Virus record (IMG/VR): IMGVR_UViG_3300028384_001500
Location: 1 to 64,000 of that record
Reading direction: 5' to 3' (one strand)
Length of the DNA stretch: 64,000 bases
Below the pieces are notes generated by a model, which ran no database searches, was not told where the DNA came from, and saw only the letters and a list, made by a program, of their open reading frames with translations. Positions 1 through 64,000 of the stretch are shown here, in pieces (positions within the stretch are counted from its first letter, which is position 1; every line of letters begins with the position of its first letter). The translations under genes were made by a program, and so were the position numbers.

Positions 1-42
1 TCCCCTTATGTTTTTGTTATAACGTTTAATTGTTATGTTAAT

Positions 43-71
43 ATAATACCGCATGTTTTCCAGTATTACAT
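43..71 (-). promoter_or_regulatory. Class I promoter-like motif ATGTAA-N17-TATTAT
   Basis: Minus strand reads ATGTAA, exactly 17 nt, TATTAT, preceded by an A-tract; the same spacing recurs at six other intergenic sites. Confidence 0.55.
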
Positions 72-78
72 TTTTTAT

Positions 79-1254
79 TTAAAATTTATTAACCAGTTTA
101 AAAGTTCTTTTTGTATTGTAATTCATTACTTTACCGTATTGCATTCTCATAGTTGAGACGCAACTAATATAGTTGTTTGGGCTTTGTCCATCGTCTGAAT
201 AGTAATTAAACAGATCGATGATTGTTTTTAAACTTTCTATTCCTCCGCCCATGCCATAGTAACATTGGCTAGCCAACCACATTCTAATTCTATTTGGTGC
301 CCATTTTGACTCGATTAATCTTTTTAGTTCATTGTCAAGAATAGTGTTTCCTGTAGTCGCACTCAAAAACTGCTCTCTAGTAAACTTACCAGGAAAAGGA
401 GTAATTAAGTTATCATAAGACTTCTTGTCTAAAAGTCTTTCTGCCCATAACTCAACTGGATCTTTAAAAGACAAATCATTAATTCTTGTTTTTCTAATCG
501 ATATCTCTCTAAATGCCATTTGACGAAGAAACGGTACAATAGGGTGATCTTTCTGAATAAAACCAGGTAGCATATTAATTATTCCTGACAGTATTTCATT
601 GGCGTCAATTAGACCATGATGTAAGTATTTAGAAAATAGGGACGACCCTTCTTTATGATTTCGGAATTGATGATATTTTGGCAGTATCTGTTCAAATCGC
701 TTTTCTAATTTTGTTATTTCTTCTCTTAGGTTTTCTGCTTTTTCTTTATCTGGTTTAACTTTAGGTAGGTTTAATTTTATACCTTTTACGTTCTCGCAGT
801 TTAACTCTGTTGTACTTTTCTTGTTCTTTAACCAGTATACCCATCTACTTTTGGCAGTCATCTTAATACACTCTGGGTCATGACTGTCGGAGTCAATAGT
901 GGTCACATCCAACCCAGACATGTCAATCCATGACCCGGGACCGAAAAGAGGCATATCATAAAAAACTTCTTCGATATCGTTTTCTTTTAAAATATCGACT
1001 ATGATATCTTTGGGTCTGTCTGATTTAATTAGGAATAAATCTAATCCTAATTTGCTTTTTAAGTCAGAAGCAAATAAGTTTATTGCTTTTTTATGAAATT
1101 GACATGACCCTCTTTTCAATACTTCTCTTTCACTTGAAGAGAAATACCAGGGTGAAGGATATACTACAGCTAGTTTGTTATGCTTAGTTAGCGCTTTTTT
1201 AAAGAGTCTAGAATTAATTCTAAAACTATGACTGAGAACAATCAAACAACTCAT
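79..1254 (-). CDS. phrB: DNA photolyase/cryptochrome family protein (divergent)
   Basis: FAD-domain motifs SLFSKYLHHG, FLRQMAFRE, TGNTILD and NRIRMWLAS correspond to S.LSPYL.FG, RQL.WRE, TG.P.VD and NR.RM..AS. Confidence 0.75.
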   Translation of the reverse strand: MSCLIVLSHSFRINSRLFKKALTKHNKLAVVYPSPWYFSSSEREVLKRGSCQFHKKAINLFASDLKSKLGLDLFLIKSDRPKDIIVDILKENDIEEVFYDMPLFGPGSWIDMSGLDVTTIDSDSHDPECIKMTAKSRWVYWLKNKKSTTELNCENVKGIKLNLPKVKPDKEKAENLREEITKLEKRFEQILPKYHQFRNHKEGSSLFSKYLHHGLIDANEILSGIINMLPGFIQKDHPIVPFLRQMAFREISIRKTRINDLSFKDPVELWAERLLDKKSYDNLITPFPGKFTREQFLSATTGNTILDNELKRLIESKWAPNRIRMWLASQCYYGMGGGIESLKTIIDLFNYYSDDGQSPNNYISCVSTMRMQYGKVMNYNTKRTFKLVNKF

Positions 1255-1283
1255 TTGTTATCTCATAACTAGGGGTTTAAAAG

Positions 1284-1356
1284 TACATCCAGCAGGACTC
1301 GAACCTGCGACCACCTGATTAAAAGTCAGATGCTCTACCAACTGAGCTATGGATGC
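1284..1356 (-). tRNA. trnK: tRNA-Lys(UUU)
   Basis: Cloverleaf: acceptor GCATCCA/TGGATGT, anticodon loop CTTTTAA, T-loop TTCGAGT, A73; CCA not encoded. Confidence 0.95.
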
Positions 1357-1368
1357 TTAAATAAAAAA

Positions 1369-1440
1369 GATGTGATCGAGATCTTTCCTAACATCTCATA
1401 AAATAAAAGTGGGGACGAGGAGCGTATGCTCGATCACATC
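1369..1440. repeat. 12-bp perfect inverted repeat enclosing 48 nt
   Basis: gatgtgatcgag (1369-1380) and ctcgatcacatc (1429-1440), between tRNA genes. Confidence 0.7.
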
Positions 1441-1449
1441 AGAAAAAGC

Positions 1450-1552
1450 TGCGAGACTAGGGAGTCGAACCCTAAAAAGCCTAAGATAAATTGCAAACTC
1501 TATCTCAGCCCAGTTGATCCGATTTGTTTTACACCAAACTCAACTGTCTCGC
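1450..1552 (-). ncRNA. tRNA-like RNA with canonical acceptor/T-arm and two long non-canonical hairpins
   Basis: Acceptor GCGAGAC/GTCTCGC plus A discriminator; T-arm TAGGG-TTCGACT-CCCTA; D and anticodon arms replaced by AGTTGA..TCAACT and GGGCTGAGATAGA..TTTATCTTAGGCTT hairpins. Confidence 0.7.
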
Positions 1553-1557
1553 ATAAA

Positions 1558-1635
1558 TGGACGCGGGAGCCGGATTCGAACCGACGACCTCTGGGTTATG
1601 AGCCCAGCAAGCTGACCTGACTGCTCCATCCCGCA
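1558..1635 (-). tRNA. trnfM: Initiator tRNA-fMet(CAU)
   Basis: Loop CTCATAA, three G-C pairs in the anticodon stem (CTGGG/CCCAG), A11:U24, weak U1.G72 pair, encoded CCA; unusual U73 discriminator. Confidence 0.9.
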
Positions 1636-1645
1636 ATAAAAAGAA

Positions 1646-1930
1646 TGTATCATGAGGGACTCGAACCCCCGACCCGCTGCTTAGCGCACCACTACAATTT
1701 TCATTGCCAATTTTCATTGTTTGTAGTCCGGACTATCCCTCAACCATAGAATTAATTATTCCTTAGGCCACTCCCGTCTAGTCTCTACACCTTCATAATT
1801 TCTTATGCTTGGCTCGGGATTGCCATTTTAAAGGTTTCCCCGAATTTGAGAGTGTATGCAATGTGATGTTTCCACCACAAGGCTCCTTTATCTTAAAGGC
1901 AGCTGCTCTATCCATCTGAGCTAATGATAC
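1646..1930 (-). tRNA. trnR: tRNA-Arg(UCU), intron-containing (exons 1896-1930 and 1646-1684)
   Basis: Joined exons give acceptor GTATCAT/ATGATAC, stem GCTGC/GCAGC, loop CTT+CTAA = CUUCUAA, and A20 (Arg identity element). Confidence 0.88.
1685..1895 (-). mobile_element. Group I intron, IC3/trnL-like, 211 nt, no ORF
   Basis: GAGCCTT..GGAAAC start, CAAATTCGGGGAAACC, GGCAATCCCGAGCCAA, GGTGTAGAGACTA, GATAGTCC; P3 CACTCTC/GGGAGTG, P4 TCGGG/CCCGA, P7 GACTA/TAGTC; terminal G; P1 exon CUU paired with GAG. Confidence 0.88.
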
Positions 1931-1970
1931 ATATAATTTATAGCAATTTTAAAGATCTTGTTATAAGAAT

Positions 1971-1999
1971 ATTATAACTAACATTTTTTAGTATTACAT
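1971..1999 (-). promoter_or_regulatory. Class I promoter-like motif ATGTAA-N17-TATAAT upstream of tRNA-Arg
   Basis: Exact 17-nt spacer, A-tract upstream, about 40 nt before the tRNA 5' end. Confidence 0.65.
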
Positions 2000-2017
2000 T
2001 TTTTTATTTTATAATAA

Positions 2018-2108
2018 CAAGGGCGTGAGTCTCTAGCATATCATTAGATGATTACTAGCACACATGGGAACTCATCGTTTAAGATTGCCTGCCTGAGCAA
2101 TCCCCTCG
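2018..2108 (-). ncRNA. Candidate structured RNA downstream of tRNA-Leu
   Basis: Closing stem CGAGGG/CCCTTG, hairpin GATTGC/GCAATC, stem TGAGT/ACTCA enclosing CTAG/CTAG and ATCAT/ATGAT. Confidence 0.35.
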
Positions 2109-2120
2109 TATTCTATAAAG

Positions 2121-2204
2121 TGCCTCGGGCGGGACTTGAACCCGCACTCCCTATCGGAAACAAGATTTTAAGTCTTGCGTGTCTACCAATTCCACCACCA
2201 AGGC
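2121..2204 (-). tRNA. trnL: tRNA-Leu(UAA), intron-less
   Basis: Acceptor GCCTTGG/CCGAGGC, loop CTTAAAA, long variable arm, T-loop TTCAAGT, A73. Confidence 0.95.
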
Positions 2205-2255
2205 AAAGTGTATTTCAAAGAACTGTTAAATAACTGTTTAATTATTTATGTTTAT

Positions 2256-2284
2256 AATATAACCAGTGTTTACCAAGATTACAT
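2256..2284 (-). promoter_or_regulatory. Class I promoter-like motif ATGTAA-N17-TATATT upstream of tRNA-Leu
   Basis: Exact 17-nt spacer with upstream A-tract. Confidence 0.6.
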
Positions 2285-2287
2285 TTT

Positions 2288-2518
2288 TTATTTCATTTTT
2301 ATGCTTTCTTCTTTAATTTTGAATCTTTTTTTGTTTTCTTCTATCGTCCCTACATTAATAACGACTAACATTAATTGTTCATGAGGTAACTTTTCAATGA
2401 TAGTTGCCATTTCCCAGCCATTGCGATATGCTTCAAACGGTCCTTTTGCAAAGACTTCAATAAAGAACTTTTCATCGAGATTTTCTTTTTTGATATATCC
2501 GATTGTCCATGTATCCAT
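2288..2518 (-). CDS. Hypothetical protein
   Basis: 76-aa ORF filling the gap, GGGAGG-type RBS. Confidence 0.65.
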   Translation of the reverse strand: MDTWTIGYIKKENLDEKFFIEVFAKGPFEAYRNGWEMATIIEKLPHEQLMLVVINVGTIEENKKRFKIKEESIKMK

Positions 2519-2536
2519 TTCATTATGCCTCCCATT

Positions 2537-3292
2537 CTATACACCTGAACTACTCAGTCTAGCAACTTCATTAAATCCAGATCGATGAAGGCTTAGAAAG
2601 ACAATATGCCCACTGCCACCAAACCTGTTTTTCAATGCCAACAAAACACGACAGCCAACTAAGTCAGGATCTTTTTCTTCAACTGACAGATGAATGTGAC
2701 TGTCGACCATATGTTTAAGTTTATTTGATCCGGCCATCTTTCCGTCCTTGGTTACCTGACCAATGACAATGACATTCACAGCATGTTCTTTTGCATAATC
2801 AGTTAACATACCTAAAGCTCTTTCAGCAGTTTGTGTTGTTATTCTGCCGTTCTTAAAGCGTCCATCGTCCATGCATTGCAAAGAGTCGACAATTAAAAAG
2901 AAAGGCTTTTTTGGGTTTGCTTTTCTTATTTTGTCACAACCTTCAAGTAGCTTTGGGATATTATCTTCCCCGCCTACAGCAAACTTATGTCTAAGTTTGA
3001 GTCTATCAACTGTCATTTTAATTTGAAATAGACTCTCTTCAGCTGTGTTAAAAACTGCCATAGCTCCATTACCTTGTAAAGCATTCGCAAGTGTAAGCAT
3101 CATTGTTGTCTTTCCAGCACCAGGTGTCCCTGTAAATAGAGACACCATTGAAGGTGTAAAACCTTCTCCTCCTAAAATACAGTCAAAAAAGTCTAGACCA
3201 GTAGGAACCTTCTTTTTAAGAACATCAGGGACTTTAATGTCCTGAATATTTGTTCCAAAAGGAACATCTTCAATTTTAACTTTTAATTTCAT
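2537..3292 (-). CDS. radA: RadA/Sms-like RecA-fold ATPase (ATPase domain only)
   Basis: Walker A GTPGAGKTT, Walker B LIVDSLQ, KNRFG signature; no zinc finger or Lon-like domain. Confidence 0.75.
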   Translation of the reverse strand: MKLKVKIEDVPFGTNIQDIKVPDVLKKKVPTGLDFFDCILGGEGFTPSMVSLFTGTPGAGKTTMMLTLANALQGNGAMAVFNTAEESLFQIKMTVDRLKLRHKFAVGGEDNIPKLLEGCDKIRKANPKKPFFLIVDSLQCMDDGRFKNGRITTQTAERALGMLTDYAKEHAVNVIVIGQVTKDGKMAGSNKLKHMVDSHIHLSVEEKDPDLVGCRVLLALKNRFGGSGHIVFLSLHRSGFNEVARLSSSGV

Positions 3293-3320
3293 TTCTTTCT
3301 CCCCAACACTTTATAATTAT

Positions 3321-3923
3321 CTAGCCGCCAATAAAACCTTTCTTTTCGGCAAACCAAGAAGGAACACGAAATGTAATCGTTTCAGACACATCACCTTTTT
3401 TTGAAGGATCGGGAGCAAGCGAAGAGGACATAAATAATTTTATATCATGATCGTGAACCATTTCTTTGTTAACCCATATCTTCTCGTCGCCACCAACTTT
3501 TTTAAGTAGCACAGCACTATTGTCTTTTGACGTTAAGACTGGATGACCGGTATAGTCATAAAGATGCGATCCAAAAACTGGGACGTATGTTTTGTCCATC
3601 CACGCAAGCTTACCCTTCTCAAACTTGTCAATAAGCATTCTTTGAGAGTCTGATACACTATCATCATTTCTGTATTGGAAATCTTTATTTGACACGACTA
3701 ACTCTACACAGTTGTCTGTTGTGTAATACTGCTCACCTAATTGATCAACCATGAACAGCTTACATGTACCAAAGTTGTTGACAAAGACAGAAGTAACCAG
3801 GTACATTGAGTCAACTTCAGCTTTGTTAAGAAAGTGTTTTGATCTTGTCTTTTTTGTGCAAATGACAATATCATTTTTTTGAAAACTCTTGATATCGTTT
3901 TCATTAAAAAAGGATCCTAGCAT
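3321..3923 (-). CDS. Hypothetical protein
   Basis: 200-aa ORF with GAGG RBS, collinear with neighbours. Confidence 0.7.
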   Translation of the reverse strand: MLGSFFNENDIKSFQKNDIVICTKKTRSKHFLNKAEVDSMYLVTSVFVNNFGTCKLFMVDQLGEQYYTTDNCVELVVSNKDFQYRNDDSVSDSQRMLIDKFEKGKLAWMDKTYVPVFGSHLYDYTGHPVLTSKDNSAVLLKKVGGDEKIWVNKEMVHDHDIKLFMSSSLAPDPSKKGDVSETITFRVPSWFAEKKGFIGG

Positions 3924-3932
3924 TTATGTGCC

Positions 3933-4376
3933 TCACATTATCCAGGGTTTATAAGAGTCAGAGTTATCGCCCACTAATTTTTCAATCGGTATGTCATTAG
4001 CATTGTTTGCTAATTTACCTGTGGCGATAGCGTATGTTTTTGTAAATGTCACGATGCCATGGCATGCTTGTGCCAAGATTGTTCTACATTCTACAGCAGA
4101 AAATTCTGAAGAAAAGTATTCGTCGCCTTCATTAAAAGCAGTTAAAATAATAATCTTTCCGTCTTTATATTTAACTTGACACATTTCAGTTTTCATCCCA
4201 GCATGAATAAACACACCTTCCTCAGTTAAGTCAGCAACGAAGTCATTATCATCTGAATTTACGTAGAATGAAAATGCTGAATAGAATTCTTGTTTTTCTT
4301 GTTCAGAAAGTTCTAGCGGAAAGCCTTCCGTAATAAATTCAATGAATTCATTTTTTGAAATTGTAATGGTATCCAT
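3933..4376 (-). CDS. Hypothetical protein (start reassigned to MDTITI)
   Basis: ATG at 4376 follows AAAGGA RBS and a class I promoter motif. Confidence 0.7.
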   Translation of the reverse strand: MDTITISKNEFIEFITEGFPLELSEQEKQEFYSAFSFYVNSDDNDFVADLTEEGVFIHAGMKTEMCQVKYKDGKIIILTAFNEGDEYFSSEFSAVECRTILAQACHGIVTFTKTYAIATGKLANNANDIPIEKLVGDNSDSYKPWIM

Positions 4377-4406
4377 TTGTTTTCCTTTGTTTTGGGTTAT
4401 GTGTTT

Positions 4407-4435
4407 AGTATACCAGGATGAAAATAGAATTACAC
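4407..4435 (-). promoter_or_regulatory. Class I promoter-like motif GTGTAA-N17-TATACT
   Basis: Exact 17-nt spacer, about 30 nt upstream of the 4376 start. Confidence 0.65.
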
Positions 4436-4437
4436 TT

Positions 4438-5016
4438 TTAGCTTTTAATTGTATTACTAATAATGTGGTAGAAGACTTGCCTGCAATCTTCGACGTCTTT
4501 ACCTGCTGTATGTGCACCTTCTGAATCGATTTCTAAGTGTTCACGAAGTGTGTCTAAATTTTGTCGATCTGTTGGTAAGAATAGATATGAAAGAGCGCAT
4601 GTATCAATTTTTGGATATCCAAAACTGTATGTCTTATCAGACTCTTTTGCATCTCTCGTCCACTTCTTATAGCCGTATCTCTGGAATACTGCTGTTAAAT
4701 GATCTAGATCAAAGTCAATGTTATGTGCAATAATAGGACCAAAGCGAAGCTTCTTAGCAATAGTTTCAGCAACTTCTTCAAATGTAGGAGCATCTTCCCA
4801 ATCAGCTTCGTTGTAGCCGCAAATCTTAAGTGCTTCTTCGGATGCGAACTCTAGTTCTACCGGGCGAGGCTTAATCTTTGTAGTCCACTTATCTGTGTTG
4901 CCACTTTCCCAGTCAGTAATAATAGATATCTCTAAAATTGCAGACCTGGAAGAGTCTAAGTGTGTTGTTTCGATATCAAAAAATGTTGTTGCTTTTGCGT
5001 TTGTAAAGTTTCCCAT
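4438..5016 (-). CDS. DEDDh 3'-5' exonuclease (DnaQ/epsilon-like)
   Basis: ExoI FFDIETT, ExoII HNIDFD, ExoIII HTAGKDVED; start at MGNFT after AGGAG. Confidence 0.85.
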   Translation of the reverse strand: MGNFTNAKATTFFDIETTHLDSSRSAILEISIITDWESGNTDKWTTKIKPRPVELEFASEEALKICGYNEADWEDAPTFEEVAETIAKKLRFGPIIAHNIDFDLDHLTAVFQRYGYKKWTRDAKESDKTYSFGYPKIDTCALSYLFLPTDRQNLDTLREHLEIDSEGAHTAGKDVEDCRQVFYHIISNTIKS

Positions 5017-5024
5017 TATCTCTC

Positions 5025-5315
5025 CTAATCTGAGTAATCGCAATCGTCGTAATCATAAACAGTTGGTTCTTCTGAATCTCCATCATAAAAACCATCCCAT
5101 ACATTATTAAGGTCATCTTCTAAATCATTATTGACTTCTCGTTGGATTTTTCTAAAGATCTCATGTGCTGACATTCTTTCAAACTCAAACACATTATTTC
5201 CAAAGTCATTTTTGATTCTAAAGTTTCCTTGGTCATCTTTTTCTAAGATAACAGTCTCTACATCTCCGTCAGGAGTTGATGCATTATATCTTCCTATTTC
5301 TGCCCAATTCATCAC
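5025..5315 (-). CDS. Hypothetical acidic protein
   Basis: ORF with overlapping stop/start to the upstream gene. Confidence 0.6.
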   Translation of the reverse strand: MMNWAEIGRYNASTPDGDVETVILEKDDQGNFRIKNDFGNNVFEFERMSAHEIFRKIQREVNNDLEDDLNNVWDGFYDGDSEEPTVYDYDDCDYSD

Positions 5316-5494
5316 ATATCTCCAAAAAGTAGTTTAAGTTTAATAAACTCTTTAGGCGTACAAGATACGACGACGTTACCGTTTTTCTTCAAAGCAACAA
5401 ATTTATGACCACCAATTGATGTTTTCTCAATGGTAATTTCATGCTTTCTGTTACCGTAACCTTTTACATTCACAGACTTTCTATCTATGTTCAT
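5312..5494 (-). CDS. Hypothetical protein
   Basis: ATGA-coupled 60-aa ORF. Confidence 0.6.
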   Translation of the reverse strand: MNIDRKSVNVKGYGNRKHEITIEKTSIGGHKFVALKKNGNVVVSCTPKEFIKLKLLFGDM

Positions 5495-5721
5495 CGAATA
5501 GCCCCTTCCAATTGTTCAACAATATTGTCAAGTTGAACAATTTCATCTCCTAATTGTGTTCTAATTTTAGCAACCTGAATTGCTTTACGAATAACTTTAG
5601 GTGAAATACCATGTTGATCTTTAAGATCTTCAATTAAAATCTTTTTATCCTCTTGAAGTAGTTTAATTTCTTCTTCAATAGCTTTGTATTTGTCGATAAA
5701 TTGTTTTAGTTCATCTGTCAT
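5491..5721 (-). CDS. GapR/DUF2312-like dsDNA-binding protein
   Basis: ELKQFIDKYKAIEEEIKLLQEDKKILIEDLK..GISPKVIRKAI fits the GapR pattern; AAGGAG RBS. Confidence 0.6.
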   Translation of the reverse strand: MTDELKQFIDKYKAIEEEIKLLQEDKKILIEDLKDQHGISPKVIRKAIQVAKIRTQLGDEIVQLDNIVEQLEGAIR

Positions 5722-5750
5722 GTCTGACTCCTTTGTTATATTGTTTTTCT

Positions 5751-5779
5751 ATATTATTCTTATTTTGGTTTATTTACAA
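5751..5779 (-). promoter_or_regulatory. Class I promoter-like motif TTGTAA-N17-TAATAT
   Basis: Exact 17-nt spacer upstream of the GapR-like gene. Confidence 0.6.
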
Positions 5780-5792
5780 CAGTATTTATTAT

Positions 5793-5984
5793 TTATTCGT
5801 TTGGATATCTGCTAGCTAATTGAATTTGTGCGCCTCTTAGCCTGATTATTTTTCCACAATACAATATCGACCCTAGCTTCTGGGATTTGTCATATTTTAT
5901 TAGCAGGCCGATTTTCCACGGCTCTCGATCTTCAAATCTAACACCTACTAAATATTTAAATCTAACAAGGTCACCTGCTTTCAT
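5793..5984 (-). CDS. Small MKxGDLV-family (KOW/SH3-like) protein
   Basis: MKAGDLVRF..IGLLI; ATGA overlap with its paralog. Confidence 0.65.
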   Translation of the reverse strand: MKAGDLVRFKYLVGVRFEDREPWKIGLLIKYDKSQKLGSILYCGKIIRLRGAQIQLASRYPNE

Positions 5985-6166
5985 TCTACTAACTCTATTT
6001 CTGTTGGGCAGCTATGTATGATATTGCCACAAGACAAGAGTATGTGCCAACTGTTTTCTGGAATTGGCATTGGCTTTAGAAGTATTCCAATAGAGTACTC
6101 GTTGTTTATGTTGTGAACACTTGAAGTTTTTGCAAAAGTCCACTTAACTAAGTCACCTGCTTTCAT
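5981..6166 (-). CDS. Small MKxGDLV-family protein
   Basis: MKAGDLVKW..IGILL; start at 6166 after GGAGGAG. Confidence 0.65.
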   Translation of the reverse strand: MKAGDLVKWTFAKTSSVHNINNEYSIGILLKPMPIPENSWHILLSCGNIIHSCPTEIELVE

Positions 6167-6342
6167 TGCTCCTCCCATTCATTCTTGACAATTATAAATT
6201 CGTTTGGATAATGACTTGAAAGCTGACCGGTACTCCACATAATCATGTACAGACGATTAAGCGGGCGTATTACGTCGACAATTATTCCAACACAACCAGC
6301 TATCTTATCGGAATAACCTGATACTAAATTACCTACTTTCAT
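6163..6342 (-). CDS. Small MKxGNLV-family protein, 59 aa (absent from the ORF track)
   Basis: Translated by hand: MKVGNLVSGYSDKIAGCVGIIVDV...NEWEEQ*; AAGGAG RBS; ATGA overlap with the next gene. Confidence 0.65.
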   Translation of the reverse strand: MKVGNLVSGYSDKIAGCVGIIVDVIRPLNRLYMIMWSTGQLSSHYPNEFIIVKNEWEEQ

Positions 6343-6344
6343 AT

Positions 6345-7601
6345 TTACTCCTTGTCATTTCTAAAACATACGAACGTTGGAAATCGCAAAGATCCGTCGG
6401 GCGTTTCTTCTTGATATCGAACTTCAATAATGCGTCCAATGTGTTTGTCTTTATCTTGCCAAATTTGTTCTCTGAGTTCATCATTTAACCCAGAACCAAC
6501 ATTAACTTCAACACCTTTATAATCTACCAAGAAACTGCCTAGCTTACCCTGGTGTTTACCTGTACCTTCTTTAAGTCCTATAATTGAAACATCTGCGTCA
6601 AAGAAAGCTTTGTATTTCATGACTGACCAATCACGACCAAAACTATAAAGTGAGTCTGTGTCTTTAATCATAATCCCTTCATATCCTTGTGAAACCCATC
6701 TGTCGTGCGATTCTTTTAAAACTTTCTCAGAAGGCATTAGCTCAGGTTCAAATCTAACTTGTTTTAGATACCTTAAGCCTTCTTTTGCATATGCAGTTGT
6801 TATTCTTTGATTTAAAGAAGCTTTTCTTTTTTTCAAAGTATGTAAACCTTTCTTGCTTTCCCATTCTTCGAGTGTCAAATAATCAAAGATCGCAAAATAT
6901 ACATCACTTATATCTTTGTCTTCTTTGCGATAAACCTGTCTCATAAGATCAGTAAAATCATTGCTCATAATTTCGCCATCATAGCAACCATCAGAGCGTA
7001 ATTTTAGAAGTTCTTTTCCGACTGTGTCATCAAAGTTTGTGATAAGTTTCCCAGCACGTGTAAAGAGTTTTGCCTCACCATCTTTTACGATTGCCAAGCA
7101 TCTAATACCATCTAACTTAGGTTCAATGTAGACCCAATCACTCATCCTCTTTCTTTCAAATTTTTGTGCAAGAGCAACATTAAAAGTTGGAATAAGCCCA
7201 GGCATAACTTTATTAATAGTTTTTGTGGAAACGCCTATCGCTAGATTTTTCTTTAAGATCTTGCGCATCCATTTTTCTTGCTGTTCGCTACTGTGCATAA
7301 ATGTGTGGTGCATTAAATTAATTGCAGCGTTTCCTGTAACTTCTCGTCTTGAACAAGCATCTGCGTTTATCGCAAAGTTTTCCCAAGCTAAATGTGGGTC
7401 AATAGGTTTTCTATTTTCTTTTTTTACTTTCGGGACTTTTACAACATGAAAAGATCGATACGGGTCGAATGTATACTTAATCAATCTCTGAAATGGGTAG
7501 TGGTCTAGATATGATTTAAGCAATTCTTTTTTAGCATTCGTGCCTTTTGCAGCAGCTATATTTTCAAAACAATCTAAGACTTTATCAATTACTAAATTCA
7601 T
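6345..7601 (-). CDS. ATP-dependent DNA ligase
   Basis: Motif I EPKLDGIRC, YDGEI, EGIMIK, and OB-fold GSG..EVRYQ..SLRFPTF. Confidence 0.92.
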   Translation of the reverse strand: MNLVIDKVLDCFENIAAAKGTNAKKELLKSYLDHYPFQRLIKYTFDPYRSFHVVKVPKVKKENRKPIDPHLAWENFAINADACSRREVTGNAAINLMHHTFMHSSEQQEKWMRKILKKNLAIGVSTKTINKVMPGLIPTFNVALAQKFERKRMSDWVYIEPKLDGIRCLAIVKDGEAKLFTRAGKLITNFDDTVGKELLKLRSDGCYDGEIMSNDFTDLMRQVYRKEDKDISDVYFAIFDYLTLEEWESKKGLHTLKKRKASLNQRITTAYAKEGLRYLKQVRFEPELMPSEKVLKESHDRWVSQGYEGIMIKDTDSLYSFGRDWSVMKYKAFFDADVSIIGLKEGTGKHQGKLGSFLVDYKGVEVNVGSGLNDELREQIWQDKDKHIGRIIEVRYQEETPDGSLRFPTFVCFRNDKE

Positions 7602-7855
7602 CGTTTAACTCCTTTTAATTCTTTTTCAGTATCGGCGCAGTGATCGTGATGGACAGCAGCAAATTTAAAGTCTCTCTGATCTACAATCTGGTAGTAGAAA
7701 GATGATGTCTGCTCATGGGGGTGAGCTGATAGTACTTCAGCAAACTGCACTTTATTGTTAGCATCTAAATAATAACAAAAATCTCCCTTAACATACGGAT
7801 CAGTCTTGTTTTTTCTTTTTGTTGCCTGAGCTTTGCTTGTCTTTTTCTTTGCCAA
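7598..7855 (-). CDS. Hypothetical protein
   Basis: AGGAG RBS; ATGA overlap with the ligase. Confidence 0.6.
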   Translation of the reverse strand: MAKKKTSKAQATKRKNKTDPYVKGDFCYYLDANNKVQFAEVLSAHPHEQTSSFYYQIVDQRDFKFAAVHHDHCADTEKELKGVKR

Positions 7856-8102
7856 TGTTGTCTCCTTTTTTATTATTATACTGTAATACTTCGTAGATTA
7901 CATAAAGGGACATCCATTTAATTTCACCAATGGCATTTTGTATTTTCATTGTTTTGTCGTCAATGTAAAGGACAATTCCAATAAAATTTTGATTATCAAC
8001 GTTAACTTTAATTAGGTCACCTGGGCACACATTTGCCTTTTCCAAAGTGTCGCGCCTTCTTATATTAACCAAATCATCCAATGTTAACCTGTTAAACCCC
8101 AA
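7800..8102 (-). CDS. Hypothetical protein, GDLI (KOW-like) family
   Basis: PGDLIKV..FIGIVL motif; TTG start after GAGG. Confidence 0.55.
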   Translation of the reverse strand: MGFNRLTLDDLVNIRRRDTLEKANVCPGDLIKVNVDNQNFIGIVLYIDDKTMKIQNAIGEIKWMSLYVIYEVLQYNNKKGDNIGKEKDKQSSGNKKKKQD

Positions 8103-8109
8103 TTTTACC

Positions 8110-8697
8110 TCATGGTTTCAAAGCCTTCCTTATATCTTCAACTGAAAATCCTTTTCTTCCAGTGTTCATTTTTTGTTTTATAGTTTGTCTAATCATACCG
8201 ATAGTTTTGTCTTTTAATGTTGTATCTAATTTGACTATAGCTTCTCCAGCTTTTCTAACATCTGGATTATCACTTAAAGCAGCCAAACCGCCAATAGTTG
8301 CAAAATTTAATTTTGTTTTATTAGATCTAGGTTCACCATCAACTTTGTATTTAACTTTATCATCTGTGTCTAAGTAAAACTGGACTTCAGGTTTTTCGCC
8401 ATCCAGTTCAATTTCAAACTTTGCTTTTTCCCATTCAATGGAAGGTTCAGGTTCTTCAACCGGTTCTTCATCAGCAGGTTCTTCTTCGTTGTCACTACTT
8501 TCTGGGTTTGGATCAAAAGCTTCATCTCCAGAATCATCTGTTTCGGAAGAAGCACCTTCACCTTCTTCATCAAACATTTCATCGCCTGTACTGTCAGTTC
8601 CTTCTGCTGAGTCGTCTCCTTCTTCATCAAGCACTTCATCCTGTTCTAGTAGATAATTTTCAATAAGCTTTTTAAGTCGACTTTTAGAAATACGCAT
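8110..8697 (-). CDS. Acidic protein with basic N-terminal leader (putative virion internal protein)
   Basis: MRISKSRLKKLIENYLLEQ followed by a D/E-rich tract. Confidence 0.7.
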   Translation of the reverse strand: MRISKSRLKKLIENYLLEQDEVLDEEGDDSAEGTDSTGDEMFDEEGEGASSETDDSGDEAFDPNPESSDNEEEPADEEPVEEPEPSIEWEKAKFEIELDGEKPEVQFYLDTDDKVKYKVDGEPRSNKTKLNFATIGGLAALSDNPDVRKAGEAIVKLDTTLKDKTIGMIRQTIKQKMNTGRKGFSVEDIRKALKP

Positions 8698-8727
8698 TGC
8701 AATCCTCGCTATTAATAACTATTATTT

Positions 8728-8755
8728 AAAAAAGAAAAAAGCACCGAAGTGCCTT
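8728..8755 (-). terminator. Intrinsic terminator after rpsU
   Basis: AAGGCAC-TTCG-GTGCTTT hairpin followed by TTTCTTTTTT. Confidence 0.8.
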
Positions 8756-8758
8756 TAT

Positions 8759-8959
8759 TTAATTTCTTCTTCGCCTATTCTCCATTTTTCTTCGACGTTT
8801 CGCAGCTCTTTCTTTTTTCTTTTTCTTTTTAACCGAAGGCTTTTCATAATACATACACTCTTTTGCACGCCTTATTATACCTTCATTATCAACTAGTCTC
8901 TTAAATCTTCTAAGCGCTTTTTCAACCGTTTCGTTTTTTCTAATTCTAATTTTTGCCAT
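8759..8959 (-). CDS. rpsU: Ribosomal protein bS21
   Basis: IRKNETVEKALRRFKR..GII..YYEKPSVKK..AAKRR pattern, 66 aa. Confidence 0.9.
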   Translation of the reverse strand: MAKIRIRKNETVEKALRRFKRLVDNEGIIRRAKECMYYEKPSVKKKKKKERAAKRRRKMENRRRRN

Positions 8960-8966
8960 GTTTCCT

Positions 8967-9893
8967 CTATTGAATGTATCCTGTACCTATTACTTCCCAC
9001 CAACTGTAACTCTCGATTGTTCCTCCAAAATCTTCATACTCTTGCTTTTTTATTTTGTGCCGCATGAGATGAATTGATGTAAGGCTTCCGTTCTGATACT
9101 GTTGAAAATATGAACCCGGGATTGTCATGTATCCCACATCCTCTGATTTACAAATAACTGTTCCATAATAAGAACTACCATCATAACTATACACAGAAAT
9201 ATGAATTGTGAAAAAACTGTTAACGTCTCCACTAGGTCCCCACGTAAAAACATTATTTCCGTTTCGATTGATTGGGGCTTGAAAAGCATAGCTAGGGTCA
9301 ACATAAAGCATTTGGTATGGTTCTATATAGTCAAACCCACGCAATGTCTCCACAACCTGGTCTGCCGTCTTTCCGGCTGCATTTAAAGTATGTTGTGTAT
9401 TTCTTCTAAAATTAGCTTCTTGTATAAAGCTATTTTGATAAATAACACCGGTATTGTCTGATGTTTTATTTAGCTGGATATTGTCTCCAAAAGTATTTAA
9501 CAAAGAAACAGACTGTCCTAAATCTACATTTGGAGAACTTACTCCTGATTCATAATAATCTCGGCAGCCATCTATAGTCGGGATCCAAGAAGTATGCTCA
9601 CCAGTTGTAGGTTCATGAAAACGTGCTTCTGCTATTGTATTTATTTCTTGTGAAAGACCCATGCAATATGGGCAAGAAGCCTGCATGAGGCCGAGTTCAA
9701 CGTAAGCAATAGTTTTACTTAAGTCTTGTTGACTAGTATTTGTGTCTTCATTGTCAACTGCTGTTTCTATCTCTTTTGTTGTGTCAGTCGTCAAACTAGT
9801 ATCATTTGCAGATTCTGTCTCAAAAGTTTTTGAAATATAGACATCATTTCCACAGCCTGCAAATATAGAAAAAATAAATAATAATGATTTCAT
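8967..9893 (-). CDS. Putative lipoprotein
   Basis: Signal peptide ending in lipobox FAGC, T/D-rich linker, CPYC motif. Confidence 0.65.
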   Translation of the reverse strand: MKSLLFIFSIFAGCGNDVYISKTFETESANDTSLTTDTTKEIETAVDNEDTNTSQQDLSKTIAYVELGLMQASCPYCMGLSQEINTIAEARFHEPTTGEHTSWIPTIDGCRDYYESGVSSPNVDLGQSVSLLNTFGDNIQLNKTSDNTGVIYQNSFIQEANFRRNTQHTLNAAGKTADQVVETLRGFDYIEPYQMLYVDPSYAFQAPINRNGNNVFTWGPSGDVNSFFTIHISVYSYDGSSYYGTVICKSEDVGYMTIPGSYFQQYQNGSLTSIHLMRHKIKKQEYEDFGGTIESYSWWEVIGTGYIQ

Positions 9894-9992
9894 AGTCACC
9901 TTTTTTTGTAATTATATTAACTTCGACTATCTTTGTTAAAATTTATATTTATTAACAAAACTGTTTATAATCTTTTTGTTTAAGGAGAAACA

Positions 9993-10667
9993 ATGGAAAA
10001 AATATATTTATATAACGACAACATCGGAAGCGTTGAATATGTGCAGCATATGGGTGACGACTTAACAATTGTAAACTCTGCTCGCGTCAGCTTTGGCAAG
10101 GAGAAAAAGGAGATAGATAAAAGAGATAAAAAACTTATTAAGTATCTTATTGAACACCAGCACACTAGCACGCTCGAGCATAATGTTGTTACTTTTAGGT
10201 TTTGTGTTCCTCTCTTCATTCGTAGTCAGCATCATCGTCATAGAACATGGTCCTACAATGAGATATCTCGTAGATATACTGATGTAAATCTTCAATTCTA
10301 TGAACCTAAAGAATTTAGAACACAGCACAAATCTAATCGTCAAGCTTCTAATGATACTAACTTAATTAATCCCATTATGGCTTTCGATAAAACAACCGCG
10401 AGTCAAGAGGTTCAAAGTCATCATATGAAAAGTTTAGATCTTTTCAATCGATTAATTGAAGAAGGAGTTTGCAGAGAACAAGCACGTGGTGTTTTACCAC
10501 AAAATCTCTACACTGAATATTACGGCACTGCAAATCTAAATAACTTAATTAAGTTTATTAAGCTCAGAACTCACGATGGTGCACAGCAAGAAATACGAGT
10601 TGTTGCAGAAGCATGCAAAAAAATAGCAACCGACTTGTGGCCAGTTGCTATGAAGCATTTAGAATAG
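9993..10667 (+). CDS. thyX: FAD-dependent thymidylate synthase
   Basis: NSARVSF, HTSTLEH, RSQHHRHRTWSYNEISRRY, REQARGVLP, AQQEIR. Confidence 0.95.
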   Translation: MEKIYLYNDNIGSVEYVQHMGDDLTIVNSARVSFGKEKKEIDKRDKKLIKYLIEHQHTSTLEHNVVTFRFCVPLFIRSQHHRHRTWSYNEISRRYTDVNLQFYEPKEFRTQHKSNRQASNDTNLINPIMAFDKTTASQEVQSHHMKSLDLFNRLIEEGVCREQARGVLPQNLYTEYYGTANLNNLIKFIKLRTHDGAQQEIRVVAEACKKIATDLWPVAMKHLE

Positions 10668-10671
10668 ATAA

Positions 10672-12225
10672 TTATCTTCTAAATATTTCCATCATGGTGC
10701 GTCGTATTGAGCTTCGCACCATTTTTCTTATGCGTGCTTCATTTAGACTTATTTCACCCATACCAGAGTCAACTTCTCGTTCTGCTTGTTGTGTTAGTGC
10801 AGCTTTAACATCCCAACCTAAGTATCCTAAGATTTGATTGGCTGCGGCAAATCCACCTGTAAATTTATAATATTGACGTGACATAGGAGGATACTCAAAA
10901 ACCACACCTTCCATTGCTGTTGAAATATTATCGACAGACTGCAGTCTTTTCATTTGTTTTTTGTATTTTCTTTCAAGTGAAACCATCTTCGGATCACTCA
11001 TGTCAGCATTAGCCAGCGTTTTTTCTATGTGAGCAATTGCTAGTTCAACTGTTCTTCGAAATATTTTTGTCCCTCTATCACTATCGTCCATGAAAGCAGA
11101 AGGAACATCTTGCATAAGTCTCGCTGTTAAACCAGGTGTGATTTGTGCAAAAGGCTCAAGTATCGCAGACATAAGTGCAAAAGCTTTAGTCTTTGATAAA
11201 CAGTTAGAAAGTAAAGTGATATCAGATTTAGAAGCTCCAACATGATTGGCAATTATTTTTTTCCTTGCCGCTGCTTTACTCTTTTTCCTCCCATTGACAA
11301 TTTGATCTGGCGGAAGGGAAACGCCCCCAATCTGTCCTGGGTTCATGACAAATGCATCAGGATTAATAACAGCTCTTTGGAGTAGTTCAACTGTATCTTG
11401 AGGAATGTTTACAGAAAATCCTGCCTTATTTATATAATCTTCCACGCCTTTTGCAACGTAATCAGCAAAAGTATTATCTAGCGTCATATTGTATTTTTGT
11501 ATAATTCCTTGTATCTGCTCTCGGGCTTCGTTGACAAAGCTAACGTCTTGATTAGTTAATTGTCGCTCCTGAGGACCTACAACTCTCCAAGAATTATTTC
11601 CTACCATTTGCTCTTGCTTTTCAACTTCAGCAACTAAAGTGTTAAACTTTTCTCTTGTCGACGCGTCTATTCTATTTAACTCATCTTCTGGTAGGCCTTC
11701 CAGGTTTTCATTTAGAAGTTGGAAATTATGAAAGACAATAAAATCGCCGTCGTACATAATCATATTCCTATTTTTAGAATACATGATTTCACAGTTTGCA
11801 AAAACAGTAGGCACATCGTAAGGTGTGTCATCATTAACGTCAGCTTCTTTTGCTCTTTCAAATAATGTATATAAGACTTCTTGAGGCACGGCTTCAAGTG
11901 CTTGTTCAATTGCAGTCATCCCAAAATAAAAAGCATCGACAACATGTTGATATCCCTCAGGATCATTGCTGGCATCACGCTTTCTAACAAACTCAGCGTT
12001 GAGTACTTCTTTGGTGATGCCACCGTTTGCTGCCTCATCTGCACGACGAGCGAACTTTGCCTGGTTGTCTCTCAAGTCATATGTAAAAAATAAGTTTTGG
12101 CCATCAACTTTTTCTGTAGGTGTCAATTCTCCTGCAGCTGCTTTTGTAAAGATATCTAATAAACCACCAAATGACAAGTTTAAATTGTCATAAATGTGAT
12201 TCATGTGACCACCTAGTCCGCCCAT
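10672..12225 (-). CDS. ATP-dependent ligase-superfamily (RNA-ligase-like) protein
   Basis: TEKVDGQN (motif I), FANCEI (III), MEGVVF (IV), YYKFTG (V). Confidence 0.55.
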   Translation of the reverse strand: MGGLGGHMNHIYDNLNLSFGGLLDIFTKAAAGELTPTEKVDGQNLFFTYDLRDNQAKFARRADEAANGGITKEVLNAEFVRKRDASNDPEGYQHVVDAFYFGMTAIEQALEAVPQEVLYTLFERAKEADVNDDTPYDVPTVFANCEIMYSKNRNMIMYDGDFIVFHNFQLLNENLEGLPEDELNRIDASTREKFNTLVAEVEKQEQMVGNNSWRVVGPQERQLTNQDVSFVNEAREQIQGIIQKYNMTLDNTFADYVAKGVEDYINKAGFSVNIPQDTVELLQRAVINPDAFVMNPGQIGGVSLPPDQIVNGRKKSKAAARKKIIANHVGASKSDITLLSNCLSKTKAFALMSAILEPFAQITPGLTARLMQDVPSAFMDDSDRGTKIFRRTVELAIAHIEKTLANADMSDPKMVSLERKYKKQMKRLQSVDNISTAMEGVVFEYPPMSRQYYKFTGGFAAANQILGYLGWDVKAALTQQAEREVDSGMGEISLNEARIRKMVRSSIRRTMMEIFRR

Positions 12226-12237
12226 TATTTCTCCTAG

Positions 12238-12840
12238 TTAGATCCAGTCATCATCGTCATCGTCATCAGAAGAGTCGACATCACTTGATGATGTTGGGTT
12301 AAGTTTGATATCAGCACGATTAGGTTTGACATAAACTCCTTTAGCATAAATATCATCTTCGTCAGGAACGTTCTTGTCATTATCTACCTTATCTTCAGTT
12401 GTCTTCTTAATAATAGAGTCTAAGCGAGAAGAAATATTAGGCTTTGGTATTTTTAATCCGGCTTTTCTTCCAGGTGATTTTGGGGTTGAGTCACCTTGAA
12501 CTTCAGATCCAAAAGGAACACCGAGCAAAAATGCACGTGTCATTTCTAAAAGATGTGCACGAAAGTCATCGATCTCATCAAATTCTTGATAACCGTCGAC
12601 ATACTCATCTATAACTGACCACCCTTCGTTTTTCCATTGCTCGATTAATCCCTGTACAGGTGAAATACCTTTTGCTTCTCTAGTGTAGATAAAGGTTAAC
12701 CTTACGCGTGTTGTTGTGGGTGCAGCTGGGCCAAATGACCACATAATTGCATGCATATCTGATGTGACATTAACAGCTTCGTCTGCTAAGTAAGATTGAG
12801 TATAAAGTAATCGTGTTTCATAGTTTGTTTTATAAGCCAT
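12238..12840 (-). CDS. Hypothetical protein with acidic tail
   Basis: 200-aa ORF, AGGAG RBS. Confidence 0.7.
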   Translation of the reverse strand: MAYKTNYETRLLYTQSYLADEAVNVTSDMHAIMWSFGPAAPTTTRVRLTFIYTREAKGISPVQGLIEQWKNEGWSVIDEYVDGYQEFDEIDDFRAHLLEMTRAFLLGVPFGSEVQGDSTPKSPGRKAGLKIPKPNISSRLDSIIKKTTEDKVDNDKNVPDEDDIYAKGVYVKPNRADIKLNPTSSSDVDSSDDDDDDDWI

Positions 12841-13036
12841 TGCTTTCTCCTAATATGTCAAAATACCCCTCAGCAATTAAAACTGCAAAGTCTCCGTATT
12901 TAAGTTTGTTATTTCCTATTATAACCCATTTTTCTTTAGGGTTTATATGACCGATTACATTATCATCTTTGATTATTAAATTTTCTTTAATTTCGTAGTC
13001 ATAATAATTGCAGTAGTTCCTAAGATAAAAAAGCAC
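12830..13036 (-). CDS. Hypothetical protein
   Basis: Coupled small ORF. Confidence 0.55.
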   Translation of the reverse strand: MLFYLRNYCNYYDYEIKENLIIKDDNVIGHINPKEKWVIIGNNKLKYGDFAVLIAEGYFDILGESNGL

Positions 13037-13263
13037 TATTTTTTCCTTTGTTTGTTTTTAAACGCCTTACTTATTTTAACCGGTTCTTTTTCTTGTTGCA
13101 CATCTTCTTGCTTATTTTCAGGCCCTAGGTTCGGTGAAGGATAAGCTTTGAAGTAAACAGGGTGACCAACACCGTATCCGCGGCCACCTCTTACTTTAAG
13201 TACTTGATTTTCTTGTTCTAAGATCAGATCAATTATTTTCATTAACTGTCGTCTTTTGTCCAT
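13036..13263 (-). CDS. Small protein with leader-like N-terminus
   Basis: Start MDKRRQLMKIIDLILEQ at 13263 after AGGGG. Confidence 0.55.
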   Translation of the reverse strand: MDKRRQLMKIIDLILEQENQVLKVRGGRGYGVGHPVYFKAYPSPNLGPENKQEDVQQEKEPVKISKAFKNKQRKK

Positions 13264-13386
13264 TTTGCCACCCCTTTGCAATACTACTATACAAGAAATA
13301 AGTATATATTGCTCCGACAATTAGCATCATCTCGCCTATTTGTTTTCTATTTTTATTGATGTGTAACAGTTTTCTATAGACAGATC

Positions 13387-13584
13387 TCATAACAGTTCTC
13401 TTGTAATAAAAAGATAGACTGAAATTATACCTACAATTGTCATTGCGGTCCAACCGACTTTTATCACCCTGTCCATTAAGTCTAAAAATAATTGTAGATC
13501 TTTGTCGTCTTTCTTTGGATTGTCGCCTATAGGTTGTTTATATCGATCATACAACCGCTTTAATTCTTTTTTTCCTTTGGCCAA
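13387..13584 (-). CDS. Small membrane protein
   Basis: C-terminal hydrophobic helix VGWTAMTIVGIISVYLFI. Confidence 0.55.
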   Translation of the reverse strand: MAKGKKELKRLYDRYKQPIGDNPKKDDKDLQLFLDLMDRVIKVGWTAMTIVGIISVYLFITRELL

Positions 13585-13892
13585 AACAAAAACTCCAAGT
13601 GATTACCACAAAGATCTTTAATGTAGCAGGACTCACTACCGTCTCTGTGTTTTTTAAATTCATGTCCTTCATTTTCTAAAGTTGCACGGTGCATGTCGTC
13701 AATTCGAAATGCGACATGAGGTGGGTGTTGCTCTGGAAGCACAAAGGCAACCTTGACTCCACCCACAGAAAGAAGAGACCACGTATCATCTTGATACAGT
13801 ATCTTGGCGTCGTATTGATCGACATACCATTTGACGTTATTTTTCATCATTGATGGTGTTGGAACTGTTAGAGCTACATGGTCAAAATTCAT
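13560..13892 (-). CDS. VOC/glyoxalase-family protein
   Basis: FDHVAL..WY, PPHVAF, SCYIKDLCGNHLEFL metal-site pattern. Confidence 0.8.
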   Translation of the reverse strand: MNFDHVALTVPTPSMMKNNVKWYVDQYDAKILYQDDTWSLLSVGGVKVAFVLPEQHPPHVAFRIDDMHRATLENEGHEFKKHRDGSESCYIKDLCGNHLEFLFWPKEKKN

Positions 13893-14035
13893 CGCTTTCC
13901 TTTTATGTCATCGTATGTAATTAGCTTCTTAGATGATCTGCTAATCATTGTGCTACCGCCCGGTCCTTTCCATTGCCACTCAGTGACTTTATAGGAATGA
14001 ACACCAAACTGCACGTATCTTACTGTTTTCTTCAT
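13889..14035 (-). CDS. Small hypothetical protein, 48 aa (absent from the ORF track)
   Basis: MKKTVRYVQFGVHSYKVTEW...KGKR*; ATGA overlaps at both ends. Confidence 0.55.
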   Translation of the reverse strand: MKKTVRYVQFGVHSYKVTEWQWKGPGGSTMISRSSKKLITYDDIKGKR

Positions 14036-14829
14036 GCTGCGGCTGACTCCTTTTCACTATCGCTAAAGTCTTCAAAAACAACTGAATATTTAGGATTATT
14101 CTCCCAGTACTCAATGCGTGCATGCAATTTATTGATTGCCTTTTCATAGCGGATTGTCTCATTCTCCAAGATCTGCTCTGTCTTTTCACGGAGCTTAACA
14201 GCTTTATCAGAACAGTTATCAAGTCGTTCTTGCAGTTCAACTATTCTTGCGTCTCGTTCTGCAATTTTGCCGATCAATTCTGCTTGCACCTTGGCAACAT
14301 TGTCAATAGACATATTGACCACATCTCCTACTAACGGTACCAATTTCTTCATTGCACTGTCTTTGCGCATGCGTGATTTACCTCGACTTCCACTTGCAGG
14401 TGGGAAATAGTCTGATGTTGTCAGACCTTCAAAGAAAAGCACAGCAAATTTATTAAATGTTGCATCAGCAACAATAAAAACATAGTCAAGTGACCCTTTG
14501 GATTTAAGAGTGGCCCAGTCTGTCTGGAAGGAATATGATACTGTGCCTTTGCTTTTGCTGCCCGATGTTAATTTACATTCGAGCTCTTTGTCGATATCAC
14601 AGATGACAACGTCGGGTTTACCAGGGGTACCGTCGTCTAATACCTCATTAAACTTTTGGCGTAGAACTCGGGCTGTTTCTTTTTCTTGGACTGCACTGAG
14701 TAGCATGTTACGACGTCCGATGTTTTCGTGAAGGTCGTAATCGTAATCACCGAACAGGGTTTTAAGTTGACTCTCGAAGTCCTGCATGCGTGTAATTACT
14801 TGTAGTGCGTCTTGTCTTGTTAAATACAT
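14032..14829 (-). CDS. PD-(D/E)XK nuclease-like protein with C-terminal coiled coil
   Basis: KPDVVICDIDKELECKLT active-site pattern. Confidence 0.6.
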   Translation of the reverse strand: MYLTRQDALQVITRMQDFESQLKTLFGDYDYDLHENIGRRNMLLSAVQEKETARVLRQKFNEVLDDGTPGKPDVVICDIDKELECKLTSGSKSKGTVSYSFQTDWATLKSKGSLDYVFIVADATFNKFAVLFFEGLTTSDYFPPASGSRGKSRMRKDSAMKKLVPLVGDVVNMSIDNVAKVQAELIGKIAERDARIVELQERLDNCSDKAVKLREKTEQILENETIRYEKAINKLHARIEYWENNPKYSVVFEDFSDSEKESAAA

Positions 14830-14860
14830 AGAATAACCTCATTTGTTATGTTACTCTATT

Positions 14861-14889
14861 ATTATACACTATTTATTTTCTTTTTACAC
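14861..14889 (-). promoter_or_regulatory. Class I promoter-like motif GTGTAA-N17-TATAAT
   Basis: Exact 17-nt spacer; GAGG RBS and the 14829 start lie downstream. Confidence 0.7.
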
Positions 14890-17800
14890 TTTTGCGCTTT
14901 TTACTTAATTTTCTTTCTATTAGTTTTTCAGACATATAAATCTTTTTTGGTTTTCTTGTTATTTTCTGTTTTTTCTCTGTAGCTTCCATGATGTCTTGGA
15001 GGATATTTTTAAAAAGTCGTGACTCAGCTGCTATTTTTGATGAATATTTACTAAATTCTTGAATTAATTTATTTTTTATATCTAATATTAGTTTTGTAAG
15101 TTCTCTATAAACAGGCAACGATATAGAACTTAAACCGTCAACAAACTTTAGTGTTGCTATTACGACGTTAAATATTTCTAATGTTTCTGTTCTTAAAAGA
15201 CTTTCTGGTAAAATACCAGGAAGTTCTCCTGTATACCGATCACCTAGTAACTGATCTGCCCATTCCGGAGGCGGTGTGTGATCTTCAGGCTTATGATGAT
15301 TTAAAGAGCTAACAAGATATCTTCTAAATTGCGCTGTAGTTCTAATAGATAAACACCCTAGCAAAGCTGCTCTAAGAGATTCTTCTGATTCATCGCCTGA
15401 TTCAAACACTGATTTTGTTGTGGCGGCAATAAAATTAGTGCACTGCATCATTCCATATTGATATATTTCTTCTGGGTTATTAAGATCTGCCCTAAATGGT
15501 CTCGGTTCTATACTTTGATAGTTTTCAGGAAAATTATCAAGTACAACGGATGCAAAACCTCTTGCTAGTCTTTTGATTGATGGCTCGTCGATATGAGCAG
15601 TATTCATTACAGATCTTATTTGTTCGCTAACTGAAGAGATTACTTGCAATGCTTGCCCGAATGTCTGTTCTTGACCAAAAAGAGTAGTGCCCTCACTGTC
15701 TTCAACAAAAGTTTTTGAACTTCCAGGCTTTTTAACTAAGCTTATAGTTCCTGAATTAGGACTATTAATTCTAGTTCTACTTGGTAAAGTGACAGGTTTA
15801 TATGGTGATAATGCATTAAATACACTTGCAGTATATACTTTTGCTAATGCGTTTACAAAGTCTGCTTCTTTTTGGTTTGATGATCTGACAATTTGACTGA
15901 CGTTTCCTGCGTTAACTGCTGGAAAAAATGTAGCAACTGTGGTTAATGCTGGATTACCTAGAAGACTACTAGTGCCTGACCAGTTGGTTGATTTTTTTTC
16001 GAAAAAATCTATCTTATCTTCCATTACAATCGCTCCAGTAGCATCAGTTACAACTTCACCATTCTCCGATAATTTTTGAACTCTAAACTTTTTAATAGAA
16101 GCTAACTCTAAATCATCTTTATTTGTAATTTTCCAAGTTATAACTTGATTACCACTGGTATCTAGGCTAATGTCTCTGCTTAAGGTAATTAAAGCCTCCT
16201 TAGACAGATAACATGTAAGTCCGGGAACAGACTCTGCTGTAGGCCTTGCTGATAAATCTTCAGCATAATTCTCGTAATACTTAGGATCGGCCTGCGCATT
16301 AATAGTCATACCTAAAATACAGTTTGACTTTATAAACGCTAAAAATTCAGTGAATTCTTCACTAGTGCCATCTAGATAAGGCATTAACCAAATTTTTAAT
16401 TTTGTTTCTAAAGTTGTTTTATCTCTTCTGGTTGTCTTTATTAAGTCTTGTTTATTTCTTTTATTCCCTTTTATTTCTACATTATTGGCATCAAACATTC
16501 TTATTTCACGCCCTTTTGAGTCATACACAGGGTCGTCATTCCCTATAAACCCTCTAAAACCGGAGATGGCGATAGTCGCTTTGTTATCTGAATATATTTT
16601 GTCGTCACCCGCAAATGGTATAATGTCATTAATGGAACTAATCTTATTTTGGCTAATTTCTAAAGTAGTCTTTTCTTCAGTGCTTAGTGTTCTCTGTTTT
16701 GCTGAAGATGTTGCATAATTAATAATAAATTCTGATAACTGATTTTGGCTACCTAGTATGTATGAAGGTTGATTACCTGCAGTGGTTTTGTTGCTATCCT
16801 TAGTAAGTGAGATTAATGTGCCTGCTTCAAGTTCAGCTTTTAGCTGGTTTATTACATTAGATGCTATCTTGTTGCTAAGCTCATTTACATAATCTTTTAA
16901 TTCTTCTATTCCAAGTGTATGTTTAAGTTCCTGGGCTGTAACAGACGGGTTTGTTCCTTCAAATAACCAGCTAGCATTCCAATGAGTACTACTTGGAGTA
17001 CTATCCGAAATATCTACAGCATGTAATAATTTTGCTCCAACGTCACTATGCGCAGTTAAGTTTATGTTTAATCTAATTACGTTAAGCGGGTTTTCCGAAG
17101 TGGTTCCAGCTCCAGATACGTCGCCAAATTCTCCAAATTCTGCTGTTGTTTTTGCAGGTGATTTTAAACCTCCAGTAGAAAAAGAGTAATTCATTGCTAA
17201 CTTCTTATCACCTAAGACAGCGTTAAACAAATCTATTACTTGACTAGCATCACCATAACCAGAAGAGTTTGGTCTTAGTAGTTGTGCAAATACTTTTATT
17301 ATTTTTAATCCTTCAAGTTTTGAATATATTTGATTACCTGTTGAACATTTACCGCTTAAGCAGACACCAGGTATTATAATCGTGTCGCCTTGAGAAGCTG
17401 CTTGAATTAATGCAGTAAGATTTAACTGGTGGGGAGGTTGATCACCTAAATACAGATCAACAGATGGCATATTACTAGGAAACACTCTTGAAGAATTTAA
17501 ATTATATGCATTACTATAAGTAGTGTTAGTAACAGAATCACTAAATTCCGGCAATATTACTTGGGAAGAAAACTGTTCATAAAAGTTTCCTATTGCCCCG
17601 GCGTTGGCGCTGATAATTGCTTCTAATATATACTTTTGGGCTTGACTAGAAGCAACAACAGATGGGTCTAAATAAAAAACTGGGTGCTGTATTGTTGTCT
17701 CTCTAACACTAACATTAGTTCCTGCAATACTCCTAGAATTAGGATCATCTATAATATCTTGTCCGCGCTCTCTCTCTGTCTGGGCTGCAGTGGTTGTTCC

Positions 17801-18112
17801 AGTTTTACTAGCATTATACGCAAGCAATGCAAAGTTTTTACCTCTCAAACCTAATAGATATCTTTCTAAACTAGCTGGATTGCCTAGCTTACTTACAATC
17901 TCTGGATTAATAATATTATTAAAAAACGTAGCAAAAACAGTCGACGCTGATGCAAACTCCTTTTTATCAATGACGACATCTTGACGCTTAACCATTTCAT
18001 GAAACTTAACTGCAGCATTGTATGTTGAGTCACTTTCATCAGGCGCAGGAGACTCGAGTAACATCTGCTCGAGCATTAATCGCAATCTTTTCTCTGATAT
18101 AATTGTTTTCAT
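14873..18112 (-). CDS. Large leader-bearing protein, 1079 aa (putative internal virion protein)
   Basis: MKTIISEKRLRLMLEQMLLES leader; no confident domain call. Confidence 0.75.
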   Translation of the reverse strand: MKTIISEKRLRLMLEQMLLESPAPDESDSTYNAAVKFHEMVKRQDVVIDKKEFASASTVFATFFNNIINPEIVSKLGNPASLERYLLGLRGKNFALLAYNASKTGTTTAAQTERERGQDIIDDPNSRSIAGTNVSVRETTIQHPVFYLDPSVVASSQAQKYILEAIISANAGAIGNFYEQFSSQVILPEFSDSVTNTTYSNAYNLNSSRVFPSNMPSVDLYLGDQPPHQLNLTALIQAASQGDTIIIPGVCLSGKCSTGNQIYSKLEGLKIIKVFAQLLRPNSSGYGDASQVIDLFNAVLGDKKLAMNYSFSTGGLKSPAKTTAEFGEFGDVSGAGTTSENPLNVIRLNINLTAHSDVGAKLLHAVDISDSTPSSTHWNASWLFEGTNPSVTAQELKHTLGIEELKDYVNELSNKIASNVINQLKAELEAGTLISLTKDSNKTTAGNQPSYILGSQNQLSEFIINYATSSAKQRTLSTEEKTTLEISQNKISSINDIIPFAGDDKIYSDNKATIAISGFRGFIGNDDPVYDSKGREIRMFDANNVEIKGNKRNKQDLIKTTRRDKTTLETKLKIWLMPYLDGTSEEFTEFLAFIKSNCILGMTINAQADPKYYENYAEDLSARPTAESVPGLTCYLSKEALITLSRDISLDTSGNQVITWKITNKDDLELASIKKFRVQKLSENGEVVTDATGAIVMEDKIDFFEKKSTNWSGTSSLLGNPALTTVATFFPAVNAGNVSQIVRSSNQKEADFVNALAKVYTASVFNALSPYKPVTLPSRTRINSPNSGTISLVKKPGSSKTFVEDSEGTTLFGQEQTFGQALQVISSVSEQIRSVMNTAHIDEPSIKRLARGFASVVLDNFPENYQSIEPRPFRADLNNPEEIYQYGMMQCTNFIAATTKSVFESGDESEESLRAALLGCLSIRTTAQFRRYLVSSLNHHKPEDHTPPPEWADQLLGDRYTGELPGILPESLLRTETLEIFNVVIATLKFVDGLSSISLPVYRELTKLILDIKNKLIQEFSKYSSKIAAESRLFKNILQDIMEATEKKQKITRKPKKIYMSEKLIERKLSKKRKSVKRK

Positions 18113-18113
18113 C

Positions 18114-18437
18114 TTATATAAACCTCTGGGCGAATACTACTGCTGCCATCAGAAATTGTATAACAGCAAAAATGGTCACGGCTTTCGTCCGGAACATCTT
18201 TAACTCTTCTACTTCCTCTTTTAATTTCTCTAACTGTGTAGGTGATGCCACCTCATCAATTCGCTCTTTCCACTTGACTAACTCTTGCACCTTATCTTCA
18301 CGTGCTCGGATCTCTGTGATCTCACGCTTCATGTCATTCAGACTTTCGTTTAGATCTTTAATTCCCTGCGCCAACGTCTCTAATTCTTTCAGGACAAGAC
18401 GTGAGTATTCTCCCCATCCATTATTCTCGTTTGTCAT
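18114..18437 (-). CDS. Coiled-coil protein with C-terminal TM helix
   Basis: Heptad-like region, then AVTIFAVIQFLMAAVVFA. Confidence 0.7.
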   Translation of the reverse strand: MTNENNGWGEYSRLVLKELETLAQGIKDLNESLNDMKREITEIRAREDKVQELVKWKERIDEVASPTQLEKLKEEVEELKMFRTKAVTIFAVIQFLMAAVVFAQRFI

Positions 18438-18660
18438 CTTCATCCTCCTCAGGTTCTACGACGCAGATCAAGTCTTCAAGCATGTTGACCACGTCTTCCT
18501 TTGTTATAATATCAGACTCAGCTTGTCTTACTAAGTCTTTAAGATTTTGTATTAGCCAGTCACGCAAAGTAAATACCTCTGCCCAGTTATTATTCTTTTT
18601 GCAGAGTTCTTCACGTAGTTCACGGAGCTTGGTAAAACGATCAGATATGTTATTTATCAT
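18421..18660 (-). CDS. Hypothetical protein
   Basis: Coupled ORF. Confidence 0.6.
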   Translation of the reverse strand: MINNISDRFTKLRELREELCKKNNNWAEVFTLRDWLIQNLKDLVRQAESDIITKEDVVNMLEDLICVVEPEEDEDDKRE

Positions 18661-18890
18661 AGTCGTCTCCGAATGCTCTCTATAATCATCTGGCGTATCA
18701 TAGATTCAGCAAGAACTGCCCTAGGATTGTCGTCATCAACAAGTCCCATTGCTTTTAAATAATCTGCTATTTGTTTATAAACCGGTTTCTTATTATCCCT
18801 GTAACTTCCACTGTGACCACCAGGCCAACCACCATGTGATGTAGGACGATCTAAATACAGATCTTTAATAGCATTTCTTTTCTTAGACAC
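18657..18890 (-). CDS. Small protein with C-terminal leader-like segment
   Basis: Ends VLAESMIRQMIIESIRRRL; GTG start. Confidence 0.65.
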   Translation of the reverse strand: MSKKRNAIKDLYLDRPTSHGGWPGGHSGSYRDNKKPVYKQIADYLKAMGLVDDDNPRAVLAESMIRQMIIESIRRRL

Positions 18891-18895
18891 AAAAC

Positions 18896-18935
18896 AACCC
18901 CAACTATAACTTATTATAATTATATTGTTGAGGTT
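18896..18935 (-). promoter_or_regulatory. RBS-sequestering hairpin with ATAATTA in its loop
   Basis: AACCTCAAC/GTTGGGGTT arms with a 22-nt AT loop, ending 5 nt before the GTG. Confidence 0.5.
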
Positions 18936-18952
18936 TTATTTTCTGAAATAAA

Positions 18953-19162
18953 TTAGGTAATATCTTTCGTTAAGTCTTGTCTCTTAGCTGTTACTATCTC
19001 TCCAGTTAACTCACTCTGAAATCTAATCCACATTTGTTTTGATAATGTGCCCGGGCCAATATTTGCTGTAACAGGACGATAAAATACCTCTGTTACAATC
19101 CCTTTGTTACTCATATGATGAGTCATATATACTTTATCACCTGGTCGGATATTGTTTGACAT
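18953..19162 (-). CDS. Small GDKV (KOW/SH3-like) protein
   Basis: IRPGDKVYM..KGIVTEV; AAGGAG RBS. Confidence 0.65.
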   Translation of the reverse strand: MSNNIRPGDKVYMTHHMSNKGIVTEVFYRPVTANIGPGTLSKQMWIRFQSELTGEIVTAKRQDLTKDIT

Positions 19163-19187
19163 GTTTTCTCCTTTTATTTAATTCTAC

Positions 19188-20819
19188 TTAGACAATAAGC
19201 CTTTTAAAATCTTCACAGAATAATCTTTTATTTTTATTGTAGAACCTGTCCCAGTCACTATCAAGAATATAAGTTATTGCTGTATCTTCACTATTCCTTA
19301 CACTGCGCCCTACAGACTGCACAACTGTCATTGCAGTTTTAAGAGCATACCAGTCTGGAAATTTATTCATGCGCTTTTTAACAATAGGATCACCAAGCCA
19401 TGGATAAGGAACTTTACAGATAACTTGAAAACGACTTAAGTCACCTTTAAGATCAACTCCTTCTGTCATTGATGGTGATAACAGAACTGTGGGTTCTTTT
19501 GAACGCATATGCTGTTGGAGTACTTTATCTCTGTTTTCACTATTATGAATAAGAATTCTTTTTCCTAATTTTCCTTTGATATTGTTTTTAAGATAGTTTG
19601 CAATTCTATATGTATGACAATGAATTATTCCTTTTTCATTGCTGTGTTCTTGCATAATTGCTTTGACTGCTTTTTTAACATTAGGTAATGTTCCGTCAAT
19701 AGACTTAAAGCTCATGCTACCAACTGATGCGTTAATAATGGGACGATTTTCTACCGGGAAAGGTGAAGGAATACTAATTGAAGCGTATTGATCTTTTGGT
19801 ATACCTAACGATCTTGCAAAAGCGTCAGCGTTAAGAATGGTTGCTGACATAAGAATTACTTTATGGCCTAGTCTAAACAAGTATTCTTCAGCATAATTTG
19901 ATATATCAATTGCACGATATACAACCTTTACATACCCTCTCTTCTCTGTCTCTTGCTTTTCCATAACCCAATTGTCTTTATCATAATTGTCCATAAACTT
20001 TTTAAGTTTGTCAGCATGACCTTTCATCATATCGTATTTTAAAGATAATGATGACAATTCTTTAATTTTAGAAGCAATACCTAATTCATCAATTTGCTTT
20101 TCAAAATGCATGATTTGTGAAGTTAACTTTGGTTGATAAACGTTTTCAATCCATTTAACAAAGTTAACCGGTGTTACTTTGTCAGGCCATTTACACTTAA
20201 CAATTTTCTCAGCAAAATACTGACTTACACCTACCTCGACAAAACTACTAAGGACTTGTTCTGTGTTGTGAGCTTCATCAATAACTAACACGTTTCTTGG
20301 CCCAATACCGCCGCTAAATGTCGACTCAGTTAAAAAGTATGGAAAGTTAGTAACAGACTCTGGTGACTCGAGAAATTTCTTTTTTGCCTTTTTATATTTG
20401 CAATTAAACTTACATGCCTTAAAAAACCCAGATTTAGTATCAGCAGTTTTTAACATTTGTTGTGACGTACGACAATCATTTCCTTTATGAAAACCACATT
20501 TATAGTTTGTTGCAGAATATATAGACTTCATTTGTGTGTCTTTTGGACCTCCAAAGTCTTTTTCGTATTGTTCTTGTAGAATTTTTTGTGTCGTCAAGAA
20601 GTAAGCGCCAGGACTGAAACCTTCAACTTCTGAAGATTTATTATTAAAATATCTTGCCAGTGTTAATCCAATGGCAGACTTTCCCACACCTGTTCCTGCT
20701 TCGATAATACAAAATCTCTTTTTACTATTTTCAATTGCATTGATTGCAAATTCAATTGCATCACACTGTTCTTGACGAGGTTTTTTGTATGGAAAGTATT
20801 GTTTATATTCTTGCGTCAT
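19188..20819 (-). CDS. DinG/YoaA-like SF2 DNA helicase with probable Fe-S cluster
   Basis: EAGTGVGKS, four Cys (YKC..NDC..AC..NC), DEAH, MSAT, QSVGRSVR. Confidence 0.88.
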   Translation of the reverse strand: MTQEYKQYFPYKKPRQEQCDAIEFAINAIENSKKRFCIIEAGTGVGKSAIGLTLARYFNNKSSEVEGFSPGAYFLTTQKILQEQYEKDFGGPKDTQMKSIYSATNYKCGFHKGNDCRTSQQMLKTADTKSGFFKACKFNCKYKKAKKKFLESPESVTNFPYFLTESTFSGGIGPRNVLVIDEAHNTEQVLSSFVEVGVSQYFAEKIVKCKWPDKVTPVNFVKWIENVYQPKLTSQIMHFEKQIDELGIASKIKELSSLSLKYDMMKGHADKLKKFMDNYDKDNWVMEKQETEKRGYVKVVYRAIDISNYAEEYLFRLGHKVILMSATILNADAFARSLGIPKDQYASISIPSPFPVENRPIINASVGSMSFKSIDGTLPNVKKAVKAIMQEHSNEKGIIHCHTYRIANYLKNNIKGKLGKRILIHNSENRDKVLQQHMRSKEPTVLLSPSMTEGVDLKGDLSRFQVICKVPYPWLGDPIVKKRMNKFPDWYALKTAMTVVQSVGRSVRNSEDTAITYILDSDWDRFYNKNKRLFCEDFKRLIV

Positions 20820-20850
20820 TTATAATCCTTGGTAAAAGTTTATACTTTAG

Positions 20851-20879
20851 ATTATAACAAAACGTTTGAACAATTACAA
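20851..20879 (-). promoter_or_regulatory. Class I promoter-like motif TTGTAA-N17-TATAAT
   Basis: Exact 17-nt spacer upstream of the helicase. Confidence 0.7.
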
Positions 20880-21269
20880 CCTCATTTTCTCTAATATTTC
20901 TTTTGTGTTTGTAATTTTTTTAGATCCTAAGAGATGTAAAAACTCTTCGTATTCTTTTGAAGAAGCATTTGAAGCAAACATATCTTGTTTTGTAATCTTA
21001 ACAAACGGTCTTTTACTACCACATCTAATGTAAAGACAGTTTGGAATTTTTAATTTATTAGGGTTAAGCGTGTAAGAGAAAAAATACTCTAACTTTAAAA
21101 GTCTAAAAGGCGTAAGAAGTCTAAGTCTAAATTTTAATTCTTTTACAATTGCTGTTTTTGCATGTGAATTCATGTCAATATTGGCAATAAAGTCTTTGCT
21201 TGTCCATTCATTTGGTTTTGCCGTGTTAATTTTAATTGACTTATTATTCTTTTTCTTTATAAAAATCAA
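20874..21269 (-). CDS. Basic hypothetical protein
   Basis: Probable TTG start at 21269 overlapping the upstream TGA; start uncertain. Confidence 0.55.
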   Translation of the reverse strand: MIFIKKKNNKSIKINTAKPNEWTSKDFIANIDMNSHAKTAIVKELKFRLRLLTPFRLLKLEYFFSYTLNPNKLKIPNCLYIRCGSKRPFVKITKQDMFASNASSKEYEEFLHLLGSKKITNTKEILEKMRL

Positions 21270-21751
21270 CCCCTTCTCCTTTTTGTATGACTGTCTGCTA
21301 GACTTGATGCCCAACTATCTGGCTTGACCCTTAAATCAAATCCGGTACCGGATACCCAACCTTGTATTGTCTTAAAAAATCTAGCAGTTGCGTTTCTTTT
21401 TTTATTTGTCCCGATATCAATATGTAATTCAATGTCTGCATGAGGACACATTTCTAAAACAAATTGTGCTGTTTGAATTGCCAAAGATACTTCTTCTAAG
21501 ATCTTGGCTTGTAGTTCAACATATTGCTCAGATCCTTTCTTAATTTTTCTAAAATAGTATCTTGCAATGTTAAGATCTCGATTATGAAATGCAATCACAG
21601 TAGCAAAATTGCACTTATTAGGAAAAAGCATACTATCAGTTCCCACGTATATTTTACCGCCTTGGGCCACATAATCTTCAATTTCTTTCTTAATGAACTC
21701 AACATCTACGTCATTACCGTCAGCATCTTTCCAATAATATAATTCAGGCAT
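21266..21751 (-). CDS. YkuK/DUF458-like RNase H-fold protein
   Basis: IYVGTDS, EVSLAI, LHIDIG, KPDSWASSLAD; start MPELY after AAAGGGGG. Confidence 0.75.
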   Translation of the reverse strand: MPELYYWKDADGNDVDVEFIKKEIEDYVAQGGKIYVGTDSMLFPNKCNFATVIAFHNRDLNIARYYFRKIKKGSEQYVELQAKILEEVSLAIQTAQFVLEMCPHADIELHIDIGTNKKRNATARFFKTIQGWVSGTGFDLRVKPDSWASSLADSHTKRRRG

Positions 21752-21780
21752 GAAACCCCCCTTTATATTATTGTACTCCA

Positions 21781-22830
21781 TTACTTAATTCTTTTATAAT
21801 TTGATTTAAACCAATCTTTAAGAATATCTCGATCATCGATGCCTCTTCCTTCATTAAGAGTATTATCTTTTTCTATTTCATTTAGCCGATCGTTTTTTCT
21901 TTTTTGCCTTCTCAATTCAGATATTGTATTTTGAATTAGCGATGCTTCTTTCCTATATTGCTTTCCTTCTTTTTTTCTGGAGTTGTAAGAGCTTTTAATG
22001 TATTGTAACTCATCTATCATTTCTTGTAAGTAACGAGAATAGTCTGAGCTTCCTTTTTCTGCTCTTTTAATTTCATTTAAAGTAGGCATAGAAAGAATTT
22101 GAAAAACTGAGTGTTTTGTATTTTCGTCCATCCAACTAGGCAATCCTGACTTAAATGCCTCGACGTCACCCGTTTCTAAATACGCCCTCATTTTAGTACC
22201 GCTAATATCTATTGTTCCACCTTCTCCACCGCGAGTAAATCTATCTGGAAAATCGGCTCCCATAAAAGAAACTCCAGCTGGATTCATTGACCTAAGCGCA
22301 TCTGAGTATTTAGGTGGCGAAGATTTAAGTTCAACTGCCGGATCTTTCTTAGAAAACTTAGGCAACAAATAATACTGTTGTGTATCCTCAGGGTCTGAAT
22401 AGATGTAAAACATGTTGTTTGGTCGCGTACCAGTGTGCGCTAATTCGTTTGCTTCTTTTAGTAACGCAAGAACTTTACCAACAGGTCCTCCGCCGTATTC
22501 AATATGAATATTAGGAGAAACACTTTCGTAGTAGTCTTCAATATATGCAGTCCAGACTTGTTGCATTGATTCACCTTTAAGTGCACCTCTATCTCCAAGT
22601 CCTATAAAAAGAAGCACTCTACCATTCGGATCTTGTGCAGCATCGTTTATGGCGTGCATAATCATCTGGTCATGGCCGGCGTGGAAAGGTTTAGTACCAC
22701 CAGCAAAAATGTAATAGTTTTCACCAGGAACAACTTGAAAACCTTCATCTCGATAACCGACATACACTCCTCTCGCCATTTCATTAAGACTACCATACAT
22801 TATTTCGTATATGTTTGTTTTTCTTTTCAT
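21781..22830 (-). CDS. HxGH nucleotidylyltransferase (cytidylyltransferase-like)
   Basis: FAGGTKPFHAGH and ISGTKMR motifs; N-terminus ends in LNE. Confidence 0.75.
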   Translation of the reverse strand: MKRKTNIYEIMYGSLNEMARGVYVGYRDEGFQVVPGENYYIFAGGTKPFHAGHDQMIMHAINDAAQDPNGRVLLFIGLGDRGALKGESMQQVWTAYIEDYYESVSPNIHIEYGGGPVGKVLALLKEANELAHTGTRPNNMFYIYSDPEDTQQYYLLPKFSKKDPAVELKSSPPKYSDALRSMNPAGVSFMGADFPDRFTRGGEGGTIDISGTKMRAYLETGDVEAFKSGLPSWMDENTKHSVFQILSMPTLNEIKRAEKGSSDYSRYLQEMIDELQYIKSSYNSRKKEGKQYRKEASLIQNTISELRRQKRKNDRLNEIEKDNTLNEGRGIDDRDILKDWFKSNYKRIK

Positions 22831-23675
22831 AGGTATCTCTCCCCTCTGTCACATAGTATAGTTATAACTATTCCTTTCGGGTCGTGTTTTTCAACATATT
22901 TTTCTGCAGCCAGGATGTTTGCACCACTACTAATACCAACAAGTATTCCGTTTTCTTTCCAGAATTGTTTCATTCTTGCAATTGCATCTTCTGTTTTAAT
23001 AGAAATAATTTCGTCCATTAGAGTGCGATCTAATAAAAAATCAGCACCATCATTAATTCCTTGAATTCCATGAGTTGCATTGTCTTCAGCAGGTTGGGTT
23101 AATATACACTTAACACCTAATTTTTTGTCATCGATATATTGCTTTATTCCCATCATTGTTCCGCCCGTGCCTGCTCCGTGCACAAATGCTTCCCACTTAC
23201 CTACCCTATTAATAATGATATTTTTGTGGATCTCCAGAGCTGTTTCCTGTCTATGACACTCAACATTTAATGGATTGCTAAACTGCATGGGTGAAAACGC
23301 ACCAGACTCATTTACGAGACTGTCGCGTAATTCAATGGCAGCCTGGAATTCGTTTGGTCCAGTTTCAATAATTTCAGAACCAAATGCGCGCATCATTTGT
23401 TTTCTTTGTTCAGACATATTACAAGGCATAATAATTTTGCATGGGCAGTTAATTGAAGCTGCGTAACTAGACAATGCAATTCCTGTATTTCCGCTAGTAG
23501 CCTCTACCAAGGTAGTCTCACCTGAGATAATCTTGTCTTCAGAAAGTGCACGATCACAAATATATTCTATCATTCTATCTTTGACAGATCCTGTTCTATT
23601 GTGTGTTTCTAGTTTTGCCCAGATACGGCCGTCGTCGTCAATTGATATTAGTGGTGTTCTTCCTGTTATATTCAT
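22827..23675 (-). CDS. cysK: Cysteine synthase-family PLP enzyme
   Basis: KLETHNRTGSVKDR, EATSGNTG, GAGTGGT, GISSGAN. Confidence 0.85.
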   Translation of the reverse strand: MNITGRTPLISIDDDGRIWAKLETHNRTGSVKDRMIEYICDRALSEDKIISGETTLVEATSGNTGIALSSYAASINCPCKIIMPCNMSEQRKQMMRAFGSEIIETGPNEFQAAIELRDSLVNESGAFSPMQFSNPLNVECHRQETALEIHKNIIINRVGKWEAFVHGAGTGGTMMGIKQYIDDKKLGVKCILTQPAEDNATHGIQGINDGADFLLDRTLMDEIISIKTEDAIARMKQFWKENGILVGISSGANILAAEKYVEKHDPKGIVITILCDRGERYL

Positions 23676-24100
23676 ATTTTAAAATACTCCCATATCATTT
23701 TTTCTGCGACAACGACATGTGATTTAAGATATCCTAGACACTCTGACTTAAGCTTGTTTAATGATGTCCACTCATATCCTTCATGTTCTATTTCACCAGA
23801 AATTGGATTTTTACCTATTACTACCTCATCGTCTGTGTCTACGTACCCTACCCATAAAGCTAGTGGCCCAAAAACAATAGGCTCTTTAGATATTAATCTT
23901 GGATTAAGGCCTGACTCTTCAAAACACTCCCTTTTTGCTGCTTCAAAAGCGCTTTCTTCTGGATCGATTGAACCTTTAGGTACATCGTATCTACCTCCAG
24001 CACGCCTTCTATGCTTAGGTAGCGCTACTAATCCTAACACTTCTGGGTTATTAAAATTATTTCTAAACACTATAATCCCAGCTGCAGTTACCTTTGACAT
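23672..24100 (-). CDS. Nudix hydrolase
   Basis: Nudix box GSIDPEESAFEAAKRECFEESGL. Confidence 0.88.
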   Translation of the reverse strand: MSKVTAAGIIVFRNNFNNPEVLGLVALPKHRRRAGGRYDVPKGSIDPEESAFEAAKRECFEESGLNPRLISKEPIVFGPLALWVGYVDTDDEVVIGKNPISGEIEHEGYEWTSLNKLKSECLGYLKSHVVVAEKMIWEYFKI

Positions 24101-24109
24101 AATAACCCC

Positions 24110-24529
24110 TTAAATGTAATCGTCTGTGTCTTCGTCTTCAAAGTCAAATATTTCTACATCGTCTTCGAAGTCGCTATTGAAGTTCATAGCACTGTCTGGT
24201 TCAGGTATATAATCAGGATCTTTCATGACACTATCAGGTGAAAGGGGGTCACCTTTTGAAAATGAATTAAAGTCATCCAAAAAGGAAGCATACATATCCA
24301 TATATTGATCGATGGACATTGTCTCTCCTGATATAGCATCATCAACTGTCATGACACCTGCTTCTTTAAACCCTTCTAATACTTCTACTAAGTCTTCTTC
24401 ATTTTTAACAACAGTTTCAGCACCGTCTTCTGATGTAATCATATACCCTACATGCGGTGATTTTTGAATGATTATATTTGCACCTGTTACAGCTTCAGTT
24501 AATAATCTTCTTAATATTTTTCTACTCAT
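24110..24529 (-). CDS. Leader-bearing acidic protein
   Basis: MSRKILRRLLTEA. Confidence 0.7.
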   Translation of the reverse strand: MSRKILRRLLTEAVTGANIIIQKSPHVGYMITSEDGAETVVKNEEDLVEVLEGFKEAGVMTVDDAISGETMSIDQYMDMYASFLDDFNSFSKGDPLSPDSVMKDPDYIPEPDSAMNFNSDFEDDVEIFDFEDEDTDDYI

Positions 24530-24579
24530 ATCCTTCCTTAGTTCTTTTAATTTATATAGCTAAATATAATAATTTACAA

Positions 24580-25050
24580 TTAAAAATATCTAATTGCAGG
24601 TACTGGATTTCTATAAATTGATGTTAAGTCTTCTATCTTATATGCACATGCATAATCTGCAATTGCTGTCATTAATAATTCAAAAAATTCCATAAAGTGA
24701 TCAGATAGTTCATCCATTTCTACTCCTAAGCTGAGAATATGATCTAGGTACAGTTGAAAGTCTGAGTAATTATCTTCAACCCAGCTTCCAAATGTCCTAA
24801 ATACTTCATCATATATTCTATCATAATGTGGATGAAACGGTTCACATCTACCTGGATTAGGATCTCTTCTAGGATCCCATCCTCCTCCGTTTCCGTCGTC
24901 ACCTCCGCCTCCGCCGCCGCCTCGTCTAGGCGGAATTACAGGTGGTATCTGACCTCCTCCAGCGCCGGCACCAAGATCGAAGTCTTGACCAAAAGTATCT
25001 CTAAATTCTTTCAATATTAATCTTCTAAGTTTTTTTCTATTTAATTTCAC
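24580..25050 (-). CDS. Leader-bearing protein with Gly/Pro linker
   Basis: MKLNRKKLRRLILKEFRD; N-terminus paralogous to 25821-26399. Confidence 0.7.
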   Translation of the reverse strand: MKLNRKKLRRLILKEFRDTFGQDFDLGAGAGGGQIPPVIPPRRGGGGGGGDDGNGGGWDPRRDPNPGRCEPFHPHYDRIYDEVFRTFGSWVEDNYSDFQLYLDHILSLGVEMDELSDHFMEFFELLMTAIADYACAYKIEDLTSIYRNPVPAIRYF

Positions 25051-25068
25051 AATCTTTCCCTTTTATTT

Positions 25069-25824
25069 TTATAATATTACTAGTTTTCCTCTTTCGAACA
25101 AAAAATGATATGAATCTTCCCAAAATACAACAGGTGGAAAATTACCAGCTGGACTTTGACCGTGGGTTAAGTTTTGTTCACCAATCCCACAGTCTTCTAC
25201 GTCGTATCTACTAACATATGTTTTATTTGCAATATTCATTATAGCAGTAACTACTTTATGACGAGCATCAACTTCAGAATCCATACCCATGTGATCATCA
25301 ATATCAGACTGGGTTATTTCTTTCTTTTTTGCTGCAACTCTAATCACCATGTTGTTAAGATCTTCGGGTTCTATTGCATAAGGCTGTGATCTATTATCTT
25401 TTGCCAAATAAAAGACCGGCCCATCCCAACCAGCGAGCACATAATTCAATTCTTTCCCCACAATGCTATTTAAAATACTAAAATCGCTCGAGGTTAAATA
25501 GTTTCCAATTTCTCCTATTCTTCTTGAAAATGCTTTATTATTAAAATCATTGATATCATCTACATAGTCTGAACCCTTGTAAGGTAATTCTTCGTAAGGA
25601 GCGCTATTGTCGTTTGGAAATACTAATTCATCTTGCTGAAGAGACGACGCTAGCTGATAGCCAGCCCTGCGATCTTCTTCGCTATCTGACGTCGTCAATT
25701 GTGAGGTCTTTTTTCTTATTTGAGGGGTGACGTGCATACTAGGATCCCTAGGCCACTTGTAATAATTGCTTCCGTAAATCGCTTCATTGATTAACTCTCT
25801 AAGCTTTCTTCTATTTAATTTCAT
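25069..25824 (-). CDS. Leader-bearing protein
   Basis: MKLNRRKLRELINEA. Confidence 0.7.
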   Translation of the reverse strand: MKLNRRKLRELINEAIYGSNYYKWPRDPSMHVTPQIRKKTSQLTTSDSEEDRRAGYQLASSLQQDELVFPNDNSAPYEELPYKGSDYVDDINDFNNKAFSRRIGEIGNYLTSSDFSILNSIVGKELNYVLAGWDGPVFYLAKDNRSQPYAIEPEDLNNMVIRVAAKKKEITQSDIDDHMGMDSEVDARHKVVTAIMNIANKTYVSRYDVEDCGIGEQNLTHGQSPAGNFPPVVFWEDSYHFLFERGKLVIL

Positions 25825-26399
25825 TTTCTTCCTACCTTTGTATAATAATCAATTAAAAATGCCCTACTATTTAGAAAATCTTCCATAGTAAAAGGATCCG
25901 GATCGCTTGCGCCTGAAGCTTCTAAATTATCCAAGTCATCTTGTATGTCTTCACTACTTTTATTTTTTACAGCTTTGGCAATTGCAACAATAATACTCAT
26001 AGCCTTATTTACATCCATGCCATTTAACACACTTACAAATTTTTGTCCGGCAATATGTATTATTTTATGTTCGCCCTTTCCATAATTAACAGCAATAGCA
26101 ACGCCTTCTTGCAGTGCATCGATAGTTAAACTCACATCAGGATCGATCATGTTTTTAACTACTTGCCGTTTAAAAGGAACTATTCCGTCGCTTCTAACAA
26201 AATGATGATATCCTATTCTTTTCAAACGACTGATAACTTCCATAGGCCAATCTTTTGGTCCTCCACCCTCATCATCGTCATCCAGAGGTGGTAAATCAGG
26301 AGGACCGCCACTGGTTAAATCTAGGTCACCAAAGTCTCCAGTAATATCTCTAAATTCTTTAAGAATTAATTTTTTAAGTTGTCTTCTTGTAATTTTCAC
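25821..26399 (-). CDS. Leader-bearing protein with Gly/Pro/Asp linker
   Basis: MKITRRQLKKLILKEFRD. Confidence 0.7.
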   Translation of the reverse strand: MKITRRQLKKLILKEFRDITGDFGDLDLTSGGPPDLPPLDDDDEGGGPKDWPMEVISRLKRIGYHHFVRSDGIVPFKRQVVKNMIDPDVSLTIDALQEGVAIAVNYGKGEHKIIHIAGQKFVSVLNGMDVNKAMSIIVAIAKAVKNKSSEDIQDDLDNLEASGASDPDPFTMEDFLNSRAFLIDYYTKVGRK

Positions 26400-26414
26400 T
26401 TTTATTTCCTTAAT

Positions 26415-28709
26415 TTAAATATTATGCAATACATCGTTATCTAAAGACCAAATACCTTCGCTAATTCTTGCCTTAATTTCATCAGCAATTTTTGTCTTAA
26501 TATCGTCAGGTACCGGTCGTGTAATTGTTTCTACAGATCCGTCAGCTCGATATCTTTTTATTTCTTGGGTTTTAAGTTCCATACTATTATACTTATCTAG
26601 TAAAAATTGATCATCACATTTTACTTTATTATATATGAATATATCGTGATATTCAAGAAAATGTTTCTTGAAATGCTGTATGGCTCTTTCAGAAATGTAG
26701 TTACTAGCTGCGATATAAGAGAGTAAACGTGCAAGAGGATTATCACCAGCAGAATTCGCATCATATTGTGCAAACTCCCCTGTTAGTAGAGGTTCAATAT
26801 AAATATCGATATCAGCTTGATGAGCATACTTAGATATCTTTTCTCTACCTTTAAGTCCTCCTTCGGGTTCGATAAATCTATAAAACTCTGATAAACTCAT
26901 TTGAAAAAACTCAGGAAAGTGTTCATCAATTGCATTTTCTAATTCTTGAATCATGACTGGCGTCTCTTGCCTTGTCATTCTATAGTAAACATTATGAGAA
27001 GGCAGCATTGATAATACTCTGATCATAAGTCCGGTAGCCAACCCATCTTCGTCAGTCATGCGAGGTAATGTTCTTCTCTTACCATCTGGCCCTCTAACAG
27101 GCAAAAAACCAAAGTCTACTAATCGACGCATAATTTTTAAAAAATAATTAAATCTATGTTCTATAACTTCTGTAAAAAATTTGCTTTTAAGTTCTTCATT
27201 TTGAGAACTGGTATATACACTTTCTACAGTTCTTAATCCTCTATAGTCACTATCATATTTTGATGATTTAGAGTTATCTATAATATTCTGCACTCCTTTT
27301 TCACTTAAGACGTCTGATTCGTATTTGTTAATCTCACTCGCAAAGTTAGGGTGTGGCGGAAAAATTAGATGCTGAACTTCCATAACTTCATCAACTAGTT
27401 CTTCAAAATAGTAATCAATATCATCCTCAGAAACGTTAGTTTTGCCTAATGTAAGTTGTGTATGAAGTACTAAATACTTTTGAAAAAAATCACCTGCTAA
27501 AAGGTGGCTTTGACGAATTAAAATAAAATTAACGATATCTTTTATTGCCCTTTTTGAGTTACTTTTAAAAGCATAGCTTTTATTTTCCTTAAATGCGTCA
27601 ATGGGGTTTGAAGAACTCGTAATTAGCCTATAAACTCTTTCAACAGTATCAAGAGTTATACCTGAATTCTCACCTTTAGGTTTTTTAATGCTATGCAGTA
27701 AAAAGATCGGATCATAAAAAAATATGAATTCAAAAACTTCTTGAGACTTTTCATAGCTTGATGCAGAAATCTGTTCAATGTAATCTCTTTTTTCGTCTTC
27801 ACCGTAATCCTTGATTACACTTTTTAAGTATAGTATATCTTGGCATGCTCTTTTAAATGACTCTTTTGCTGGGTGGTTACTACCTATTACTTGAGCTTCG
27901 GCTTTAAGTATCCCCATTATCTTGTCGTAATATTGGCCCAGGCCTGCCTCAGATCTTAAGTGGTGATCTTTTATTCCTTTGTTCGCCGCATCTACTGATA
28001 AACTACCATCTTGACCGGTAAGAGTAGGCGAACCATGAACAAATCCAATTGAAATACGTGAGTCGTTATTATCCATAAATGGTTCTTTTTGCACTTTAAA
28101 AGGATCGTCAGGAGTACGACTATAGTCCATAACATAAAAAAGAATAATGTCTTCTTTTTCTCTACCCACATAAGAAAGAAAAAGATTTTGACCTTTTGTT
28201 TTAGTTGTACACCAAGACGTGTCTTTACCACTAATATCGCATGCTGTAGATCCTTTGACAGTCTTTGGTAATAAAATAGTCCATGGGCCTACTTGATCGA
28301 TCTTTTCTACCTGATTCGGATCATCAATCGTTTTAACTGTTGGTTCTGGTTTGCTTTTCCTGCTATCAATTAAAGCGTCAACTTGCGATAACACCCTACG
28401 CAAATCATTAACCGTTTTATAATTTTTTTTAGATAAGTTAGTAGGATATCCGTTTTCTCTCACAATTGCTTGTACTTGAGGCTCAAAAAATCTAATGACG
28501 TCGGGGACAACGTCTTGGATAGGCTCTGTACCACGTGTTTTCTGAATCCAAGATAGTTTGTCAATCACAGTTAGCCCTTTATTATATGCATCGAGAAGAG
28601 GCGTTTGATCAGGTTTCGGCTGAGTTTTGATCCATTCTCTTGTTTTTCTACTCTCAAGCAGCAGGCTTTCTAATAAAATTTTTCTTAGTCTTCTTTTTGT
28701 TATTTTCAT
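26415..28709 (-). CDS. Leader-bearing WCT-domain protein, paralog 1
   Basis: MKITKRRLRKILLESLLLE; GPWTILLP..CDISGKDTSWCTTK..NLFLSYVG. Confidence 0.78.
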   Translation of the reverse strand: MKITKRRLRKILLESLLLESRKTREWIKTQPKPDQTPLLDAYNKGLTVIDKLSWIQKTRGTEPIQDVVPDVIRFFEPQVQAIVRENGYPTNLSKKNYKTVNDLRRVLSQVDALIDSRKSKPEPTVKTIDDPNQVEKIDQVGPWTILLPKTVKGSTACDISGKDTSWCTTKTKGQNLFLSYVGREKEDIILFYVMDYSRTPDDPFKVQKEPFMDNNDSRISIGFVHGSPTLTGQDGSLSVDAANKGIKDHHLRSEAGLGQYYDKIMGILKAEAQVIGSNHPAKESFKRACQDILYLKSVIKDYGEDEKRDYIEQISASSYEKSQEVFEFIFFYDPIFLLHSIKKPKGENSGITLDTVERVYRLITSSSNPIDAFKENKSYAFKSNSKRAIKDIVNFILIRQSHLLAGDFFQKYLVLHTQLTLGKTNVSEDDIDYYFEELVDEVMEVQHLIFPPHPNFASEINKYESDVLSEKGVQNIIDNSKSSKYDSDYRGLRTVESVYTSSQNEELKSKFFTEVIEHRFNYFLKIMRRLVDFGFLPVRGPDGKRRTLPRMTDEDGLATGLMIRVLSMLPSHNVYYRMTRQETPVMIQELENAIDEHFPEFFQMSLSEFYRFIEPEGGLKGREKISKYAHQADIDIYIEPLLTGEFAQYDANSAGDNPLARLLSYIAASNYISERAIQHFKKHFLEYHDIFIYNKVKCDDQFLLDKYNSMELKTQEIKRYRADGSVETITRPVPDDIKTKIADEIKARISEGIWSLDNDVLHNI

Positions 28710-31000
28710 TAGTATCCGTCCATTTCAATATTAAGCTCTTCCAATATTTCTGTTCCTAGTGTCCAAGTGCTAGGATAAGCATAGAATGCTCTGTCTTCTA
28801 TCTCTGCATACACAAGATCTCCAAAATAGGTTTTGTCTTCGATTGTTCTTGTATACTGTGTGTCTGGTAGTTGTGGACCTTCTGACGCTGAATAGTACCT
28901 TAATACTCTATAAAGGTCAACTAGATATTGATCGCTTGAATACTTAGGATTTCTTAAAAAACCGTCAAAGTCAACACACATATTGTTTTTTATATAGTTT
29001 GCCATTTTTTCTGAAATAAAAGGACTGCCTATTAAAAATCTTATTAATTCATCAAAAAATGTTATTTCTCTAGAGGGAGTCCAACGATTTTGGCCAAACC
29101 CAGTAAGCCAACCCAAGTCTGAATCTTTAACATATGTGCTAATCATTAAACTGTTTATTCCTCTATTTCCTCCCTTAATAAAACTTTTAAATTGACTAGG
29201 CTTCATTTGATAAAATTCAGGAAATATCGATACAAAATAGTTTTCAACATCCTGGATTAACTTTTGCTGCATTCCTCTAGCATTTTCAATAAAGGCTCCT
29301 CTTCCACCAACCAATTCTTGCCGCACGATAGTTATCGCAATTCCGTCTTTTTGGTCTAACAAAGGAATATCCAACCCTTCAAATCCACCATATTCGGTAA
29401 ATTTACTGCGACCTTTATCTATTAGATATCGAAAAGATTTTAAGACATGTTCATATCTGGTAGAGACTCCTGACTCATAAAATTTTTCTTTTATATTATC
29501 TGAAGCTATATTGTAAATCCCTCTAATTTGATTTTGCTTACCTTGATCGATAAAATCTTGTATACCTTCATCTGATAATTGGTAAGTATGTCTTTCATGT
29601 ATTTTTTGAGCAATCTTAGGGTGGTATTGAAAACCTCTATGGTGTCCGTAAGATAATATATTTTCAACTAGATCATTCATTCTAACTGATGGGTCAATAA
29701 CTGTTCCTCGACTCATTTGACCTGTGCTAATTAATTTCTCATCAAGTAACTCGTTGTATAGATCAAAGAACTTATCAAACATGACGTCACTCATAAGGTA
29801 GCTTTTAAAAGTCAACACGTCAAAAATAAGCATGTCACTAGAATATCTTGAGCCACCTTGATATTGTGCAAATATTTTGCCCAAAGCAAGTCTTTTTGTT
29901 GAGAATTCATTATATATTTTTTCTAAGGTATCTTTCGAAAAATTCACAGTTTGGTAGCCTTCGCCTCTAGCTCTAATTACATCATAAAAAGTATCTGGTG
30001 TAGAAAACAAAATAAATTCCACAACTTCTGGGGATGCCTCATTTAAATTTGCTGCCACCTGATTAAGGTAGTCATTCTTTGCATCCTTATCATAGTCTTT
30101 GATTATATTTTTTAAATACAGTAAGTCTTTTCTAGCTCGTTTAATAGACTCTTTAGCAGGGTGATTTGAGCCAATAGTCGTAGCTTCAGCTGTTAAAATT
30201 GACATAATTTGATCGTAATACTGTCCTAGGCCATTATTTGAGCTAAGTATTCTTTTGTTTAGACCCATGTTTGCTGCATCAACTGACAAACCCCCACTTT
30301 GACCGTCAAGTACAGGGCTGCCATTCATAAACCCAATGCACATTCGACTGTCATTGTTTGCCATGCAAGCTTCTTTTCTGACTTTGTGAGGATCATCTGG
30401 GGTGCGACTGTAATCCATGATATAGAAAAGAATAATATCAGCATTTTCTCTGCCTACATAAGAGAGAAATAGATTTTGCCCACGAGATTTTGTTGTGCAC
30501 CAAGTTGTATCTTTTCCACTAATATCACAAGACACAGAACCAGTTACAGTTCTGGGCATTAAGATTGTCCATGGGCCTACTTCGGCTATCTTGTCAACAT
30601 GGCTAGGATCATCAATAGGATTTGTTTGTTGCGTTGATGTAGCTGCTTTTCTGCTATCAATAAGCGTATCTACTTGTCTAATTACTCTACGCAATTCTCC
30701 CACAGTTGGGTAAGTTCTTCTATTTAAGTTAGTCTGATATCCGTTTTCTTTTACAATTGCCTGTACTTGCGGCTCAAAAAATCTAACGACGTCTGGTACT
30801 ACATCTTGGATAGGCTCTGTGCCTCTGACCTTTTGAATCCAAGATAATTTATCAACAACTGTTAGCCCTTTATTGTAACCGTCAAGTAGTGCTTCTTGAT
30901 CGGGTTTAGGCTGAGTCTTGATCCATTCTCTTGTTTTTCTACTCTCAAGCAATAAACTTTCCCATAAAATTTTTCTAAGTCTTTTCTTTGTAATCTTCAT
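28709..31000 (-). CDS. Leader-bearing WCT-domain protein, paralog 2
   Basis: First ~300 aa clearly similar to paralog 1; C-terminal half divergent. Confidence 0.78.
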   Translation of the reverse strand: MKITKKRLRKILWESLLLESRKTREWIKTQPKPDQEALLDGYNKGLTVVDKLSWIQKVRGTEPIQDVVPDVVRFFEPQVQAIVKENGYQTNLNRRTYPTVGELRRVIRQVDTLIDSRKAATSTQQTNPIDDPSHVDKIAEVGPWTILMPRTVTGSVSCDISGKDTTWCTTKSRGQNLFLSYVGRENADIILFYIMDYSRTPDDPHKVRKEACMANNDSRMCIGFMNGSPVLDGQSGGLSVDAANMGLNKRILSSNNGLGQYYDQIMSILTAEATTIGSNHPAKESIKRARKDLLYLKNIIKDYDKDAKNDYLNQVAANLNEASPEVVEFILFSTPDTFYDVIRARGEGYQTVNFSKDTLEKIYNEFSTKRLALGKIFAQYQGGSRYSSDMLIFDVLTFKSYLMSDVMFDKFFDLYNELLDEKLISTGQMSRGTVIDPSVRMNDLVENILSYGHHRGFQYHPKIAQKIHERHTYQLSDEGIQDFIDQGKQNQIRGIYNIASDNIKEKFYESGVSTRYEHVLKSFRYLIDKGRSKFTEYGGFEGLDIPLLDQKDGIAITIVRQELVGGRGAFIENARGMQQKLIQDVENYFVSIFPEFYQMKPSQFKSFIKGGNRGINSLMISTYVKDSDLGWLTGFGQNRWTPSREITFFDELIRFLIGSPFISEKMANYIKNNMCVDFDGFLRNPKYSSDQYLVDLYRVLRYYSASEGPQLPDTQYTRTIEDKTYFGDLVYAEIEDRAFYAYPSTWTLGTEILEELNIEMDGY

Positions 31001-31003
31001 AAT

Positions 31004-33493
31004 TTAATACTCAACATCAAAATCAAGAAAGTCTTCTTGACTGTTAGCTATTTCCATTTCTTTTTGTTTCCGCTCCACAATACTTTTTATCTCAATTGAT
31101 TTTTCCGGAAAAGTTGATATTAACCATCTTTCGTATGTGCCTACAACGTACTTAAAACCAGTTGAGCATTTGACATTTTTAAAAAAGTGCATTATTATTT
31201 TTTCAGTTCTGTATTTATCTATGTTGGTCATTCTTTGATACAAATAACCTCCAGGCGCGTCTTCTGTTAATATTTTTTCCACGGCGCCTACAGACAAAGC
31301 TCCAGATCCAATCATGCCGGCGATTGCATTTGCTGCATGGTATATACCCATTAGATCTGAATCTTTAAATTCGTTAGCTATTTGGTAAGATTGAACTAGG
31401 GGGAAGTTTTTAATAGAGGGGAACATTACTAAAAGTTTATAGACTAACTCTCCTACTGGTGCATAAAAATGCTGATATAAGCCAGGCGGCAGCTTAAGAT
31501 CTTCTTTCAGGTAGTCAGCATTTAGTCCTATAACTCTGTCATAAGCAGCTCTACAAAATATTACTTCGAGTGGAAATTCTCTATCAGCTAATTTTACCCC
31601 TTTGCTGTCGTATTCTTTTGACATTTCAAAATATTTAAGGTAATTTTCTTTTATTTTTAGACTATTAAACTCTTGCTCGTTTAAAAATCTTCCACCCTCT
31701 TCAGGCTTTAGGAAGGGTGATGCTATTAACGATATCACATTAGAAAAAACATCATTAACAATATCAAAATCGTATACTTTTGAAAGATCACCACCTCTAT
31801 CAGATTTAAAATCTTCCATGCTGTTTTTTGCTCTTTCAAAAACTGTATCGATTAAATCTTGAGTGGGAATAGCGTTGTACTCTTTCATAAATAATAAAAT
31901 ATCATCAGGTAACCGATCACCTTCAATGCCAACATAACCATACTGGTTTTTTGTAAAGTCTAATATGACATACATTGCAAAAGTTTTATCATCTACATTT
32001 TTCGGCCTAATTACATTTGTCTGCGCCCCTAATCTTTCAATTATATTTTCATCTGTTTTGTGTGCTTTGTAAAAATAATCAACAATCTTGTTGTGAATCA
32101 TGTTGAAAACATTTTTATTAATACTACTGCTAACACCCGGTGCACCAACTAATACTAATAACATTCTTGCTTTTTGATCTGATACCTTGTCCCACGTACT
32201 ATTTTCGCTCAAGTCCATCAAGTCTTTTGAAAACATCCACTTATCAGACTTTGTAGCTGCGTCAACTTTTCTAACATACTCTTTAATTTTTTTAGTACTT
32301 GCATTTTTAAAAACGTAAGGTAGCGCATTGTTATGAAAATTATAATTTCTCCAAAACAAAAATTCAATAACAGGAGGAGAGAATACTTCAGCCGGATCTT
32401 CACCGTTATCTTCCATCTTCGCCCAATAATTACTTAACTCACTATAAAAAGACTGTTTAGATTCAGGCTTAAAATCTTTAATGTGATCTTTTAAAAAGAA
32501 TATATCACGTGCAGCATTTTCTAAAAGTCCTTGTGCTGGGTGTTTTCCGTCTAAAGAATCAGATTTATCTTTAAGTAGTTTCATTATTTGAGTGTAATGT
32601 GGACCTAAAGCCTGTTTGACATCTTCTTCATTCAATCCCATATTTGCGGCATCGACAGACATACCTCCATGACCTTGACCAAAAATAGGTTGACCACCTC
32701 GAAAACCTATTGATAATCTACTGTCGTTATTTGCGATACACGACTTTTGTCTAGGCGTCTTAGGATCGTCAGGTTTTCTGCTATAATCCATCACATAAAA
32801 AAGAATAACCTCGGCACTACCGCCTACATAATTATGAAACAAGTTTTCACCGTCTCTTTTTGTAGTGCACCAAGTCGTATCACGTGCTGTGCTGATATCA
32901 CAAGATATTGAACCACCAACAGTAATTGGCATCAATACTGACCATGGGCCAACTTGTCCAAGAATATCTACATCATCAGTGTTAAAACCTTGAGGATTGT
33001 TAGCAGTTGCAACTATTTTTGAAGGCTCTTTTTTGCGCAATTTTTCTTCTTCTCTTCTTTTATTAGTTGCATCGATTAAATCAGTTACTTTTGTCAGTGC
33101 CATGATATTAGGATAGTAGCTAGTTGTTAAGTTTGTATGAATACCTGCCCCTCTCATCATGTTTTGATTCTGAGGTTCGAGAAACTTTTTTACCGCATCG
33201 ACGATATAAAGAATGTCAATGCTATCTCCATATTCAATGTCAGTTTGCGTTACTTCTCCCGGTGATAATGGGATTCCTAACTCTTGATAGTTTATTGGAA
33301 TATTCTTTCTAATTTTTTTAATCCAAGCAAGAGCATCTAATTTAGTAATACCGTCATTATAGGCAATTAAAAGATCAGCGCCTTCGCTAGGATCATCAGG
33401 GTCGACATTAGACTTAATCCACTCTCTTGCAGCACGTGTTTCTAAAATAATATATTCTATTAATAGACTTAAATTTTCTTTTTTAATTTTCAC
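31004..33493 (-). CDS. Leader-bearing WCT-domain protein, paralog 3 (start reassigned to GTG 33493)
   Basis: MKIKKENLSLLIEYIILETRAAREWIK; GPWSVLMP..CDIS..TTWCTTK..NLFHNYVG. Confidence 0.75.
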   Translation of the reverse strand: MKIKKENLSLLIEYIILETRAAREWIKSNVDPDDPSEGADLLIAYNDGITKLDALAWIKKIRKNIPINYQELGIPLSPGEVTQTDIEYGDSIDILYIVDAVKKFLEPQNQNMMRGAGIHTNLTTSYYPNIMALTKVTDLIDATNKRREEEKLRKKEPSKIVATANNPQGFNTDDVDILGQVGPWSVLMPITVGGSISCDISTARDTTWCTTKRDGENLFHNYVGGSAEVILFYVMDYSRKPDDPKTPRQKSCIANNDSRLSIGFRGGQPIFGQGHGGMSVDAANMGLNEEDVKQALGPHYTQIMKLLKDKSDSLDGKHPAQGLLENAARDIFFLKDHIKDFKPESKQSFYSELSNYWAKMEDNGEDPAEVFSPPVIEFLFWRNYNFHNNALPYVFKNASTKKIKEYVRKVDAATKSDKWMFSKDLMDLSENSTWDKVSDQKARMLLVLVGAPGVSSSINKNVFNMIHNKIVDYFYKAHKTDENIIERLGAQTNVIRPKNVDDKTFAMYVILDFTKNQYGYVGIEGDRLPDDILLFMKEYNAIPTQDLIDTVFERAKNSMEDFKSDRGGDLSKVYDFDIVNDVFSNVISLIASPFLKPEEGGRFLNEQEFNSLKIKENYLKYFEMSKEYDSKGVKLADREFPLEVIFCRAAYDRVIGLNADYLKEDLKLPPGLYQHFYAPVGELVYKLLVMFPSIKNFPLVQSYQIANEFKDSDLMGIYHAANAIAGMIGSGALSVGAVEKILTEDAPGGYLYQRMTNIDKYRTEKIIMHFFKNVKCSTGFKYVVGTYERWLISTFPEKSIEIKSIVERKQKEMEIANSQEDFLDFDVEY

Positions 33494-33494
33494 T

Positions 33495-34061
33495 TTACCA
33501 CCATGTATATTTGCTTTTACCGCCAAATAAGTGTGGGTATCGACCAATTCTACAAGCCCAGTAACCAGCTTTTGTTTTGTCTTTTTTATCTTTGCATTTA
33601 TGACGAGCAGCAAAAGATTTTCTACGGGCAGGATCTTTAAGACCGACAGACATTCCTTTTGCACCAAAAGAAACTTTTTTTACTTTGCCTGTTTTAGGGT
33701 TCTTGACATAGACATAAAACTTTTTGCTTCCGCCGCGCTTTGGCTTATTTAGTTGAACTTTTTTACCCTGATACTCGGCTTCATCCAGGGTTTCTAGATT
33801 GTCAATAGATTCATCTAATTCAGCAGGGATAGGGTAATCAAGGGGAACGTACCCACCATTAAATTCTCCGTATTCTCCTATGTCTGATGTTAATAAATCA
33901 TGATCATACTCATCAGCTTCTATAATTCCTGCGCGGTATGCTTTTTTGGCTTCTACAATAAAAGCAAAAAATGATTTTGAACCCGGCCTGTAAATACTTT
34001 CTCTAATCGGTAAATTATTATTAATATGATAATTCATACCTTCAGACAATAAAAAAGACAT
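33495..34061 (-). CDS. Conserved large-phage protein with basic C-terminal domain
   Basis: LDEAEYQGKKVQLNKP..KKFYVYVKNP..KKVSFG..RRKSFAARHKC..AGYWAC, a segment I recognise from T4-like marine phages. Confidence 0.65.
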   Translation of the reverse strand: MSFLLSEGMNYHINNNLPIRESIYRPGSKSFFAFIVEAKKAYRAGIIEADEYDHDLLTSDIGEYGEFNGGYVPLDYPIPAELDESIDNLETLDEAEYQGKKVQLNKPKRGGSKKFYVYVKNPKTGKVKKVSFGAKGMSVGLKDPARRKSFAARHKCKDKKDKTKAGYWACRIGRYPHLFGGKSKYTWW

Positions 34062-34121
34062 ACGCTACTCCATATGTCTTAATTATCTTCTGTGTATTAT
34101 AAAATTAAAATATTTTAATAG

Positions 34122-34493
34122 TCAATGTTTACCATCAAAAGGATTGTCTCTTTTAAAATAATTTCTTCTTCTTCTAGCAGCATCCGGATCTTCTAAATCT
34201 AGTTCAGGTATTCCGTAATTACCAGACTTAAGTCCTTTTTCTTGTAATATTTTTCTTGCTTCTTCAGCCGGGTTTTCTGATGATCTAATTTTTTCCAAGT
34301 CTCTTCTGGTAAAAGCTTTTTTCATTCTTTCATCTAACATTTTGTGTGCATAAAGTATTGCTGCTGGAGTCCCAACAGCTAAAACAGCCATTGCAGCTTT
34401 AGCTAGTAAAGTTACCATACTAACCATATCACCTTCACTAATTACACCTTCGTTTAATAAAATTTTTTTAATTTGTCTTTTTGTAATTTTCAC
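34122..34493 (-). CDS. Leader-bearing protein with hydrophobic helix
   Basis: MKITKRQIKKILLNEG; AAMAVLAVGTPAAILYA. Confidence 0.7.
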   Translation of the reverse strand: MKITKRQIKKILLNEGVISEGDMVSMVTLLAKAAMAVLAVGTPAAILYAHKMLDERMKKAFTRRDLEKIRSSENPAEEARKILQEKGLKSGNYGIPELDLEDPDAARRRRNYFKRDNPFDGKH

Positions 34494-34858
34494 TTTAGCT
34501 TTCTCCTGCTAAATTTTTTAATTTCCTCAAGTGATTCAAGGATTACTATTTTTACATCATTAACTTCAGATACACTTTGCATTTTGTGGCGTGCAGCATC
34601 AGTCCAGTAACCTTTTACTTCAATATATGTATCATGCTCAGGCAAGTAAAAATCAGGAATGTAGTTTCTTTTTCGACCGGTTTTTGAGAAGTACTTAAGC
34701 TTCATGTCTTCTCTACGATCCCACAATATCTTAAGATGATCTAGCCTCTCTGCCATGGCAACTTCCCATGTACTGTCCATAAGTACTTTACTTCCGTCTT
34801 TTCTTTCGTATAGTGACTGTTTACTCCACAACTTTTTCTTTTTCTTTTTTCTAGGCAT
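34490..34858 (-). CDS. TnsA-N/head-completion-like PD-(D/E)XK endonuclease
   Basis: MDSTWE..KRNYIPDFYL..YIEVKGY; start MPRKK at 34858 via ATGA overlap. Confidence 0.7.
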   Translation of the reverse strand: MPRKKKKKKLWSKQSLYERKDGSKVLMDSTWEVAMAERLDHLKILWDRREDMKLKYFSKTGRKRNYIPDFYLPEHDTYIEVKGYWTDAARHKMQSVSEVNDVKIVILESLEEIKKFSRRKLK

Positions 34859-35292
34859 CAGGTTGAAAAATACCAATTATCCCCTTCGGGTGTAGTTAAG
34901 ACCATGTCATCAACATTGACGACTATATAACCTAAATCAAATAAGTCTTGCAACATTAACTCAACGTGTTCCGATGTAAATTCACCAAAGTCACTGCCGC
35001 CTAGGAGACTATAGTCATTAGAAGAAAGACGTTCTAAGAATCTTGTACCTTCATCTACAACATTGTCGATATGAATACCATAACTACTATCCCAGTTATA
35101 GTCGTCACTACGCATTTCAATAAAACTAAATAGATCTTTTTTGCCTTCTTCATAGTGAGGGTGATTTCTTTCCAGCTGATCTGGGTGTATGCCTAACGTA
35201 ACTCGCATTGCATCTCGATCTAAAGGTCGCTTAGGTGTAAACTTGGTTTCTGCGATTAAACGTCTTAATTGTCTTCTTGTAATTTTTATCAA
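34858..35292 (-). CDS. Leader-bearing protein
   Basis: MIKITRRQLRRLIAE. Confidence 0.7.
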   Translation of the reverse strand: MIKITRRQLRRLIAETKFTPKRPLDRDAMRVTLGIHPDQLERNHPHYEEGKKDLFSFIEMRSDDYNWDSSYGIHIDNVVDEGTRFLERLSSNDYSLLGGSDFGEFTSEHVELMLQDLFDLGYIVVNVDDMVLTTPEGDNWYFST

Positions 35293-35837
35293 AGATACTC
35301 CCCCACTTTTTCCATCGCCTTTTCATATTTATCAGCGAGGTATCCATCAGCTGGCTTAGGGCCATAGCTATATATATCATAACTATTGTAACCATGTTTG
35401 TCAGCTAAGTGATCGTGGATATGTTGATATATATCCATTCCTATTTCTCTAAAATCAAAAGCAGCGCTTCCTTGATCGAATATACTAATTCCTTGAGACT
35501 CTAATTCAACTATTTTTTGATAGCGCCTAATCAATTCATCTGTTAACTCATATGGGATCGGAATGGTTATTGTTTCGTTTGGTGACTGCCCATTTTTCAC
35601 AGCAACTGTATCTAAGGTGACACGGTTTGCAGCTTCGTATGTTCTTAAATCATCTACATAACTACGGTCTTCTGGGTAACCAAAAGAGTGGGCAAAAGAA
35701 TCAGCGTCTACCTCCAGATCTGACGAACTGGCAAAATCATCAATCTTGCCTAGTAGATCTTCACTAGGTACATTAGGAATACTAGGCTTGATTGTTGTTT
35801 CTATTAATCGTCTTAAGATGTTTCTTGTAATTTTCAT
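35289..35837 (-). CDS. Leader-bearing protein
   Basis: MKITRNILRRLIE. Confidence 0.7.
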   Translation of the reverse strand: MKITRNILRRLIETTIKPSIPNVPSEDLLGKIDDFASSSDLEVDADSFAHSFGYPEDRSYVDDLRTYEAANRVTLDTVAVKNGQSPNETITIPIPYELTDELIRRYQKIVELESQGISIFDQGSAAFDFREIGMDIYQHIHDHLADKHGYNSYDIYSYGPKPADGYLADKYEKAMEKVGEYL

Positions 35838-35889
35838 TGTAACCTCTGATGACTATAATTATACAGATCACTATGAAAAATTAAAAAAA

Positions 35890-35908
35890 TGGTGGACCGC
35901 GTGGGAGT
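35890..35908 (-). repeat. Displaced tmRNA 3' fragment ACTCCCACGCGGTCCACCA
   Basis: Shares GCGGTCCAC with the tmRNA 3' end (36680-36688), carries an encoded CCA, and is followed by a T-run. Confidence 0.75.
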
Positions 35909-35910
35909 AG

Positions 35911-36624
35911 TCACTCTTTAACATCGTAATACTTCACTATTCTTGGTGTTCTATTTGCTAACTCTTTTTTGACAATATTGAATGTTTGCTGAAGATTGTA
36001 TTTTGTATTGTCAATTCTTATTAGTACTTTGCTGTTTTCTTTGGCGTATTCTTCTTTAAGTGTGTCAGTCTTTTTTGTATTTTCAAAGTCATGTTTTTCA
36101 AATACTTTTTCAAAATGCCAAATGCCGTCACATTCAATTAAAAATAAATTATCTTTTGATGCGATATCAAAATCAATCCTTCTGTTATTAAACTTAATAT
36201 TGTGATGGCGCTTGAATTCGTCGCCTAACATTTTAGCCAGTGATCTTTCAAGTTTTGATGAAAATCTTTTGCAACTGGCAGGTTTGCCCATCTGTTCTTT
36301 CCAACTTTTATTATTTAAAGCTGCTTTACTTAGTTTTTCTTTTGTTTCTTTTAAATACGATCCTGCCCTTGATCGATTACCACAACTTCTTGAACATGTT
36401 TTCTTGTAGCCCTTTTCACCTGGCTGCTTTCCTTTTCTTCTTCTAAATACTGTTTCGCATATTGGACAGTTAACATCTTCAAATCTTTCCGGTCTAGAGC
36501 TTTTCTCTTTTAGAGACTGATACCCTTCTTTGCTAAATTTTTCTTCTTTGTGTTGCCATCTGACATGATTTGCTTTAGCCTGAAAAGTTTTAAATTCCTT
36601 ATTGCATTCTTGACATTTATACAT
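35911..36624 (-). CDS. Free-standing homing-endonuclease-like protein (zinc fingers, NUMOD3-like, Vsr/DUF559-like nuclease)
   Basis: CQEC..HVRWQH, CPIC..CSRSC, KETKEKLSKAA, FDI..LIECDGIWH; ATG 36624 after GGAGG. Confidence 0.75.
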   Translation of the reverse strand: MYKCQECNKEFKTFQAKANHVRWQHKEEKFSKEGYQSLKEKSSRPERFEDVNCPICETVFRRRKGKQPGEKGYKKTCSRSCGNRSRAGSYLKETKEKLSKAALNNKSWKEQMGKPASCKRFSSKLERSLAKMLGDEFKRHHNIKFNNRRIDFDIASKDNLFLIECDGIWHFEKVFEKHDFENTKKTDTLKEEYAKENSKVLIRIDNTKYNLQQTFNIVKKELANRTPRIVKYYDVKE

Positions 36625-36630
36625 AAAAAA

Positions 36631-36660
36631 GTCCTCCAATATTATTATATATCAGAGGAC
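36631..36660 (-). promoter_or_regulatory. Hairpin sequestering the endonuclease RBS
   Basis: GTCCTCT-GATAT..ATATT-GGAGGAC, then TTTTTT and ATG; TATAAT in the loop. Confidence 0.6.
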
Positions 36661-36680
36661 CCACTAAGTTTCCAAAAAAG

Positions 36681-37040
36681 TGGACCGCAGCAGAATCGAA
36701 CTGCTGTCCGCAATAGTCTTGGTTCTAGTCATTCACAAGCTTAGTTATCTTTTTTCTCCTGATAACAGGGATAGTCACCTCTTTCCACCAACTCTAGGTA
36801 ACATTGAGTTCCCACCTCATACTACGAGGATAACCATTTTAGTCATGATATATCGCCTCGACTAACTGGCTAACCTCTTGTTTTTCACCGGAAGAGATAC
36901 CGGCGTTGATTAAGCAGCTAAAGCTACTGACTCAAAGTGTGCGTTATTGTTTGCAACTAAATTGTTTGAACTGTTAAGGTCGAGTCTCACCTGCTTGCAC
37001 TGTCTCCTTGATTCTATTCCGTCGAAGCCATTAGCGGCCC
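36681..37040 (-). ncRNA. ssrA: tmRNA, 360 nt; tag (A)ANNNAHFESVALAA encoded at 36910-36954
   Basis: 5' GGGCCGC..GGCTTCGAC; 3' AGCAG-TTCGATT-CTGCT-GCGGTCC-A; G3.U70 alanine determinant; tag ORF ends ALAA-stop. Confidence 0.93.
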
Positions 37041-37156
37041 ATATATTTTTATTATACTATATCTATGTTGATATTACATTAAATAAATTACTAATATGTA
37101 GAAGACTTATGAATATAACCATCATATTCCTTATTTGCCTTTAATATCTATACTAC

Positions 37157-38428
37157 TTACTTATCAAATGAAGTGTAAGATGGGTCAAGTGAATCTACGC
37201 TGACGTCGCTAAGTACTTCACTTATTCTAATATTGCTAATGTTTGTTTCAAATTGATGTGCTGCCAAGCCCACATCTAAATTCATGTCTTTACCGCCAAT
37301 ATCAAGTGCAACTAATTCACCGTCAGCTCTTCTTCCAAATTGTTCCTCATGAATATCACGCCATGTTAATGGGTCAATATTTTTTTCAGGATCGCCTGAC
37401 TTAAGTATGATTTCATCAATTAAGTTTAAGATATCTAAGTAGTCCTCGTATAAAAGACTGTTTTTGTTCATTGGCAGTTTCTTTCTTTGTCTTATTCTTT
37501 GGTTTTTTAAATGATCAATAAAAATTTGATTAAACTGATGAACTTCAGGAAAATTATTAACTATACCTAATACATTTAAAAATAACATTTTTAGTGTAAG
37601 AGGACTTCCGTTGGTTGTTTTAACTAAAGCCTCACCTGTTTCTTTACCGTGTGTAGAAAATAAATTATTGACTTCACTAGCAATTCTTCTTACATGTTTA
37701 GGAGGTGTGTTAGGATTGCTAATGTAATTTATAAGTTGTTGAAACGTACTAAGATTATATTTTTTTAAAAATCTTAAACCACTGTAACCCGCTTTAAGTA
37801 TATCTTGATAAACAGCTTCAATCTGATTTGCAATTGTATTTCCTAAACTATATAACGCAATTATATCATTAAATTTAGTAAACCTTATTTGTATAAATTT
37901 TGCTAATTCAATGTCTATATTTTTAAAAACAAATCGATCAGGAATAATTCTTTCCATTATTATGTAGTAAAGTCTATTTATTTGATAGTTTTTATTGCTT
38001 TTGTTGTGAGTCGACCCACGCTTCCAATATACAACCGGTTGATCCAAGTTAATAACACCTTTTGAATAAACTTTTGCAGTTTTTTCATGACTATTGGAAA
38101 CAAAACCTAGGTTTTTAGCAGAGTTGTCAATTGAATGAAATAACTTAATAACTTTAAAATCGTCTAGTGAAACAACAATACCTTCTGCACCGCTAGCAAC
38201 AATCCTAGGCATGTGCATCCGATTCTCAAAGCGAGGAAGTCTTTCTATGTCAGCTAGGTAATCAACAATTTTTTCTGCTAAAGGCGCATTAAGTGACCAA
38301 CCTTTATCGTGTGAAGGATCACTAGCAGCACTAGCGTCGTATAAATAAAAATTCTCACTAAGCAAATTTAACCTTTTACTTATTGATTCGCGTATTAATC
38401 CCCTTATTATGTTTTTTAAATTAGCCAA
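37157..38428 (-). CDS. Leader-bearing protein-kinase-like protein
   Basis: ASGAEGIV Gly-loop, VIK, YIIMERI hinge, WRDIHEEQ catalytic-loop-like, ALDIG; long insertion between the lobes. Confidence 0.6.
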   Translation of the reverse strand: MANLKNIIRGLIRESISKRLNLLSENFYLYDASAASDPSHDKGWSLNAPLAEKIVDYLADIERLPRFENRMHMPRIVASGAEGIVVSLDDFKVIKLFHSIDNSAKNLGFVSNSHEKTAKVYSKGVINLDQPVVYWKRGSTHNKSNKNYQINRLYYIIMERIIPDRFVFKNIDIELAKFIQIRFTKFNDIIALYSLGNTIANQIEAVYQDILKAGYSGLRFLKKYNLSTFQQLINYISNPNTPPKHVRRIASEVNNLFSTHGKETGEALVKTTNGSPLTLKMLFLNVLGIVNNFPEVHQFNQIFIDHLKNQRIRQRKKLPMNKNSLLYEDYLDILNLIDEIILKSGDPEKNIDPLTWRDIHEEQFGRRADGELVALDIGGKDMNLDVGLAAHQFETNISNIRISEVLSDVSVDSLDPSYTSFDK

Positions 38429-38492
38429 AATCTCTCCACGAATATATTATAAATATTTTTTATTATAGTAAGTATCCATATAAAATGTTAAT

Positions 38493-38792
38493 ATGAATAA
38501 ACACCTTTATGTAATACAATCAGATGTAACAGGCGCAATAAAAATAGGTATGAGTAAAAACCCTCAAAGCAGATTACGACAGTTACAAACCGGTTCACCG
38601 TACAAACTTAAACTACTAACCATAGTAAAAGGCAAAGGGAGCTTAGAAAAGTCTCTGCATGAATCTCTAAAACCTTATAAACAGTCTTGCAAGGGAGAAT
38701 GGTTTGATTTTGAATGTACGGGCTCTTTTCCAATTTGGTTAAGCGAAATGGTCGACTGGGACATTGCAAATGTTTGGTGGGATAAAAGTTAA
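38493..38792 (+). CDS. GIY-YIG nuclease (T5orf172/MUG113-like)
   Basis: LYVIQ..IKIGMSKNPQSRLRQLQTGSP..EKSLH..GEWF. Confidence 0.85.
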   Translation: MNKHLYVIQSDVTGAIKIGMSKNPQSRLRQLQTGSPYKLKLLTIVKGKGSLEKSLHESLKPYKQSCKGEWFDFECTGSFPIWLSEMVDWDIANVWWDKS

Positions 38793-39460
38793 CTAGATAA
38801 TATTGCTTGAAGTTGTTGGATTGTTTGTTGACTGTTGCCAGTCACATGAAGTATTCCCAATCCACCTCTGGAATTCCACTGTAAAATTGTTTCTTCCTTG
38901 TCATCGATTAAAATGTTAGGAGTTCCTGTTTGTGATACGGCGTAGTTTTGTTTTTCATCTGCTGGGACAATGACTATTTCAGTTGGTTGCGGTGTAAGAT
39001 TTTCTTGTACCCACATTATTTTACCTTGCTCGGCTGGCATGCCTTTTGTACTTCTAATTGGTGCGCTAAGAATATTAACAGTTAGGCCTAAAGATGTAAT
39101 AAAAGGCCACAACATATCAGTACCGTCAGTTAGCTTCGGTAAGTTGTAAAAGAATTGACCCGGATCCTGAACAACAACAGAATATTTAAGGCGTTTTATT
39201 AGTTTAACAGCATCAATATCTGATCCTACAGGAACTCTAAAGTCTGGGCCGAAAGCTGTCATAACTTTACTTATTCCTTTTCTTAAAGATTTTGATGCGA
39301 TATGCCCGCCGCTAGAAGCAAAATTCAAGTACTCATTCATCTTCAACACAACACCGGTGTTAAAATCAGCAATGACCCCATCCATATCACAGTATATTTG
39401 ATGTTGAGCACCTAATGATTCTGTTATCAAAGCCTTAAGTTGATTTCGTGTTATTTTCAA
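38789..39460 (-). CDS. Leader-bearing HAD-family 5'(3')-nucleotidase-like protein
   Basis: MKITRNQLKALITESL, then IYCDMDGVIADF, ILSAP, K, ILIDD. Confidence 0.82.
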   Translation of the reverse strand: MKITRNQLKALITESLGAQHQIYCDMDGVIADFNTGVVLKMNEYLNFASSGGHIASKSLRKGISKVMTAFGPDFRVPVGSDIDAVKLIKRLKYSVVVQDPGQFFYNLPKLTDGTDMLWPFITSLGLTVNILSAPIRSTKGMPAEQGKIMWVQENLTPQPTEIVIVPADEKQNYAVSQTGTPNILIDDKEETILQWNSRGGLGILHVTGNSQQTIQQLQAILSS

Positions 39461-39472
39461 AACTACCTCGCT

Positions 39473-40168
39473 TTATGGCATATGGTAACTAATGTTGTAC
39501 TCATATAATATTTCTTGCATTTCTATTAACCAATCTGTTATATAAGTCATTGGATCACCTTTGCGTGTCATTGAATAATTCCCATAAGTATATTGTCCGT
39601 CTACTAGATCTCTAGCAGCAGAAAGAAGTTTTATTCTATGACGAGCTAATTTTGACAAACCCTCAATTATTTTTTCTTCTGCATCACGAAATGCCTGACC
39701 TTTTATTCCTTGTGACCTTAAACCTTCGTAAAAACTTGGATATATGTCTCCTGTTCGTAATCTACGAAGTACTCCCTGCTTATTCATATACTTGCTAACG
39801 TCCCTTATTCTACTATTAAGCATTTTAAAAACAGTGTCGCCAAAGGGAGGCAAAATGTGTCTACTATATACATTTGCGTACGCATTTCCGGAGTTATAAT
39901 GATAATTGTCTTGATAATATCTTAGAATCTCTTGATTAGTTTGGGCATTAATAAGTTCCCGATCGATTGGCTGCCCAAACTGCTGATGTAACTTAATTGC
40001 TGCTTTTACTAGTGCCATGTCACCATTGTTTCCTGGGTTTGGCTCGAGTTTGTGAGGAATACCTAGCTGCTTAAGTTTAAGCTTTCTTGGGCCTCGTTTT
40101 CTTTCGCCTGTTTCCTTAATGATACTTTTCTTTATCATTCTTTTAATTTTATTTTTTGAAATTTTCAT
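39473..40168 (-). CDS. Leader-bearing protein
   Basis: Start MKISKNKIKRMIKKSIIKE at 40168 after AAGGAG. Confidence 0.7.
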   Translation of the reverse strand: MKISKNKIKRMIKKSIIKETGERKRGPRKLKLKQLGIPHKLEPNPGNNGDMALVKAAIKLHQQFGQPIDRELINAQTNQEILRYYQDNYHYNSGNAYANVYSRHILPPFGDTVFKMLNSRIRDVSKYMNKQGVLRRLRTGDIYPSFYEGLRSQGIKGQAFRDAEEKIIEGLSKLARHRIKLLSAARDLVDGQYTYGNYSMTRKGDPMTYITDWLIEMQEILYEYNISYHMP

Positions 40169-40181
40169 CGTTAAATCTCCT

Positions 40182-41129
40182 TTATTTGACAATGTCTGCA
40201 CTAGCTAAATGACCGTTAACAACAATTAATTTACCTTTTATGTAGTTATCAAACCATTTTGCAACTTCTGATACTTTTTGCTTTAAATTCTTAAGATACT
40301 CAACTTCATAGTCAGTTAACCCAGCAATATTAAGTCTTAATCCATTTTTTGTTAAAAGTTCTTGACAAACCATTTCTGCTAGATCATCATTTAAAAAATA
40401 ATTTCTATATTGCTCTTGTTGATGAGGTACTGGACCTTTTCTTTGGGTTATTGCGCTTTTCATCGTAAGAATGTCGATTACTCGCTTACTAAAACCCGGG
40501 CTAGTATTTTGTAAATTTCCTATATCATGACCTAGCTTTGTAAGCTTATTTCTCATTAATTCACTATCAAAAATAGCATGCATTATCATCCAAGGCGTCA
40601 TTTGAAACTTGTGATTTCCAATATTAATAAAGTCTGTTTGATAATAAATAATGCAATCGTTGTCCTCTATTGTCGATAAATCAATATCAGGTTTGACTTT
40701 TTTAAGAAAGTTTTTTGCACTTTGATTTAAAGGCGATATTTTTAATCGACTGTCAAAGTTACCTCTTTGCCTACCAACAAACTTATTAAACTGACTTTTT
40801 GAGATTGTCCCGTTTTTAAAACAAAATGATCCAATCTGAGCAAGAACGCATACTTTTGCGTTCATGTACCCGAATCTTTTTTCTGCTTCTTTGTTAAATG
40901 AACTGCCTTTCGCGTAAACTGACGCTGCTTTTTTTTGTTTGTTCATTCTTTTAATTGCACCTGGATCAAATACCGGCCTTTCGTAGTCACCTAGAAATTC
41001 ATAATTGTCTGTTGCAGCTATCTTATTAAAAGAAGAAAATTGATCATCAGCAGAATCGACAGTCCCTAGATTTTTTTTAAACGCCATTTCTCTTATTATT
41101 TGTCGTAGCTGTCTTCTAGTTATTTTCAT
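40182..41129 (-). CDS. Leader-bearing protein
   Basis: MKITRRQLRQIIREM. Confidence 0.72.
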   Translation of the reverse strand: MKITRRQLRQIIREMAFKKNLGTVDSADDQFSSFNKIAATDNYEFLGDYERPVFDPGAIKRMNKQKKAASVYAKGSSFNKEAEKRFGYMNAKVCVLAQIGSFCFKNGTISKSQFNKFVGRQRGNFDSRLKISPLNQSAKNFLKKVKPDIDLSTIEDNDCIIYYQTDFINIGNHKFQMTPWMIMHAIFDSELMRNKLTKLGHDIGNLQNTSPGFSKRVIDILTMKSAITQRKGPVPHQQEQYRNYFLNDDLAEMVCQELLTKNGLRLNIAGLTDYEVEYLKNLKQKVSEVAKWFDNYIKGKLIVVNGHLASADIVK

Positions 41130-41692
41130 TTGTCTTCTTTACCTCCACTTTCGCTAGCATATTTAACGCCCATGATAGTACCAATAATACTGAATGAGTT
41201 CGTTAGAAGTATACCAAGTAAATTTGACCAGGTATTACCAATTAATGTCGTATCAGCACCTGCACCTTTAGTGTATAAAGCGACAATATACAGTATTGAC
41301 GTCATTATACCTACACCTACGATTATCCAAAGGGCAACATTGACAATATTTCCGATTAGTTCAAATTGTGTTTTCTTTTGCATAAGGTCTAAATCGTTTA
41401 ATGCAGCATCTTTTGCGCCTTCAGCCTGTGCAAGTGCTTCTTTCAATTCAACCATTAATGCATCGTTTTCTTTTGCTTTGGCTGCTAATTGCTTATTTTG
41501 ATCCTGAACTTGTCTAGTGATCTCTAATCGCTTCTTTCTGGTTTCATTGTCCTTTTCTTTCGCCTCAACAAGATATTTTTTAAAGTCTTCGTCTTCTGTT
41601 TTAATGACTTTAATAATGTTACCTTCAAGGTACACACGTCTTTCTTTAGCCAGATCTAAAAGCTGTTTTATGTCTTCTTTACAAAAATTCAT
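41126..41692 (-). CDS. Coiled-coil protein with two C-terminal TM helices
   Basis: Heptad region, then IVNVALWIIVGVGIMTSILYIVAL and LLGILLTNSFSIIGTIMG. Confidence 0.72.
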   Translation of the reverse strand: MNFCKEDIKQLLDLAKERRVYLEGNIIKVIKTEDEDFKKYLVEAKEKDNETRKKRLEITRQVQDQNKQLAAKAKENDALMVELKEALAQAEGAKDAALNDLDLMQKKTQFELIGNIVNVALWIIVGVGIMTSILYIVALYTKGAGADTTLIGNTWSNLLGILLTNSFSIIGTIMGVKYASESGGKEDK

Positions 41693-41704
41693 TTTTTATT
41701 CTTT

Positions 41705-42472
41705 TTATCTTGCACAAAAATAAAATGTTGCAAATCCTTCGTAGTAATCATAAATAAACAGTCTACCATCAACGTTGATAGAGACAAATTTATTATCTAG
41801 CTCTTTCGGGTAATGATCAGATGTAGGAAAAGAAACATTTTTATTACTAAAAAAGTAGTCATGAAGTGCTGTAAAGAGTGGATTAAAATCATCATCCCAC
41901 ACTTCTGTTAGTGAGTCTATCACACCCATATCTTCTATTTCACACCCTAAAAATTCTGAGTATACACGAAATTCGTCACCCATACCATCATAATCATTAT
42001 TTTCTAGTGTCATTTCTGGCATCTCGCCTACAATAGAAAATACATCACCATATGTGTTTCTTAAAAAGTTACAATACGTCTTATTTTTTGACAGCTTAAC
42101 AAACTGTTCTGGATCGATATCATTAAATTCTGGTACCAAACTATCTTGGGCTTTTGATCTTATGCCTAGTGAGTCAACAGCAGTCTCCTCAGCAGGTGTC
42201 AAAGGGTTATCGTAATCAAGGTCTGGGTGCCTAACGGCTAACTCACGCCCCATCTTTCTATACGAAGCATTATTAGGTCCGTATGTGTCTACTCCACTTG
42301 AGCCTTTCATTAAAGATGATAATTTTGGGTCCAATCCTGCAATTTGATCGTCTTTTTTGCGACCTAATTCATATGCGACATCAGAAGGAGTAGCTACTCC
42401 TTCTGGGTCAACTATGTAAGTGCGTGCTGCTTCTATTATTAGTTGCCTTAATTGTCTTCTTGTTATTTTCAT
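41705..42472 (-). CDS. Leader-bearing protein inserted in the signalling cluster
   Basis: MKITRRQLRQLIIEA. Confidence 0.72.
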   Translation of the reverse strand: MKITRRQLRQLIIEAARTYIVDPEGVATPSDVAYELGRKKDDQIAGLDPKLSSLMKGSSGVDTYGPNNASYRKMGRELAVRHPDLDYDNPLTPAEETAVDSLGIRSKAQDSLVPEFNDIDPEQFVKLSKNKTYCNFLRNTYGDVFSIVGEMPEMTLENNDYDGMGDEFRVYSEFLGCEIEDMGVIDSLTEVWDDDFNPLFTALHDYFFSNKNVSFPTSDHYPKELDNKFVSINVDGRLFIYDYYEGFATFYFCAR

Positions 42473-42900
42473 TTATACACCTTAAACGGGTTTGTTCTAT
42501 TAACGTATCCGTCATAGTCTTTTTTAAACTCTTCTAAGCGAGGTTCAATATCATCAGACTTAACTATCCAAAATTGAGCCCCGGCTGAGATAGCTTTTCC
42601 CATTTCTTCTTTGTCAGCTGAGGAAGATATGATACCAATGACCACGCCGTTACCATATTCAAAGTTAATTTTACGAATTAACTCAATTCCGTTAAATGAC
42701 GATCCAATAATGTTAAGATCAACAAACACACAGTCTGGTTTTTGATCTTTTTTACCTTGCCATGCATCAAAAAGTTTAGCGGCCTCATCAGCAGAGTCTA
42801 TAGACTCTAAGTTGAGTGTTATATCTAATAAACTACATGCATCTTCAAAAACGAGATGAAATAAGTTTTCATCATCTACCAATAATATTGAATTAATCAT
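42469..42900 (-). CDS. Single-domain response regulator (CheY-like receiver)
   Basis: ILLVDDE, phospho-acceptor VFVDLN, IISSS, FWIVKS; no output domain. Confidence 0.88.
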   Translation of the reverse strand: MINSILLVDDENLFHLVFEDACSLLDITLNLESIDSADEAAKLFDAWQGKKDQKPDCVFVDLNIIGSSFNGIELIRKINFEYGNGVVIGIISSSADKEEMGKAISAGAQFWIVKSDDIEPRLEEFKKDYDGYVNRTNPFKVYK

Positions 42901-43787
42901 TCGAACTCCACCTTAATCATTGTACCTGTCTCTAATTGTTCAGAAGATACTTTAAACCCATGTTCATTAAGTATGGCGACACAAATGTTTAATCCTAATC
43001 CTGACCCACTTTCTGACTGATTTTTTCTTCTTGTGTAGGGTTGACGTAACCTATCAAAATCTTTTTGGCTCATACCGCGACCATTATCAATCACAGCAAG
43101 CGTTTTACTATTTATCATTTCTATCTTTACCCATTTTGTATCACTATCATTGTACTTTAATCCATTTCTTATCAAGTTGTCAATCGCAGTACAAAACAAA
43201 GACTCGTTAACACGCATAGTCGGTAAGTCTTCTGAGACCAAAACCTGGTCTGCATAATTTGTTCTTTTTAAATATTTTTCTAATGCTTCGCCAATATCAA
43301 TCATGTCTAAGCAAAGTGTGCTGTCTTCTCTAACAAGATTGGTAAATTCATACACACCTCTATAAACATGTTGAGAGTGTGCTAAACCTTCCTTTAAAAG
43401 CCGAAGCGGTGATTCAAGCTTAAGGTCTTTGATAATTTCAGGCTTAAGCCTTCGTTCTAATGATCTTACACCTCTAGGAATGTAAGTATTTAAACCGCTG
43501 TGCATATCATGTCTAAGTATTTTAGCTGCATGCTCAAGATATGTATTTTTTTCCAAGACAGAATCTAACAACTCACGTTCTGTGCTTTTTACCATAGTTA
43601 AGAATTCAAGAACAAATGTGCTAAAAGGTAAAGCAAAGACAATTACACATGCATAACCAAAAAGTGCTGTGTAATAAGTTGACTTAATTAATTTAAAAAC
43701 AATTAAACTTTGAACAACAAAAAATGACAACATAATTGTTAAAGCTAGAGAAAGACAAATCTTTGATCGCTTGCTTATTTTATCCAT
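42897..43787 (-). CDS. Membrane-anchored sensor histidine kinase
   Basis: Two TM helices; H-box KILRHDMHSG; DNLIRNGLKY, IDNGRG, GSGLGL; start MDKISK at 43787. Confidence 0.88.
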   Translation of the reverse strand: MDKISKRSKICLSLALTIMLSFFVVQSLIVFKLIKSTYYTALFGYACVIVFALPFSTFVLEFLTMVKSTERELLDSVLEKNTYLEHAAKILRHDMHSGLNTYIPRGVRSLERRLKPEIIKDLKLESPLRLLKEGLAHSQHVYRGVYEFTNLVREDSTLCLDMIDIGEALEKYLKRTNYADQVLVSEDLPTMRVNESLFCTAIDNLIRNGLKYNDSDTKWVKIEMINSKTLAVIDNGRGMSQKDFDRLRQPYTRRKNQSESGSGLGLNICVAILNEHGFKVSSEQLETGTMIKVEFE

Positions 43788-44007
43788 CGGTATGTAAAGC
43801 AATATGGATTTTTCTATCGATTTCTTTAATTTTTTCATTATTTTCTTCCGTAGGGTTTAAGGCATATTTTAATTTTAATTCTTCTCTCTTTTTGTAGAGC
43901 CCGGTTATGTATTTGTCAGCGAACAAATTCTTCTTATTGCAAATAAATACAAACATTGCTGAGCTCAAAGCTAGCGAAATTAAAAATACAGCTGTCATAT
44001 CAATCAT
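43780..44007 (-). CDS. Small membrane protein
   Basis: N-terminal hydrophobic helix; overlaps both kinase genes. Confidence 0.6.
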   Translation of the reverse strand: MIDMTAVFLISLALSSAMFVFICNKKNLFADKYITGLYKKREELKLKYALNPTEENNEKIKEIDRKIHIALHTDG

Positions 44008-45002
44008 AGCAATTTTACTCCTATAACTGTTCCTGTGTCTACTTTCTCGACGTTAACAGTAAACCCATGTTCTTTTAAAATAGCGTTTGCAATATTAAGA
44101 CCTAACCCAGATATGTCATCGTTTTTAACTTCTCGCATATAAGGCATGCAATATAGATCATACTCATACTGTGTCATTCCAACGCCGTTATCTTCTATTA
44201 CTAGCTCATTATTATATCTCATATAAATTTTTACTTTTTTATCTTTGCTGTCGTTGTAAGTTATTCCGTTTCTTATAAAATTGTCCAATGCAATACAAAA
44301 CAGCGTAGGGTTGATTTCTGAGACGACTAGATCACTTAATTCTACTTTATTAGAGTACGATGTACCTTCTAAAAAACCCATCAATATCTTTTTTAAATTA
44401 TGCTTTTCTACTTTAAACTCAGGTTTTCTTTTAACAAGATTAGTAAATTCATACACGCCTCTATAAACGTTCTGTGTGTGTTTTAAACCCTCCTTTAATA
44501 GTTTTATACTTAAACCTAAACGATGTTCCTTGATTGCTTCCTCAGGCAGCTTATCTAATAAAAGCTTAAGGCCTCTTGGAATATAAGTGTTAATGCCGCT
44601 ATGCATATCATGTCTAATAATTTTTGCTGTATGCTCAAGATATATGCTTTTTTGTTGTAGCAAATGTTTGTCTTTTATTTGATCTGTTAACTCTGTTCTT
44701 AAGTTAAAATATTCTTTAAGCCAATCGTCATAAGTTTTATTGTCACCTGGCATAAACATTCCTGTCTGATAATGGGTCGGTACTTTAACGCCGTCCTCAA
44801 GAGTAATAAAAATAGATGTAAGTTTAATATCAACAATTCTAATTTTGCTAAACTTATTTTCTAATTCAGACTCGATACATAGTGTGTCTTCACTAGCACA
44901 GACAAAAACTGGGCATGTTTTAAGTTGTGCATATGATTCTTGATCGTAATAGTTTCTAGGTTCCCATTTGAGTGAAAACCACTCTCCTTTTTGTGCGCGC
45001 AT
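44004..45002 (-). CDS. Soluble sensor histidine kinase
   Basis: H-box KIIRHDMHSG; DNFIRNGITY, EDNGVG, SGLGL; no TM segment. Confidence 0.88.
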   Translation of the reverse strand: MRAQKGEWFSLKWEPRNYYDQESYAQLKTCPVFVCASEDTLCIESELENKFSKIRIVDIKLTSIFITLEDGVKVPTHYQTGMFMPGDNKTYDDWLKEYFNLRTELTDQIKDKHLLQQKSIYLEHTAKIIRHDMHSGINTYIPRGLKLLLDKLPEEAIKEHRLGLSIKLLKEGLKHTQNVYRGVYEFTNLVKRKPEFKVEKHNLKKILMGFLEGTSYSNKVELSDLVVSEINPTLFCIALDNFIRNGITYNDSKDKKVKIYMRYNNELVIEDNGVGMTQYEYDLYCMPYMREVKNDDISGLGLNIANAILKEHGFTVNVEKVDTGTVIGVKLL

Positions 45003-45021
45003 AAAACCCCTTGGTTATATA

Positions 45022-45396
45022 CTAATTATAATAAACCTGCACAAAAAGAATTGATATTGCTAAAAATACGCATATCATTGTTTTAGGAGTGAACATTGAT
45101 TCACCTAAGAAATGCCAAGTCATTATCGGAAAAACTGTGTAGGAAAAAACTGCAGCAATAAAACGAACTGACCATAACTCTTCTCCTGTTGCGATAAAAC
45201 AAAATTTAGTACCATACCAGAACGCCAACCCCGCAGGTGTTCCAAAAAGAAGAGTTGCCAAAATGGGTTTATCTTTCCAGTAGTCCCAAACAAATTGTGA
45301 ATTACCGGCAAACCAACCCATAATATGACCTAAGACCAGAAACCCAATCCCAATTAACATTTCTCTACTAAAAAATTCAATTATTTTTTCAATCAT
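45022..45396 (-). CDS. Small four-TM membrane protein (DMT/SMR-like)
   Basis: Four hydrophobic segments; HFLGESMF..K..ICV pattern. Confidence 0.55.
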   Translation of the reverse strand: MIEKIIEFFSREMLIGIGFLVLGHIMGWFAGNSQFVWDYWKDKPILATLLFGTPAGLAFWYGTKFCFIATGEELWSVRFIAAVFSYTVFPIMTWHFLGESMFTPKTMICVFLAISILFVQVYYN

Positions 45397-45446
45397 TACA
45401 ATACCTATTTTTGTATTATAATTATAACACGTATTTGGAGAATTAT

Positions 45447-47198
45447 ATGGGAAGAATTAAAAATATGGGTTCCTCAACAATGAGGTTTAAAGAAGGTATA
45501 ATATTGACAGGAAGTGCTGGCGACACAACAGACAGCTTAATCGTTTCAGGAACAACTATTTTCAAAGATAATGTTCAAATGGACGTTAATAAAAGACTAT
45601 ACTTTGACGGCAATTCAATATCTAACGGGCCTTACATATATGGAAACACAGTTGCACTTTTTATTGACGGTGACGACAGAGTTACGCTTTCTATGGACAA
45701 GGACTTAAGAGTTTTAGACAACAGCAATAATCCTGTTATTCACATTACAGACAAAGACGCAACTGACAATGATAACTATAAAGAATTTGATGACGTTAAC
45801 ATATTCTTTTCCGGATCAGTTGGTTCAATGGGTGGTAGTACATTTGGTGCTGCAGCATTTGGAGGTGATTTAGTTGCATCAGGAAACATGAGAGTTGCAG
45901 ATGCTGTTGTGTTTTCTAAATCAGGTTCACAAGATTTTAGCATCGATGCAGATAATGAATTGTTTGTTAGCGCGGGAGGAGGAACGTTATCATACAAAAT
46001 TAAAACAGACGGCAACGTTGAATTTGTCAATGCTGTTACTTCTTCTCATTTTAAAGTTGAAGGGTCAGGCGGACAGTTTGTAGCACACAACGAAGACACG
46101 GTCAAGCTAAAACATGTTAACTGGTATTCTTCGAATGATAGACAGTACGGACAAGGGCAACTTTGGTATCAGCAATGGTTTGGTGCTATCGAACCTTCAG
46201 ACTCAGGTGCTCAAGGTGGTAGAAGAATAGGCTTTTTCTTTTACGAGCCAAATGCAGGTGCCTCTGATGCTAACGGTGGCACAAGCGCTCATCCAACAAA
46301 TACTCATATGTATTTAGACAGAACAGGTATGTATCTTCAAACAGGTAGCTTTGATGTAACGCAAGGTGACGTAATAGTATCAGGTAGCTTAAAAGCCACC
46401 AACATGGGTCCGCAAAATGAAATTGTTATTGTAGGAACAGATAATGCTCTCACTTCGTCAAACTTATTGACAATCGATTCGGCAAATGAAAGAATCGGTA
46501 TTGGTACAACTAGCCCGACTGTTAAATTGGATATGGTTGCTGAGTCTGAAAATGAAGCACAAATCCGAGTAGCACAACACTCAAATGGATCAGACGGTCC
46601 AGATATTAGATTTTTTACTTCTAGGGGTACAGCTGCAGCACCAACTGCTGTGGCAGACAATGATAATGTTGGAAGAGTTAATGCATTTGCGCACGACGGT
46701 ACCAACTATCAACAAGCTGGTACTTTTGGATGGAATGCTGATGGCACAGATGGTGACTCAACCTTCGACATTAGAACAAGAGTTGGAGGAAACACAGCTG
46801 ATAGAATAACAATTGATGCAGCCGGCAATGTTAGTATTCCTGGTGATCTTTATTTTGAAGACTTTGTGATTGCAGACCTATCAATTCCTGGCCTCGATTT
46901 ACAAACAGACACAAATGCATTTAGGTTTAATTGTCCATACAATTTAACTGTTGAAGGCTTGCAATTGTACCTAGATCAGCATACTACTACAGGTAATGTT
47001 ACTGTAACAGTAACAAACACAACAGACACAAATCAAATGACATCTTTGTCGATCACCGGAACAAATACATCAGCAAGTACTACGACAGTGTCAAATCAGA
47101 ATTGTGATACCGGTGATGTTATAACCTTTGCTATTACTGCAACACCGGCAAACGCGCAAGGTTTACGAGCTAATTTGCAATTTAGGAGAAGAGGATAA
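45447..47198 (+). CDS. Tail-fibre/virion structural protein
   Basis: G/S/T/D-rich beta repeats, RIGIGTTSP motif; ATG 45447 after GGAG. Confidence 0.65.
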   Translation: MGRIKNMGSSTMRFKEGIILTGSAGDTTDSLIVSGTTIFKDNVQMDVNKRLYFDGNSISNGPYIYGNTVALFIDGDDRVTLSMDKDLRVLDNSNNPVIHITDKDATDNDNYKEFDDVNIFFSGSVGSMGGSTFGAAAFGGDLVASGNMRVADAVVFSKSGSQDFSIDADNELFVSAGGGTLSYKIKTDGNVEFVNAVTSSHFKVEGSGGQFVAHNEDTVKLKHVNWYSSNDRQYGQGQLWYQQWFGAIEPSDSGAQGGRRIGFFFYEPNAGASDANGGTSAHPTNTHMYLDRTGMYLQTGSFDVTQGDVIVSGSLKATNMGPQNEIVIVGTDNALTSSNLLTIDSANERIGIGTTSPTVKLDMVAESENEAQIRVAQHSNGSDGPDIRFFTSRGTAAAPTAVADNDNVGRVNAFAHDGTNYQQAGTFGWNADGTDGDSTFDIRTRVGGNTADRITIDAAGNVSIPGDLYFEDFVIADLSIPGLDLQTDTNAFRFNCPYNLTVEGLQLYLDQHTTTGNVTVTVTNTTDTNQMTSLSITGTNTSASTTTVSNQNCDTGDVITFAITATPANAQGLRANLQFRRRG

Positions 47199-47782
47199 TG
47201 CCGATTATTCATCAAAAACAATTAGCGTCAGGTCTATATATACGTAAATTCGACGTGTACCTTAACGCTGATTCTGGAGGCTCACACACTGGAGACAACG
47301 ACGACCCGGGAAGATTAGAAGGAAACTTAGATGCAGGCTGGAATGGTGAAGGTGCACTTACAACTGTTAATCGAACAGGTGTTATTGACACTCTAGACAC
47401 ACACGTCATTAGTGGTGTTGTTCGGCCAGACGTTAGTGGCACTTGGCAGTTTAGAATTAGAGCTGATGACGCAGGATATCTTTGGGTTGGTTTTAACGCT
47501 GAACCTCTTGAGTGGGATTTAGATAAAGATAATGCTACGGGTGATGCTGGTGGTGCTCACGCTCCGACAAACGGTGATGGTTCTGTTACTTTAACTGCGG
47601 GTCAACTTTACGCAATAAAGGCAATGGTTGGAGATCGAGGTGGTGGTGATACTTTTATTATTGACTTTTCCGGGCCAACTGGTTCTCAATGGGACGATGC
47701 TTTAAGTAACACAGGAAGAGACGGTACAGGATTTTTCTTTCATAACCCGGATGCCCCTAATGGCTACAACCTAGACAGTTAA
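47198..47782 (+). CDS. PA14/GLEYA-like carbohydrate-binding domain protein
   Basis: SGVVRPDVSGTWQFRIRADDAGYLWVG..VTLTAGQLYAI. Confidence 0.75.
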   Translation: MPIIHQKQLASGLYIRKFDVYLNADSGGSHTGDNDDPGRLEGNLDAGWNGEGALTTVNRTGVIDTLDTHVISGVVRPDVSGTWQFRIRADDAGYLWVGFNAEPLEWDLDKDNATGDAGGAHAPTNGDGSVTLTAGQLYAIKAMVGDRGGGDTFIIDFSGPTGSQWDDALSNTGRDGTGFFFHNPDAPNGYNLDS

Positions 47783-48286
47783 TTACCAAAACTTATCACC
47801 CATTAAGTCGTAATAAGGGTGCATAATATGTCCCGGTATTTTTCTATGTGAATACCCAAACGCATGCCCTAGTTCGTGTTCTAAGAGTAAAATAAAATTG
47901 TGCGTCCCAGGCTTAAAAACAATTGTTGCAGACTGAATAATTCCTAGTTTTGACGATCTTTTAGTTGATGCCAGCACTCCTTGTTCAAGTTTTTCTGTCT
48001 CTTGTGTCTTTAAAACAATAAACCCGGATAATAAGTCAACGTCTTTACAAATCGAATTTAGTCTATTGTACTCATAAAAATATACTTTTTCACCTTTACT
48101 GTCCCAATATTCAATTGCCCTCTTAATAGTTTCTTCTTTTATTTCGTTTCCTGAACAGTTTAAAACAATAGGTGGGTATTTCCAATGACAAGGTTGACGT
48201 GCAGTTAAATTATAAGTTTCTTTAATAGTAATACCTAGAAAGAAACCAAAAATTAACGCAGTGAACAGTCTCTTTGCCGAATTCAT
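47783..48286 (-). CDS. Matrixin-like zinc metalloprotease, membrane-anchored
   Basis: HELGHAFGYSH (HExxHxxGxxH), Met-turn HIMHP, N-terminal hydrophobic helix. Confidence 0.85.
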   Translation of the reverse strand: MNSAKRLFTALIFGFFLGITIKETYNLTARQPCHWKYPPIVLNCSGNEIKEETIKRAIEYWDSKGEKVYFYEYNRLNSICKDVDLLSGFIVLKTQETEKLEQGVLASTKRSSKLGIIQSATIVFKPGTHNFILLLEHELGHAFGYSHRKIPGHIMHPYYDLMGDKFW

Positions 48287-49860
48287 TCACCGCAACCTAG
48301 AATAGCATAATCAATCTCAACTGTATTACCACCTTCAGGTATTGAATTAGAATTAAAGACAATTGAATTTGTTGCTTCGTCGTATATCCAGTCATGTGAA
48401 AGCTGCCCATTTACTCTAACTTCAATCGTATCTTCCATAACATTGCTTTCGCTCATTTCAAAAGAAGCTCTAACAGAAACTTCTGTTGCTAAGTTTTGCA
48501 TTTGAACCCCCCAATCAGGTGCGCATATCGAATAAGTTTGACCGTTATATCTTTGCGTCATTTCATAATAGCCTCCACCAAACGGAACGTTATACGATGT
48601 ATTATTTGATGGGTTAACCAATAAACATCCTGTGGGGTAATCTCCAATAACAGCAAATTGCCTTACTAGACTAGGCGATGATTTAATATTGTCAAAAAAA
48701 GCAAAATAACTTGCATAACTATTTGGACTATAGTCAGGCTCGTCAGATATATAAACGATTACGAAATTAGAATTAGGCCTCCAGTAATCGTTAGAAAGTG
48801 ATGCTAGACTAGAAAAAGCCTGTGCATAGTATATTCCTTGCTCAAAAGGAGAACCTCCTGTACCGATAGAGTTGATTACACTAGCTGCCCACATAACAGG
48901 ATCAGGGTGTCGATTGTCAATCCAGTCATGACCGTCGTATTGACGTAGCATAGAACTATCTGTGGTGATAAACCCTAAGTGGTAGTCGACATTCATACCT
49001 TGCAGTATCGCTACGAAATCATTCATTTGATAGGCTAGTTCTTGTTGCTGATCATTCATGGATCCAGAATTGTCAACGACAAATACAATATCAACTATTT
49101 TTGATTCGTCTTGAACGTATCTATCGTGAAACCAATGAACAATATCTCCGTAACCTTCCTGAACAATAATAACTTCACTGTTGACTGGGTCGTTGCTCTT
49201 AACTGTTATTTGACTTTCATCCATGTTAACGTCAGTTGGACTATACAGTATACTAAAGTCCAACTCTTGACCAGGTATGAGTTCCCAAGGAAGAACAGGA
49301 AGAGTCCCAAAATCAGCAACGATATCTGTAGGTAGTGTGGCCATCTGAGTGACGTCAGTAATTGTGAGATTTAAATTACCGTTATTTCTTAAAGTAATAG
49401 TTTCTTCAATATCACATCCAATACTGATATCACCAAAATACAAGCTAGGAGGCTCAACTGACAAGAGTGGTGCATCTCCATTTCCAGCAATAGGTAATTC
49501 TAGATATTCTTCATCTTCATCATTAGATAAAATAGTAATCGATGTATTGTTAGATTCGTATGTTTCTGGATTATAATAGACGTTAAACTCAACTGAATCG
49601 CCGGGTTGAATAATATATTCTTCACTTAAATTATCGTTCATAGAAAATCGTGAGCTATTATTAACAACAGGTTTGTTGATAATTAAGTCTTCATCACCTG
49701 CGTTTATAACAGCAAAACTTTCTTGACCACTCTCATGTCCTGATAATAGACTTCCAAAATCGATTGATTCAGGATGCAATACAATTTCTGGTCCGGTTTT
49801 TATTTCGTTTTTTAAGGCATAGTCATTGCATGCCATTACTAGTGTCAATATTAAATACAT
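48283..49860 (-). CDS. Lipoprotein with two Ig-like (ASH/choice-of-anchor D) domains and a vWA domain
   Basis: Lipobox VMAC; IDFG..INAGDEDL and LYFG..NNGNLNL repeats; MIDAS DIVFVVDNSGSM. Confidence 0.8.
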   Translation of the reverse strand: MYLILTLVMACNDYALKNEIKTGPEIVLHPESIDFGSLLSGHESGQESFAVINAGDEDLIINKPVVNNSSRFSMNDNLSEEYIIQPGDSVEFNVYYNPETYESNNTSITILSNDEDEEYLELPIAGNGDAPLLSVEPPSLYFGDISIGCDIEETITLRNNGNLNLTITDVTQMATLPTDIVADFGTLPVLPWELIPGQELDFSILYSPTDVNMDESQITVKSNDPVNSEVIIVQEGYGDIVHWFHDRYVQDESKIVDIVFVVDNSGSMNDQQQELAYQMNDFVAILQGMNVDYHLGFITTDSSMLRQYDGHDWIDNRHPDPVMWAASVINSIGTGGSPFEQGIYYAQAFSSLASLSNDYWRPNSNFVIVYISDEPDYSPNSYASYFAFFDNIKSSPSLVRQFAVIGDYPTGCLLVNPSNNTSYNVPFGGGYYEMTQRYNGQTYSICAPDWGVQMQNLATEVSVRASFEMSESNVMEDTIEVRVNGQLSHDWIYDEATNSIVFNSNSIPEGGNTVEIDYAILGCGE

Positions 49861-49864
49861 AAAA

Positions 49865-49903
49865 AAACCTCTATCATATAAATTAACTATACAACAGAGG
49901 TTT
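49865..49903 (-). promoter_or_regulatory. Hairpin covering the RBS, with ATAGTTA in the loop and a U-tract
   Basis: AAACCTCT/AGAGGTTT arms, then TTTT and ATG. Confidence 0.55.
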
Positions 49904-49930
49904 ACTTGTTATTAAACTTTAACAATTTAG

Positions 49931-50122
49931 TTAACTAAACTGGACATATTTTGCCAAAAAACTATCCAAGTCTTTAATCGCTTGGCCCACTACTTGAATG
50001 TGATCGATTTCTTTCATTAACGCATTTTTATTATTTTTGTAGTCTCTACATCGCTCAAATTGCAAAACCAGAGTTTTTCTTAAAGCTAATAACTTTTCTA
50101 GATCTTCTTTACTAAATTCCAT
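49931..50122 (-). CDS. Hypothetical protein
   Basis: AGGAG RBS, 63 aa. Confidence 0.6.
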   Translation of the reverse strand: MEFSKEDLEKLLALRKTLVLQFERCRDYKNNKNALMKEIDHIQVVGQAIKDLDSFLAKYVQFS

Positions 50123-50245
50123 TTTGTACTCCTAATTTAAACCAGTTAGGAGTGTTAGCACGTGACTTCTATTTGGCAAACCTAACCTTGCCTTTAATAT
50201 AATAATTTTTATAAGATTGTATAGGATCGCCTTTGACTTTTATAT

Positions 50246-50461
50246 TCATGCTATTTTTTCCTGTATGAAAGTTTCTGTTAACTTTATTATTTTACCGTAC
50301 AATAGCACATTATACAATACGTCTTCATTAATAATTACTGTATTCCAAAGGTCATCAATTATATTTTTTTCTTTTACAATGCGGCCGCCAGTTATAATAC
50401 CTAAGACTTTTTCTTTTCCTAAGTATCTAACATAGACTAGATCCCCTGTATTAAACTTCAT
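50246..50461 (-). CDS. Small GDLV-family protein
   Basis: MKFNTGDLVYV..LGII. Confidence 0.65.
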   Translation of the reverse strand: MKFNTGDLVYVRYLGKEKVLGIITGGRIVKEKNIIDDLWNTVIINEDVLYNVLLYGKIIKLTETFIQEKIA

Positions 50462-50802
50462 CAGTTATGTTTTAGTTGTGACCCTGAAGGAGGAAGATAA
50501 GATCCAGAAGGAATATTGGTTATAGAAACTAATGCATCAACACCCGAATCTAATGCTAGTGTTAAAAACTTTCCTTTAAAGTGAGCAACAGCGCCCGTCT
50601 TTAAAGTAAAAGCCTCGCCATAATGTGCTGAATCATATATAGTAACATTAGCAGAGCCTCCTGAACCATTACTAAATACTGCTTCTGAGGCAACGTATTT
50701 TAAGCGAACAGTTGTTCCGGACCCTGTCAAAACTAGCGTATGACCTGATGCTTGAAATTCGCCTACGTGTGTTATTCCTGGTTTTGGCCAACTTTGTGAC
50801 AT
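50461..50802 (-). CDS. Probable virion structural protein
   Basis: PGITHVGEFQASG N-terminus, beta-rich, ATAATTA motif upstream. Confidence 0.5.
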   Translation of the reverse strand: MSQSWPKPGITHVGEFQASGHTLVLTGSGTTVRLKYVASEAVFSNGSGGSANVTIYDSAHYGEAFTLKTGAVAHFKGKFLTLALDSGVDALVSITNIPSGSYLPPSGSQLKHN

Positions 50803-50824
50803 ATTAAACTCCTTTTAGTTATAA

Positions 50825-50983
50825 TTATCTTTCTTTAATTGAATTGGCATGCCATTCTTCAATTTTTCCCATCGTCATCACTGCCCAAAACCCTTTGTGG
50901 ATTTTGTTTTGTTTTATTACTATTCCTAGGCTTCCGCTTTTTTTGTGTGTTACTATTTTTCCTATTAGGTTTTTTAACTTCAT
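50825..50983 (-). CDS. Small SH3-like protein overlapping the upstream gene
   Basis: MKLKNLIGKIVTHKKSGSLGIVI..WAV..IEEWH; 125-nt overlap. Confidence 0.45.
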   Translation of the reverse strand: MKLKNLIGKIVTHKKSGSLGIVIKQNKIHKGFWAVMTMGKIEEWHANSIKER

Positions 50984-51155
50984 TTTTCTTTTCTTTTGGC
51001 AATACTGCTTTATATTCACTTTCTTCGCAAGGAATAAAACCTCGCATCTTACAATATTCTACCAGACTGTCGTAACTAGTTAATTTATTTTTAGAGATAA
51101 AAGTTAAAAGATTAGACTTATTTCTTTTAAGTATATTTTTTAAACTGACTGACAT
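50859..51155 (-). CDS. Basic hypothetical protein
   Basis: GGAGG RBS; K/N-rich tail. Confidence 0.6.
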   Translation of the reverse strand: MSVSLKNILKRNKSNLLTFISKNKLTSYDSLVEYCKMRGFIPCEESEYKAVLPKEKKNEVKKPNRKNSNTQKKRKPRNSNKTKQNPQRVLGSDDDGKN

Positions 51156-51415
51156 TAATGTCCTCCTTCTTCTTTATTTAAATATTCATCAACAAATAAA
51201 GCTTCTTCTTTAAATAAATTAACGACAATTTTGTATGGGGCTTCACCAAAACAATCTTTGATTTCAGTTAACATTTCTTGTAAGTTTGAATTACTCTTAA
51301 GCTTATCATCAAAATACAACAAAAAAGTCTGAAGCAGGTCTTCATCCCACTCCAGACTTTCTAACAAAGACGTTCTAAACCGAATGTCTTCTACAATAGA
51401 AAAGATATCTATCAT
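51155..51415 (-). CDS. Acidic hypothetical protein
   Basis: GGAGG RBS; ATGA overlap with the HTH gene. Confidence 0.65.
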   Translation of the reverse strand: MIDIFSIVEDIRFRTSLLESLEWDEDLLQTFLLYFDDKLKSNSNLQEMLTEIKDCFGEAPYKIVVNLFKEEALFVDEYLNKEEGGH

Positions 51416-51705
51416 CCTCCAATACCGTTGTCTAGTTCATCCATAAAATCTCGAATTGTTTCTTGGAATTCTGGATTAATAGCTATTTTCTTTAGTTTTT
51501 TATCATCCATAGCCACATCATAAAGTTCAGTAACTTCAGAAGCAATCTTCATTAAAGCTTTTACGTATACGTTTCTAGCTGTTGAATGATTCATTTTAAA
51601 GCCTTGCTCATTAAGCTCATCAGCAATCTGATGATATGTTTTTCCGTCAAACTTTTTAGATGTACCGTAACCATTTTCTGATTTAAATCCTTTAGGCATT
51701 GCCAT
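51412..51705 (-). CDS. Sigma region-4.2-like HTH protein
   Basis: GKTYHQIADEL..MNHSTARNVYVKALMKI aligns to [29 protein letters not shown]; own AAGGAG RBS. Confidence 0.7.
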   Translation of the reverse strand: MAMPKGFKSENGYGTSKKFDGKTYHQIADELNEQGFKMNHSTARNVYVKALMKIASEVTELYDVAMDDKKLKKIAINPEFQETIRDFMDELDNGIGG

Positions 51706-52462
51706 TGTTTACTCCTTCATTGTTTTCGTTGATATTATATATATTTTTGTCGTCTTGTAATACTTCGTCTAAACCAAATCTTAGCCTTAAGACTAGTTCT
51801 TCTCTCTTTGATAGTGAGCCTAGTGCTTTGATTATCTTTGCTCTAATAATTTTGTTGTCAAGAATTTGTTCTATATTTGTCGATCCATTATCAGGAATAA
51901 TGTCTCCTAAAGTTCTTGCACCTTCTTCACCTACTTGCTGATCAATACTGGCAATATTTTTACTTCTAATTGAAGCCATGGCTAGACGTACATGTTTTTC
52001 AGTAATATCTAATGCATCACAGATTTCTTCAATAGTAGGTTCTGCACCAAACTCTTCTATATAATCTTGCTTAAGCTGCCAAATTTTTCTAGCATTTGCA
52101 AGAGTGTGAGAAGGAACTTTTAGTAGTGTGCTATTTGAAGTAAGGCTACGTGTCACAGCTTGTTTAATCCACCATGATGCATATGTAGAAAACTTAAACC
52201 CTTTACGCCAATCAAATTTTTCAACAGCTTTAATTAAGCCAATATTTGACTCTTGAATAAGATCTTCCAGCGTGTGACCGTACCTAGCATACTTTTTAGC
52301 AATTGATATTGCTAGTCTAAGATTAGACTCGATCATTTTGTCTCTTGCTCTACGATCGCCTCTTTCGATTCTTTTGGCCAACTCAACTTCTTCCTCACGC
52401 GTTAGAAGTCTTGTTTTGTTTTTAATATCTCGAAAGTATGTTTCGAGGACTGTGCTTTCCAT
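51692..52462 (-). CDS. Sigma70-family factor (RpoD-like regions 1.2 to 4.1, lacking 4.2)
   Basis: YFRDI..LLTREEE, NLRLAISIAKKY, DLIQESNIGLIKAVEKFD..GFKFSTYASWWIKQAV, EPTIEEI, LSKREELVLRLRFGL, then an acidic tail and stop. Confidence 0.92.
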   Translation of the reverse strand: MESTVLETYFRDIKNKTRLLTREEEVELAKRIERGDRRARDKMIESNLRLAISIAKKYARYGHTLEDLIQESNIGLIKAVEKFDWRKGFKFSTYASWWIKQAVTRSLTSNSTLLKVPSHTLANARKIWQLKQDYIEEFGAEPTIEEICDALDITEKHVRLAMASIRSKNIASIDQQVGEEGARTLGDIIPDNGSTNIEQILDNKIIRAKIIKALGSLSKREELVLRLRFGLDEVLQDDKNIYNINENNEGVNNGNA

Positions 52463-52507
52463 TTAATCTCCAATTTTTAATTTTTAATGTTTAGTAGTTA
52501 TGTGTTT

Positions 52508-52536
52508 ATTATACAACAAAAATGTGTGCGTTACAC
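52508..52536 (-). promoter_or_regulatory. Class I promoter-like motif GTGTAA-N17-TATAAT upstream of the sigma gene
   Basis: Exact 17-nt spacer. Confidence 0.7.
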
Positions 52537-52557
52537 TTTTTATGTAAAACGCACACA
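52518..52557 (-). terminator. Intrinsic terminator after hsp20, overlapping the sigma promoter -35
   Basis: TGTGTGCG..TTACAT-AAAAA-GTGTAA-CGCACACA followed by TTTTT. Confidence 0.7.
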
Positions 52558-52577
52558 AAATAATTTAGCTATTAAAA

Positions 52578-52991
52578 TTAGTTAATAGTAATTTTTTTAG
52601 CTGCCGGTTTTTTACTTTCATATGTAGGTACAAGAATAGAAAGCACGCCTGATGTATAATCAGCATCGACGTTATCAATATCGACATTTTTAGGCAAAGA
52701 AAAAGATCGTTTAAATTTTGTTGTCTGAATATGCTCTTGATGAATATATTCTTTTCCTTCAAAATCTAACGTACCTTTAACTGTTAAAATATTATTTTCG
52801 ATGTTAATATCGAAGTTGTCACGTGAAAAGCCGGGTAAAAATAAATCAAAGACGTAAGAATTGTCTTGTTTGTAAATATTACATTTTGTATTGAAACTGT
52901 TAGCATGCGACTGCTTACCGCGGCTTTTTCCAATTCCAAAGTAATCATCATTAAAAAAATCATTTAAATAAGAATTATAAATTAGACTCAT
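52578..52991 (-). CDS. Hsp20/alpha-crystallin small heat-shock protein
   Basis: LPGF..DINIENNILTVKG, FKRSFSLP, ADYTSGVLSI. Confidence 0.9.
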   Translation of the reverse strand: MSLIYNSYLNDFFNDDYFGIGKSRGKQSHANSFNTKCNIYKQDNSYVFDLFLPGFSRDNFDINIENNILTVKGTLDFEGKEYIHQEHIQTTKFKRSFSLPKNVDIDNVDADYTSGVLSILVPTYESKKPAAKKITIN

Positions 52992-53077
52992 TAGCGCTCC
53001 TTTGTTAAATTGCTATTAATCACCTTGTAGTGATTATTAATAATATAAACACCAATTCTTAGATGTACATAATTTTT

Positions 53078-53407
53078 TTAAAAAATTAATTTTTTTCCTT
53101 TCATTAGAATTTTTCTCTTATTGAATGTAACAACCGCGACTGTTTTAACACCTGGTAATCGCTTAACCAAATTAGACATGTCCTTAAGACTTTTATATAT
53201 TTCATCAGACTCTGGTAAATACTTAATGCTTAATAGTAGAGAACCATCACCGTCAGAAAATCGTGCAACTTTATCTTTTTGTCCAACAACTGCAATTCCT
53301 GGAAGTATTCGTATTCTTGTCATTAAGTCTGGAACGTGCGTTTCATTTTCAATTTTAAGATTAACAACGGCAGTTACTAATTTTCTTTGTAATTTATACT
53401 CTTGCAT
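53078..53407 (-). CDS. Hypothetical protein
   Basis: AGGAG RBS, ATAATTA upstream. Confidence 0.65.
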   Translation of the reverse strand: MQEYKLQRKLVTAVVNLKIENETHVPDLMTRIRILPGIAVVGQKDKVARFSDGDGSLLLSIKYLPESDEIYKSLKDMSNLVKRLPGVKTVAVVTFNKRKILMKGKKLIF

Positions 53408-53443
53408 ATATTCTCCTGTGGAATTTGCATTTTTATATAATTA

Positions 53444-55054
53444 TTACTCAGAATCGCTTTTAACTTCAATAAGAGAACAATCAGCAGATAAAAGCATAGT
53501 TGCAGCAGACACAGCATTTTCTAATGCACAACGGGATACTTTGGCGGGATCGATTACACCTAACTCAAACATGTCTCCAAAAACCTTGTTGCGAACGTCA
53601 TACCCAACGTTAGAGACACCTTTTGACTCTTTCTGTATGTTTGTTAAGATATTGTGATGGGATAATCCAGCGTTGCTTAGAATTTGTCTAAATGGCTCTT
53701 TGCATGCACTTATAAGCAAGTCTTTTCCAGCTGCAATATTTTTATCAATATCGCCGTGATCTAATTTACTTCCAAAAGATGATGCTGCCTGATACAAAGC
53801 CATCCCACCACCGGGTAGAACACCTTCTTCTAGGGCAGCGCGAGTTGCATGCAAAGCATCATCAACACGATCATAACGCTCAATAAGTTCAGATTCAGTT
53901 GCAGCACCAACTCTAAGGATCGCTATGCCTCCCGATAATTGCTGGAGCCTATACTTTAAAAGCAATTTTTCTTCATTGCTAAGACCCGGATACTTGAGAC
54001 TGTCTTTAATTGCTAGCATTCTTTCTTTTGAATTATCTAGTTTTGCATTTTCATCTTTGATGACAAGTGTTTTTGACTTTTGAATAATTATCTTTTTGCA
54101 AGTACCGAACATTTCCATTTCAAACGAAGTCATGTCAAATCCACCGTCGACAACACGCCCACCTACTATTGATTGTAGATCTAATAATAGATCATGTCTA
54201 GCACCGCCAAATCCAGGCGATTTAATAGCTGCGATTTGCAAAGATCCTTTAACTCTATTTAAAACCATTCCTTGCATTGCATCACCTTCAATTTCATTTG
54301 CAATAACAACAATTGGGCGACCGGTATCTAAGGCTAATTCTAAAGGCTTCATTAACTCTCTAATTGAATTAAACGTTCTATCTGCCATTAACAGTAACGG
54401 ATTTTTAAATTCTGCAACCATTTTATTTTTATCTGTAACAAAATACGGTGATAAAAACCCTCGTTCCATTTGAAATCCGTCGACAACAGTTAAAGAGCTA
54501 TTAAATCCTTTTGCTTCTTCAACTAGAACATGGCCATCAGGCCCAGCAGCTTCAATTGCCTTTACAATTAATTTAGCAATTTCTGTTTCGCCATTTGCTG
54601 ATATTGTTGCAACTTTTAAAAGATCATCAGTACCAGCGACCTCAACTGCACAGCTTTTGATATTGTCTGTTATTTCTTTTTTTATAAGATCAATTCCTAG
54701 CTTAAGCTGGTCAATATCAAATCCCGCAGTTTTATATCTTAAGCCTTCATTATAAATAAACTGAGCTAAAACTGTCGCTGTGGTCGTACCATCACCTGCT
54801 TCTTCAGCTGTTCTACTTGCAGACTCTTTAAGAATTTGCACACCTAGGTTTTCAACTTCATCAACTAGATTAATTGATTGTGCAACTGTTACACCGTCTT
54901 TTGTTACGAGCGGATGTTGCCCGGGTCTATGTATAAGAACTAATTTACCTTTCGGGCCCATAGTTACCTTAACTGTATTAGCTAGTTTATCGATACCTCT
55001 TTTAATTTTTATATCTAAATCTTGACCAGAATAAATCTCTCTTTTAATTTCCAT
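53444..55054 (-). CDS. groL: Chaperonin GroEL
   Basis: TMGPKG, TKDGVTVA, GDGTTTATV, ISANG, KSPGFG, RVDDALHATRAALEEGVLPGGG, GVIDPAKV; no GGM tail. Confidence 0.95.
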   Translation of the reverse strand: MEIKREIYSGQDLDIKIKRGIDKLANTVKVTMGPKGKLVLIHRPGQHPLVTKDGVTVAQSINLVDEVENLGVQILKESASRTAEEAGDGTTTATVLAQFIYNEGLRYKTAGFDIDQLKLGIDLIKKEITDNIKSCAVEVAGTDDLLKVATISANGETEIAKLIVKAIEAAGPDGHVLVEEAKGFNSSLTVVDGFQMERGFLSPYFVTDKNKMVAEFKNPLLLMADRTFNSIRELMKPLELALDTGRPIVVIANEIEGDAMQGMVLNRVKGSLQIAAIKSPGFGGARHDLLLDLQSIVGGRVVDGGFDMTSFEMEMFGTCKKIIIQKSKTLVIKDENAKLDNSKERMLAIKDSLKYPGLSNEEKLLLKYRLQQLSGGIAILRVGAATESELIERYDRVDDALHATRAALEEGVLPGGGMALYQAASSFGSKLDHGDIDKNIAAGKDLLISACKEPFRQILSNAGLSHHNILTNIQKESKGVSNVGYDVRNKVFGDMFELGVIDPAKVSRCALENAVSAATMLLSADCSLIEVKSDSE

Positions 55055-55055
55055 G

Positions 55056-55268
55056 TTACCCCTTTAACAAACCCCCGCTATTTTTCCTAGGGGCAATAGA
55101 TGAATTCATCAGCGATTCAATTAACTGCTGATCTACATTGATAATTCTACGCTGCTGATCAACAACGTTAACAGCTACATAAAGGTCACCTTCTTTTTTT
55201 GCAACTTCATTAACTGAAATAATATTGTTTCCACGCAAGTGGTTTTGAACGTTATCGGGTAAATACAT
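55056..55268 (-). CDS. Small hypothetical protein
   Basis: Start MYLPD at 55268 after GGAGG; ends GGLLKG. Confidence 0.6.
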   Translation of the reverse strand: MYLPDNVQNHLRGNNIISVNEVAKKEGDLYVAVNVVDQQRRIINVDQQLIESLMNSSIAPRKNSGGLLKG

Positions 55269-56065
55269 TATAATCCTCCAAAAGTTTGTACGTATTTGTT
55301 CCAAGTTTTTTCTTTAAGCATAGACTGAAAATCCATGTCATCAAATATATCATAAAGCTCTTCAAAGTCTGCAGCACCTTCATACTTTTCCATCTCATCC
55401 ATGTTATCAGAGAAGTCGACAAGGCGGATTAGATGAACGTTTCTTTCAAATATCTGTTGCCTAATAGGGTCTTTCTTAAAGTACTCTGAAAGTAATTCTG
55501 GGTCCCTTACAAGTTTATCTGCAGTTTTATCACCACACCCAGGAATTCCTGCGATATTGTCAGTTGCATCCCCTCTAAGCGCTTTCCATGTCACGTAGTC
55601 ATAGTCAGGTGTTTCGATCATTTTTTTCTTGACAGGATTGTAAATACTGCAATTATTGAAAACATTTAGTAATTGATAGAAGTCAGAGTCTGACGAAATA
55701 ATTGTGCATTCATCTCCTTGATCGCAATGAACTTTTACTAGTGTTGCAATAGTATCATCACACTCAAGCTTAGGGTGTCTTACAGTCGTAATAGGAAAAC
55801 ACTCTTTAACTATTGATATTATTTGTGCTTTTTGTTCATGAAAATGTCTATCATTGTTAGTTCGATTTGCCTTGTAAGCGTCGTTTAATACTTTTCTAAA
55901 TTCAGGATTTCCTTCCAAGACAAAATATACTTTATCTGGTGAAAATTTTTCAATAAGCGGCCTAAGGCTTCTAAAAAAATTATAAACAACTGGGAAATCA
56001 CCTTTTAGGTAACCACTCCGTGCTCTGTATATTAAGTTATATGCGTCTAATAAAAGTACTTTCAC
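55268..56065 (-). CDS. 5'-3' exonuclease (PIN/FEN, T4 RNase H-like)
   Basis: LLDAYNLIYR, YKANR, ECDDTIA, SSDSDFYQL, GDATDNIAGIPGCGDKTA. Confidence 0.92.
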   Translation of the reverse strand: MKVLLLDAYNLIYRARSGYLKGDFPVVYNFFRSLRPLIEKFSPDKVYFVLEGNPEFRKVLNDAYKANRTNNDRHFHEQKAQIISIVKECFPITTVRHPKLECDDTIATLVKVHCDQGDECTIISSDSDFYQLLNVFNNCSIYNPVKKKMIETPDYDYVTWKALRGDATDNIAGIPGCGDKTADKLVRDPELLSEYFKKDPIRQQIFERNVHLIRLVDFSDNMDEMEKYEGAADFEELYDIFDDMDFQSMLKEKTWNKYVQTFGGL

Positions 56066-56526
56066 TGTGCTGCTCCTGCTTTATTAAGGTCGCCTACGGA
56101 CATTTTTCCAAATTTACCATTCCCTAGATCTACTTTTATTATATCATTTTCCTTTTCTTGTTGCATTTTTTCTTCAATTATATCTGGAGCAATAATGTCA
56201 GGTTCTTTAATGACTTCTAATTGAGGCTGCTTAGTATGCCCAAAAAGGCTGCTGGCGACCGCTTCTGCTTCTTCAATCATTTGTGTAATTGCATCGTTTG
56301 CATTTTTCATCATAAACGCTTTTGCGTCTTTATTTGTTGCAAATAAATGGCCGGTTAACTTTTTAATATCGACTGTTGTTTGCTTCTTATCAGGTAGTTT
56401 TGCAATGTATGTTTTGTCTTTACCTTGAAGCGTTGTGCGAATTACTTCTTCAATTATTTGAATAGGAATAACTTTGCTGCTGTCTGCTATAAAAAATAAA
56501 ATTTGCCCAACTTGATATTCTTGCAT
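56062..56526 (-). CDS. Hypothetical protein
   Basis: AAGGAGG RBS. Confidence 0.7.
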   Translation of the reverse strand: MQEYQVGQILFFIADSSKVIPIQIIEEVIRTTLQGKDKTYIAKLPDKKQTTVDIKKLTGHLFATNKDAKAFMMKNANDAITQMIEEAEAVASSLFGHTKQPQLEVIKEPDIIAPDIIEEKMQQEKENDIIKVDLGNGKFGKMSVGDLNKAGAAQ

Positions 56527-56600
56527 ATATCCTCCTTACTGTATGGATATAATATACCAAATTAGACAAATTTATAATTAATTGTGGATTGTGCTGCTAA

Positions 56601-57104
56601 TTAGCGTCTAAATCCGAATCCCGGGATATAGCTACCCTGGTGTGTATAGCCGTTACGGCTTCTTCTAGGTTTGTTTCTTCCGTAAACCCAGCCGCTTGAA
56701 TAATTCATTTCGTCAAAAACGTTTTGAACTTCTTCGTCAATAACTTGGCGCAATTGTGCTTCAAACATTCTTTGTTTTCTTTGCCGTTTTCTAGACTCTG
56801 ACAATTGCTTGCGTCGCTTATTTTCTTGCATAATTCTTTTAGCACGACGAAGTTCTTGGACTAGCATTGTTTCATCCACTTCAATCATAGCTTCATCAGT
56901 ATCTTCTTCATACATTTCGTCCATGGGATCCATTCCTTCTTCATACATTTCGTCCATAGGATCCATTCCTTCTTCGTAAGAACCTTCATAAGCATGCATA
57001 CCTTCGTCTTTTTCTAAGTCAGCATTCTCATTTAAAGATCTTCTAGATGATGCTCCACCTGGTAAACCAGCAAGCTTGCTAAGTCTGTCAAAATTAATTC
57101 GCAT
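56601..57104 (-). CDS. Probable prohead core/scaffold-like protein
   Basis: RLSKLAGL..SLNE, acidic repeats, coiled coil, MFEAQLRQVIDEEV. Confidence 0.55.
   Translation of the reverse strand: MRINFDRLSKLAGLPGGASSRRSLNENADLEKDEGMHAYEGSYEEGMDPMDEMYEEGMDPMDEMYEEDTDEAMIEVDETMLVQELRRAKRIMQENKRRKQLSESRKRQRKQRMFEAQLRQVIDEEVQNVFDEMNYSSGWVYGRNKPRRSRNGYTHQGSYIPGFGFRR
56905..56975. repeat. 33-bp in-frame tandem repeat x2 (EEGMDPMDEMY)
   Basis: Two copies differing at one synonymous base. Confidence 0.85.
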
Positions 57105-57163
57105 AATAATACCCTCCACAATATTGTAGTATCTGTTATAAGTATTAAGTAAATATTTAATTG

Positions 57164-57517
57164 TTATTTACTTTGTAAATTTTTTCTAATGTTTTCAGTA
57201 ATTTTTTTGCCTTTAGTCACAGCCTGTCTTAAAGGTTCTAACCCAAGCACTTTACGTACTTTGTCATAAGTCTCTTCGTCAAGTCCTTCTTTTAATATAA
57301 GCATATCTGCATATTGATGCAAATCCATTTCCATAATAGGTACAGGATCACCTTCGTCGTTTGGCTCGTATTCACCTGTTTCGCGACTTTCAAAAATAAA
57401 AACTATTTTTGGCATAACCTCTTTTTGAGGTACCATAATAAAAGGAATGTTTGACGTCATTCCGTCATCACTTTCTTCATACATGATTTCTGGGATCCAG
57501 TTGTTGCTATTTTGCAT
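57164..57517 (-). CDS. Hypothetical protein
   Basis: AGGAG RBS. Confidence 0.7.
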   Translation of the reverse strand: MQNSNNWIPEIMYEESDDGMTSNIPFIMVPQKEVMPKIVFIFESRETGEYEPNDEGDPVPIMEMDLHQYADMLILKEGLDEETYDKVRKVLGLEPLRQAVTKGKKITENIRKNLQSK

Positions 57518-57575
57518 AGTGTTCTCCTAAATAATAGCAATCGTATCTTGAATTGATCAAGTTGTAAATTACAGT

Positions 57576-58430
57576 TTAAATAGAAACAATATTTTCAGCT
57601 TTTAGCTTCTCAAATATTTTTAAATATATTTTTTTAACAGACTCTACACCTTCGCCTTCCGGGTCAGAGCGCCACAATTGAATTGCTGATGTTAACATGT
57701 TTTTAATTATAGTTTCGTCCCAGCCAGGTATATCTTTTCCTTTTTCAGCTGCCCTATACAAACTATTAAAGTTGTTAATTCTATCATAATTAAACGCTTC
57801 AATCACACTGTTCACGTATCTTTGATTTGAAACTGCAGCATCTTCTAAATTACCCAAAAGAAATTGTGCTAGTCTGATTTCATTTTTACTAAGTGAACCA
57901 TAGCCGGATGATGCTGACATGTAACTTCCTGCTGCTCGAGGCCTGGTCAAGGAAATTCCATTATCTCTCAACGATCGGTTAATCTCACGCACATATTTTG
58001 TATATTCTCGATCAAATTTTTGATCGTTTTCTTTGTTTTCTCTATCATCAATCGGTTCAGCTCTTTGCAAACCTTTTCTATAATCCCTATATAGATTATT
58101 AAAAAGTCTATTTAGTTCTTGCATTGCATTGCAAAATGTTTCGATCCCAAATTGAGGTGCCACTAACATGTTCATAAAAGGTAGCGCTGCATCTGTAAAT
58201 GCTGATATAAACACAGGATTCATCCAGTCAGGTTTGCTGTCATCATTACCGCCACCATACGCCGGTATTTTCCCACCGGACTTAACAATTTCTATAATTT
58301 GCAAAAATTCATCATCAAAATTAAAATTGCAACGCGCGATTTTAACTTCGTAATTGCCTCTATTTTTATATCTTTCTTGCAAAAGATAATTTTCAATGAT
58401 TAAATTTAACTCTTTTTTTGTAACTTTCAT
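57576..58430 (-). CDS. Leader-bearing protein
   Basis: MKVTKKELNLIIENYLLQE. Confidence 0.72.
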   Translation of the reverse strand: MKVTKKELNLIIENYLLQERYKNRGNYEVKIARCNFNFDDEFLQIIEIVKSGGKIPAYGGGNDDSKPDWMNPVFISAFTDAALPFMNMLVAPQFGIETFCNAMQELNRLFNNLYRDYRKGLQRAEPIDDRENKENDQKFDREYTKYVREINRSLRDNGISLTRPRAAGSYMSASSGYGSLSKNEIRLAQFLLGNLEDAAVSNQRYVNSVIEAFNYDRINNFNSLYRAAEKGKDIPGWDETIIKNMLTSAIQLWRSDPEGEGVESVKKIYLKIFEKLKAENIVSI

Positions 58431-59128
58431 TATATTCTCTTCATCAACCTTTGGACTTTTCTTCTTATCTCTTGCAGGTTTTGTTGCTCATTAACTTTAA
58501 TTGGAGGGCTGCTATCTTCAGCTGAACCTTTTGGCTTAGACTGAGGCAAGTTAGATTCTTCCTCTTCTTCAGGCAGTTCTTCGTCCTCTTCATTCTCAGC
58601 TCCTTTCATAATAATATCAGCGTACAAAGGTGCATCACTAGGGTCAAGAGCATTTTCGCCTTCCAAGGCTCCTTGGAGTATGCTGGACAATTCTCTTAAA
58701 AATAAGTGCAAAATTTTTCTTTCATCTTCATCTAGGCGATCATAATATGTTAATAATTCATCTTTAATCTCTTTGTCTTTTGTAGATCTTCCAGCTCTAA
58801 GATTGTTAATGTCTTTAAGTACACTATCAAAAGACACTCCAAATTGTTCTGCATCAACTTCTTCTTCTACTTCGTCGTCAACAGGCGCTTCTTCGGTATC
58901 ACTAGTTGTTTCTTCGGTATCTACTTCGCCATCATCAGCAGGTTCAGCTTCTTCTTGCTCAGAAAGGCTTACGCCATAAAAGCTTTCGCTGGCTTTTAAG
59001 TTTGACGCATATGCGCTATGAGCAGGATCTGCAGATTCAAATAAACTTTTTTTTGTTTTTATAACTGCTTCTTCTGAAATAATCTTTAATAAGCTCATAA
59101 GCTCTTTTTCTGAATTTACTTTAATCAT
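58430..59128 (-). CDS. Leader-bearing acidic protein
   Basis: MIKVNSEKELMSLLKIISEE; LFE, LSE and VNE segments. Confidence 0.7.
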   Translation of the reverse strand: MIKVNSEKELMSLLKIISEEAVIKTKKSLFESADPAHSAYASNLKASESFYGVSLSEQEEAEPADDGEVDTEETTSDTEEAPVDDEVEEEVDAEQFGVSFDSVLKDINNLRAGRSTKDKEIKDELLTYYDRLDEDERKILHLFLRELSSILQGALEGENALDPSDAPLYADIIMKGAENEEDEELPEEEEESNLPQSKPKGSAEDSSPPIKVNEQQNLQEIRRKVQRLMKRI

Positions 59129-59475
59129 TATGCACCTCTTTGTTTTATAACTATCTTACAAGATATTAAGTTTTCTTCTGGGTTTTGACTGAATTCCTTA
59201 ATTTCTAATACACCTTCACCTTTTAAAAAATAATTATTATCAACAACGATTGCGTGTTTTATATTTAAATTGTTAGCATTAAATAACATACTGATATTAC
59301 TGCTTATTTCAATAACAAAAGTATGTAAATTATTTTCTTTTTTATAACTTCTGACAAAATATTCTTCTTTGTTAGTCTTGTATTCTAAAAGCAAAAATAT
59401 ATCTTTTCCAGAACTCTCTATTAAGTCTTCTTCTGATATTACACTTTTTAAATTGTCGCTTACAAAAAATGACAT
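59128..59475 (-). CDS. Hypothetical protein
   Basis: Coupled ORF. Confidence 0.6.
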   Translation of the reverse strand: MSFFVSDNLKSVISEEDLIESSGKDIFLLLEYKTNKEEYFVRSYKKENNLHTFVIEISSNISMLFNANNLNIKHAIVVDNNYFLKGEGVLEIKEFSQNPEENLISCKIVIKQRGA

Positions 59476-59855
59476 TAATATCTACCTAATCGAATTACTT
59501 GTATATCTTCAATAATTTCATCAATTTTTTTAGACATTTTTATATCTACGTCAGAAACATCATTCATGTTCATTGTAAATAACTTAATGCTTACTTCTGT
59601 GTTAAAAATATTAATATTAGGGTGGTGATTTAGCTTATTTGCCAAAAATAGCACTTCGTCTAAAAAATAACTTAATAATTTAATATCGTCAAACTTATAC
59701 GATCTAAATAAAAAATTTTTTTCATTATCAGACTTAATTTCCCATCCTGGATCGCTTACGTTAACCGGCATTTCGTCAACAAAATTTTGATTAATTTGCT
59801 CGAATATTTGCCCTTTGTACCTATTATTGATTGCATTCATTAACAACCTGTTCAT
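59475..59855 (-). CDS. phhB: Pterin-4-alpha-carbinolamine dehydratase-like protein
   Basis: GWEI..LFRSYKF..ANKLNHHP..EVSIKLFT..VSDVDI. Confidence 0.75.
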   Translation of the reverse strand: MNRLLMNAINNRYKGQIFEQINQNFVDEMPVNVSDPGWEIKSDNEKNFLFRSYKFDDIKLLSYFLDEVLFLANKLNHHPNINIFNTEVSIKLFTMNMNDVSDVDIKMSKKIDEIIEDIQVIRLGRY

Positions 59856-62527
59856 TAAATACCTACCTGTCTCATTCTTCTACTGTCAGCAGCAAATTGC
59901 ATAAAGTCTTTATATCCCTTCATAAACATTTTTGCCATCTCTTTTTCATTTTCAATAATTTTGTCAACCTCATCAACAAAGTACTCGCTTAAATCAGCAC
60001 CCTCCATTGTTTCATCCATTTGTGATTCTAAGTCAAGCCATATATTGCGCGCTTCAATTGCAATCTCTGCATAAGCTTCTGGTGTAATGTCAGCTTTTAT
60101 TAGTGCTTTAGCAGCTTTGTTTTTATTATTAAAGTCAGGATCACCTTTAAGCCCAGTAAAGTACTCAACAACGCTATTTAATTCTTTTTCTGAAAGGTCA
60201 GATTTAACTTCTGGATTATTCTTCTTTCTTATTTGATTAATTATACCTTTGATCTCTTCTGACCACTGAAGTGAAAATTCAGCAACTAATTTATCTAACG
60301 GGTAGCTCCCAACATTTCTAATAATAGCGCCTCCTGTTGTTTGCAAAAACTCTGTTTCTTCAGCAAGTACTTGATAATCAATATCATATTCATCCATAAA
60401 TTGTACAATCGCTTCAATCTCAGGCAGAATCTCATTTTTAATACGGTGTAAAAGTTTTGCCTCATCAACTTGCTTAAGCTTGTTCTTTTTATCATCGTAG
60501 TTTCTTGTTTTTAATCTTCCTTTTTGCGCTTTCTTTTCTAAGTCAGGTACAACAACGTTTTTAATTGCTATAGCTAGCTGCTTAATTATTAGCTCCATAT
60601 TTTGATTAAAGAGATCGTTAATCGATCCTCGCATAACCTCACCGGTGTCAGGATCTTCATATTTGTAAGTAAATAAATCTACTTTTGGCTGTATCTTTTT
60701 CAAGTACCACTGTCTTATACCTGCTTCGCCAGAAAATCCAAAGTAAGGAAACAAATCACGCCAGTCAAAAGGTTGACCTTCAGCAATTAGTTTTGCGTAC
60801 CTTTCAAGCTTTTTGACGTATTTTTCTTCTTCTGTCATGTTTTTGCTAGGCACTTCCTCTACTTTAGTACTATCTTGGCTTTCTTCAGGTGGGCTAGTTT
60901 TTTGTTGTTCTCTTGCTAAATCAAAGGCTCCTGCTACGTGACCGTCAGAAAAACCTTTTGCTTCTTCTGCAGTTACTAGAACGGTTGTGTCCGCATCTCT
61001 AAATTCAAATTCATCGGCAGATTTTTTAAATTTAGACTCGACAAATTCAAAAAACATTGCTTTGAAATCTTCTTCAGCGTCGACATTAACGTTACCAATG
61101 AAGTGTGTTTGGTTTAAAAACTTTTTGTCTTCGTCTTCAGACATAGGAATGGTTTTTACCCAGCTAGAAAATGCCTTCGTTAAAACATTATCTATAATAG
61201 CTTCTGCACTGTCAAATCTTGTGGAAACACCGTAGTTTGCATAGTCAGCAGCAATTGCTTCAGAAACTTTTTGAATAAATATATTTAGCGGATCGCCGAC
61301 TTGATTTGCAAAGCCGGTTAACATCCTTCCAATATGTTTTTTCGTTGCAGCGAGTTTGTTTAAAATTCCAAATATTCTCTGATACACAATCATTAAAAGA
61401 TCTTGAATCTTTTGGTCTCGTTTTACCGGATCTTTAATGTTGTTGACAGCAGCAAACATGGATTTAACTTTAATTGGATTTAAAACAGTGTTTGGTGTAA
61501 TTCCAAACTCGTGTGTAAGTGGTTTAAGTAGTGCACCAAATTCTTTTTTAAGATCCGGATTCATTAACTCGTTTGTAAATTCAGCGTCAATTTGCTTAAA
61601 GAAAAGCTGCAATTCATCATGCGAATCATAAACGGCCTTTTCAAAAGGAGACAAGTCTTCGTAATTTTTTCCCATTGTTTCTTCGATTCCGGTTCTAGTC
61701 AAATATTGTTGATAAGATCGGTACCTTGGCATGCCTTCGCCTCTCATTGCAGGGTCTTCATCAACTCCGGCTTCTTTTGGGAAAAGTGGTCTAAGGCTTT
61801 CGCGATCAATTTCCTGAACGCCTGTTGATACATCTGTACCGGCTGTGTATCCTGCAACAAAATCAGCTGATTGTGATTCGACATATTTATCATGTTCTTC
61901 TAATTCATCCTCTGATTTTCCTTCGACTTCAAAATCTGCAGCAAAATCATAGCCTCGCATATATTCATCTTTATTCGACGCAGATTCGTAACCTGGCAAG
62001 TCTTCTGGACCTAGGTCAGAAGGTAGTGCCTCAATTGTTTTTTCTGTGCCTCTTTTCTTTTTTCTAACGCGAATTCCTGATTGATTAGAAATAGATTCTG
62101 CTATAAGATCAAAATCAGATATTTTTGTTTTCTTAGAGATGCTAAATCCTTCAAAGAGTGTATTAGTGTCTTCCTCTCTATCGATTGCTTCATCTAAGAT
62201 TACGTGAAGTTTTCTGTAAAAAAATTCTACTTGTGATATAGGCACTTCTTTACATATGACAGATGCTGCAGCGCATAATTCATTGATTGTACCGGGCACA
62301 TATTCTTCATCCTCGACAGGAGGTGTTTCAATAGACAACTGGGTTGCCATATGTGATGATGGTTTAATTGGATTATCTTCCTCGTAAAAACCAAAGGGGT
62401 CAGAGTTTGGAGACTGGACGTTAAAAGGGTGAATCATTCTACCACCTGTCCCATCATTACCTCTATTTTCATTTAGGCGCTTTTTTAATATATTAAAAAG
62501 AACACTTTTTTTAACAGCAACTTTCAT
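59855..62527 (-). CDS. Large leader-bearing protein, 890 aa
   Basis: MKVAVKKSVLFNILKKRLNE; acidic and helical. Confidence 0.75.
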   Translation of the reverse strand: MKVAVKKSVLFNILKKRLNENRGNDGTGGRMIHPFNVQSPNSDPFGFYEEDNPIKPSSHMATQLSIETPPVEDEEYVPGTINELCAAASVICKEVPISQVEFFYRKLHVILDEAIDREEDTNTLFEGFSISKKTKISDFDLIAESISNQSGIRVRKKKRGTEKTIEALPSDLGPEDLPGYESASNKDEYMRGYDFAADFEVEGKSEDELEEHDKYVESQSADFVAGYTAGTDVSTGVQEIDRESLRPLFPKEAGVDEDPAMRGEGMPRYRSYQQYLTRTGIEETMGKNYEDLSPFEKAVYDSHDELQLFFKQIDAEFTNELMNPDLKKEFGALLKPLTHEFGITPNTVLNPIKVKSMFAAVNNIKDPVKRDQKIQDLLMIVYQRIFGILNKLAATKKHIGRMLTGFANQVGDPLNIFIQKVSEAIAADYANYGVSTRFDSAEAIIDNVLTKAFSSWVKTIPMSEDEDKKFLNQTHFIGNVNVDAEEDFKAMFFEFVESKFKKSADEFEFRDADTTVLVTAEEAKGFSDGHVAGAFDLAREQQKTSPPEESQDSTKVEEVPSKNMTEEEKYVKKLERYAKLIAEGQPFDWRDLFPYFGFSGEAGIRQWYLKKIQPKVDLFTYKYEDPDTGEVMRGSINDLFNQNMELIIKQLAIAIKNVVVPDLEKKAQKGRLKTRNYDDKKNKLKQVDEAKLLHRIKNEILPEIEAIVQFMDEYDIDYQVLAEETEFLQTTGGAIIRNVGSYPLDKLVAEFSLQWSEEIKGIINQIRKKNNPEVKSDLSEKELNSVVEYFTGLKGDPDFNNKNKAAKALIKADITPEAYAEIAIEARNIWLDLESQMDETMEGADLSEYFVDEVDKIIENEKEMAKMFMKGYKDFMQFAADSRRMRQVGI

Positions 62528-62571
62528 GTAAACCTCACTTAAAACTATCTTTATTAATTATCAAAGAAAAA

Positions 62572-62967
62572 TTAATTTTGATTTACAGAATATGTAATTC
62601 CTATTGTAACGGCACTGCCAAGTGCAAAACCGCCTATAAAGGCAGCACGCTGGATCCAATCTTTTCTTGCCTGAATTTTTAACTCTTCGTCTCTATTTTC
62701 TAACATTTTTTTATACATGTCTTCATTTGCTTGACATGTTATTGCATAAAGATCATATTTTAAATTTAATTCATCAGCAAGTTTTTGAACTTGATATTCT
62801 CTTTCTAGATCAGCATTAAGTAACTCGCTTTCATGTGTAGCAATAATTCCTGCCAGTGCATCATGTGTAATTAGTTTTCCGGAAAAAGGTGCTGACTCAC
62901 CTTTTTCTAATGTAATAAAATCAACACTTGCTGCCCAAAGTGTCCCAATCAAAGCATATAAAAACAT
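62572..62967 (-). CDS. Exported coiled-coil protein with C-terminal TM (possible spanin partner)
   Basis: Signal peptide, GESAPFSGKL, C-terminal hydrophobic helix. Confidence 0.55.
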   Translation of the reverse strand: MFLYALIGTLWAASVDFITLEKGESAPFSGKLITHDALAGIIATHESELLNADLEREYQVQKLADELNLKYDLYAITCQANEDMYKKMLENRDEELKIQARKDWIQRAAFIGGFALGSAVTIGITYSVNQN

Positions 62968-63305
62968 TATTCCCCCTTTAAACTGTATTTCTCCTTTAAG
63001 ATTTTATCAAGTTCTTCAGGATTGTTTTCTAATTCTTTTTGACGTTCTTCTTTATTTTCAGCGATTTTTTCAATATCTTCACGAAATTTCTCTTCCGCTT
63101 CTGATCGCTTAGATATAAATTCTTTGTAAGACTTTTTCTGCTCTTCATTAACTTTCTGATCGCGTTCTGCTTTAGCCTTACTGTCACCTTTTTCTACCTT
63201 TTCTATACTATCTCTTTTTTTGGAAGCAGCAATTGCAATAATTGCAAGTATGCCGCCGATAATCCACTGCCATTGATCTTTTAGCCAATTCATTAGCCTT
63301 TCCAT
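62967..63305 (-). CDS. i-spanin-like protein (N-terminal TM plus coiled coil)
   Basis: WQWIIGGILAIIAIAA followed by a charged coiled coil. Confidence 0.5.
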   Translation of the reverse strand: MERLMNWLKDQWQWIIGGILAIIAIAASKKRDSIEKVEKGDSKAKAERDQKVNEEQKKSYKEFISKRSEAEEKFREDIEKIAENKEERQKELENNPEELDKILKEKYSLKGE

Positions 63306-63562
63306 ATTTTTGCAAAATCAATTGCAGATTGGCCACCAATATACATCATAGCAATCATTCCCCAGGTATCAGCATCTAGCCCTGAGTAAACTAAAAGTGC
63401 TGTTGCTGTGGCAAATACTAATAATTTTCTAGATATTACTTTTTCTTGTAGCCCATCTAACAAGCCTTTTGACTTACTTTCAAGATAAAAGTCTTTTTTG
63501 AATTTTTCTACCTTATCTTCAGGTAACTTATTAACTGCTTCTTTAATTTCTTCTAAGCTCAT
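63293..63562 (-). CDS. Holin-like protein
   Basis: ISRKLLVF..two short TM helices..YIGGQSAID. Confidence 0.6.
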   Translation of the reverse strand: MSLEEIKEAVNKLPEDKVEKFKKDFYLESKSKGLLDGLQEKVISRKLLVFATATALLVYSGLDADTWGMIAMMYIGGQSAIDFAKIWKG

Positions 63563-63563
63563 G

Positions 63564-63833
63564 CTAATCCTCGTCTTCTATCATATTAAATATACTTTCA
63601 ACATCTGATTTACTAAAACTTTTATTTGATTTTTGCTTCTTTTCTTCGACAACATCATCTAAAAACTTTAACATTTTATTGTCTTCAATTTCAATTCTCT
63701 TTGCAAAAGCTTCAACAACTTCTTGCATTGATAGGCTTCTTGCTGCACAAGCCATTTTTAGAGCTGTGTGGCTGTCTTTTGTCAGGCTAAAATGAACTGA
63801 CTTTTTAACAAGAACATTATATTTTGAAGACAT
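63564..63833 (-). CDS. Ribbon-helix-helix DNA-binding protein
   Basis: KKSVHFSL strand, KDSHTALKMACAA helix, SMQEVVEAF helix. Confidence 0.7.
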   Translation of the reverse strand: MSSKYNVLVKKSVHFSLTKDSHTALKMACAARSLSMQEVVEAFAKRIEIEDNKMLKFLDDVVEEKKQKSNKSFSKSDVESIFNMIEDED

Positions 63834-63834
63834 A

Positions 63835-64000
63835 TTAACCCCCTACAGATCCTGCGCCGGCAGGATTTGCACCCACAGCTAATGGTACATCTTCTGCATA
63901 ATCTACGTCAAACTCTTCAACAGTAATACCAAATTGTTCTTCAAGGATATCTAGATAGGCTGATACAAATCTATCACCATAGTTTTCATCAAGAAAGTTT
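63835..64000 (-). CDS. Partial CDS (C-terminus; starts beyond the window)
   Basis: Open frame NFLDENYGDRF...GAGSVGG* running off the right edge. Confidence 0.6.
   Translation of the reverse strand, partial: NFLDENYGDRFVSAYLDILEEQFGITVEEFDVDYAEDVPLAVGANPAGAGSVGG

What the first reader, a model, noticed from the sequence alone, without database searches (positions are those of the whole stretch)
1450..1552. 103-nt tRNA mimic: perfect acceptor/T half, rebuilt D and anticodon arms
The 7-bp acceptor stem is fully Watson-Crick and the T-arm canonical (TTCGACT), giving the 12-bp helix that RNase P and CCA-adding enzyme recognise. The D-arm is replaced by an 11-bp interrupted hairpin, and the anticodon arm by a roughly 13-bp hairpin with an 8-nt GUUUGCAA loop. 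Intact pairing throughout argues against simple decay. Inference: a decoy for anticodon nucleases or uncharged-tRNA sensors, or a new tRNA-like ncRNA class. It is not circularly permuted, unlike bacterial Y RNA.
Basis: partly seen in the sequence, partly recalled or inferred. Interest (0 to 1): 0.68.

Follow-up and report, generated by a model that had tools for sequence, protein, structure and literature searches.

The report
Phage tRNA-like RNA with kissing arms
A marine giant phage carries, inside its tRNA gene cluster, a conserved 103-base RNA that keeps the "handle" of a tRNA but replaces the decoding parts with two long arms whose tips pair with each other. It has the same build as the T4 phage "species 1 RNA", whose function has been unknown for 50 years.

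Summary
Window 1450-1552 (minus strand) folds into a four-arm cloverleaf: a 7-bp Watson-Crick acceptor stem, discriminator A, a canonical T arm, and two roughly 13-layer arms (-40.3 kcal/mol, z = -5.3). ARAGORN and Rfam do not call it a tRNA.

It is a real gene, not decay. I found ten near variants and one diverged homologue (X', 98 nt) at the same site in marine metagenome contigs. The element is 93-96% identical where flanking coding DNA is 76-84%. Twelve base pairs show compensatory double changes (0 of 500 shuffles).

The two 8-nt loops are complementary over 6 nt, and this pairing covaries. A third lineage (X'', 105 nt) lies between ORFs in a related phage. It has the same architecture, with loops UUGCCG/CGGCAA. 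T4 rnaC has UUGACG/CGUCAA.

The "anticodon" loop is therefore a pairing partner, not an anticodon mimic.

Best reading: a non-decoding tRNA-like stable RNA, cut out by tRNA-processing enzymes, with the same architecture as T4 species 1 RNA. Its function is only inferred; I favour a tRNA-end mimic or decoy, or possibly a processing element. It is a new variant of a known but unexplained kind.

The parts
1450..1552 (-). X: 103-nt tRNA-like RNA gene (whole element)
   Evidence: The fold has z = -5.3. There are 11 distinct homologues with 12 compensatory pairs. The R2 covariance model scores it 122 bits.
1546..1552 (-). Acceptor stem, 5' strand (X1-7, GCGAGAC)
   Evidence: It forms 7 Watson-Crick pairs with X96-102. 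In X', three pairs change on both sides: CG>UA, AU>GC, CG>UA.
1512..1545 (-). Arm 1 (X8-41), in place of the D arm. It has a 6-bp proximal helix, an asymmetric internal loop with a conserved GG, a distal 4-5-bp helix and an 8-nt loop.
   Evidence: The proximal helix has 3 compensatory pairs. The GG-containing 3' internal loop recurs in X' and X''.
1528..1533 (-). Loop-1 nucleotides X20-25 (UGUAAA), proposed to pair with loop 2
   Evidence: Covariation is seen at 22-59 (U.G, C-G, U-A) and at 23-58 (A-U to G-C in X'). Loop shuffles give p about 0.01-0.03 per lineage.
1478..1511 (-). Arm 2 (X42-75), in place of the anticodon arm. It has 2 + 10 bp around a purine-purine mismatch and an 8-nt loop GUUUGCAA.
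   Evidence: Four pairs show double changes. The sequence varies while the structure is kept.
1492..1497 (-). Loop-2 nucleotides X56-61 (UUUGCA), partner of loop 1
1458..1474 (-). T arm (X79-95): UAGGG-UUCGACU-CCCUA, preceded by the UUU linker (window 1475-1477)
   Evidence: It is invariant except loop position 59.
1450..1457 (-). Acceptor stem, 3' strand (X96-102) and discriminator A (window 1450). No CCA is encoded, and the trailer is U-rich.
1558..1635 (-). Initiator-like tRNA-Met with encoded CCA, lying 5 nt (UUUAU) upstream of X in every X- or X'-bearing contig
1363..1440 (-). Hairpin H: a 12-bp stem, a conserved CU-rich loop of about 48 nt, and a U-run. It lies directly downstream of X in all X/X' loci.
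   Evidence: The stem covaries in L003:7364-7436, where no X is present.
1990..2003 (-). Promoter-like phage motif AAAAATGTAATACT upstream of the unit tRNA-Arg / tRNA-Met / X / H
   Evidence: There are 8 copies in the window against 1.7 expected. Two lie in the tRNA cluster and two upstream of the tmRNA.

Best explanation
X is a gene for a small, stable, non-decoding tRNA-like RNA.

Shown:
- It is a conserved structured RNA with a four-way junction.
- The acceptor stem and T arm are those of a tRNA.
- The D and anticodon arms are replaced by two arms of equal length, about 12-13 layers each.
- Their 8-nt loops are complementary over 6 nt and covary.

Inferred from context and established tRNA biology:
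- X is co-transcribed with tRNA-Arg and tRNA-Met from a phage promoter.
- Its 5' end is cut by RNase P. U is at position -1, and G1 starts a 12-bp acceptor/T helix, which is the minimal RNase P substrate.
- Its 3' end is trimmed after A73, and host enzymes add CCA, as for the cluster's CCA-less tRNAs.
- The loop-loop contact, within one molecule or between molecules, locks the body in a shape that cannot be used on the ribosome.

Inferred function, low certainty: a trans-acting mimic of a tRNA 3' end/minihelix that occupies or recruits a factor reading tRNA ends. That factor could be a processing enzyme, a synthetase, or a defence enzyme that modifies tRNA CCA ends.

It has the same architecture as T4 species 1 RNA (rnaC).

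The confidence of 0.6 is for structure, non-decoding status and tRNA-type processing. I put the decoy step alone at about 0.25.
For: Structure: z = -5.3. All variants fold to the same cloverleaf.

Conservation: there are 11 distinct homologues at the same site. The block tRNA-Met + X + H is 94-96% identical, against 76-84% for flanking coding DNA.

Covariation: 96.9% of cells are paired, 12 pairs show double changes, 0 of 500 shuffles reach this, and slid controls give 0-3.

Loop-loop pairing:
- 22-59 occurs as U.G, C-G and U-A, while C/A is never seen. 23-58 changes from A-U to G-C in X'.
- There is a 6-nt complement in X, X' and X'', with p about 0.01-0.03 each.
- X'' has UUGCCG/CGGCAA.
- T4 rnaC has UUGACG/CGUCAA, invariant in 5 diverged T4-like phages while the stems covary.

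Not a tRNA. Loop 2 varies G/A at the would-be anticodon.

Processing context:
- X is on the same strand as the tRNAs, 5 nt after the CCA of tRNA-Met.
- U is at -1, A at 73, the trailer is U-rich, and these features hold in all three lineages.
- RNase P is known to process non-tRNA substrates (PMC11143913).
- T4 RNAC is a real stable RNA detected by Northern blot (PMC9697503).
Against: - No RNA data exist. No RNA run holds this phage, so expression, ends, CCA addition and stability are all inferred.
- Most double changes come from one diverged lineage (X'). Among the near variants alone, covariation is weak: 82 of 500 shuffles, and 8 of 9 stem transitions keep pairing, p about 0.09 by my own count.
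- X is absent from many close relatives (L003; 34 IMG/VR records). It is replaced by an ORF in L154. So it is dispensable.
- A trans-acting partner is not identified. No Ro, RtcB or CCA-adding enzyme gene is in the record.
- In T4-like rnaC the two arms are very unequal, about 27 versus 10 bp. An intramolecular kiss is therefore not obviously possible there.
- Sequence homology between X and T4 rnaC is not detectable.
Confidence: 0.6

Rival explanations
1. X is a cis-acting processing or stability element ('punctuation'). Its only job would be to be recognised and cut by RNase P and the 3' tRNA nucleases. That would define the ends of neighbouring RNAs (hairpin H, or mRNAs) or block exonucleases. 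The excised RNA itself would have no function.
For: - X'' sits 8 nt after the stop codon of a 97-aa ORF and before the next ORF. It is outside any tRNA cluster and is conserved there in more than 20 contigs.
- X and X' always lie directly upstream of hairpin H.
- Precedents recalled from the literature: mascRNA/MALAT1, plant mitochondrial t-elements (PMC1920247 title), and MHV68 tRNA-miRNA units.
Against: - In the tRNA cluster a true tRNA with its own processing sites lies 5 nt upstream.
- In L003, H follows tRNA-Arg directly without X.
- RNase P needs only the acceptor/T minihelix. This idea does not explain the two arms, their matched length, the conserved GG internal loop or the covarying loop-loop complement.
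- T4 RNAC accumulates as a stable RNA (PMC9697503).
Confidence: 0.22
2. X is a self-associating scaffold. The complementary loops would pair between molecules, 'hand in hand' as in phi29 pRNA, to give dimers, rings or filaments that display tRNA-like minihelices.
For: - The loops are complementary in all four lineages.
- In T4-like rnaC the arms are too unequal (27 versus 10 bp) for an easy intramolecular contact.
- If arm 1 and arm 2 stack coaxially, as the D and anticodon arms do in tRNA, their loops point in opposite directions.
Against: - In X, X' and X'' the two arms have matched lengths and shorten together in X'. That fits side-by-side arms closed within one molecule.
- There are no oligomerisation data.
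- The predicted kissing energy is modest, -2.4 to -7.6 kcal/mol.
Confidence: 0.1
3. X is an anticodon-nuclease decoy. Arm 2 would present an anticodon-loop look-alike that soaks up a host tRNA-cleaving defence enzyme.
For: - Phage tRNA clusters are known counter-measures to tRNA-targeting defences (general knowledge).
- X lies in such a cluster, next to tRNA-Lys(UUU), tRNA-Arg(UCU) and tRNA-Leu(UAA).
- Its patchy distribution fits an arms-race gene.
Against: - The loop has 8 nt, not 7, and lacks the U33-purine37 frame.
- It changes between lineages and even within the X clade (G59A).
- It is engaged in a covarying pairing with loop 1.
- The stem is 8 bp longer than an anticodon stem.
Confidence: 0.04
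4. X is a functional but aberrant decoding tRNA, for example Leu-type, a suppressor, or a quadruplet reader with an 8-nt loop.
For: - The acceptor stem GCGAGA-/-UCUCGC with A73 is of the phage tRNA-Leu type. T4 tRNA-Leu is the best tRNA match to model R1, at 22.6 bits.
- G18 and G19 fall at canonical numbering.
Against: - It is not called by ARAGORN or the Rfam tRNA model.
- The anticodon arm has 13 layers, and there is no 7-nt loop.
- The would-be anticodon varies: UUG or UUA, or GCA or ACA.
- The X' and X'' loops differ altogether.
Confidence: 0.02
5. X is a decaying tRNA pseudogene, or a chance fold produced by palindromic insertions.
For: - The acceptor/T half looks like a tRNA-Leu remnant.
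- tRNA clusters in this phage group are highly plastic.
Against: - X is 93-96% conserved against 76-84% for flanking coding DNA.
- There are 12 compensatory pairs.
- Six G-U pairs make the fold strand-specific.
- The same architecture recurs in X', X'' and T4 rnaC.
Confidence: 0.02

Closest known systems
Bacteriophage T4 species 1 RNA (rnaC) and its homologues in Tevenvirinae
   Same: - It is phage-encoded, on the tRNA strand, at the distal end of the tRNA operon.
- Its 5' and 3' ends pair into a 7-layer acceptor-like stem that abuts a canonical T arm (CCGGG-UUCGAAU-CCCGG).
- Two long hairpins replace the D and anticodon arms.
- The two hairpin tips are complementary 6-mers: UUGACG/CGUCAA in T4, UUGCCG/CGGCAA in X'', UGYAAA/UUURCA in X.
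- It has no Rfam family and gives the same weak sub-threshold tRNA-Sec hit: 17.5 bits against 16.0 for X.
- Its function is unknown (PMC3014915, PMC9697503).
   Different: - No detectable sequence homology to X.
- T4 rnaC is 139 nt with very unequal arms (about 27 and 10 bp), and its acceptor-like stem has tandem U.U mismatches.
- X has 103 nt, equal arms, a perfect acceptor stem and discriminator A.
- The hosts and phage lineage are unrelated. The marine phage has no cultured relative; the best protein match is 37%.
Virus-encoded tRNA-like RNAs processed by tRNA enzymes (murid herpesvirus 68 vtRNAs/TMERs; mascRNA of MALAT1; plant mitochondrial t-elements). Recalled from the literature, not tested here.
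   Same: A tRNA-shaped module is used to borrow RNase P/RNase Z processing and CCA addition. It is not aminoacylated or used in decoding. It is often followed by another hairpin RNA, as X is followed by H, or is embedded between genes, as X'' is.
   Different: Those are eukaryotic systems with near-normal cloverleaves. None is known to have matched long arms with a loop-loop contact.
Bacterial Y RNA YrlA (the tRNA-like module of the Ro/Rsr RNP)
   Same: It mimics a tRNA with a T arm and acceptor-like stem, has a long extra helix, and does not decode.
   Different: - YrlA is circularly permuted relative to tRNA and works with Rsr (TROVE).
- X is not permuted.
- No TROVE or RtcB gene is in the 236-kb record.
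phi29 packaging RNA (pRNA). Recalled from the literature.
   Same: It is a phage RNA with paired 5'/3' ends and two loops of complementary sequence that covary.
   Different: pRNA has a three-way junction and no tRNA-like T arm. Its loops pair between molecules to form a ring on the portal. Nothing links X to packaging.
tRNA-like domain of tmRNA
   Same: It has an acceptor stem plus a T arm, with a reduced D region and a long helix in place of the anticodon arm.
   Different: tmRNA has G3.U70, a reading frame and pseudoknots. X has G3-C70 and none of these. The phage has a separate, ordinary tmRNA at window 36680-37040.

Membership tests
Canonical tRNA (Rfam RF00005) | Detected by tRNA covariance or heuristic models | tested here: not met
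   ARAGORN makes no call, with or without introns. RF00005 gives no match at E up to 10.
Canonical tRNA (Rfam RF00005) | 7-bp acceptor stem stacked on a 5-bp T stem with a T-loop UUCRANY | tested here: met
   GCGAGAC/GUCUCGC and UAGGG-UUCGACU-CCCUA
Canonical tRNA (Rfam RF00005) | 3-4-bp D stem with an 8-11-nt loop, and a 5-bp anticodon stem with a 7-nt loop carrying a conserved anticodon | tested here: not met
   Both arms have 12-13 layers and the loops have 8 nt. The would-be anticodon varies and pairs with the other loop.
tRNA-Sec (RF01852) | Score at or above the gathering threshold, a UCA anticodon and a long variable arm | tested here: not met
   16.0 bits against 47. There is no UCA and no variable arm.
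Y RNA / YrlA-Rsr system | Permuted tRNA-like module and a linked Ro (TROVE) gene | tested here: not met
   X is not permuted. PF05731 and PF01139 are absent from G000, while the controls ring. The record is only about 77% complete.
T4 species 1 RNA (rnaC)-like tRNA-like RNAs | Phage gene on the tRNA/gene strand, with paired termini abutting a canonical T arm | tested here: met
T4 species 1 RNA (rnaC)-like tRNA-like RNAs | Two long hairpins in place of the D and anticodon arms | tested here: met
T4 species 1 RNA (rnaC)-like tRNA-like RNAs | Complementary 6-mers at the tips of the two hairpins | tested here: met
   Seen in X, X' and X'' and in T4 and four other Tevenvirinae.
T4 species 1 RNA (rnaC)-like tRNA-like RNAs | Detectable sequence or profile homology to T4 rnaC | tested here: not met
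   Model R1 hits T4 tRNA-Leu and tRNA-Gln but not rnaC in L044. Only the loops of X'' resemble those of T4, differing by one covarying pair.
T4 species 1 RNA (rnaC)-like tRNA-like RNAs | Accumulates as a discrete stable RNA processed from the tRNA operon | not testable with these tools
   No RNA run holds this phage. This is shown for T4 only (PMC9697503).
tmRNA (RF00023) | G3.U70, a tag reading frame and pseudoknots | tested here: not met
   X has G3-C70 and no Rfam hit. A separate tmRNA lies at 36680-37040.

The most novel reading that the evidence does not exclude
X, X', X'' and T4 species 1 RNA form one widespread class of phage RNAs. In this class a tRNA acceptor/T minihelix is mounted on a body closed, or multimerised, by a kissing-loop contact. 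The class would act as a non-decodable tRNA 3'-end decoy against host defences that attack tRNA ends or tRNA-processing enzymes. Alternatively, it would self-assemble into higher-order RNA scaffolds. Either reading would give T4 RNA C a testable function after 50 years.
Probability: 0.15. Interest if true: 0.85.

Novelty: new variant of a known kind. Interest (0 to 1): 0.64.

Why it matters
Phage tRNA clusters are now seen as weapons in the conflict over the host translation apparatus. The non-tRNA RNAs within them, such as T4 RNA C and D, have had no function since the 1970s.

This finding shows that a tRNA-like RNA of the same build exists in an unrelated, uncultured marine jumbo-phage lineage. 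It is under purifying selection, and it shares a feature not reported in the papers I could search: complementary, covarying loops at the tips of the two remodelled arms.

That gives concrete, cheap experiments in T4, namely loop mutants and compensatory mutants. It also provides a covariance model to look for the class elsewhere, and a new four-way-junction RNA architecture for structural study.

Tried and rejected
- Cultured-phage DNA searches (INPHARED, near and distant) returned only generic tRNA matches and chance hits.
- IMG/VR exact or degenerate patterns for X returned nothing or chance hits in coding DNA: and (L045, L046; checked).
- The single-sequence model R1 and the family model R2, run over 34 whole related IMG/VR records, hit only ordinary tRNAs plus X''.
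- The GTDB genome scan gave one chance hit, L119. The metagenome hit L118 is also unrelated, and neither has an Rfam family.
- My acceptor + T-arm descriptor scan of relatives' tRNA clusters found no further X-like genes.
- L100:6482-6603 looked X-like to the model but is a normal tRNA-Gly preceded by a hairpin.
- Sequencing runs: only DNA contigs with small shares, and no RNA run. Read laying showed that near relatives carry tRNA-Met + X, but it did not list the variable positions.
- Partner genes: no CCA-adding enzyme, TROVE or RtcB gene was found.
- Neighbouring proteins are DNA-metabolism genes or lack a Pfam match (RadA/KaiC-like, RNase T-like, DNA ligase). They give no clue.
- X does not pair with hairpin H; a joint fold keeps the two separate.
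- Literature searches found no description of X-like RNAs or of loop-loop pairing in T4 RNA C. Old subscription papers are not in the library.
- Not tried: complex prediction and the protein fold tools, which do not apply to an RNA.

Full report
WHAT IS THERE.

The window is the first 64 kb of a 236,652-bp IMG/VR virus record. The phage is an uncultured marine jumbo phage with no close cultured relative. DNA searches find only generic tRNA matches. The best protein matches are about 30-37% identical.

On the minus strand lies a tRNA cluster, in this order:
- a RadA/KaiC-like gene (3292-2537)
- a 76-aa ORF
- tRNA-Leu(UAA) (2204-2120)
- tRNA-Arg(UCU), split by a 211-nt group I intron (1931-1645)
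- an initiator-like tRNA-Met with encoded CCA (1635-1558)
- a 5-nt spacer, UUUAU
- the element X (1552-1450)
- a long hairpin H with a U-run (1440-1363)
- tRNA-Lys(UUU) (1356-1283)

A repeated promoter-like motif, AAAAATGTAATNYT, occurs 8 times in the window against 1.7 expected. It lies upstream of tRNA-Leu, of tRNA-Arg and of the tmRNA gene.

It has a 7-bp Watson-Crick acceptor stem, discriminator A, the T arm UAGGG-UUCGACU-CCCUA, and two long arms.
- The MFE is -40.3 kcal/mol and equals the centroid. z = -5.3, and 0 of 200 shuffles fold as well.
- The complementary strand folds far worse: -23.1 kcal/mol, z = -2.4. Six G-U pairs account for this.
- ARAGORN does not call it, with or without the intron option. 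The Rfam tRNA model does not match. tRNA-Sec reaches 16 bits, through the acceptor/T half only.

IT IS A CONSERVED GENE.

Nothing similar was found in cultured phages, in IMG/VR, or in 34 whole related IMG/VR records.

A degenerate acceptor + T-arm pattern found eight 103-nt homologues in marine metagenome contigs. Following the neighbouring 76-aa ORF through the protein collection gave more. Together these come to ten near variants of 103-104 nt.

That search also found a strongly diverged 98-nt homologue, X' (L153:3065-3162, also in L156 and L157). It lies at exactly the same site: after the CCA of tRNA-Met plus UUUAU, and before H.

Synteny is kept: tRNA-Leu, tRNA-Arg (intronless in relatives), tRNA-Met, X, H, then another tRNA.

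The block tRNA-Met + X + H is 94-96% identical to the window, where flanking coding DNA is only 76-84%. X therefore evolves as slowly as the true tRNA beside it.

X is also accessory. L003 lacks it, and L154, which has the same ORF76 protein as L153, has an ORF in its place.

COVARIATION.

Among the near variants alone the signal is weak:
- one double change
- 82 of 500 shuffles reach the observed value
- 8 of 9 stem transitions keep pairing, p about 0.09 by my count

With X' included (alignment A5) the signal is strong:
- 96.9% of cells pair.
- 12 pairs show changes on both sides: 3 in the acceptor stem, 3 in proximal arm 1, 4 in arm 2 and 2 in the loop-loop helix.
- 0 of 500 shuffles reach any measure, and slid controls give 0-3 such pairs.

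The caveat is that most doubles come from one lineage.

X' also favours a nearly isoenergetic alternative for the distal part of arm 1. In X this is G14.U31 plus 15-18/27-30, at -39.5 versus -40.3 kcal/mol. It leaves an 8-nt loop and a 3' internal loop with a conserved GG.

A LOOP-LOOP CONTACT.

The only two loop substitutions among the near variants are at X22 and X59. Their observed combinations are U.G, C-G and U-A, and never C/A.

In X' the neighbouring pair changes from A-U to G-C, and 21-60 changes from G-C to G.U.

In X and X' the two 8-nt loops can form six contiguous antiparallel pairs: UGYAAA with UUURCA, and UGCGAA with UUCGUA. Composition-preserving shuffles give p about 0.01-0.03 for each.

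The 'anticodon loop' is thus a pairing partner, not an anticodon mimic. This speaks against the anticodon-nuclease decoy idea and against decoding.

A THIRD LINEAGE AND THE T4 CONNECTION.

The family model R2 picked out one further non-tRNA, X'' (L008:10938-11042, 105 nt), in a related phage. ARAGORN does not call it. It has the same plan:
- a 7-layer acceptor stem with one U.U
- A73 and a canonical T arm
- two arms of about 13 layers each
- GG in the 3' internal loop of arm 1
- a perfect 6-nt complement between the arm tips, UUGCCG/CGGCAA

X'' is not in a tRNA cluster. It sits 8 nt after the stop codon of a 97-aa ORF and before the next ORF. It is conserved there in more than 20 contigs, with structure-preserving changes.

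T4 species 1 RNA (rnaC), annotated at the end of the T4 tRNA operon, folds the same way:
- an interrupted 7-layer terminal stem
- a canonical T arm
- two hairpins, with tips UUGACG and CGUCAA

These tips are the X'' motif with the middle pair changed on both sides (C-G versus A-U).

In five diverged Tevenvirinae the stems of rnaC covary, with 19 compensatory pairs. Both 6-mers stay invariant and complementary.

rnaC has no Rfam family and gives the same weak tRNA-Sec hit as X. Its function is still described as unknown (PMC3014915, PMC9697503).

I found no paper describing the loop complementarity, but old subscription papers are not in the library.

HOW IT MOST LIKELY WORKS.

Shown: a conserved four-way-junction RNA with a tRNA acceptor/T half and two remodelled arms with complementary, covarying loops.

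Inferred:
- X is co-transcribed with the tRNAs.
- RNase P cuts its 5' end. U is at -1 and a 12-bp acceptor/T helix follows, in all three lineages.
- Its 3' end is trimmed after A73, and CCA is added as for the CCA-less tRNAs of the same cluster.
- The arms are too long, and the loops too occupied, for decoding.

The function is not established. I favour a trans-acting mimic of a tRNA end (about 0.25). The patchy distribution and the location fit an arms-race gene. The rivals are:
- a pure processing or punctuation element (0.22), supported by the intercistronic X'' and by X-H adjacency
- a self-associating scaffold (0.10)

Whether the kiss is intramolecular or intermolecular is open. Matched arms in X, X' and X'' suggest intramolecular. 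The unequal arms of T4 rnaC suggest intermolecular.

The acceptor/T half is of the phage tRNA-Leu type. X may descend from a tRNA-Leu gene and could conceivably still be seen by LeuRS. This is inference only.

VERDICT.

X is a new variant of a known but unexplained kind: rnaC-like phage tRNA-like RNAs. No homology to T4 rnaC is demonstrable for X itself. The shared architecture and the loop-loop feature are the new points.

Noticed in passing
window 1645-1931 (-): tRNA-Arg(UCU) is interrupted in the anticodon loop by a 211-nt group I intron (ARAGORN intron mode; Rfam Intron_gpI 55 bits). The same tRNA-Arg has no intron in all X-bearing relatives (e.g. L110:2756-2830).
   Followed up: partly
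window 1363-1440 (-); L003:7364-7436: Hairpin H has a 12-bp stem, a conserved CU-rich loop of about 48 nt (…CGCUCCUCGUCCCC…) and a U-run (z = -4.9). It is almost identical in all X and X' loci. In L003 it follows tRNA-Arg without X, with a fully covarying stem and the same loop. It may be a terminator or a small regulatory RNA with an anti-Shine-Dalgarno-like motif.
   Followed up: partly
window ~2010-2108 (-); L003:7448-7545: A second conserved structured element of about 100 nt lies between tRNA genes. It has a closing stem GAGGGG…/…CGCCCUUG and a motif CUUAAACGAUG. It has no Rfam match.
   Followed up: partly
window 36680-37040 (-): The phage encodes a one-piece tmRNA (tag ANNNAHFESVALAA; Rfam 79 bits). 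Two copies of the promoter-like motif lie upstream, at 37579-37592 and 37751-37764.
   Followed up: no
window 62-75, 1990-2003, 2275-2288, 4426-4439, 22705-22718, 37579-37592, 37751-37764, 52875-52888: A repeated motif AAAAATGTAATNYT occurs 8 times against 1.7 expected, mostly upstream of RNA genes. It is probably a phage promoter element.
   Followed up: partly
L008:10938-11042 (+) and L179-L193: X'' is a tRNA-like element of the same architecture, placed between two small ORFs rather than in a tRNA cluster, in an abundant marine phage population.
   Followed up: yes
L044:1909-2047 (-), L194-L197: The two hairpin tips of T4 rnaC (UUGACG / CGUCAA) are complementary and invariant across Tequatro-, Kanagawa-, Moon- and Karamvirus, while the stems covary. 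Enterobacter phage IME523 (L194) has a degenerate T-loop (UGCAUGC).
   Followed up: partly
L098:114-229, L056:1999-2120, L071:8651-8749 (-), L093:11199-11312: Unrelated IMG/VR phages carry 99-122-nt elements with a Leu-type acceptor stem (GCGAG…CUCGCA) and a canonical T arm. Long hairpins replace the D and anticodon arms. ARAGORN does not call them, and only L071 has tRNA genes anywhere in its locus (the nearest about 290 nt away).
   Followed up: partly
L078, L104, L107, L109 (98-99 nt); L100:7014-7126; L041:6737-6853, L043:5769-5862: These are class II-like phage tRNA genes with a normal D arm and 15-45 extra nucleotides in or near the anticodon loop. ARAGORN reads these as 'introns'. An example is a 32-nt hairpin in a tRNA-Leu(UAA) of a 257-kb phage.
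   Followed up: no
L113:1655-2005 / L130, L131; L129:3225-3848: Different relatives have an Endonuclease VII-like ORF, or a RAP-domain ORF, inserted between tRNA-Leu and tRNA-Arg. This shows how plastic the cluster is.
   Followed up: no

What the first reader, a model, noticed from the sequence alone, without database searches (positions are those of the whole stretch)
1646..1930. trnL-type group I intron sitting in tRNA-Arg(UCU), while the neighbouring tRNA-Leu(UAA) is intron-free
Seen: a compact 211-nt intron with intact P1-P9 pairings lies between anticodon positions 34 and 35. Established: this position and these core motifs typify the cyanobacterial/plastid trnL(UAA) IC3 intron, whose P1 needs exon CUU paired with GAG. 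tRNA-Arg(UCU) offers the same CUU context, whereas the bacterial Arg-tRNA introns I know of are in the CCU isoacceptor. Inference: the intron has moved between isoacceptors in a phage, and AGA decoding depends on splicing.
Basis: partly seen in the sequence, partly recalled or inferred. Interest (0 to 1): 0.7.

Follow-up and report, generated by a model that had tools for sequence, protein, structure and literature searches.

The report
Self-splicing intron in phage tRNA-Arg
A marine jumbo phage carries an arginine tRNA gene split in its anticodon by a compact, apparently intact self-splicing group I intron; this is real, but the same arrangement recurs in other phages and many bacteria, so it is a further member of a known class.

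Summary
On the minus strand, 1930-1646 is tRNA-Arg(UCU). It is split between U34 and C35 by a 211-nt group I intron (1895-1685). Rfam RF00028 scores it 55 bits against a cut-off of 50, and ARAGORN calls Arg(tct) with a 211-nt intron. Only one of the eight anticodon-loop positions gives U(-1), omega-G and a restored anticodon stem.

P1-P10 hold up across 32 relatives: 92% of cells are paired, against 30-43% when partners are slid. The guide sequence fits both exons.

The novelty claim fails. An Arg.3Ug class was catalogued in bacteria in 2020. I found the same split in 11 other viral contigs and about 35 bacterial species. About 33 more species carry an intron at a second site in tRNA-Arg(UCU).

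The trnL kinship is supported. The intron sits in a well-supported clade that mixes phage Leu(UAA) and Arg(UCU) hosts. One guide base tracks the host gene: G in 47 of 47 Arg introns, U in 76 of 77 Leu introns.

A jump inside this phage is not supported. Kin phages carry intron-less, non-orthologous tRNA-Arg genes. The 371-nt stretch holding the promoter-like motif and the split gene is present or absent between strains.

Splicing itself is untested.

The parts
1646..1930 (-). Complete split tRNA-Arg(UCU) gene
   Evidence: ARAGORN intron mode calls Arg(tct) i(37,211). The spliced product is a 74-nt cloverleaf with the Arg-type D-arm GCUCAGAUGGAUAGAGC and no encoded CCA.
1896..1930 (-). 5' exon, ending in CUU (U34 is the last base, at 1896)
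   Evidence: Boundary mapping. C-G, U-A and U.G with the guide GAG are invariant in all 32 aligned relatives.
1685..1895 (-). Group I intron, 211 nt, with no ORF; omega-G at 1685
   Evidence: RF00028 at 55 bits. The fold has z = -3.1. It departs from only 1 of 68 positions that are invariant in 31 relatives.
1646..1684 (-). 3' exon, starting CUAA (C35 at 1684)
   Evidence: It restores the anticodon stem GCUGC/GCAGC.
1883..1887 (-). Internal guide AG-GAG. GAG (1885-1883) pairs with exon CUU to form P1. AG (1887-1886) pairs with 3' exon CU (1684-1683) to form P10
   Evidence: the first P10 pair is U-A in 22 sequences and G-C in 9, and by eye in the A2 alignment U goes with Leu hosts and G with Arg hosts; the base 5' of GAG is G in 47/47 Arg-hosted and U in 76/77 Leu-hosted introns.
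1862..1879 (-). P2 hairpin, 7 bp, with a GAAA loop
   Evidence: All 7 pairs show compensatory changes (helix 3).
1769..1854 (-). P3 (1854-1848 with 1775-1769), enclosing P4 (1843-1838 with 1819-1814), P5 (1834-1823), P6 (1813-1811 with 1791-1789) and P6a (1807-1794, GAAA loop)
   Evidence: P3 has 7/7 pairs with compensatory change. P4, P5 and P6 are 99.5-100% paired. P5 has no abc extension.
1731..1783 (-). P7 (1783-1779 with 1735-1731), a pseudoknot around P8 (1767-1744). P8 carries CCUAAG...UAUGG, the 11-nt GAAA-tetraloop receptor motif
   Evidence: P7 is 100% paired. The P8 outer pairs are 100% paired. The receptor letters are near-invariant in alignment A2.
1688..1727 (-). P9 (ACUA/UGGU) with two inner GAAA hairpins, P9a and P9b
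   Evidence: helices 14-16: 99%, 75% and 98% paired, with compensatory changes. The MFE fold recovers all three.
1971..2003 (-). Promoter-like site AAAAATGTAAT-N16-TATAAT, 40 nt upstream of the split gene
   Evidence: 1 match against 0.01 expected. The core AAAATGTAAT occurs 5 times in the window against 0.95 expected. A consensus match only; function is inferred.
1643..2013 (-). Strain-variable module: promoter-like spacer plus split tRNA-Arg
   Evidence: X17 contig: flanks 1539-1642 and 2014-2070 match almost perfectly, and 75 other letters replace the 371 nt. Those letters begin as another tRNA's 3' end. X1 and X2 hold both forms. In the relative L213, homology ends at 2013 and an endonuclease-like ORF follows.
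2120..2204 (-). Neighbouring intron-free tRNA-Leu(UAA), given for context
   Evidence: It is 72/84 identical to the kin phage L215's Leu, so it is an ortholog.

Best explanation
This is a phage-encoded tRNA-Arg(UCU) gene interrupted between U34 and C35 by a 211-nt group I intron with no ORF. The intron has the compact tRNA-intron (IC3-like) architecture.

Proposed mechanism:
1. The precursor is probably transcribed from its own promoter-like site.
2. The intron folds into P1-P9.
3. Exon CUU pairs with the guide GAG. The U.G wobble there marks the 5' splice site.
4. A free guanosine attacks that site.
5. The guide's AG then holds the 3' exon's CU (P10), and omega-G (1685) occupies the G site for exon ligation.
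6. The product is a 74-nt tRNA with loop CUUCUAA. It reads AGA, the phage's main arginine codon.

Shown here: the gene, the boundaries, the helices and their covariation, the fit of the guide to both exons, and the codon bias.

Inferred: splicing itself, which I expect to be autocatalytic as in the Anabaena and Azoarcus tRNA introns (established knowledge, not tested here).

Evolution: the intron belongs to a phage-rich lineage that has switched between tRNA-Leu(UAA) and tRNA-Arg(UCU) several times. Both hosts offer CUU before the site, and the guide base that pairs with nt 35 differs with the host gene (U with Leu's A35, G with Arg's C35). In this phage the split gene most likely arrived whole, as an accessory tRNA module.
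For: - Identity and boundaries.
- Structure: 60 pairs, 92.1% of cells paired against 30-43% for slid partners; 40 pairs with compensatory change; 0 of 500 shuffles reach the observed values. The MFE fold recovers most helices, z = -3.1.
- Core conservation: 67 of 68 positions invariant in relatives are kept.
- Guide fits both exons: P1 is invariant, and the P10 base tracks the host gene in 123 of 124 introns.
- Use: AGA is 58% of Arg codons, 25 per 1000. The other two elongator tRNAs, Lys-UUU and Leu-UAA, also read the phage's most-used codons in their families.
- Selection for the function in the family: six kin loci carry intron-less tRNA-Arg(UCU) near the same gene.
- Real in nature: identical sequence in three runs from two studies.
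- Recurrence: 11 other viral contigs and about 35 bacterial species have the same split.
- Lineage and host switches.
- Acquired as a module.
Against: - No spliced RNA was seen. The four metatranscriptomes barely hold this phage, and tRNAs are rarely caught.
- One otherwise invariant base differs: A to G just 3' of P7, segment position 177. By eye, G occurs at that position in other tRNA-intron seeds.
- P1 is only 3-4 bp.
- The promoter is a consensus match only.
- The tree rests on about 226 MAFFT-aligned columns with several long branches and an unsettled bootstrap. It lacks cyanobacterial, plastid, fMet, Ile and Arg(CCU) reference introns.
- The host, and hence its own tRNA-Arg(UCU) supply, is unknown.
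Confidence: 0.85

Rival explanations
1. One reading: the intron recently jumped inside this phage from the neighbouring tRNA-Leu(UAA) into tRNA-Arg(UCU), leaving the Leu gene intron-free.
For: - Leu(UAA) and Arg(UCU) share the CUU context.
- Arg- and Leu-hosted introns interleave in the tree.
- One kin phage (L250) has a split Leu(UAA).
- L008-type phages hold split Arg, Leu and Lys genes side by side.
Against: - The window's Leu gene is an intron-free ortholog of the kin's Leu (86% identical).
- Its Arg exons are only about 75% identical to the kin's tRNA-Arg, with a different acceptor stem.
- The split gene plus its promoter-like spacer is an indel with sharp ends at 1642/1643 and 2013/2014.
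- L250's Leu intron is only 65% identical to this one.
- Introns that live together in L011 are 68-75% identical and are not sisters.
- The nearest relative, at 78-79%, is another phage's Arg intron.
Confidence: 0.05
2. The intron is a decayed, non-splicing relic and the tRNA-Arg gene is a pseudogene carried along passively.
For: - Splicing was not observed.
- There is one change at an otherwise invariant position.
- The module is dispensable, since strains lack it.
Against: - Every helix is intact.
- 67 of 68 invariant positions are kept.
- The guide fits both exons.
- The exons form a perfect cloverleaf with the Arg D-arm.
- The sequence is letter-identical in runs from two studies.
- The tRNA reads the phage's commonest Arg codon.
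Confidence: 0.07
3. The intron is more than a neutral passenger. For example, it delays or gates supply of the phage tRNA, or keeps the anticodon loop unformed until splicing so that host anticodon nucleases cannot cut the precursor.
For: - Phage tRNAs have been proposed to counter tRNA-targeting defences (title and abstract of PMC10264068).
- Split tRNAs recur in phage tRNA clusters: more than 120 Leu(UAA) contigs, and three split tRNAs in L008-type phages.
Against: - Nothing here tests this.
- Kin phages manage with intron-less tRNA-Arg.
- The mature tRNA would be as exposed as any other.
- A selfish element whose insertion is harmless explains the same pattern.
Confidence: 0.08

Closest known systems
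Arg.3Ug class of bacterial tRNA group I introns (Williams 2020, bioRxiv 10.1101/2020.01.27.920355; seed Rba190.Arg.3Ug)
   Same: The host is tRNA-Arg, the cut is after loop position 3 (CUU/C...), with U(-1), omega-G and guide GGAG. The P1-P9 layout, with two hairpins in P9, is the same. By eye, the seed matches the L057 Gemmobacter intron, which I mapped as Arg(UCU).
   Different: This one is in a phage. It does not fall in the main bacterial Arg site-3 clade (Desulfobulbales and Alphaproteobacteria). It falls with phage Leu and Arg introns. It is 71-78% identical to the other phage Arg introns.
tRNA-Leu(UAA) IC3 intron of cyanobacteria and plastids (Leu.3Ug), and its phage counterparts
   Same: Same site (34/35), same CUU/GAG P1, same compact core, and similar strings such as GAGCC...GGAAAC...AAAUUCGGGGAAACC. 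It is 75-80% identical to phage Leu introns and nests among them.
   Different: The host gene is Arg, not Leu. The guide base for nt 35 is G, not U. Cyanobacterial and plastid sequences themselves were not in my tree.
tRNA-Arg(CCU) intron of Agrobacterium and other Alphaproteobacteria (Arg.5Ug)
   Same: A group I intron in the anticodon loop of an arginine tRNA, with the same core family.
   Different: It sits 2 nt further on (after nt 36) and in another isoacceptor. The site-5 introns I found in Arg(UCU), mostly in Rhodothermales, form a separate clade (99/93) away from this intron. I could not fetch Arg(CCU) examples.
Azoarcus tRNA-Ile(CAU) intron (structural model of IC3)
   Same: About 200 nt, no P5abc, GAAA loops on P2 and P9, and a CCUAAG/UAUGG receptor motif. 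The docking pattern comes from established knowledge and was not tested here.
   Different: Different tRNA and a different site (after loop position 5). P9 here carries two extra small hairpins, as the Leu.3Ug seeds do.

Membership tests
Group I intron (Rfam RF00028) | Score at or above the curated gathering threshold | tested here: met
   55.0 bits against 50, full model 1-253.
Group I intron (Rfam RF00028) | Conserved P3-P8 core including the P3/P7 pseudoknot, supported by covariation | tested here: met
   92.1% of cells paired, 40 of 60 pairs compensatory, and both controls far lower. P7 is 100% paired.
Group I intron (Rfam RF00028) | U.G wobble closing P1 at the 5' splice site, and G as the last intron base | tested here: met
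   U1896 with G1885, which is U.G in 32 of 32 relatives. G1685 comes before the 3' exon.
Group I intron (Rfam RF00028) | Guanosine-initiated self-splicing | not testable with these tools
   No spliced joint in the RNA runs, which barely hold the phage.
IC3 subgroup (compact tRNA introns) | No P5abc extension; short P5 | tested here: met
   P5 is 2 bp plus an 8-nt loop. The absence of P5a-d in IC3 is stated in PMC11835236.
IC3 subgroup (compact tRNA introns) | Insertion in a tRNA anticodon loop, with the anticodon stem formed by the exons | tested here: met
   Site 34/35; stem GCUGC/GCAGC.
IC3 subgroup (compact tRNA introns) | Groups with accepted IC3 references (Anabaena Leu, Azoarcus Ile, Agrobacterium Arg-CCU) | tested here: inconclusive
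   No reference sequence could be fetched. I have only a by-eye match of layout and core strings to Williams' seeds.
Arg.3Ug class (Williams 2020) | tRNA-Arg split after loop position 3, with U(-1) and omega-G | tested here: met
   This is the only passing solution of the eight positions.
tRNA-Leu(UAA) intron family (Leu.3Ug) | The host gene is tRNA-Leu(UAA) | tested here: not met
   The host is tRNA-Arg(UCU).
tRNA-Leu(UAA) intron family (Leu.3Ug) | The guide base 5' of GAG is U, pairing with A35 of the 3' exon | tested here: not met
   It is G here, as in 47 of 47 Arg hosts. It is U in 76 of 77 Leu hosts.
tRNA-Leu(UAA) intron family (Leu.3Ug) | Common descent with Leu(UAA) introns | tested here: met
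   For phage Leu introns only: a clade of six at 100/97 and 98/95. A single clade of Arg-hosted introns is rejected at p = 0.004.

The most novel reading that the evidence does not exclude
Split tRNA genes, each with its own promoter-like site, may be exchangeable accessory cassettes in the tRNA clusters of marine jumbo phages. The anticodon-loop intron may be kept because it benefits the phage, for example by gating tRNA supply or hiding the anticodon loop from host anticodon nucleases, and not only because it is harmless. The guide base facing nt 35, which differs between Leu- and Arg-hosted introns, may be what lets one intron lineage colonise Leu(UAA), Arg(UCU) and perhaps Lys(UUU) genes across phages.
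Probability: 0.1. Interest if true: 0.6.

Novelty: new member of a known kind. Interest (0 to 1): 0.35.

Why it matters
It corrects a textbook-style impression. Group I introns in bacterial arginine tRNAs are not confined to the CCU isoacceptor. Phage group I introns are not confined to protein genes either: split tRNA-Leu(UAA) is common in viral contigs (more than 120, with the scan cut short), and split tRNA-Arg(UCU) recurs in several phage lineages.

The set assembled here is a natural experiment in how a ribozyme retargets. Arg-hosted and Leu-hosted introns sit in one lineage and differ consistently at one guide base. That makes the rules of P1/P10 recognition and of intron spread between tRNA genes directly testable.

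For annotation, standard tRNA finders miss this gene, so phage tRNA counts are underestimates.

Tried and rejected
- Rfam scan of the huge-phage loci L002 and L004 returned nothing at E <= 0.01. Yet ARAGORN and the alignment show a clear trnL intron in L002. I treated this as a quirk of that call, not as absence.
- An exact scan for this tRNA's exon 1 in viral contigs found no match.
- Two patterns meant to recover the 75-letter variant or other relatives in viral contigs found no match. The one metagenome scan gave a single relative, L213.
- Four metatranscriptomes showed no spliced joint of this gene. Their matches are mostly other organisms' tRNAs.
- The joint 1679->1896 in X1 (26-letter side, GTTCG between) would read CUUCGAA. 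That is another organism's intron-less Arg(UCG)-like tRNA, not an intron-less allele.
- 'Relatives' cannot be drawn for a virus record.
- A pattern for the classical Arg(CCU) site-5 introns found nothing in 401 genomes of the class of G001 (Haematobacter). It was probably too strict. The tree therefore has no classical references.
- ARAGORN's own splice points (calls such as 'Ser gct', 'SeC tca', 'Stop tta') were rejected in favour of the U(-1)/omega-G/stem rule.
- ARAGORN's 'Arg' call in L113 looked false and was dropped.
The chloroplast anticodon paper was not relevant.

Full report
**What is there.**
The window is the first 64 kb of a 236,652-bp IMG/VR virus record. It is linear, about 77% complete and 35% G+C. 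Genes run almost all on the minus strand and include a phage-type DNA ligase and helicases. The nearest cultured phages share at most 34% amino-acid identity on the helicase. Public runs that hold the region are marine, seawater and salt-marsh metagenomes.

The whole contig has four tRNA genes, all within 1283-2204 on the minus strand, and one tmRNA. The tRNAs are Leu(UAA), the split Arg(UCU), Met(CAU) and Lys(UUU).

**Checking the observation.**
Read on the minus strand, 1930-1896 is a tRNA 5' half that ends ...GCUGC-CUU. Positions 1895-1685 are 211 nt ending in G. Positions 1684-1646 begin CUAA-GCAGC and complete the cloverleaf.

Rfam's group I model matches 1906-1705 at 55 bits, above its cut-off of 50. 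It is the only match in the genome. ARAGORN in intron mode calls tRNA-Arg(tct) with a 211-nt intron, and the spliced sequence is called Arg(tct) without help.

I tested all eight possible cut points in the anticodon loop. I required a U before the 5' cut, a G before the 3' cut and a restored anticodon stem. Only the cut between nt 34 and 35 passes.

The neighbouring tRNA-Leu(UAA) is uninterrupted. Contigs from runs X1, X2 and X5, from two studies, match 1639-2013 without a single difference. The split gene is therefore not an assembly artefact.

**Structure.**
I aligned 32 precursors cut at the same site, using MAFFT without fitting to any structure. I then wrote P1-P10 on the window's sequence.

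- Of 60 pairs, 92.1% of cells are standard pairs, against 30-43% when the 3' partners are slid by 1-3 columns.
- 40 pairs show changes on both sides.
- No shuffle out of 500 reaches the observed values.
- P3, P2, P6a and P9b covary at nearly every pair.
- P4, P6 and P7 are almost invariant and fully paired.
- P5 is a stub with no abc extension.
- P2, P6a, P9a and P9b end in GAAA loops.
- P8 carries CCUAAG...UAUGG, the 11-nt tetraloop-receptor motif.
- A plain energy fold recovers most helices (z = -3.1).
- The window's intron departs from only 1 of 68 positions that are invariant in the other 31 sequences: A to G just 3' of P7. By eye, G at that place occurs in other tRNA-intron seeds.

**The guide fits both exons.**
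Exon CUU pairs with GAG (C-G, U-A, U.G) in all 32 sequences. The two bases 5' of GAG, here AG, can pair with the first two bases of the 3' exon, CU. That is P10.

Across every site-3 intron I mapped, the base next to GAG is G in 47 of 47 Arg(UCU) hosts, whose 3' exon starts with C. It is U in 76 of 77 Leu(UAA) hosts, whose 3' exon starts with A. This is the strongest sequence-level sign that the intron is fitted to splice at CUU^CUAA. It also shows how small the difference between a Leu-hosted and an Arg-hosted intron is at the guide.

**Is it rare?**
No. Williams (bioRxiv 2020) expanded the four classical tRNA-intron types to 21. The seed alignment includes Rba190.Arg.3Ug, an Arg tRNA cut after CUU. 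By eye, that seed matches the Gemmobacter intron L057, which I mapped as Arg(UCU).

One pattern (Arg-type D-arm, CUU, then the IC3 core string) gave these results:
- Viral contigs: 13 hits. Eleven are Arg(UCU) cut at the same site and collapse to three distinct intron sequences. One is cut two bases later, and one was unmapped.
- Bacterial species genomes: 72 hits. About 35 are Arg(UCU) at site 3 (Desulfobulbales, Desulfovibrionales, Paracoccaceae, Acetobacteraceae, Spirosomataceae, a Bacilli MAG). About 33 are Arg(UCU) at site 5, CUUCU^AA, mostly Rhodothermales.

GenBank phage records gave no Arg example. They did give trnL(UAA) introns in two huge phages of 735 and 595 kb.

**Kinship.**
I built a tree of 118 distinct introns of 300 nt or less (IQ-TREE, GTR+G). 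The window's intron falls in a clade of six with 100/97 support. The clade holds two phage Arg introns (L008-type at 78-79% identity, and L009-type), two phage Leu introns (L163, L173) and L063.

L063 is a 'Chitinophagaceae' MAG contig of 8.4 kb. It shares a phage gene with this genome, so it may itself be viral.

The clade returns at 98/95 in a second tree. Elsewhere, L010-type Arg introns sit among Leu introns (99/98), and three more Leu/Arg pairings are well supported. Forcing all Arg site-3 introns into one clade costs 115 log-likelihood units and is rejected (AU p = 0.004). The site-5 Arg introns form a separate clade.

So 'trnL-type' is fair with respect to phage Leu introns, and host switches between Leu(UAA) and Arg(UCU) happened repeatedly.

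Caveats: the columns are few, several branches are long, the bootstrap had not settled, and I could not add cyanobacterial, plastid, fMet, Ile or Arg(CCU) references.

**Did it move in this phage?**
The evidence says no. Using the adjacent ATPase gene I found 42 related loci, many from contigs of 200-290 kb.

- Six kin loci carry tRNA-Arg(UCU) near that gene, all without an intron. One (L250) has a split Leu(UAA) instead.
- The window's Leu gene is 72/84 identical to L215's and is an ortholog.
- The window's Arg exons are only 56/74 identical to the kin's, with a different acceptor stem (GUAUCAU against GCACCCG) and no encoded CCA.
- L250's Leu intron is only 65% identical to this one.
- The 371 nt from 1643 to 2013, which is the promoter-like spacer plus the split gene, behave as a unit:
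  - One metatranscriptome contig matches both flanks almost perfectly but has 75 other letters in between. Those letters begin as a different tRNA's 3' end.
  - Runs X1 and X2 hold both the module and a form that diverges at 1642/1643.
  - In the relative L213, homology ends at 2013, and a RAP/DUF559-type endonuclease-like ORF follows.

The split gene was most likely gained whole.

L008-type phages carry three split tRNAs side by side: Arg at site 3, Leu at site 3, and what maps best as Lys(UUU) at site 4. Their introns are only 68-75% identical to each other and are not sisters. The Leu one is sister to L250's. That also argues against recent within-genome jumps.

**Function.**
AGA is 58% of arginine codons in the phage's long ORFs, 25 per 1000. 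UUA is the commonest leucine codon (40%) and AAA is 77% of lysine codons. The three elongator tRNAs therefore match the phage's A-ending bias.

The spliced tRNA has the Arg-type D-arm with A20. C35 is supplied by the 3' exon, so a recognisable arginine anticodon exists only after splicing. (That A20 and C35 are arginine identity elements is established knowledge.)

The claim that AGA decoding depends on splicing is true only for the phage's own copy. The host is unknown and presumably has its own.

Splicing was not observed. The four RNA runs barely hold the phage.

**Verdict.**
This is a real and very probably functional self-splicing intron in a phage tRNA-Arg(UCU). It is a new member of a known kind. 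Its interest lies less in the single case than in the pattern around it: a phage-rich intron lineage whose Leu- and Arg-hosted members differ at one guide base, and split tRNA genes that behave as swappable modules.

Noticed in passing
window 1443-1557, minus strand: A 115-nt element between tRNA-Met and tRNA-Lys folds as a tRNA-like cloverleaf. It has a 7-bp acceptor (GCGAGAC/GUCUCGC), a normal T-arm (UAGGG-UUCGACU-CCCUA), an over-long D-arm and a roughly 10-bp 'anticodon' arm with loop UUUGCAA(U). Neither ARAGORN nor Rfam calls it. A relative at about 95% identity appears in RNA run X16.
   Followed up: partly
window 2014-2119, minus strand: A structured 106-nt element sits just downstream of tRNA-Leu. 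It is 97% identical in the relative L213, where the flanking genes are only about 84% identical. It is 79% identical in L216. There is no Rfam match. It ends exactly where the variable module begins.
   Followed up: partly
window 1367-1441: A perfect 12-bp inverted repeat (GATGTGATCGAG ... CTCGATCACATC) around a 51-nt spacer, followed by a T-run on the minus strand. It may terminate the unit upstream of tRNA-Lys. The terminator scan did not call it.
   Followed up: no
window 36680-37040, minus strand: A phage-encoded tmRNA (Rfam 79 bits) with tag peptide ANNNAHFESVALAA.
   Followed up: no
window 65-74, 1993-2002, 2278-2287, 52878-52887 (minus strand) and 22706-22715 (plus strand): The motif AAAATGTAAT occurs 5 times against 0.95 expected. 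By eye, the three copies near the tRNA cluster are each followed after about 16 nt by a TATAAT-like hexamer, and one also occurs at the end of L213. This looks like a phage promoter type.
   Followed up: partly
L213 4756-5379: In a close relative, the slot taken here by the split tRNA-Arg holds a 207-aa ORF with a cysteine-rich N-terminus and a RAP/DUF559 (PD-(D/E)xK-like) endonuclease domain. It is possibly a free-standing homing endonuclease.
   Followed up: partly
L008, L011, L017 (e.g. L011 3526-5058): One phage type (contigs up to 281 kb) has three split tRNAs in a row: Arg(UCU) at site 3 (205-nt intron), Leu(UAA) at site 3 (237 nt), and a third that maps best as Lys(UUU) cut at CUUU^UAA (198 nt).
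   Followed up: partly
L093-L212 (viral contigs): Split tRNA-Leu(UAA) with an IC3-type intron is common in viral contigs. I found no paper on this in the held library.
   Followed up: partly
L025-L091 (bacterial loci, mostly Rhodothermales) and L014 (viral): A second intron site in tRNA-Arg(UCU), CUUCU^AA, is the position of the classical Arg(CCU) intron. It occurs in about 33 species and forms its own clade.
   Followed up: partly
L004 (LR756511, 595-kb phage), about 570-950: A tRNA-Leu(UAA) 5' exon is followed by an intron that starts almost like this one (UAAGAAAGGAGCC). It runs on for several hundred bases with coding-like sequence, so it is probably an ORF-bearing intron. The 3' exon was not mapped.
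   Followed up: no

What the first reader, a model, noticed from the sequence alone, without database searches (positions are those of the whole stretch)
35890..36688. Homing endonuclease inserted at the tmRNA 3' end, leaving a displaced CCA-bearing fragment
The endonuclease gene is bracketed by a 9-bp direct repeat (GCGGTCCAC). The upstream copy completes the tmRNA with T-stem AGCAG/CTGCT and no CCA. The downstream copy has a different T-stem strand (CCCAC) and an encoded CCA. This is the footprint of island integration into ssrA, yet there is no integrase. Inference: an integrase-free element invaded by supplying a recoded, cleavage-resistant tmRNA T-arm.
Basis: partly seen in the sequence, partly recalled or inferred. 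Interest (0 to 1): 0.68.

Follow-up and report, generated by a model that had tools for sequence, protein, structure and literature searches.

The report
Homing endonuclease beside phage tmRNA gene
A selfish nuclease gene sits at the 3' end of a marine jumbo phage's tmRNA gene: the original 3' end lies pushed downstream and the working gene has a rewritten, still base-paired T-stem, which relatives without the nuclease gene confirm.

Summary
The window is part of a 236.6-kb viral record. On the minus strand lie an intact tmRNA gene (37040-36680), a 237-aa zinc-finger plus Vsr-fold nuclease gene (36624-35911), and a 19-nt copy of a tmRNA 3' end with encoded CCA (35908-35890).

All five different endonuclease-free relatives found (six loci) carry the T-arm GTGGG-TTCGACT-CCCAC plus CCA. 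In four loci this arm is joined directly to the same downstream gene. The orphan fragment in the window is exactly that native end. Carriers of the gene have recoded, fully paired T-stems: AGCAG/CTGCT in the window and one other lineage, GAGGG/CCCTC in a third. No integrase or resolvase is found in the record.

Homologues at 27-90% identity lie next to a tmRNA T-arm in nearly every context examined:
- after standard tmRNA genes;
- just before permuted tmRNA genes;
- in a 735-kb megaphage, after a tmRNA whose T-loop is split by a group I intron.

Best reading: a free-standing homing endonuclease that targets the tmRNA T-arm, analogous to T4 SegB. Cleavage and resistance to it remain untested.

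The parts
36680..37040 (-). tmRNA gene (standard one-piece form), tag ANNNAHFESVALAA. The acceptor pairs GGGCCGC with GCGGTCC and includes G3:U70. CCA is not encoded.
   Evidence: ARAGORN; Rfam RF00023 at 79.2 bits; sequence
36689..36705 (-). Recoded T-arm AGCAG-TTCGATT-CTGCT. It differs at 9 of 17 positions from the arm shared by all endonuclease-free relatives, and all 5 stem pairs remain Watson-Crick.
   Evidence: Alignment; Fisher p about 1e-5 against the rest of the gene; no mispairs flagged in the Rfam alignment
36655..36675 (-). Degenerate pseudo-arm (T-loop-like plus acceptor-like, TTGGAAA..GGGTCCTC). It is the counterpart of a conserved GTTCRA-N10-CTCCAC element found upstream of every homologous ORF.
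   Evidence: Alignment of upstream regions
36629..36662 (-). Hairpin that pairs the 3' part of the pseudo-arm with the Shine-Dalgarno GGAGG. A TATATAAT -10-like box (36651-36644) lies in its loop.
   Evidence: 14 pairs; -17.5 kcal/mol, z = -3.6, 0 of 200 shuffles as stable
35911..36624 (-). Free-standing homing-endonuclease-like gene, 237 aa. It has an N-terminal C2H2 zinc finger, a second Cys cluster, a NUMOD3-like stretch and a C-terminal Vsr/DUF559-like nuclease. Invariant residues are D153, E164, D166 and H170.
   Evidence: PHROG hits to HNH, intron-encoded and homing endonuclease families, E 6e-10 to 1e-8; alignment; model pLDDT 82; VIA Z 10.4 to Vsr, 9.1 to 3hrl, 8.9 to I-Bth0305I
35890..35908 (-). 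Displaced native tmRNA 3' end, ACT-CCCAC-GCGGTCC-A-CCA: the last 3 nt of the T-loop, the T-stem 3' strand, the acceptor 3' strand, the discriminator and encoded CCA.
   Evidence: Identical to the 3' end of the endonuclease-free alleles, with homology running on into the downstream intergenic region and gene
35289..35837 (-). Downstream gene (182 aa, MKITR...). In endonuclease-free relatives it follows the tmRNA CCA directly.

Best explanation
The 0.8-kb segment is a free-standing homing endonuclease cassette made of a pseudo-arm, its own promoter and the gene. It entered the T-arm/3' end of a phage tmRNA gene.

Shown:
- Relatives with an empty site exist.
- The orphan 19-mer is the native 3' end, starting inside the T-loop.
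- The working gene ends in a new copy of the 3' segment whose T-stem has been rewritten on both strands, so that it still pairs.
- The protein has a Vsr-type nuclease fold with zinc-finger and NUMOD3-like DNA-binding parts.
- The protein family is found next to tmRNA T-arms in standard, permuted and intron-split genes.

Inferred:
- The enzyme recognises the conserved native T-arm DNA of endonuclease-free phage genomes during co-infection and cuts in or near the T-loop.
- The break is repaired from the carrier genome. The tmRNA body provides homology on the left; the displaced fragment plus downstream gene provides it on the right. Repair copies the cassette in.
- The carrier is spared for two reasons. 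Its working arm is recoded and lacks the CCA/downstream context, and its native copy is truncated at the T-loop.
- The tmRNA stays functional because the stem changes are compensatory, and the host adds CCA, as it must for the phage's CCA-less tRNAs.
- Translation of the nuclease is probably limited to transcripts that start at its own promoter inside the hairpin that hides the ribosome-binding site.
For: - Empty sites: six loci (five different sequences) have GTGGG-TTCGACT-CCCAC-GCGGTCCACCA. Four of them are followed directly by the same downstream gene.
- The native arm is invariant (0 of 17 differences) even between tmRNA bodies that are 22% diverged. The window arm differs at 9 of 17 positions against about 30 of 344 elsewhere, p about 1e-5.
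- The endonuclease-free loci L010 and L011 share the tmRNA body type of the carriers, so the arm state tracks the gene and not the lineage.
- Three carrier lineages all keep the native-type displaced fragment with CCA: AGCAG/CTGCT in the window and L029, GAGGG/CCCTC in L013-16.
- The native arm, allowing up to 2 mismatches, is absent from the carrier's 236-kb record.
- Fold: Vsr Z 10.4, the DUF559-like 3hrl Z 9.1, the I-Bth0305I catalytic domain Z 8.9. PHROG homing endonuclease families match. Some members give weak NUMOD3, DUF559 and MTES_1575 hits.
- Family context: homologues lie after standard tmRNAs (L017, L019), immediately before permuted tmRNAs (L021, L023, L024, L025, L027), and after a tmRNA whose T-loop holds a group I intron at 96 bits in megaphage LR756501.1.
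- L018 shows the same bracket with a 12-nt repeat and differing T-stem strands.
- Precedent: T4 SegB recognises the GGTTCRANTCC motif of the T-psi-C stem-loop of tRNA genes (PMC2330249).
- No integrase or resolvase is found in the record.
- The phage's tRNA-Lys and tRNA-Leu also lack encoded CCA.
Against: - No cleavage data exist. Neither the recognition site nor resistance of the recoded arm is shown.
- In L013-16 the arm differs from the native one by only one base pair plus one flanking base, which is not significant on its own.
- T4 SegB carriers are not protected by site changes (PMC2330249), so recoding need not be the immunity mechanism.
- In L029 the acceptor strand differs from the window's in both copies in concert. 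Simple homing with co-conversion does not explain this.
- How the first duplication arose is unknown.
- L017 and L019 keep a CCA-bearing arm upstream of the gene, and L026 shows no tmRNA nearby.
- Carrier lineages are few and related, so the association rests on roughly three independent carrier lineages against two endonuclease-free body types.
Confidence: 0.7

Rival explanations
1. The insertion is a homing endonuclease cassette, but the recoded T-stem is not what protects the carrier. Protection would come from the insertion itself (loss of the CCA/downstream context, truncation of the native copy) or from tight expression control. The arm differences would then be hitch-hiked donor sequence or drift.
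For: T4 SegB carriers keep cleavable sites and rely on expression control (PMC2330249). L013-16 differ from the native arm by only one pair plus one base. A hairpin sequestering the ribosome-binding site is present. Ten of 12 endonuclease-adjacent arms lack CCA, whereas all endonuclease-free arms have it.
Against: The native arm is invariant across bodies 22% diverged, yet it is changed in every carrier lineage, always with compensation. The same AGCAG arm accompanies the gene on two native backgrounds. In the megaphage the T-loop is instead split by an intron, which points to the arm itself as the sensitive site.
Confidence: 0.2
2. The protein is not selfish. It is a tmRNA-associated factor, for example a zinc-finger RNA nuclease that processes CCA-less, permuted or intron-bearing tmRNA precursors, and it is co-inherited with the tmRNA gene.
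For: It lies next to tmRNA genes of three different gene forms. RAP-domain RNA-binding proteins are among the fold matches at Z 7.5-8.7. Most adjacent arms lack encoded CCA.
Against: Close relatives with nearly identical tmRNA bodies lack the gene entirely. The displaced native 3' end and the empty sites show an insertion event. The domain set (zinc finger, NUMOD3-like, Vsr-like) and the PHROG hits are those of homing endonucleases. The phage's tRNAs also lack CCA without any such partner.
Confidence: 0.07
3. The bracket is the scar of integrase-mediated island or prophage integration into ssrA, or a captured attP/attB.
For: A direct repeat of the tmRNA 3' end with a displaced CCA-bearing fragment is the classic footprint of such islands.
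Against: The bracket holds one 237-aa nuclease gene only. No Phage_integrase or Resolvase match exists in the 236-kb record. The target is a phage-borne tmRNA gene: no cellular genome among 185,579 species has this acceptor/arm combination.
Confidence: 0.02
4. A decayed group I intron with its endonuclease once split the T-loop. Alternatively, the repeat is due to chance or misassembly.
For: Group I introns do sit in tmRNA T-loops (PMC11915505), and one does so next to a homologue in L032. The displaced fragment starts inside the T-loop.
Against: No intron model matches in window 34500-38000. The upstream gene is complete on its own. The 5' T-stem strand AGCAG cannot pair with CCCAC. The 9-mer is unique to these two sites, and the architecture recurs in six assemblies.
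Confidence: 0.01

Closest known systems
T4 SegB, a free-standing GIY-YIG homing endonuclease in the tRNA gene cluster (PMC2330249; PMC13096335)
   Same: It is a free-standing phage endonuclease gene placed among tRNA-like genes. Its recognition site contains the conserved T-psi-C stem-loop motif. The gene is absent from close relatives. A 2026 study links it to local duplication or amplification through microhomology.
   Different: The nuclease fold here is Vsr/DUF559-like rather than GIY-YIG, and the target gene is tmRNA. Here the carrier has a displaced native 3' end and a compensatorily recoded stem. T4 keeps cleavable sites.
Group I introns, some with LAGLIDADG endonucleases, in the T-psi-C loop of tmRNA genes (PMC11915505)
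   Same: A mobile element is aimed at the tmRNA T-loop. The displaced fragment in the window begins inside the T-loop. A homologue of this ORF lies beside such an intron in a megaphage.
   Different: There is no ribozyme in the window. Gene integrity is restored by a duplicated 3' segment, not by splicing. The endonuclease is neither LAGLIDADG nor intron-encoded.
Genomic islands and prophages that integrate into the ssrA 3' end by tyrosine integrases (background knowledge; mentioned in PMC11915505)
   Same: The element supplies a replacement 3' end, and the original CCA-bearing 3' piece is left as a direct repeat at the far side.
   Different: There is no integrase. The element is 0.8 kb with a single nuclease gene. 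The target lies in a phage genome. The replacement arm is recoded rather than identical.
I-Bth0305I / EDxHD homing endonucleases (PDB 3r3p)
   Same: The catalytic domain is Vsr-like (Z 8.9, 96 residues aligned). Both are phage or metagenomic mobile nucleases.
   Different: Sequence identity is only 10%. The motif here is E-x-D-G-x-W-H, not a contiguous EDxHD (the EDxHD motif is recalled from memory). The N-terminal zinc-finger module is different. This gene is free-standing, not intron- or intein-borne.
Collaborative homing: free-standing F-CphI next to the intron-bearing psbA of cyanophage S-PM2 (PMC6083498; PMC2988022)
   Same: In the megaphage locus L032 a free-standing homologue sits next to a gene whose presumed target is interrupted by an endonuclease-less group I intron.
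   Different: In the window itself no intron is involved; a recoded stem plus a duplication takes its place. The nuclease family is also different.

Membership tests
Free-standing phage homing endonuclease genes | Encodes a site-specific DNA endonuclease of a class used by homing endonucleases | tested here: met
   The fold is Vsr-like, with I-Bth0305I at Z 8.9. PHROG homing, intron-encoded and HNH endonuclease families match at E 6e-10 to 1e-8. Acidic and His residues are invariant. Activity itself was not assayed.
Free-standing phage homing endonuclease genes | Presence/absence polymorphism at the same locus among close relatives, with intact flanks | tested here: met
   Six empty-site loci were found, four with the same downstream gene. 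L010 is nearly identical in tmRNA body to the carriers L013-15.
Free-standing phage homing endonuclease genes | Cleaves the endonuclease-less allele near the insertion site and is preferentially inherited in mixed infection | not testable with these tools
   This needs the purified protein and crosses or plasmid-to-phage homing assays.
EDxHD (I-Bth0305I-like) homing endonucleases | Vsr-like catalytic core | tested here: met
   VIA Z 10.4 to Vsr and 8.9 to 3r3p over residues 119-226.
EDxHD (I-Bth0305I-like) homing endonucleases | Contiguous E-D-x-H-D catalytic motif (recalled from memory) | tested here: inconclusive
   The alignment shows E164-x-D166-G-x-W-H170. This resembles DUF559/MTES_1575 more closely (weak Pfam hits). 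No residue-level superposition was made.
Integrase-borne islands at ssrA | Tyrosine or serine recombinase carried by the element | tested here: not met
   PF00589 and PF00239 are absent from the 236-kb record. The bracket holds only the nuclease ORF.
Integrase-borne islands at ssrA | Direct repeat of the tmRNA 3' end flanking the element | tested here: met
   A 9-nt exact repeat, unique in the window. About 20 nt are repeated if the recoded positions are allowed.
Intron-form tmRNA genes | Group I ribozyme between the two halves of the T-loop | tested here: not met
   No RF00028 match in window 34500-38000. The feature is met in the homologue's locus L032 at 96 bits.
tmRNA (RF00023) | Covariance-model match above the gathering score, a tag reading frame, and a tRNA-like domain with G3:U70 | tested here: met
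   79.2 bits against 47. The tag ends in ALAA. The acceptor pairing was read directly.

The most novel reading that the evidence does not exclude
This may be an undescribed lineage of zinc-finger/Vsr-fold homing endonucleases dedicated to phage tmRNA genes. Under this reading, conflict with its target drives compensatory rewriting of an RNA stem. Carriers would escape in at least three ways: a recoded T-stem plus a duplicated 3' end, a group I intron in the T-loop (collaborative homing), or placement ahead of permuted genes. The conserved pseudo-arm just upstream of the cassette's promoter would be a non-cleavable decoy site, through which the enzyme represses its own gene as I-TevI does.
Probability: 0.4. 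Interest if true: 0.75.

Novelty: new variant of a known kind. Interest (0 to 1): 0.62.

Why it matters
tmRNA genes are known targets of integrase-borne islands and of group I introns. A free-standing endonuclease that targets them, and is tolerated through a duplicated and compensatorily recoded 3' arm, would be a third route of invasion.

It would also give a natural example of a selfish DNA element forcing covariation in a structured RNA. That offers a clean experimental pair, native against recoded arm, for mapping a new nuclease specificity.

The finding also explains why the 3' ends of marine phage tmRNA genes can look duplicated or CCA-less, which matters for annotating them.

Tried and rejected
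- blastn of the region against 50,697 phage records gave no match.
- The search for related loci with the two flanking proteins found no confirmed relatives.
- The pattern spanning the native 3' end plus downstream T-run gave 0 hits in viral contigs. This is a storage-chunk boundary artefact, because L003 ends exactly there and the full record does continue.
- Scans for a native CCGGG/CCCGG arm and for further AGCAG arms in viral-contig hit only unrelated GC-rich phages.
- Two genome-contig scans for the native arm/acceptor found nothing, so no host was identified.
- The last viral scan, for permuted relatives, used a fixed spacer and found nothing. blastn of the permuted tmRNA against phages also found nothing. 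Whether T4-like endonuclease-free relatives differ in their arm is therefore untested.
- Foldseek alone gave no significant match; VIA-align did.
- The CCA-adding enzyme and SmpB are absent from the 77%-complete record.
- My mononucleotide-shuffle test of flanking repeats over-counts AT-rich words and was set aside in favour.
- The HEG tree leaves the three carrier lineages unresolved.
- The exons of the L032 tmRNA were read separately. The joined, spliced sequence was not built or searched, and the exact splice sites remain unresolved. The Rfam intron model ends 7 nt before the CGAAT that would complete the loop.

Full report
**What is in the window.** The window is the first 64 kb of a 236,652-bp linear IMG/VR virus record, estimated 77% complete. 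It is about 35% G+C and nearly all its genes lie on the minus strand. It carries tRNA genes, a helicase and a GroEL-like chaperonin, so it looks like a large marine phage.

On the minus strand ARAGORN calls a tmRNA at 37040-36680 with tag ANNNAHFESVALAA. Rfam RF00023 matches end to end at 79 bits, and the T-arm and acceptor pairs are all standard. The features that follow, in order on the minus strand, are these:
- The gene ends AGCAG-TTCGATT-CTGCT-GCGGTCC-A-C.
- A run of six T follows.
- The ORF runs from 36624 to 35911.
- Three bases after the ORF's stop codon comes ACT-CCCAC-GCGGTCC-A-CCA (35908-35890).
- After that come a T-run, a TATAAT-like box and the next gene (35837-35289).

The 9-mer GCGGTCCAC occurs only at these two places in 64 kb, where 0.05 copies are expected. 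The one correction is that the ORF should start at the ATG at 36624, as in all homologues.

**Relatives without the gene.** A 22-nt probe from the tmRNA 5' end found one viral contig, G001. A degenerate probe that left the T-stem free found five metagenome contigs. All six loci, which represent five different sequences, read GTGGG-TTCGACT-CCCAC-GCGGTCC-A-CCA.

In G001, L008, L009 and L012 the CCA is followed directly by the same T-run, promoter-like box and MKITR gene that lie downstream of the orphan fragment in the window. These are empty sites, and the orphan 19-mer in the window is the native 3' end. It is displaced by about 0.8 kb and begins inside the T-loop.

The native arm shows 0 of 17 differences even between tmRNA bodies that differ at 22% of positions. 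The window's arm differs at 9 of 17 positions, against about 30 of 344 elsewhere (Fisher p about 1e-5). The endonuclease-free loci L010 and L011 share the body type of the carriers. The arm state therefore follows the presence of the gene, not the tmRNA lineage.

**Other carriers.** The word search found 25 homologues of the ORF.
- Contigs encoding the 90%-identical proteins (L013-L016, from four assemblies) have the same layout as the window, but with a third arm, GAGGG-TTCGACT-CCCTC. One flanking base is also changed. There is again no CCA, and the same displaced native fragment with CCA is present.
- L029 (88% identical) has the window's AGCAG/CTGCT stem on a different native background. 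Its displaced fragment reads CCCGG-CGGGTCC-A-CCA, and its working acceptor strand is also CGGGTCC.
- L018 (54% identical) shows a 12-nt repeat on both sides of the gene. The T-stem strands differ, and only the downstream copy has CCA.

Every carrier whose two sides can be compared has a paired but altered working stem and a native-type orphan. The native arm, allowing up to two mismatches, is absent from the carrier's whole record.

**The protein.** Pfam gives only weak hits: C2H2 zinc finger, DUF5889 and, in some members, NUMOD3, DUF559 and MTES_1575. PHROGs place it with HNH, intron-encoded and homing endonuclease families at E 6e-10 to 1e-8.

The family alignment has these invariant positions:
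- C4, C7, H20 and H25, forming a C2H2 finger.
- A second Cys cluster.
- D153, E164, D166 and H170.

An AlphaFold model built on that alignment has mean pLDDT 82. Foldseek found nothing significant. The exhaustive VIA search matched residues 118-228 to Vsr (Z 10.4), to a DUF559-like protein, 3hrl (Z 9.1, rmsd 2.2), and to the catalytic domain of the homing endonuclease I-Bth0305I (Z 8.9). The gene is single-copy in the record. No tyrosine integrase or resolvase is found anywhere in the record.

**Family-wide context.**
- L017 and L019/L020 have the gene 70-100 nt after a standard tmRNA.
- In T4-like contigs, which have a Portal_T4 gene nearby (L021/22, L023, L024, L025, L027), the gene ends 5-40 nt before a circularly permuted tmRNA. 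The first element of such a gene is the T-arm and acceptor 3' strand.
- L026 has no tmRNA nearby.
- The only full-length homologue in deposited phage genomes is in the 735-kb megaphage LR756501.1. There the order is: a tmRNA first exon ending ..CAGGG-TT; a group I intron (RF00028, 96 bits); a second exon, CGAAT-CCCTG-CGGGTCC-A-C; two terminator-like hairpins; a promoter-like box; and an intact homologue. I read the exons separately and did not build or search the joined sequence. The exact splice sites are unresolved.

A free-standing endonuclease beside a gene whose conserved site is split by an endonuclease-less intron is the arrangement called collaborative homing (PMC6083498, PMC2988022). 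It points independently to the T-loop/T-arm as this family's target.

**A pseudo-arm in the cassette.** Aligning the 75 nt upstream of each homologue shows a conserved GTTCRA-N10-CTCCAC element. It has the spacing of a real T-loop, T-stem 3' strand and acceptor end. It lies 4-7 nt before a TATATA(A/G)AATAA box. The window and its close kin have a degenerate version at 36675-36655. Its 3' part pairs with the Shine-Dalgarno sequence in a hairpin of -17.5 kcal/mol (z = -3.6), and the -10-like box lies in the loop. This resembles the way T4 mobile endonucleases are limited to late transcripts (PMC2988022). Whether the pseudo-arm is a relic of earlier insertions or an operator is not known.

**Mechanism.** The closest experimentally studied system is T4 SegB. 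It is a free-standing GIY-YIG enzyme in the tRNA cluster, and its 27-bp site contains the GGTTCRANTCC motif of the T-psi-C stem-loop (PMC2330249). It has recently been tied to local amplification through microhomology (PMC13096335).

By analogy I propose the following sequence of events. The enzyme cuts the invariant native arm of co-infecting endonuclease-free genomes. Repair then copies the cassette from the carrier, using the tmRNA body and the displaced fragment plus downstream gene as homology. The carrier escapes cutting because its working arm is recoded and its native copy is truncated.

The tmRNA should still work. The stems remain paired and G3:U70 is kept. The phage's own tRNA-Lys and tRNA-Leu are also CCA-less, so the host must add CCA; no CCA-adding enzyme or SmpB was found in the record.

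These points remain unexplained:
- How the first duplication arose.
- Why the acceptor strand in L029 differs from the window's in both copies.
- Whether recoding or mere disruption of the site confers immunity. T4 does not rely on site changes.

**Novelty.** tmRNA genes are known to be invaded by integrase-borne islands and by T-loop group I introns, some of which carry LAGLIDADG genes (PMC11915505). Phage-borne permuted tmRNAs are also known (PMC9004378). Full-text searches found no description of a free-standing endonuclease tied to tmRNA genes, or of a recoded arm with a displaced 3' end. Given SegB, this is a new variant of a known kind rather than a new category.

Noticed in passing
L032 (LR756501.1 715810-719529, reverse complement), about 780-2262: The 735-kb megaphage has an intron-form tmRNA: a group I intron at 96 bits lies inside the T-loop. 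It is followed by two terminator hairpins and a full-length homologue of the window's nuclease. ARAGORN misses this tmRNA, and the exact splice sites do not resolve with the Rfam model end.
   Followed up: partly
L021/L022, L023, L024, L025, L027 (T4-like contigs with a Portal_T4 gene nearby): Homologues at 27-35% identity end 5-40 nt before circularly permuted tmRNA genes. Each is preceded by a T-arm/acceptor-like pseudo-arm. The functional arms there also lack encoded CCA.
   Followed up: partly
window 36655-36675 and the upstream regions of all homologues: A conserved GTTCRA-N10-CTCCAC pseudo-arm lies just upstream of the cassette's promoter-like box. It is either a relic of earlier invasions or a possible operator/decoy site.
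   Followed up: partly
window 34490-34876 (-): A 128-aa ORF two genes downstream matches PHROG endonuclease, Holliday-junction resolvase and homing endonuclease families (E 3e-15 to 3e-4). It is syntenic in L013, so it is probably a resident nuclease rather than a second mobile gene.
   Followed up: no
window 34122-35837 (-); also L008, L012, L013, L017: Three consecutive small genes all begin MKIT(R/K)RQ(L/I)(R/K)(R/K)(L/I)I. This is a paralogous family with a shared N-terminal motif and no Pfam or PHROG match.
   Followed up: no
window 1283-2204 (-): A cluster of tRNA-Lys, tRNA-Met and tRNA-Leu. Lys and Leu end in the discriminator plus C and then T-runs, with no encoded CCA, like the carrier's tmRNA.
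   Followed up: partly
window 53444-55054 (-) and 19188-20819 (-): A GroEL-like chaperonin (Cpn60_TCP1, E 3.5e-64) and a ResIII/Helicase_C_2 helicase. Most other large ORFs have no Pfam match.
   Followed up: no
L013 323-2851: A related phage contig carries two HATPase_c proteins and a response-regulator receiver gene upstream of its tmRNA.
   Followed up: no
L013-L015 tmRNA genes: ARAGORN reports the tag ETKNYKGV at position 182 for these genes. The canonical frame ending in VALAA is present at the usual place, so the call seems to be misled by a 26-nt insertion in the pseudoknot region.
   Followed up: no
tmRNA alignment of the clade: The 5' 135 nt and the 3' 70 nt are 90-96% conserved, but the central pseudoknot region comes in two unrelated versions. 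This suggests mosaic recombination inside the gene.
   Followed up: no
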